Counted from the first letter of the stretch, positions 1 through 42,005 are shown. The stretch: DNA of 42,005 nt from an uncultured Myxococcales bacterium (GCA_964594295.1 CAZQPP010000006.1:1-42005), one strand, 5' to 3'. Numbers and translations are program-made. Notes: a model not told the origin generated them from the letters alone.

Positions 1-1031
1 GCCGACGCAGCAGCGGACAGGGCGCCGCGGGGCGATGCCTCGGTGCCCTCGACGGTGAGAGAGGCGCTGGGATCGATCCTGCGGATGCGCTCGGGGAGCG
101 GCGGGTGCGTCGCGAAGGCGTTGGAGAGGAAGCCGCCGTGCATGGCGTTGGCGAAGAAGAAGTGGCCCAGTTCGTCCGCCCCGCGCGCCTGCACGAGAGA
201 GCCGCCCGCGGCCGCGGCGATCTTGGAGAGCGCGCCCGCGATCCCGCGCGGGTTGCGTGTGAACTGGACCGCCGAGGCGTCGGCGAGGAACTCGCGTTGA
301 CGGGAGATGGCCGCCTGGATGAGGCGGCCGAAGAGGGTGCCGACTGAGCCGATGATCCACAGCCCTAAGCCGACGGCGACGGGGCCGAGGGCGGCGCGGC
401 GGCTCGAGGTCCTGATGTGCGCCGCGCGGAGCAGCCAGCGGCCCAGCACGCCGATGGCCATGATCCCGTAGACCACTCCTATCAGGCGCGTGTTGATCCG
501 CATGTCGCCGTTGAGGATGTGGCTGAACTCGTGGGCGACCACGCCCTGCAGCTCGTCCCGGTCGAGCTGCTCGAGGCCCCCGCGCGTGACGGCCACCACC
601 GCGTCGTCGACCTCGTAGCCGGCGGCGAAGGCGTTGATGGACTCCTCCTCGAGCACGGCCACCGCGGGCACCGCGACGCCGGACGCGATGGCCATCTCCT
701 CGACCACGTTGACGAGTCGGCGCTCGCCTTCGTCCGTCGTCGCCGGGTCGACGCTGCGCCCGCCCACCGACGCAGCTACCGCGACGCCGCTGTGGCCGAG
801 GAGCCTGATCTTCTGCCAGGTCGCGACCCCGATCACGGTCAGGGTCGCCGCCGACACCCACAAGAGCAGATCGGGGCGCCACCACTGCACCCACAGGGCC
901 TCATCGTAGCCGAACGCCAACACGACGACGACGTAGAGGGCAGCGATGATGCCGCCGACGGCGAGGCAGTACAGGACCAGCAGGTACCACGTCCGGCGGC
1001 GAGCCTGGTCTTGATGCTCGAAAAAGTTCAT
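1..1031 (-). CDS. M48 family (HtpX/Ste24-like) membrane zinc metallopeptidase, C-terminus outside the window
   Basis: Manual minus-strand translation from ATG at 1031: MNFFEHQDQARRRTWYLLVLY..., HEXXH motif VVAHEFSHILNGDMR (~519-533), SRQREFLADASAVQFTRNP, FATHPPLPERIRRID. It is absent from the ORF track because there is no stop in the window. Confidence 0.93.
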   Translation of the reverse strand, partial: MNFFEHQDQARRRTWYLLVLYCLAVGGIIAALYVVVVLAFGYDEALWVQWWRPDLLLWVSAATLTVIGVATWQKIRLLGHSGVAVAASVGGRSVDPATTDEGERRLVNVVEEMAIASGVAVPAVAVLEEESINAFAAGYEVDDAVVAVTRGGLEQLDRDELQGVVAHEFSHILNGDMRINTRLIGVVYGIMAIGVLGRWLLRAAHIRTSSRRAALGPVAVGLGLWIIGSVGTLFGRLIQAAISRQREFLADASAVQFTRNPRGIAGALSKIAAAAGGSLVQARGADELGHFFFANAMHGGFLSNAFATHPPLPERIRRIDPSASLTVEGTEASPRGALSAAAS

Positions 1032-1152
1032 CGGAGCGAGGGAATTCTCGCCGAATTGCGTGCGCGGGCAAGAATCTCCAAGGGAGGCGGCGCGTGTTGC
1101 GCGTAACTGCGCTGCGCAGGCTCAAGCTCTGCGCGGGAGATCCGATTCACTC

Positions 1153-3501
1153 ATGCGCGTGCCCATGATGATCCCTTCTCCCCCAGGCATCGGAACGACG
1201 CGCGCCGCGGTGATGAGCGCGGCGCTGTGGCTGTGTGCGTGCACCGCCGCGACGGACGCCACGGTCGGCGCCGGCGAAGAGGGCCCCGCGCAGGCGAGCA
1301 GCGACGAGGGGGTGGTGTTCCAGACACCCTATTGGTCCACTGACCAGGGCGTGAGGACAACGGGACCCGGGACGGGCGACGGGGGCGGTGTCGCCCCGCT
1401 CGCGGACAGCGGCGGGACGCCCGGCGCGTTCGACGCCGGTCCCCTGCCCGGCGGTCCGGACCCCGGCTGGGAGCCTCCCAGCGGAGACCGCGGGCACAGC
1501 GGAGCGGCGGACCTCGGGCGTGTCGACCAGGGCGGCGGGGCAGATCTCGGAGCTCCCGCCGGAGGCCAGGACGCGGGGCCGGTGGGATGGCCCGATCCGG
1601 GCGTTGGCTCCCCGGACCCTGGCAACGGGCCGGCACCCGACCCTGGAACCTGCGTGCCGGTGGCAGAGCGCTGCAACGGGCAAGACGACGACTGCGACGG
1701 CTTCGTCGACGAGGAGACTACCGACTGCGACGACCAGATCGCCTGCACCGCCGACAGCTGCGAGGCGTCGGGGTGCCACCACGTGCCCGACGACAGCCTC
1801 TGCGACGACAGCAACTCCTGCACCGACGACAGCTGCGACTGGCAGACCGGGTGCGCCTACCGCCTGATGGAAGGACCGCCCTGCGACGACGGCAACCCGT
1901 GCACGACCGGCGACACCTGCGACGAGACCGGGAGCTGCACGGGAGAGCCCATCGCCGACTGCTGCAGCGAGCACCTGCACTGTGACGACGGCAACGTCTG
2001 CACCACCGACCGCTGTGAGCAGGGGACCTGCCTGAGCTTCCCCGCCCCGGTCGGGGTCACCTGCGACGACGGCGACCCGTGCACCGAGCAGGACGGGTGC
2101 TTCAACGGCGCCTGCAGCGGGGTCCCCATCAGCTGCGACGACTCAAACCCGTGCACCGACGACCTCTGCTCCGGGGGCAGCTGCTCGAACACACGATCGA
2201 GCGACGGGCAGCATTGCGACGACGGGGATCCGTGCACCACCGGCGACGCCTGCAGCTCGGGGCACTGCGCTGGAGAGACAACCGACTGCGACGACGGCGA
2301 GCCCTGCACAGCCGACAGCTGCGCGGGCGGGGGCTGCATCCACGGGGAGCTCCCCGACGGCTCGAGCTGCCCGGGGGGAGTCTGCCAGGGCGGGTCCTGC
2401 CGACTCACGGATGGTGCGCGTCTCGTCGCGGCGGGCGGCGAGCACTCCTGCGCGGTGCGCCAGAGCGGCGCCGTCCTGTGTTGGGGGAGCAACGCCTCGG
2501 GCCAGCTCGGCGACGGGAGCACGGTCCTGTTCCGCCCTGCCCCCTCGGAGCCCGTGAGCGCTCTCGAGGCGCCCGTTGCCCTCGGCGCCGGCACCTCACA
2601 CACGTGCGCCGTGGCTGCCGACGGTGCGGCCCACTGCTGGGGCAGCAACGCCACCGGACAGCTCGGCGACCCCGACGCCGGCTTCGAGCGCCGGACGCCC
2701 TTCCCCGTGCTCGGCCTCTCCGACGCCGCGTCGATAGACGGCGGCCACGAGCACACCTGCGCGCGGCGCCGCAGCGGAGCCATCTGGTGTTGGGGCTCGG
2801 ACATCCACGGCCGACTCGGCAACGGCCACCACTTCACCGGCGAGGTCCACTACACCGCCGTCGAGGTCAACAACATCTGGGCGGCGACCGACGTGGCCGC
2901 CGGCGGTGATCACGGCTGCGCCGCCGTCAACACCGGGCGGGTCTGGTGCTGGGGCCGCAACATGCACGGCGAGATCGGCGACGGGACCTCTGGTGGCGGC
3001 GCCGAGCACGACTTCCCCGTCGAGGTGCACGAGCTCAGCTCGGCGACGGCGGTGGCGACGGGGCACCAGCACAGCTGCGCGGCCGAGGCCGACGGCACGG
3101 TCTGGTGCTGGGGCCGCGGCATGCGAGGTCAGATCGGCCACGGAGGCAGCGGACAGCTCATCGGCGCCACCACCCCGCACGTCGCGACGGGGGTCTTCGA
3201 CGCCATAGACGTCGCCGCCGGCCAGGAGCACACCTGCGCCCTCACGGGCGGCGGCCAGGTCTGGTGCTGGGGCGCCGGCACCGACGGGCAGATCGGAGAC
3301 GGCGGCACGACCGACCGCACCTACCCCACCCGGGTCCAGTCCCTCCCGCCGACGGCCGCCCTCAGCGTAGGCCGCTCCCACTCTTGCGCTCTCGCGCGCG
3401 GCGGCGCGGTCTACTGCTGGGGCTCGAACTCCTCGGGCCAGATCGGCGACGGCACCAGCGGCGGCCTCCGCCCCTTGCCGGTGCGAGTGCAGGGTTTCTG
3501 A
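1153..3501 (+). CDS. Predicted lipoprotein: Pro/Gly linker, Cys-rich CDDGNPCTxD repeats, C-terminal 7-bladed RCC1/BLIP-II-like beta-propeller
   Basis: ORF 1060..3501; a likelier start is ATG 1153 or a nearby in-frame ATG. Lipobox-like AALWLCAC, one ERCNGQDDDCDGFVDE motif, tandem CDDxNxCTxDxC units, seven GxxHxCA...GxVxCWGxNxxGQ(L/I)GxG repeats from ~2420. Confidence 0.88.
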   Translation: MRVPMMIPSPPGIGTTRAAVMSAALWLCACTAATDATVGAGEEGPAQASSDEGVVFQTPYWSTDQGVRTTGPGTGDGGGVAPLADSGGTPGAFDAGPLPGGPDPGWEPPSGDRGHSGAADLGRVDQGGGADLGAPAGGQDAGPVGWPDPGVGSPDPGNGPAPDPGTCVPVAERCNGQDDDCDGFVDEETTDCDDQIACTADSCEASGCHHVPDDSLCDDSNSCTDDSCDWQTGCAYRLMEGPPCDDGNPCTTGDTCDETGSCTGEPIADCCSEHLHCDDGNVCTTDRCEQGTCLSFPAPVGVTCDDGDPCTEQDGCFNGACSGVPISCDDSNPCTDDLCSGGSCSNTRSSDGQHCDDGDPCTTGDACSSGHCAGETTDCDDGEPCTADSCAGGGCIHGELPDGSSCPGGVCQGGSCRLTDGARLVAAGGEHSCAVRQSGAVLCWGSNASGQLGDGSTVLFRPAPSEPVSALEAPVALGAGTSHTCAVAADGAAHCWGSNATGQLGDPDAGFERRTPFPVLGLSDAASIDGGHEHTCARRRSGAIWCWGSDIHGRLGNGHHFTGEVHYTAVEVNNIWAATDVAAGGDHGCAAVNTGRVWCWGRNMHGEIGDGTSGGGAEHDFPVEVHELSSATAVATGHQHSCAAEADGTVWCWGRGMRGQIGHGGSGQLIGATTPHVATGVFDAIDVAAGQEHTCALTGGGQVWCWGAGTDGQIGDGGTTDRTYPTRVQSLPPTAALSVGRSHSCALARGGAVYCWGSNSSGQIGDGTSGGLRPLPVRVQGF

Positions 3502-3561
3502 GCGCCGGGAGCTACCCCTCCTACCGCGTACGAAGCTTTGCACCGCGCACTTTATTACGCA

Positions 3562-3583
3562 GTGTGTCAATCTCGTGACGCAC
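3562..3583. promoter_or_regulatory. Near-perfect inverted repeat, candidate enhancer-binding-protein site
   Basis: GTGTGTCA-N6-TGACGCAC (1 mismatch) in an AT-richer intergenic stretch ~30 nt upstream of a sigma54-type element. Confidence 0.45.
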
Positions 3584-3613
3584 GTAAGTCTTTGAAATTA
3601 CAGTGCCCGATTT

Positions 3614-3629
3614 TGGCACAAGAATTGCT
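3614..3629 (+). promoter_or_regulatory. Sigma54 (RpoN) -24/-12 promoter
   Basis: TGGCACAAGAATTGCT matches the TGGCAC-N5-TTGCW consensus with exact GG-N10-GC spacing, ~50 nt before ATG 3681. Confidence 0.78.
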
Positions 3630-3680
3630 TAACCTCCTCGCGGCCCGTCGGGCACCCTGTGGATCAAAGCGCGAGGCACC

Positions 3681-4679
3681 ATGCAAGCGAGCAACGTCGC
3701 CCTGCTGCTGAATCGAAACGCACGCCGCGTCAACGAGCGCGCGCTCGCCCGCATCGGCGAGTGGGTGCCCGAGCAACAGGTCTACGCTACGCGCTCCGAG
3801 GAGGAGTCCGTGGAGGCCGTGCGCGACATCCTTCGCCGCGGCTACGGGAACGTCTTCGCCGGGGGCGGGGACGGGACCTTCGTCGGGCTGGTCAACACCC
3901 TGGCCGAGGAGAGGCCGGAGGGTCCCTGGCCGAGGCTCGGCGTGCTCCGCCTCGGGACCGGGAACGCCCTCGCGCAGCTGGTCTCCTCGGGCTCTCCGGA
4001 GGACGACCTCCAGGCCTTCCTCGCCCACGAGCCCAAAGACGACCTGCCCCTCTCGCTGATCCGCGACGATCGCGGGGTGCTCTTCCCCTTCGGCGGCCTC
4101 GGCTGGGACGCGCGAATCCTCAACGACTACAACACCCTCAAGGAAAGCGGCACGAGCCGCTACCTCGGGCCCCTCGGGCGCGGCGTCGCGGCCTACTTCG
4201 CCGCCGGCTTCGGGCGCACCGCCCCGCGGGTAGCCCTGGAGGCCTTGCGCAACCAGCGCACCCGGGTGCGGGTAACCTCGCTCGGGGACCAGGCCTTCTC
4301 GCTGGGCGCCAACGGCGTCGTCGAGAGCTACCACGAGCCCGGCGAGGTGCTCTACGAAGGGCCCGCGTCGACGGTCATGGTGGGCACCACGCCGTACTAC
4401 GGCTACGGCATGAAGGTCCTCCCCTTCGCCAGCCGCTACCCCTCCATGTTCCAGGTGCGCATCGCCGACTTGTCGGTGCGGCGCGTCGCTCGCATCCTCC
4501 CGGCAGTCTGGAACGGCACCTACCACGGCCACGACATCATGGACTTCGCGGCGGAGTCGGTCCGCGTGACCTTCGACCGCCCGACCCCGTACCAGGTGGC
4601 CGGAGACGGTACCGGCGAGCGCGAGGACCTCACCTTCAGCATCGCGCCGCAGCCCTTGAGGCTCATCCGCCTCATCTAG
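3681..4679 (+). CDS. Diacylglycerol/lipid kinase family protein (DAGK_cat, YegS/DgkB-like)
   Basis: LLLNRNA, FAGGGDGTF (GGDGT motif), LRLGTGNALA, GLGWDARIL, YYGYGM and YQVAGDG motifs; 332 aa. Confidence 0.9.
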   Translation: MQASNVALLLNRNARRVNERALARIGEWVPEQQVYATRSEEESVEAVRDILRRGYGNVFAGGGDGTFVGLVNTLAEERPEGPWPRLGVLRLGTGNALAQLVSSGSPEDDLQAFLAHEPKDDLPLSLIRDDRGVLFPFGGLGWDARILNDYNTLKESGTSRYLGPLGRGVAAYFAAGFGRTAPRVALEALRNQRTRVRVTSLGDQAFSLGANGVVESYHEPGEVLYEGPASTVMVGTTPYYGYGMKVLPFASRYPSMFQVRIADLSVRRVARILPAVWNGTYHGHDIMDFAAESVRVTFDRPTPYQVAGDGTGEREDLTFSIAPQPLRLIRLI

Positions 4680-4708
4680 GAGCCCGCCAAGCGCAGCGCC
4701 CGCGGGCT

Positions 4709-4740
4709 CCCAGCCCGTGCCCCTGCCCTTGCCCTTGCCC
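4709..4740. repeat. C-tract/hexamer tandem repeat (six G-tracts on the minus strand)
   Basis: cccagcccgtgcccctgcccttgcccttgccc; minus strand GGGCAAGGGCAAGGGCAGGGGCACGGGCTGGG. Confidence 0.6.
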
Positions 4741-4747
4741 GGGCCAT

Positions 4748-4784
4748 CTTGGGCGGCCGCCTCGAGCCTTGGGTGGCCGCCTCG
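4748..4784. repeat. 17-bp direct repeat with 20-bp period
   Basis: cttgggcggccgcctcg (4748-4764) and cttgggtggccgcctcg (4768-4784), 1 mismatch. Confidence 0.55.
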
Positions 4785-4864
4785 CAAATAGACCCGCGCG
4801 CACGCCGGAGCACGCGCGTACACACGTGCGAATTCAGAATGTAGCCCTCGATCGGCGGTCGCGC

Positions 4865-4893
4865 TTCACGCCGCTGTCGACTTCAGCTAAGCT
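4865..4893 (+). promoter_or_regulatory. Candidate sigma70-type promoter for the 4962-17538 operon
   Basis: TTCACG-N17-TAAGCT about 70 nt upstream of ATG 4962. Confidence 0.4.
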
Positions 4894-4961
4894 AGGCAGG
4901 CTGGTTCTCAGCCTGGGCACGTTGCGCCGCACGTACCCTCAGCCGACGGTGGAAAGCGAGA

Positions 4962-7900
4962 ATGTTGTCACGGACACGGTGGGCACCTTGGGTCAACACG
5001 CTGGCCGTGGCACTCCTCGTGGGCGCCTGCACCACTGATCAGCTGGACACCGGGCCGGTCGTCCAATCCGACACCGACAAGACGTCCGACGTAGACAACG
5101 TCGTCGGTGTGGACGGCAGCGAGGAGGAGGTCACCGGCGAGTGCCCCGAGCCGCCCTGCGTCGAGTGCAAGGAGAGCGCTGACTGCGACGACGCGTTCGC
5201 GGACCTCGGCCCCTGTGAGGTCGCCCTCTGCGTGGACGACATGTGCACGCGGCGCCCGAAGATCGAGGGCGCGCCCTGCGAAGACGGCGACCCCTGCACC
5301 CTCGGGGACCACTGCACCGTCGCAGCCGGCGGGAGGCTCGACTGCCGGGCGGGCTCGGGTGGGTGCTCGGACGATGACGTGTGCAACGGCGAGGAGGCCT
5401 GCGATCCGACGGAGGGCTGCATCGAAGGAGAGCCGCTCGAGTGTGACGACTCAGATGCCTGCACCACCGACACCTGTGATCCCGTGAATGGGTGCGTCCA
5501 CGGACCGAGCGGCGTGGAAGGCTGCTGCTCGGGCGACGCGGACTGCGACGACCAGAACACCTGCACCGACGACCGCTGCAACGTGGACGGCTTCTCCTGT
5601 GTCAACGAGGCCATCGACGGCGACTGCGACGACGGGGACGCCTGCACCGCGGAGGACACCTGCGACGCGGGCATCTGCGTCGGGGCCAAGACCGTCGACT
5701 GCGACGACAGGCAGCCCTGCACGGTGGACAGCTGCGACGCCGAGACAGGCTGCATGAACCGGCCGTCCGACGGACCGTGCGACGACGGCAACGCCTGCAC
5801 GACCGAGGACTCCTGCGTGGAGGGCCGCTGCGTGGGTGGCCCGCCGCCGGACTGCGACGACCAGAACGACTGCACGGCAGATCCCTGCGACATCAGCTCC
5901 GGCTGCGTGCACGAGGCGGTCGAGGGGCCCTGCGAGGACGGAGACCGGTGCACCGAGGCGGACACCTGCGAGGGGCGGCGCTGCGTGGCGGGCAACACCG
6001 TCGACTGCGACGACCGCGATCCGTGCACGATAGACGGCTGCGACCCGGAGACCGGCTGCACCCACGCCCCCTCGGACGTTGGCTGCGAGGACGGCGACCC
6101 GTGCACCTCGGGGGACACCTGCGTCGGCGGCAAGTGCGTCGGCGGCGAGCCCACCGACTGCGACGACGGCAAGCCCTGCACCGACGACGACTGCGACCCG
6201 GGAATCGGCTGTACCCACGAGGAGAGGAGCGGCGACTGCGAGGACGGCGAGCCCTGCACCGACGGGGACCAGTGCGAGGGCGGCGAGTGCGTCGGGGGCG
6301 ATCCCACCGACTGCGACGACGACAACGTCTGCACCGACGACTCCTGCGTTGACGGCGTCGGCTGCAGCAACGCCCCGGTGGAAGGCAGCTGCGACGACGG
6401 AGACCTCTGCACGGACCGCGACTTCTGCAAGGAGGGCGTATGTACCGGCGGCCCCCCGACCGACTGCGACGACAACAACGTCTGCACCGATGACACCTGC
6501 ACCTCGGACAGCGGGTGCGCGAGCGCGCCGGTGCCCGGGCCCTGCAACGACCTCAACCCCTGCACCGACACGGACACCTGCCAGGACGGGACCTGCTCGG
6601 GCTCACCCGTACCGGGCTGCCACATCGTCTGCGAGCTCGCGGGAGACCGCGGGGACGTGATCGAGTGCCCGATCGGCCTCGCACGGGTCGGCGAGGAGGG
6701 CCCCGCCGCGACGGAGATCTCCTTCCGGATCGAGTACCCCTCCGGGACGGCGGAGCTCGAGACCCTCGTCGACGAGGAGTGTGGTGGTGGAGCCTGCATC
6801 GACAGCCGCATACCGCAGGACAGCGCGCAGCTGCGGCCCAGCGGTCACGACGTGGCGCTCTCCCCGGCGAGGGCGGTCGAGTGGTTCGGGACCGTGGAGC
6901 TCCGGGTGGCCCACTCCCTCTGGCCGGATCGGAGCATCAACGACGCCTACGTCGTAGGAGGCCAGGTGCGCGGCAGCGACGCCAGCCTGCTGCGCCTTCG
7001 CTTCGAGCTCAGGAGCAGGGCCGCCAAGAGCTACGCCCTGCTCAGGAACATCACGGCGAAGAGCGCCGGGGGCGAGACCCTGGCCACCGACTTCTCCAAG
7101 AGCCTGATCCTCACCGGGGAGGCGCCTTGCAGCGGCGGCGTCTGCTTCGACGGCAAGGCGTGCACTACCGACGAGTGCATCGACGGGCAGTGCGTCTTCA
7201 CCCCGCAGACAGGCTCCTGCGACGACGGCAACGCCTGCACGGCGAACGACACCTGCGACCAGGAAGGCAACTGCCTGCCCGGGCCCCCCGCCGGACAGGG
7301 CAAGCCCTGCACCGGGGCCGACAAGTGCGCCGAGGTGGGGACCTGCGACGGACAGGGGACCTGCGTGATCGTCCCCGGCATGGCGGTGGTGTGCGAGGAG
7401 CCGGAGCACGGCTGCCAGGCCGCCGCCTGCGACCCGCGCAGCGGCACCTGCGTGTACTCCCCGAGGCCCGGTATCGGGTGCGACGACGGCGACGCGTGCA
7501 CGGAGGACGACACCTGCGACGCTCGCGGCCTCTGCTCGGGCACTGCGGTGGACTGCTCCGACCCCTTCGGCTGCACCATCGAGAGCTGCCACCGCGACAT
7601 GGGCTGCCAGCACTTCACGGCGCACGGCCTGTGCGACGACAGGAACCCCTGCACCGAGGACAGCTGCGACCCGAAGGTGGGCTGCCGCCACGATCCCAGG
7701 TCCGGCTCCTGCGAGGACGGCAACCTCTGCACGACCCTCGACAGCTGCGTCGACGGCCAGTGCGTCGGCACCAACGACCCGCGCTGCGCCTGCAGCTCCG
7801 ACGCGGAGTGCGACATCCTCGAGGCCGAGGACGGCAACGTGTGCAACGGGATCTTCGAGTGCCGCGGCGGGGTCTGCTCCATCGACCCCGCCACCATGAT

Positions 7901-8624
7901 CATGTGTCCCCCCGACGGCTACCAGTGCAAGGAGGGCTGGACCTGCGACAAGCTCACCGGAGAGTGCTCGGGCCAGCCCAAGAGCTGCGACGACGGCCTG
8001 GCCTGCACGGCCGACAGCTGCTCGCCGACCTTCGGCTGCAAGCACGAGTACATCTCCTTGTGCCCCGTGGCGAACATCTGCAGCCTGACCGGCGGCACCG
8101 GAGAGGAGGTGGAGTGCGTCGTCAGGTTGGCGCGCGAGTCCGCCGGCCAGCCCGTCCCCAGCGGCGGAACGCTGCGACTGCACTGGGACAAGAGCCGGCT
8201 GCGCCTGAAGAACCTCTCCGACGAGTTCTGCATCGGCTCGAGCTGCATCCCCTTCGACATGGTCACGTGCAACTCCGAGGGCAAGCAGTGCACCCACGAG
8301 AAGCTGCGGCCGAGCCGTCACGACCTGCTCCTCGCTCCGCGCAACGTCGCCGACTGGAAGGACTGGGTCTCGATGCTGATGTTCCACGCCTCCGAGCCGA
8401 ACGAGCCGCTCTCCACCGCGGTGTTGGCGCCGGACGGGAGCGTGGGCGACGAGTCGGAGATCCTCGTCTTGCGCTTCGAGCTCGTCTCGGAGGCGCTCTC
8501 CTTCGACCCCGCCGAGGTGGCCGTCGGCCAGGTCTTCTTCAACCCGTCCTCGGGCCTCCCAATGAGGGTCTTCGTCCGTGAGCACCCCGAAGGCACGGTA
8601 TTCGTAGTGAGGGCCGAGCGATGA
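4962..8624 (+). CDS. Cys-rich lipoprotein with two cohesin-like modules (putative anchoring scaffoldin)
   Basis: 1220 aa; lipobox LLVGAC (Cys23); long arrays of CDDG(D/N)xCTxxDxC repeats; two homologous ~165-180-aa Cys-poor beta-rich modules at ~6621-7119 and ~8076-8621. Confidence 0.88.
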   Translation: MLSRTRWAPWVNTLAVALLVGACTTDQLDTGPVVQSDTDKTSDVDNVVGVDGSEEEVTGECPEPPCVECKESADCDDAFADLGPCEVALCVDDMCTRRPKIEGAPCEDGDPCTLGDHCTVAAGGRLDCRAGSGGCSDDDVCNGEEACDPTEGCIEGEPLECDDSDACTTDTCDPVNGCVHGPSGVEGCCSGDADCDDQNTCTDDRCNVDGFSCVNEAIDGDCDDGDACTAEDTCDAGICVGAKTVDCDDRQPCTVDSCDAETGCMNRPSDGPCDDGNACTTEDSCVEGRCVGGPPPDCDDQNDCTADPCDISSGCVHEAVEGPCEDGDRCTEADTCEGRRCVAGNTVDCDDRDPCTIDGCDPETGCTHAPSDVGCEDGDPCTSGDTCVGGKCVGGEPTDCDDGKPCTDDDCDPGIGCTHEERSGDCEDGEPCTDGDQCEGGECVGGDPTDCDDDNVCTDDSCVDGVGCSNAPVEGSCDDGDLCTDRDFCKEGVCTGGPPTDCDDNNVCTDDTCTSDSGCASAPVPGPCNDLNPCTDTDTCQDGTCSGSPVPGCHIVCELAGDRGDVIECPIGLARVGEEGPAATEISFRIEYPSGTAELETLVDEECGGGACIDSRIPQDSAQLRPSGHDVALSPARAVEWFGTVELRVAHSLWPDRSINDAYVVGGQVRGSDASLLRLRFELRSRAAKSYALLRNITAKSAGGETLATDFSKSLILTGEAPCSGGVCFDGKACTTDECIDGQCVFTPQTGSCDDGNACTANDTCDQEGNCLPGPPAGQGKPCTGADKCAEVGTCDGQGTCVIVPGMAVVCEEPEHGCQAAACDPRSGTCVYSPRPGIGCDDGDACTEDDTCDARGLCSGTAVDCSDPFGCTIESCHRDMGCQHFTAHGLCDDRNPCTEDSCDPKVGCRHDPRSGSCEDGNLCTTLDSCVDGQCVGTNDPRCACSSDAECDILEAEDGNVCNGIFECRGGVCSIDPATMIMCPPDGYQCKEGWTCDKLTGECSGQPKSCDDGLACTADSCSPTFGCKHEYISLCPVANICSLTGGTGEEVECVVRLARESAGQPVPSGGTLRLHWDKSRLRLKNLSDEFCIGSSCIPFDMVTCNSEGKQCTHEKLRPSRHDLLLAPRNVADWKDWVSMLMFHASEPNEPLSTAVLAPDGSVGDESEILVLRFELVSEALSFDPAEVAVGQVFFNPSSGLPMRVFVREHPEGTVFVVRAER
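5275..6605 (+). repeat. Tandem Cys-rich CDDG(N/D)xCTxxDxC repeat array (Dictyostelium/myxobacterial-type)
   Basis: Alternating CDDGDxCTxxDTCxxGxC and CDDxxxCTxDxCDPxxGC units in the translation. Confidence 0.85.
6621..7119 (+). other. Cohesin-like module 1
   Basis: CELAGDRGDVIECPIGLAR...ISFRIEYPSGTAEL...LRPSGHDV...LLRLRFEL resembles the cohesin pattern G-x2-G-x2-VxVPI...FxIxYD...L...LxxLxF. Confidence 0.55.
8076..8621 (+). other. Cohesin-like module 2
   Basis: CSLTGGTGEEVECVVRLAR...GTLRLHWDKSRLRL...LRPSRHDL...ILVLRFEL; paralogous to module 1. Confidence 0.55.
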
Positions 8625-11600
8625 GCGCGCGGACGATGACCACCCGCACCGCCACCGTCTTCCTCGGCGCCCTGCTCGCCTTCGCCTACGTGAGCCCGGC
8701 ACCCGCCCTGCCCATCGCCACGGCGCCCTCGGGCGACCTGAACGCGGACGGCCAGGTGACCAGCACCGACCTGCAGTGCCAGATCCTGCTCTTCGAGAGC
8801 CTGCAGATCGTGGGGGAGCTGACCCAGGACCACTGCGCCGTGGACGAGGAATGCGCCATCGGGGACCACTGCCGGCCGGCCTTCAAGGGCTACAAGGTCT
8901 GCCTCCCCGAGTGCCTGCACGACGACATCGCGCTCGGCGCCGACCAGGCGTCCCCCCCCTGCCCCGACCCGCAGGTCACGGACGCGGACTGCGTCGGCGG
9001 AGTCTCACGCCACAACGCCGACCTCAACGGCGACGGGCGCATCACCAACATCGACTTCCAGTTCCTCGTGAGCCTGCTCCTCGGCCGCCTCACGGGACCC
9101 GACAGCCCCGACTTCGACGGTGACGGCATCTTGAACTTCAGCGACCCGGACTCGGACGGCGACGGGGATCCCGACGAGACCGACTGCGGGCTCCTCGACC
9201 CAACCCGCGGCTCGGGGAGCGTCGAGATCTGCGACAACCTCGACAACGACTGCGACATCCTCGTCGACACCGAGGACCCCGACTTCTTCAACACCGCGAC
9301 GCCCGCGTGCGAGAAGCTCGACGGTGTGTGCGTCGGGTCGTTCAAGCCTCACAGGCTCTGCATCGGGGGCAACTGGGACCCCTGCGACGACGCTACCTAC
9401 GCCGCCCACGACGGGAGCTACGAGATCCGAGAGGCCAGCTGCGACGCCCTCGACAACGACTGCGACGCGGACGTGGACGCGGCCGACGGCGACGTGACCG
9501 AGGCCTGCTGCTTCGAGGCGGGTGACTGCGACGACAGCTTCCGCGACCCGCCGTCCTGCGACGACACCGCGACCTGTCAGGGCCACCGCGTGGACGCGAC
9601 CTGCGAGGGCTTCGTCTGTGGCTCGAATCCCACGGACGACGACACCGCTTGCGGCGCGAGCGTGGTCGCCAAGCCGTGTGGTATGTACAAGGACGTCGTC
9701 TGCGATGGGAGCCTCGAGCAGAGCGAGCCCGCTTGCCCCGAGAGCTGCGCCGGCGAGAACGACTGCGACGAAGAGGCCCACTGCGACGACGACGCGTGCG
9801 TGCCCGACGTGGAGGAGAACGGGACCTGCGACGAGCGCTCCGACTGCGCGGCAGGCCTCGGCTGCGTCGACGGCACCTGCATCCCGGTGAACGACGAAGG
9901 CGGCCCCTGCAGCGGCCACAACAACTGCATCGGGGGGCTCTTCTGCAACAGCGACACCGGCCTCTGCGAGCAGCAGCGAGAGAACGGCGGCGCCTGCAAG
10001 GACGACGAGACCTGCCTCAGCGGTCACTGCAGCGGCGGCATCTGCTGCGCGGCCGGAGACTGCTGCTTGAGCGCAGACGACTGCCCGCCGGAGTACGACC
10101 TCAGCTTCGAGTGCACCGACCCCGCGGCCTGCCAGGGGAAGCGCACCGACCCGGCGTGCGTCCAGTTCTCGTGCCGCCGCATCGACGCCGATGACGACAC
10201 GGGCTGCACCGCGGGCGTCCCCGCCGACACCTGCGGCCCCTACCCCGACCTCTTCTGCAACGGAGAGCCGGTCCAGGACGCGCCGGTGTGCGCCAGCTCC
10301 TGCACCACCGCAGACGACTGCGATCCGGCCGGCATATGCGAGGACGGCAGCTGCCGCGGGCGCAAGGACGCGGGCGAGACCTGCGCGGCGGACAACGAGT
10401 GCGACGACCTGCACTGCCAGAACGGTTACTGCTGCGAGGAAGGGGACTGCTGCGTCTCCGCGGAGGACTGCCCGGCGAGCTACAGTGCAGAGCCTATATG
10501 CACGGCCCGATCCGCCTGCCAGGGCATCCGCCAGGAGGCCTCCTGCGAGGCCAACCAGTGCAGCTCGACCAACACGCCCGACGACTCCGGCTGCGACGAG
10601 CAGACCGAGGCGAACGCCTGCGAGCTCTACGACCCGGTCTTCTGCAACGGCCAGCAGGAGCAGACGGCGCCCGAGTGCCCGACCGGCTGCAGCGACCACG
10701 CCGAGTGTGACGACGGCGCCTTCTGCGTTGGCGGGGCCTGCTCGGCCACGCGCCCTGACGGGATGGAGTGCGCGCAGGACGGAGACTGCGCGAGCGACCA
10801 CTGCCGGAACGGCTTCTGCTGCCAGAACGGGGTGGACTGCTGCGGCGAGCCCGACGACTGCCCGGCCGGATACCGCGCCGCCGCCTCCTGCCAGAAGCCC
10901 TCGACCTGTCAGGGCAGGCGCATGGACGCCACCTGCGAGTCCTACCAGTGCGGCGCCGTAGACGTGGACGACGACAGCGCCTGCGACGAGACCACCGTCT
11001 CCGCCACCTGCGGCGCGTTCGCGTCGGTCTTCTGCAACGGGCAGGCGGAGCAGAGCGCGCCCGCCTGCCCGACGAGCTGCCAGCTCGACCGGGACTGCGA
11101 CGAGGGAGCCCACTGCGACGGCGGAGACTGCCTGCCCGACACCAGCCAGGGCGGCATCTGCAACGAGGACTCGGACTGCGCCGAGGGGCTCGTGTGTCGA
11201 GACGGCTTCTGCGCGAAGCAGTCCGGGACAGGCGGGGGATGCGCCCTCGACACCGAGTGCACCGACGGCAACCACTGCGACGAGGCCAGCGGGCAGTGCG
11301 TGCCCGACGGCCAGGAGACGGTCGCTTGCGGTGCGGACAGCGACTGCGAGGACGGCCTCCACTGCCAGAACGGCAGGTGCGAGGCGGATCAGGGCGAGGG
11401 AGAGGGTTGCGCCTCCGACCGCGAGTGCGCCGAGGGGACGCACTGCGACGAGCCGAGCGGCACCTGCCTGGCCGACAGCGCCGAGGGAGAAGGCTGCACG
11501 ACCGACAACGACTGCGCGGAGGGCCACCACTGCAGCGCCGGAGCCTGCGTCGCGGACGGCGACCCCGGCGACGGGTGCGCGGCGGACAGGAACTGCGCGG

Positions 11601-13327
11601 AGGGCACCCACTGCAACGAGGCCACGGGCCTGTGCGAGGCGGACAAGGAGCCCGGCGAAGGCTGCCTCTTGGACAGCGACTGCCAGGACGGCTTCATCTG
11701 CACCGACGGTACGTGCAGCCAGGCCGCGACGGGCGGCGAGGGCTGCGCGACCGACAGCCAGTGCGCGGACGGCTACCACTGCGACGAGCAGAGCGGTGAG
11801 TGCGCGGCCGACGCGGGCGAAGAGGAAGGCTGCCGCGAGGATGACGACTGCGCCGAGGCGCTGACCTGCGTGCTCGGCGAGTGCAAGCCGAAGAACACCG
11901 CCGGAGACTTCTGCCTGAACGACGGCGACTGCGAGGAGGGCTTCCACTGCGACGAGGAGAGCTCGCGCTGCGAGGCCGACCAGGTCAGCGGCGGGGGCTG
12001 CCAGAGCGACAGCGACTGCACCGAAGGCCTGACCTGCCGCGAGGGCTCCTGCGCCGAGCCCGGCGGCGGCGGCACCGCCTGCACGGGGCCGGCAGACTGC
12101 GCGGAGGGCCTGCGCTGCGACACGGCCTCGGGCGAATGCGTAGCCGCGGGCGGCTCCGGCGAAGGCTGCACCAGCGACGACGACTGCGCCGGCGACCTGA
12201 CCTGCAAGGCCGGGACCTGCCAGGTGGGCAGCGGCAGCGGCGACGACTGCGGCGCGGACGGCGACTGCGCCGACGGGCGCTACTGCAAGGACGGCAAGTG
12301 CGCCCCGCTCGAGGGCAACGGCGCCGCCTGCACCGAGAGCAGCCAGTGCGCGAGCGGCCACTGTGACAACGGCCTGTGCTGCGACGGAGGCACGTGCTGC
12401 AGCACGATCGCGGACTGCGACTCCTTCGCGGCGCCGGCGACCTGCTTCGACACCGTGGCGTGTCAAGGCGTGCGCTCGGATGCTCTCTGTGAAGGGAGCA
12501 CGTGCGCGGGCGTCAGGGTCGACGACGACTCGGGCTGCACCGACGCCCTGCCCGGCAAGGACTGCGCCCCCTACGCCCGGGTCACGTGTGACGGGAGCCT
12601 GGACCAGGTCGAGCCGCAGTGCGCGACGCAGTGCGTGGACGACACCGGCTGCGATGAGATCTCCGCTTGCACCGGCGGCGCCTGCACGACTCCTGCCTGC
12701 ATCCTCGCCGGCACCGGCGGCCAGACCTCCGACTGCGTGCTCCACCTCGCCCGCGGGGCCGGCGTCGCCGCCGAGCACGACGCCGTCATCTTGAACATGA
12801 GCCTCGCCTTCGCACCGGCGCGTGCCACACCGGCAGGCATCTACACCTGCAGCCCGATCCCCTTCCCATGCCTCGACCGCGCGGACCCGGCCTTCTACTG
12901 CGAGACCTACTTCCCCGAGGTCGGGCCCGTCTGCGACCCCATCTCAGGCGAGTGCGCCAAGTGCACGCTCCGAGCCGTCGACGAGAGCGGCATCGAGCTC
13001 AGCTCGGGCCACCAGGTTCGCACCTGCGCCCAGGAGGACGGCACCTGTGACGAGGGCCGCCTCCAGATCCTGATCTTCGGGAGCTCGTCCCGGCCCATCA
13101 CCGGAGCCTTCATGGACGACGCGGGCGAGATCTCGGGTCAGAGCGCGTTCGTCACCGTGCGCTTCAACCTGCACGCGGACGGACCGGTACGGGTCGGCGT
13201 CGCCGACGACAAGGACTTCGACGCCTCCAACGCCACGGCCAGGGGCGTGCCCGTTCAGATCAAGGGCGGCGGCGACGGAGGGCCCACGACCTGGATCGAG
13301 ACCGGCGCAGCGGAGGAGCCACAATGA
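8621..13327 (+). CDS. Secreted Cys-rich protein with N-terminal dockerin-like and C-terminal cohesin-like module (putative adaptor scaffoldin)
   Basis: 1568 aa; Sec-type signal peptide; ATGA overlap with the upstream gene; GDLNADGQVTSTDL and ADLNGDGRITNIDF loops; Cys-rich stalk; terminal CILAGTGGQTSDCVLHLAR...LSSGHQV...FVTVRFNL module. Confidence 0.88.
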   Translation: MSARTMTTRTATVFLGALLAFAYVSPAPALPIATAPSGDLNADGQVTSTDLQCQILLFESLQIVGELTQDHCAVDEECAIGDHCRPAFKGYKVCLPECLHDDIALGADQASPPCPDPQVTDADCVGGVSRHNADLNGDGRITNIDFQFLVSLLLGRLTGPDSPDFDGDGILNFSDPDSDGDGDPDETDCGLLDPTRGSGSVEICDNLDNDCDILVDTEDPDFFNTATPACEKLDGVCVGSFKPHRLCIGGNWDPCDDATYAAHDGSYEIREASCDALDNDCDADVDAADGDVTEACCFEAGDCDDSFRDPPSCDDTATCQGHRVDATCEGFVCGSNPTDDDTACGASVVAKPCGMYKDVVCDGSLEQSEPACPESCAGENDCDEEAHCDDDACVPDVEENGTCDERSDCAAGLGCVDGTCIPVNDEGGPCSGHNNCIGGLFCNSDTGLCEQQRENGGACKDDETCLSGHCSGGICCAAGDCCLSADDCPPEYDLSFECTDPAACQGKRTDPACVQFSCRRIDADDDTGCTAGVPADTCGPYPDLFCNGEPVQDAPVCASSCTTADDCDPAGICEDGSCRGRKDAGETCAADNECDDLHCQNGYCCEEGDCCVSAEDCPASYSAEPICTARSACQGIRQEASCEANQCSSTNTPDDSGCDEQTEANACELYDPVFCNGQQEQTAPECPTGCSDHAECDDGAFCVGGACSATRPDGMECAQDGDCASDHCRNGFCCQNGVDCCGEPDDCPAGYRAAASCQKPSTCQGRRMDATCESYQCGAVDVDDDSACDETTVSATCGAFASVFCNGQAEQSAPACPTSCQLDRDCDEGAHCDGGDCLPDTSQGGICNEDSDCAEGLVCRDGFCAKQSGTGGGCALDTECTDGNHCDEASGQCVPDGQETVACGADSDCEDGLHCQNGRCEADQGEGEGCASDRECAEGTHCDEPSGTCLADSAEGEGCTTDNDCAEGHHCSAGACVADGDPGDGCAADRNCAEGTHCNEATGLCEADKEPGEGCLLDSDCQDGFICTDGTCSQAATGGEGCATDSQCADGYHCDEQSGECAADAGEEEGCREDDDCAEALTCVLGECKPKNTAGDFCLNDGDCEEGFHCDEESSRCEADQVSGGGCQSDSDCTEGLTCREGSCAEPGGGGTACTGPADCAEGLRCDTASGECVAAGGSGEGCTSDDDCAGDLTCKAGTCQVGSGSGDDCGADGDCADGRYCKDGKCAPLEGNGAACTESSQCASGHCDNGLCCDGGTCCSTIADCDSFAAPATCFDTVACQGVRSDALCEGSTCAGVRVDDDSGCTDALPGKDCAPYARVTCDGSLDQVEPQCATQCVDDTGCDEISACTGGACTTPACILAGTGGQTSDCVLHLARGAGVAAEHDAVILNMSLAFAPARATPAGIYTCSPIPFPCLDRADPAFYCETYFPEVGPVCDPISGECAKCTLRAVDESGIELSSGHQVRTCAQEDGTCDEGRLQILIFGSSSRPITGAFMDDAGEISGQSAFVTVRFNLHADGPVRVGVADDKDFDASNATARGVPVQIKGGGDGGPTTWIETGAAEEPQ
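8732..9088 (+). other. Dockerin type I-like module with Cys-rich insert
   Basis: Two DxNxDGxVxxxD Ca2+-loop (F-hand) motifs, each followed by a hydrophobic helix (DLQCQILLF; DFQFLVSLLLG), directly after the signal peptide. Confidence 0.72.
11150..12305 (+). repeat. About 14 tandem four-Cys GxxCxxDxxCxxGxxC-x(4/6)-C repeats
   Basis: Read from the translation, e.g. GEGCASDRECAEGTHCDEPSGTC and GEGCTTDNDCAEGHHCSAGAC. Confidence 0.85.
12698..13305 (+). other. Cohesin-like module 3 (with extra Cys-rich insert)
   Basis: Shares CxLxGxxGxxxxCxxxLAR, SGHxV and RFxL motifs with modules 1 and 2. Confidence 0.5.
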
Positions 13328-16300
13328 GCCGCCCGCGCACACACCGTTGGCTGCTCCTCGGGCTCTGCCTCGCCATCGGCGCGGCGCTGCCGGCGCAGGG
13401 GCGCACGCCCTCCTCCGCCCCAACCGGCGACGTGAACCAGGGCTCGGACGTCAACTCCGCCGACCTCCAGTGCGTCATCCTGATCTGGGGCAGCCTGACG
13501 AGCCCCACCGCCTGCGACGGCCAGAACCCCTGCGGATCGGGCTTCACCTGCCGCAAGGGCTTCGGCGACGACACCGTCTGCCTGCCGGACTGCCTGCACT
13601 CCGACGTCGCGGTGGGTACGGCCAACGCCACGTCGTGCACCGACGGGGACGCAAACACCGACGACTGCCTCGGCAGGACGGCCAGGAAGAACGCGGACAT
13701 GAACTGCGACGGCTCCGTCTCCTCGACGGACTTCGACGTGCTCGCCGCCGTGATCCTGAACCACCTCGGCTACTCCGGCAGCTACGACCACGACGGCGAC
13801 GGGCGGCTGAACTTCTGCGACGACGACACCGACGACGACGGCTTCGACGACCCCGCGGACTGCAAGGACGTGAACGAGAGCTACGACCCGGCGGTCTGCG
13901 GCGCCGCAGCCCCGTCAGCGCCGGTCGTGCGCATCGACCCGGACAACCCCAGCGTCAACGACGACCTGGAGATGAAGGTCACGACGGGAGGGGTCGACCC
14001 CGACGGCGACACGGTCGGCTACCTCGTGACCTGGAAGAAGGGAGCCCGCACCCTCGAGGCCTCTACCGAGGTCACCGGGCTCGCGCCCCACGCCACGATC
14101 GTGCCTTCGAGCATGACCGCCGAGAACGAGGTCTGGTGGGTGGAGGTGCGCGCCTCCGACGGAGCGCACACGAGCGACGCCGCCACCGACTTCGTGACCA
14201 TCGGCAACCAGCAGCCCGTCATCGCGAGCGTCACCATCACCCCCGACCCGGCGACCCGGGTCAGCAACCTGACCTGCACCGTGTCGGCCAGCGACGCCGA
14301 CAACGACGAGCTGACGACCACCAAGACCTGGTACGTCGACGGGCAGGAGACCGCGGCCGAGGGCGACGGGACCCTGGCCACCTCGTCGTTGGACCCCGGC
14401 CAGGTCGTGCTCTGCAGGGCGACCGTGTCGGACAACATCGCGCCGACCGCGACCAAGGACAGCTCGGAAGCGACCATCACGAACCTCGTCCCCTCCATCG
14501 GGACCATCACCGTCACGCCAAGCTCCCTCACGCGCACCGGCACGCCCACCTGCGCCCAGCCGACCGTCACCGACGGCGACGACGCCTCGCCCACTGTCAC
14601 GGCCTGGTGGGAGGTGCAGCCCGAAGGCGGCGACTTCGCCAAGGCCGCCGACGCCACCTTCGGCCAGGCCTGGGACCCGGTCGACTCCACCATCCCTCGC
14701 GGGTCGACGGTGCGCTGCGCGGTGAAGGCCGACGACGGCTGGGCCGGCGGCGCGGTGACCGCCTACAGCGACGAGATCACGGTGCAGAACTCCGATCCGA
14801 CCTTCCTGACCGGGATCTCCTTCTCGCCGCGCCCGGACATCTACAGGGGTGAAACCCTCGCGTGCGGTGTCTCCGCCTCCAGCCTCGACGACGAGGATGA
14901 GGACGCGCTCCGTGCGACCATCTACTGGGAGAAGCAGACCGGAGGCAGCGGCGACTTCGCCCAGGTGGGTGACGGGACGACCATCTACTTCGATCCCACC
15001 GACGAGGTGCAGATCGCGGTCAACTCCGTCGGCGCGCTCCCCACCGACGTGCTGCGCTGCAAGATGGTCATCGACGACCAGAAGGGCGGGACGGCCACCA
15101 CCTACTCCGGGACGGGCACCGTGCGCAACTACACGGCCACGACGCAGTCCGACCCGCTCATCACCCCCACCTCCGACACCCACCGCAACACGACCTTCAC
15201 GTGCGTCTCGGCGACCGCGAGCGACCCGGAAGGGGACTCCACCGAGGTGCGCTACCGCTTCTTCATCAACGGCACCGCCCAGTCGGATCCGACCGCGGCC
15301 GCGGACGACCTCGCACCGGGGACCTTCGCTCGAGGAGACAAGATCAAGTGCGGGGTGAGCGCCTGGGACGGCTACGGCCTCGGGACCGAGAGGGAGAGCG
15401 CCGAGGTCACCGTGGGCAACCTCCCGCCCGACGCGCCCACGCCGAGCATCTCGCCGGCGAGCCCGCACCGGAACAGCGACCTGACCTGCTCGTTCACCGC
15501 GGTCACGTCCCCCGACGCTGACGGCGACACCATGACCACGACCGTCAAGTGGTGGAAGGACGACGTCGAGCAGACGGGGCTCGAGGGCCAGGCGACCATC
15601 GCGACCTCGAACACGGCGGCGTGCGAGGACTGGTACTGCAAGGTGCACGTCTCCGACGGGACGGACACCGACGAGGCGGCGAGCTCCGCCGTCGAGATCC
15701 CCGGGCAGCAGTCGCTCTACTTCAACGCCTCGAGCACGGTCGTCACCGTCGCCAGGTCCACCATCGGCACCGAGCTCTACTGGATGCCGGGCGTGACCCT
15801 GGAGATGTGGGTCAACGCGGACCAGATCCTCAGCCGCACCCAGACGCTCTTCGCCAAGCTGAGCGGGACCAGCGCCGCCGAGCTCCGCATGGACGTCACA
15901 AACCAGGGTGCTGTCGTCGTCTCCTTCGACCCGGATGGTAGCGGCTCGGGCACCCTGACGAGCACCAACAACGCCATCACGGAGGACACCTGGCACCACG
16001 TGCGCTTCAGCGCGGCGGCCCACTCGGGGGCCTCGTACCTGTTCGTCGACGGGCAGAAGGTCGCCGAGGCCACGGTCCTCGGCAAGGCCACCGCCGACAG
16101 CTCGCAGCGCCGGTATCACCTCCCGACCTTGAACGACCTCCACCTCGGGCGCGGCTGCAGCGACTCCTGCGACAACGAGCTCCCCTTCGGCGGCGAGCTC
16201 GACGAGGTTCACCTGGTCGCGCGCGCGCTGAACACCACCGGCGACAGCTTCACGCCCACCGCCGAGGCCACCGCCGACAGCAGCAGCGTGTTCCTGTTCA

Positions 16301-17538
16301 GCATGAACGAAGGCGTGGCCAACGCCACCACCCCGACCGTGGTGGTGGACCGCTCCGGCTACGCACGCCACGGCACGCCGTCGACCGGGGACACGGAGTG
16401 GAGGAGCTCGAGCCGCGGCGGCGCCTGCTCGGTCGAGACCAACCGAGACCCCGCGCCGGCTACCGTGAGCGAATCTCCCTGCGGCGGGGTCGTCTACCGA
16501 GACCGCGACCTCACGTGCACGGCCAGCAGCCCGGCACGTGATCCGGAAGGCGAGAGCCTCACCTCGGTGCTGCGCTGGACCTTCGGCGGCACGCACCAGT
16601 CCGGGCGCGACGACACGACGACGGTGGCGAAGGCGGACCTGACCGCGTGCCAGGACATCGTGTGCACCGCCCGCGGCACCGATCCCGCCTCGAATACGAC
16701 CGACTCGAGCCACACCTTCCGCGCCCGGACCATCGGCACCGGCGGCAAGAGCGCCGCAAACACGACGATCACGATGAGCGTCTTCACCGGAGACGCGCTC
16801 GCGGCCTTCGCCCCCATGATCGCCATCCCGGACGCGCTGAGCTGGACCGTCTCCTTCTGGTTCAAGTTCAACACCACGCCGGCGGCCGGCAAGCCGACGG
16901 TCATCCGCATCGGCGACATCGGCGACACCTCGCCCAGCGACGCCACGGCCAGCCGCCTCGAGGTGCAGATCCTCTACAACGAGACCGACACGCGCTGCGA
17001 GGCGACCTTCAACCCGCAGTACGGGCTCGCGGGCGACACCGACTGGTACCCCGCAACGGGCGGAGACCCGGTCACCGTCACGCTGGTGGACAGCTCGAGC
17101 TGCAGCTCCACCACCTGGCACCACCTGAGCTTCATCCACCACGGCAGCAACAACTACGTCCTGCACTCCACCTGGACGCCGGGCGACCTCGCACCCACGG
17201 CACAGACCCGGCTCGCCAGCACGAACATCACCGCCAGCCTGGTGCTCCCCGACATGGTCGCTCCCAGGGTGAAGCTCGACAGGGTCGGCTCCGCGGTGCA
17301 CCTCGACGACCTGCACATCCGCTCCGGCACGGCCTACACCAACTCGGGAGGGTGCTTCCCGCTCGCCGCCGACGAGGCCGACGAGAACACCATCCTGCTC
17401 TGGGACATGGAGGAGCACGCCGTCTTCTCCGGCTACGTCCGCTACCTGGGCCCGGCGAGCTACAACTTCCCGGGCGAGCTCACCGACTCGGACGCCATCG
17501 ACACCGCGCCCACCGGCCTCGTGAACAGCTGCGATTAG
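13324..17538 (+). CDS. Secreted protein: dockerin-like module, Thr-rich Ig-like repeats, two LamG/concanavalin-like domains
   Basis: 1404 aa; signal peptide; ATGA overlap; GDVNQGSDVNSADL and ADMNCDGSVSSTDF loops; repeats PxxxxVxIxP...LTC...DxDGD...W...CxVxxxDG; LamG motifs TLEMWV, TWHHV, LFVDG, FGGELDEV (~15712-16378) and WTVSFWFK, TWHHL, LDDLHI (~16830-17480). Confidence 0.88.
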   Translation: MSRPRTHRWLLLGLCLAIGAALPAQGRTPSSAPTGDVNQGSDVNSADLQCVILIWGSLTSPTACDGQNPCGSGFTCRKGFGDDTVCLPDCLHSDVAVGTANATSCTDGDANTDDCLGRTARKNADMNCDGSVSSTDFDVLAAVILNHLGYSGSYDHDGDGRLNFCDDDTDDDGFDDPADCKDVNESYDPAVCGAAAPSAPVVRIDPDNPSVNDDLEMKVTTGGVDPDGDTVGYLVTWKKGARTLEASTEVTGLAPHATIVPSSMTAENEVWWVEVRASDGAHTSDAATDFVTIGNQQPVIASVTITPDPATRVSNLTCTVSASDADNDELTTTKTWYVDGQETAAEGDGTLATSSLDPGQVVLCRATVSDNIAPTATKDSSEATITNLVPSIGTITVTPSSLTRTGTPTCAQPTVTDGDDASPTVTAWWEVQPEGGDFAKAADATFGQAWDPVDSTIPRGSTVRCAVKADDGWAGGAVTAYSDEITVQNSDPTFLTGISFSPRPDIYRGETLACGVSASSLDDEDEDALRATIYWEKQTGGSGDFAQVGDGTTIYFDPTDEVQIAVNSVGALPTDVLRCKMVIDDQKGGTATTYSGTGTVRNYTATTQSDPLITPTSDTHRNTTFTCVSATASDPEGDSTEVRYRFFINGTAQSDPTAAADDLAPGTFARGDKIKCGVSAWDGYGLGTERESAEVTVGNLPPDAPTPSISPASPHRNSDLTCSFTAVTSPDADGDTMTTTVKWWKDDVEQTGLEGQATIATSNTAACEDWYCKVHVSDGTDTDEAASSAVEIPGQQSLYFNASSTVVTVARSTIGTELYWMPGVTLEMWVNADQILSRTQTLFAKLSGTSAAELRMDVTNQGAVVVSFDPDGSGSGTLTSTNNAITEDTWHHVRFSAAAHSGASYLFVDGQKVAEATVLGKATADSSQRRYHLPTLNDLHLGRGCSDSCDNELPFGGELDEVHLVARALNTTGDSFTPTAEATADSSSVFLFSMNEGVANATTPTVVVDRSGYARHGTPSTGDTEWRSSSRGGACSVETNRDPAPATVSESPCGGVVYRDRDLTCTASSPARDPEGESLTSVLRWTFGGTHQSGRDDTTTVAKADLTACQDIVCTARGTDPASNTTDSSHTFRARTIGTGGKSAANTTITMSVFTGDALAAFAPMIAIPDALSWTVSFWFKFNTTPAAGKPTVIRIGDIGDTSPSDATASRLEVQILYNETDTRCEATFNPQYGLAGDTDWYPATGGDPVTVTLVDSSSCSSTTWHHLSFIHHGSNNYVLHSTWTPGDLAPTAQTRLASTNITASLVLPDMVAPRVKLDRVGSAVHLDDLHIRSGTAYTNSGGCFPLAADEADENTILLWDMEEHAVFSGYVRYLGPASYNFPGELTDSDAIDTAPTGLVNSCD
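13426..13770 (+). other. Dockerin type I-like module with Cys-rich insert
   Basis: Colinear homolog of 8732-9088 (DLQCxIL, VCLPxCLHxDxAxG, RxNADxNxDG...DF); first loop partly degenerate (DVNQGSDVNSAD). Confidence 0.7.

Positions 17539-42005: not shown

Follow-up and report, generated by a model that had tools for sequence, protein, structure and literature searches.

Three large genes that follow each other on the plus strand raise the question of whether this locus encodes a cohesin-dockerin assembly in which the enzymes of the cellulosome have been replaced by other cargo. They lie in a window of 42,005 nucleotides, i.e. the whole stretch of DNA that was analysed (Table 1), and, as the initial annotation had it, are long open reading frames joined by ATGA stop/start overlaps at 8621-8624 (A/B) and 13324-13327 (B/C). 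We estimate a probability of about 60% that the operon encodes a non-cellulosomal cohesin-dockerin envelope assembly of a marine, probably Myxococcota-like diderm, in which a lipidated A, B and C form a chain in that order and binding modules are the cargo. Cysteine accounts for 11.2% and 11.9% of the residues of A and B, respectively, and for 2.5% of those of C. The ORF downstream of C is without any Pfam family; a terminator-like site was not found in the gap between the two, and whether this ORF belongs to the operon unit is uncertain. Genes for large Cys-rich secreted proteins make up the neighbourhood of the operon throughout.

Table 1. Features of the operon and its downstream ORF; positions refer to the window, residues to the respective protein.
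Feature	Position	Strand	Basis and remarks
Gene A	4962-8624	+	ORF, 1220 aa; Cys-rich lipoprotein with two predicted cohesin-fold modules; candidate anchoring scaffoldin
Signal peptide with lipobox LVGA-C (Cys23)	4962-5030	+	Sequence and lipobox rule
Cohesin A-1, internal type	6618-7130	+	Residues 553-723; AF2, Foldseek, tree
Cys-rich linker separating A-1 and A-2	7131-8060	+	About 310 aa; Dicty_CTDC repeats (Pfam)
Cohesin A-2, C-terminal type	8061-8621	+	Residues 1034-1220; family profile, tree
Gene B	8621-13327	+	ORF, 1568 aa; split dockerin, Cys-rich stalk, C-terminal cohesin; candidate adaptor
Split dockerin of B	8711-9145	+	Residues 31-175; Dockerin_1, profile, hhalign
Parts of the B dockerin			Loop-helix 1 from 39, Cys-rich insert ~63-128, loop-helix 2 from 134, third Ca loop 164
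Cohesin of B, extra Cys-rich insertion	12683-13324	+	Residues 1355-1568; alignment, family profile, tree
Gene C	13324-17538	+	ORF, 1404 aa; N-terminal split dockerin, low-Cys body; candidate payload
Split dockerin of C	13408-13821	+	Residues 29-166; degenerate first loop; 39% identical to that of B
About six tandem ~100-aa modules of C	13906-15723	+	Recurring motif, Atlas leads
LamG-like (concanavalin-A-like lectin) core of C	15901-16149	+	Laminin_G_2, Atlas
Downstream ORF	17632-19227	+	531 aa, Pro/Ala-rich, hydrophobic segments; 94 nt past C

The beta-rich module, noticed earlier in two copies in A and a third at the C-terminus of B, is predicted to adopt a cohesin fold, for which a nine-stranded beta-sandwich or jelly-roll of about 140-190 aa is characteristic. 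The assignment is supported by the AF2 model of A-1. This model, calculated from a 71-sequence alignment, is all-beta (pLDDT 95.4, pTM 0.88), and cohesins make up 37 of the 39 rows listed in a Foldseek search against the PDB, headed by 5nrm_A (E = 1e-4, TM 0.56/0.66) and with the non-cellulosomal cohesin of Archaeoglobus, 2xdh, in 12th place (E = 7.7e-4). The matches to solved cohesins have a Foldseek probability of 1.00, but only moderate TM scores (0.4-0.66) and high rmsd. The cohesin profile, compared with PDB sequences, likewise found cohesin chains as best matches (5nrm_A and 5nrk_A), at an E value of only 0.024. A-2 and the module of B share 26% and 23% identity with A-1, and a family profile recovers all three copies (E = 3.2e-44 for A-1, 1.6e-52 for A-2, and 6.7e-21 for B). 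Prediction of A-2 from its single sequence reached a pLDDT of only 35; its fold would be that of A-1 by homology, and the putative identity of both A-2 and B's module as cohesins rests on this 23-26% identity to the confidently modelled A-1.

The Pfam model Cohesin (PF00963) matches none of the three modules, nor any other place in genome G000. Members of the same cohesin family in G014, G007, and P0108 lie above its cut-off, the matches in G014 and G007 overlapping the places of the family matches, and a precomputed PF00963 assignment is present for P0009 and P0253. In the cohesin tree, A-1 is grouped with cohesins located internally in A-like proteins (20 rows, SH-aLRT 88), A-2 falls into a 26-row clade consisting almost entirely of C-terminal cohesins of A-like proteins (SH-aLRT 96), and the module of B belongs to a 12-row clade of mostly C-terminal cohesins, several of them B-like (SH-aLRT 98). 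Judged from their sequences, the three putative cohesin types are position-specific groups across genomes.

The N-terminal modules of B and C, which the initial annotation described as a shared double Ca-loop module and took for a paired-repeat dockerin, fit this description in part. Both proteins do carry the module at their N-terminus, with 39% identity across 171 aa (E = 6e-34), and both pass Dockerin_1 (PF00404) as full-length proteins (26.6 bits for B and 25.1 bits for C, cut-off 22.9). However, B contains three loop motifs instead of two; C conforms to the strict motif once only, at residue 125, its first loop deviating at position 5; and the loop-helix (F-hand) repeats do not adjoin but are kept apart by about 62 aa containing six Cys, unlike the compact dockerin of about 60-70 aa, in which a short linker joins them. 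Loops 1 and 2 of B both conform to the DxNxDG motif, and in 18/18 sequences both repeats invariably have Asp at positions 1 and 12 of the loop, following what we take to be the numbering of the Ca-coordinating positions.

The module of B on its own matches Dockerin_1 with 41 bits (E = 2.3e-10), and 15 of the 18 members of the split-dockerin family match it at E ≤ 1. When profile A5 was compared with PDB sequences, the top ten matches were all dockerin chains (best E = 3.1e-4), ahead of calmodulins; some of these alignments match loop 2 to the third loop and not to loop 1. A compact paralogue on another contig, P0280, aligns with the split family at an hhalign probability of 98%, the Cys-rich stretch appearing as an insertion, and with the solved dockerins 5lxv_B, 2ccl_B, and 1ohz_B over both repeats (E = 7.6e-4 to 0.03); Pfam Dockerin_1 does not match it at E ≤ 0.1. 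These comparisons support the Ca-loop module as a probable dockerin relative of a split form with a Cys-rich insert, not a plain paired repeat.

The product of gene A opens with MLSRTRWAPWVNTLAVALLVGAC, in agreement with the lipobox rule. This N-terminus and the two modules found by the family profile bear out the earlier description of A as a two-module lipoprotein. The rule is satisfied by 16 of 23 A-like two-cohesin proteins, as compared to 1 of 17 split-dockerin proteins. The sole Pfam family of A is Dicty_CTDC (107 bits), and the domain coordinates of 12 A-like relatives give a cohesin-to-cohesin spacing of about 287-394 aa. In B, a Cys-rich stalk of about 1180 aa extends between dockerin and cohesin, and Pfam assigns DUF7107, Dickkopf_N, and Dockerin_1.

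For C, Ig-like and LamG domains had been proposed. The LamG-like core is borderline, since Laminin_G_2 scores 22.7 bits, just below its cut-off of 22.9, with Laminin_G_3 among the Atlas leads. The tandem region shows a motif repeated every ~100 aa and Atlas leads to PKD, Big_7, and He_PIG at 0.89-0.91, while a self-comparison of C by BLAST revealed no repeats; as a lead, these modules are probably Ig/PKD-like. A second region with a similar TWHH motif was seen by eye at residues ~1130-1404 of C. Pfam detects no glycoside hydrolase, CBM, or catalytic domain in A, B, or C, in line with the initial annotation, which had recognised no glycoside hydrolase, and no catalytic domain or CBM in 17 further split-dockerin proteins. 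The putative binding modules of these proteins are of the lectin, Ig, NHL, TIG, and SPRY types.

Across 41 related genomes, both modules occur together in 12, the dockerin alone in one, the cohesin alone in four (two of which contain compact Pfam dockerins), and neither in 24; because these genomes are kin, the co-occurrence overstates their independence. Nine of 20 full-length split dockerins begin 78-141 nt downstream of a cohesin-ending gene on the same strand; the other 11 are without a cohesin directly upstream. B-like genes lie downstream of A-like genes in G011, G010, and G030, and the junction from cohesin end to dockerin start is kept for the A-2 type in G000, G011, G010, G030, and G033. 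G000 and G018 also keep such a junction for the B type. A single reading frame on contig C298 unites A-like, dockerin, and B-like parts. At the syntenic loci examined, the dockerin is the only part of C that has homologues. Co-occurrence, conserved junction, and fused paralogue support the view that the cohesin and dockerin genes are linked.

A two-cohesin lipoprotein encoded together with two split-dockerin proteins would therefore probably snap together in the manner of a cellulosome, with binding domains replacing enzymes. In the proposed assembly, A would be exported, lipidated at Cys23, and present its two position-specific cohesin types on disulfide-rich stalks. B and C would leave the cytoplasm via ordinary signal peptides, and the mature N-terminus of each would be a dockerin whose Ca-binding loop-helix repeats are parted by the disulfide-rich insert. 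The dockerin of B would bind the C-terminal cohesin of A, and the third cohesin type, at the tip of the long Cys-rich stalk of B, would receive the dockerin of C, leaving the inner cohesin of A available to some other dockerin protein encoded in the genome. The order anchor, adaptor, and payload for A, B, and C is conjectural, and so are binding itself, its presumed dependence on Ca2+, display on the cell surface, the nature of the ligand, and the role in prey or surface attachment suggested in the initial annotation. Instead of enzymes, the cargo would comprise modules for binding, in C those of Ig-like and LamG-like type, and the complex would accordingly serve to display adhesin or lectin domains.

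The same parts, taken as true binding cohesins and dockerins, could be wired differently, B and C each occupying one cohesin of A, or B-type proteins joining head-to-tail into fibres or networks. A has two cohesin types and the operon two different dockerins; dockerin and cohesin recur in the same protein (P0007, P0103, P0108, P0149, P0098, G011:C219); the C298 chain carries cohesins and a dockerin together; and the genome of the operon holds at least 10 cohesin modules and further dockerin proteins on C659, C1012, and C259. The dockerin tree, moreover, shows no split corresponding to the type of the upstream cohesin, i.e. no pairing signal. The conserved junctions of the A-2 and B types, on the other hand, fit pairing between neighbours, and we consider such alternative wirings to be unlikely, albeit deserving serious attention.

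It is rather improbable that the proteins do not assemble with each other at all and act separately as secreted matrix or adhesin proteins rich in Cys, with the cohesin-like beta-sandwich serving a structural or ligand-binding role and the Ca loops stabilising the fold, as such loops do in EF-hand and thrombospondin type 3 motifs. The failure of the three modules to reach the Pfam Cohesin threshold would agree with this, as would weak matches of EF-hand, FG-GAP, and TSP_3 models to the dockerin module, its mixed Atlas leads (MopE, EF-hand, Dockerin, TSP3; all <0.9), the source record of one homologue, which reads 'extracellular matrix protein', and the large Cys-rich secreted proteins encoded all around the operon. 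However, the Foldseek rows are nearly all cohesins, the Ca module finds dockerins before calmodulins among PDB sequences, and without a functional link it would be difficult to account for co-occurrence, kept junction, and fusion.

As to the location of the proposed chain of A, B, and C, genes for Omp85, LolA, and secretin in the genome support the host being a diderm, as had been presumed. The default orientation of lipoproteins in diderms is towards the periplasm. To reach the surface, B and C would have to pass through the outer membrane, and the genes adjoining the operon include no secretion system, which counts against a surface assembly. Even so, it is highly improbable that the complex assembles yet remains within the envelope, tethered at the inner membrane or the inner face of the outer membrane in a role in envelope or periplasmic architecture, as the periplasmic default, the presence of only Sec-type signal peptides on B and C, and the missing neighbouring secretion system might suggest, given, as indirect counter-evidence, the very large, disulfide-rich proteins with lectin/Ig/NHL/TIG/SPRY-type modules typical of extracellular proteins and the secretins in the genome.

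The proposed assembly shares with the clostridial cellulosomes (ScaA/ScaB/ScaC of Acetivibrio cellulolyticus, CipA and anchoring scaffoldins of Clostridium thermocellum) the scaffold cohesins and dockerin-tagged partners, an adaptor with both dockerin and cohesin, and adjacent scaffoldin genes, and cellulosomal cohesins are the best structural matches of A-1 (5nrm_A, 3ghp_A, 2b59_A, 4fl4). In contrast to these systems, glycoside hydrolases and CBMs were not found here by Pfam, Cys-rich Dicty_CTDC repeats serve as linkers, the dockerin lies at the N-terminus and is interrupted by the ~62-aa insert, and the cohesins of the operon fall under the Pfam threshold. Clostridial cellulosomes are attached to a monoderm wall by SLH domains or sortase, whereas A carries a lipobox in a diderm host and Pfam finds no SLH domain in the operon proteins. 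The cohesin-like modules of Clostridium perfringens (2jh2, 2vo8, and 2w1n; Foldseek ranks 4, 8, and 31 for A-1) are non-cellulosomal cohesin folds as well, but occur on glycoside hydrolases and toxin complexes of a monoderm pathogen and not on enzyme-free Cys-rich lipoproteins.

Like the Archaeoglobus fulgidus system (2xdh), the operon places cohesin and dockerin in an organism not degrading cellulose. Non-cellulosomal cohesin-dockerin pairs were reportedly covered in a survey by Peer et al. in 2009. According to the accessible part of PMC9012536, the surveyed archaeal cases are without large multi-cohesin scaffoldins, whereas the scaffoldin-like relatives found here have seven (P0004) or eight to nine modules (P0005), compared with two in A, and one genome contains 83 cohesin-module matches. 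For ANME archaea and their sulfate-reducing partners, cohesin/dockerin proteins have been proposed as adhesins, and as presented in the accessible parts of these papers (PMC9012536, PMC10553843) they resemble the operon proteins in being non-cellulolytic, in their proposed role in adhesion or cell-cell contact, and in their variable partner domains; that set includes proteins combining a single dockerin with multiple cohesins, and some diderm bacterial hosts. They are detected by standard domain annotation, whereas the modules of the operon are more divergent, and those parts describe for them neither a split dockerin nor anchoring as a lipoprotein nor Cys-rich stalks (PMC9012536, PMC10553843). 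The split dockerin has a counterpart in giant proteins of Omnitrophota, where, in the accessible portion of the preprint, a CBM35-like barrel is flanked by dockerin helices, so that a domain is likewise inserted between the two helices (bioRxiv 10.1101/2023.11.21.568195). That insert is a beta-barrel occurring in many copies inside giant proteins, as far as the same portion describes it (bioRxiv 10.1101/2023.11.21.568195), whereas the insert found here comprises ~62 aa with six Cys and belongs to a single module that directly follows the signal peptide at the N-terminus.

In the window, whose G+C content is 68–72%, the three genes A, B and C (see table) are joined by ATGA at 8621–8624 and 13324–13327, as the initial annotation had claimed, and a GGAGGA motif is located 7 nt 5' of the start codon of gene C. 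A promoter and terminator scan gave nothing above chance. Cysteine makes up 11.2% and 11.9% of the A and B products and 2.5% of C. The A product starts with a signal peptide ending in LVGA-C; those of B and C are of the ordinary kind. The initial description of the operon is correct, with small corrections. The two beta-rich modules expected in A were located at residues 553–723 (A-1) and 1034–1220 (A-2), and the third at residues 1355–1568 of B, the latter two copies sharing 26% and 23% identity with A-1. The Ca-loops described as double in B are present, but number three, starting at residues 39, 134 and 164. C does carry a related module, its N-terminus being 39% identical to that of B over 171 aa (E 6e-34), but the strict Ca-loop motif occurs there once only, at residue 125. 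As to the LamG and Ig-like domains proposed for C, LamG stays slightly below the Pfam Laminin_G_2 cut-off, while Atlas leads name LamG and PKD/Ig at about 0.9; a BLAST comparison of C with itself revealed no repeats. Located 94 nt past gene C, a Pro/Ala-rich ORF with hydrophobic segments and without a Pfam family may be co-transcribed with the operon.

Coordinates of genes, domain matches and dockerin-after-cohesin junctions in the window, its own genome (G000) and related genomes
Feature	Location	Position	Strand	Remark
Gene A	window	4962-8624	+	ORF, 1220 aa
Gene B	window	8621-13327	+	ORF, 1568 aa
Gene C	window	13324-17538	+	ORF, 1404 aa
RCC1-like gene	window	1060-3501	+	813 aa
Pro/Ala-rich ORF	window	17632-19227	+	531 aa
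N6/N4 DNA methylase gene	window	19987-20877	-	
MopE-motif gene	window	20894-23566	-	890 aa
Giant ORF	window	23323-42003	-	>6226 aa, runs past window end
Fusion frame (L003)	G000:C298	4859-10312	-	1818 aa, open at contig end
Compact dockerin	G000:C259	5385-5573	+	Dockerin_1, 41.3 bits
Pfam Cohesin match	G014:C411	1753-1923		
Pfam Cohesin match	G007:C1	107783-108238		
Junction	G000, A to B			
Junction	G000, B to C			
Junction	G000:C659			
Junction	G011:C219			
Junction	G010:C102			
Junction	G018:C117			
Junction	G030:C65			
Junction	G030:C26			
Junction	G033:C81			

The N-terminal module of B and C had been read as a dockerin, and Dockerin_1 indeed scored 26.6 bits in B and 25.1 bits in C (cut-off 22.9), rising to 41 bits on B's module alone. 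An alignment-based search yielded 17 proteins with this module, usually directly after the signal peptide; a word-based search for homologues of B's dockerin returned the near-identical P0007 only, and an Atlas search with the module gave mixed leads, all under 0.9. In the 18-row alignment, loop positions 1 and 12 are invariant in both loops, as are six cysteines between the repeats, and 15 of the 18 members match Dockerin_1 (E≤1). The ten best matches of the family profile among PDB sequences are dockerin chains (top 4fl4_A, E 3.1e-4), with calmodulins ranking below them. The decisive evidence for a predicted split dockerin, with its two loop-helix repeats parted by a Cys-rich insert, comes from a paralogue on contig C298 of the same genome, where a compact dockerin with repeats only about 14 aa apart follows two cohesins. 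The compact copy aligns to the split family with hhalign (probability 98%, E 2.5e-13), a Cys-rich stretch of about 62 aa appearing as an insertion, and phmmer aligns it across both repeats to dockerins of known structure, namely 5lxv_B, 2ccl_B and 1ohz_B (E 7.6e-4 to 0.03). Two observations count against the dockerin reading: Pfam made no Dockerin_1 call on the compact copy at E≤0.1, and some PDB alignments match loop 2 to the third loop. A Dockerin_1 search of the G000 contigs found only the compact C-terminal dockerin of a short Pro-rich protein on C259 and picked up neither B nor C. Two cysteines, in loop 2 (DLNCDG) and after loop 3 (LNFCD), are conserved in 90% or more of the 18 split-dockerin sequences; in B they are replaced by Gly and Ser at residues 137 and 174 (window 9029-9031 and 9140-9142), a paired loss that would fit a disulfide lost as a unit.

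Sequence methods alone do not show that the beta-rich modules are cohesins: the Pfam scan of A detected Dicty_CTDC only, the three modules scanned alone had no Pfam match, and their joint profile did not match any PDB sequence. Searched against 1.84 billion cluster representatives, this profile retrieved 246 proteins (E≤0.001), of which 119 remain at E≤1e-10 and 26 at E≤1e-30. Many look like lipoproteins, and many contain between 2 and 9 module copies with Cys-rich repeats in between. The cohesin jelly-roll claimed initially was borne out by structure prediction: A-1, modelled from a 71-row alignment, is an all-beta domain (mean pLDDT 95.4, pTM 0.88) with 17 Foldseek matches in the PDB at E≤0.001. 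Among the 39 matches listed there are 37 cohesins, of type I, type II or non-cellulosomal origin, the Archaeoglobus cohesin 2xdh included, and the best of them is 5nrm_A (E 1e-4, TM 0.56/0.66). The two others of the 39 are streptococcal adhesin domains at ranks 43 and 49; a carbohydrate-binding module was rejected, these two domains being the only non-cohesin matches listed. Compared with PDB sequences, the 71-row profile also has cohesin chains (5nrm_A and 5nrk_A) as its best matches, in two collinear pieces and at only E 0.024. A-2 folded from its single sequence reached a pLDDT of 35 only. A check against Pfam Cohesin (PF00963) gave no match in the modules of the window or elsewhere in G000, but relatives of the same family do reach the cut-off, in G014 and G007 at sites overlapping family-profile matches; P0009 and P0253, two homologues, have precomputed PF00963 assignments. 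The metagenome protein P0108 (2072 aa) joins both kinds of cohesin in one chain, in which a split dockerin is accompanied by a canonical Pfam cohesin at residues 603–702 (40.4 bits) and, at the C-terminus, by a cohesin of the divergent family. The predicted fold thus places the module in the cohesin family, as a divergent branch; by homology, A-2 and the module of B presumably have the same fold.

The two modules were followed through 41 genomes: G000 itself and 40 relatives, almost all from a single class. Since these genomes are kin, the counts are not independent. The split-dockerin profile matches 13 of the 41 (several matches being half-modules) and the cohesin profile 16; twelve genomes have both, one (G028, 86% complete) the dockerin only, four the cohesin only, two of these with compact Pfam dockerins, and 24 neither. 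Nine of 20 full-length split dockerins begin 78–141 nt downstream of a same-strand cohesin match; of the remaining eleven, one lies at a contig start and ten have no cohesin upstream. As proposed for the synteny check, an A-like two-cohesin gene precedes a B-like gene (dockerin, stalk and cohesin) in G011, G010 and G030. The C298 frame unites in one polypeptide an A-like part with two cohesins, the compact dockerin, a B-like Cys-rich stalk (45.7% identity to B residues 132–578) and a cohesin-like C-terminal tail. In a quick maximum-likelihood tree (short search) computed from 80 cohesin modules, A-2 falls into a 26-row clade (SH-aLRT 96) composed almost entirely of C-terminal cohesins from A-like proteins, the cohesin of B into a 12-row clade (SH-aLRT 98), and A-1, with weaker support (SH-aLRT 88), among 20 rows of internal cohesins of A-like proteins. 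Such position-specific types across genomes fit distinct binding specificities without proving them.

The best reading is that A is a lipoprotein scaffold that would take up dockerin-tagged partners. B's dockerin would dock on A-2, the C-terminal cohesin of A, and C's dockerin on the cohesin of B, pairings that are favoured by the conserved gene junction and the C298 fusion. The resulting chain would consist of the anchor A, the long disulfide-rich adaptor B and the lectin/Ig payload C, leaving A's inner cohesin free for other dockerin proteins, for example those on C659 and C1012. What we infer for this arrangement is that the modules bind one another in a Ca2+-dependent way, that the chain runs in this order and that it is exposed on the surface. 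In a rival explanation the modules are wired differently, for example as head-to-tail polymers of proteins carrying a dockerin as well as a cohesin; the junction and the fusion speak for the pairings named, and the dockerin tree has no clear types paralleling the type of the upstream cohesin. A second rival, that the proteins do not assemble at all, is to be weighed against the same gene arrangement. A complex prediction for the single pair of A-2 (65-row alignment) and B's dockerin (18-row), run without controls, scored ipSAE 0.24 and 0.25 (mark 0.32), which tips the balance on binding in neither direction. The third rival, a complex remaining in the periplasm, is set against the surface exposure inferred for the scaffold reading. 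By a lipobox rule, 16 of 23 A-like proteins are predicted lipoproteins, as against 1 of 17 dockerin proteins. The genome contains Omp85 (five matches), LolA and secretin genes; the host is therefore a diderm, as had been thought probable. The absence of a recognisable enzyme was likewise upheld, Pfam detecting no catalytic domain in B, in C or in 17 other split-dockerin proteins; these 17 carry MopE motifs, TSP_3, LTD, SPRY, Dicty_CTDC, NHL, TIG, DUF1554 or a Pfam cohesin. The body of gene C has no homologue at the syntenic loci examined.

Cohesin–dockerin pairs are the textbook plug-and-socket of cellulosomes and the basis of designer protein scaffolds; the 2009 survey by Peer et al. reportedly covers non-cellulolytic systems as well. 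Judged by its sequence, the locus would operate like a cellulosome scaffold yet is not one, since it has no recognisable enzyme or carbohydrate-binding module and no wall anchor of the cellulosomal kind. In the literature searched, judged by title or abstract, no such system was found in myxobacteria, Myxococcota or Deltaproteobacteria. Two papers on ANME archaea and their sulfate-reducing partners describe non-cellulolytic cohesin–dockerin systems with a proposed role in adhesion (PMC9012536, PMC10553843), and from giant proteins of Omnitrophota a dockerin is described whose helices are parted by an inserted domain (bioRxiv 10.1101/2023.11.21.568195). The feature is real, and is a variant of known cohesin–dockerin systems. 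What appears to be new is the divergent cohesin branch passed over by standard annotation, the dockerin at the mature N-terminus interrupted by a disulfide-rich insert, the use in a diderm of a lipoprotein anchor, with cargo devoid of enzymes, and the scale in relatives.

G014, a relative with a genome of 7.2 Mb, has 83 cohesin-profile and 24 Dockerin_1 matches (E≤0.01), with many cohesins in several of its proteins, and may hold a very large cohesin–dockerin system. An even phylum sample of 201 genomes, scored with fewer candidates per genome than the other searches, contained the cohesin family in four genomes, each belonging to the same class as the window. The homologues come from source records named as Myxococcota, Myxococcales, Deltaproteobacteria or Pseudomonadota MAGs, which makes the taxon probable rather than certain. 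Metagenome runs from two studies, of marine or seawater origin, contain DNA of the locus, and no RNA run was among the sequencing runs listed as containing it. Tentatively, at a probability of about three in ten, the operon could form a single node in an extensive, enzyme-free cohesin–dockerin “adhesome” confined to one class of marine Myxococcota-like diderms. Its building blocks would be lipoprotein scaffoldins with position-specific cohesins and N-terminal dockerins braced by the disulfide-rich insert, as many as dozens of cohesins per genome; its product would be long surface fibres, branched or head-to-tail, with interchangeable lectin, Ig, NHL, TIG and SPRY modules, which would catch prey or particles. 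If binding is confirmed, the cohesin–dockerin principle would extend to adhesion in a group of bacteria noted for predatory and social behaviour, some of the numerous giant Cys-rich “hypothetical proteins” encoded by marine Myxococcota-like genomes would be accounted for, and new disulfide-stabilised pairs, which may be orthogonal to existing ones, would become available for protein engineering.

Further genes of the window were inspected. The giant ORF has Pfam matches to Big_13, Big_6, TSP_3, two FGE-sulfatase domains and Dicty_CTDC repeats, and no match to cohesin or dockerin. Directly upstream of the operon, the RCC1-like gene codes for a further secreted Cys-rich protein, a beta-propeller with Dicty_CTDC repeats. 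The 890-aa protein, whose gene adjoins that of the DNA methylase, contains MopE metal-binding motifs, as found beside split dockerins in relatives.
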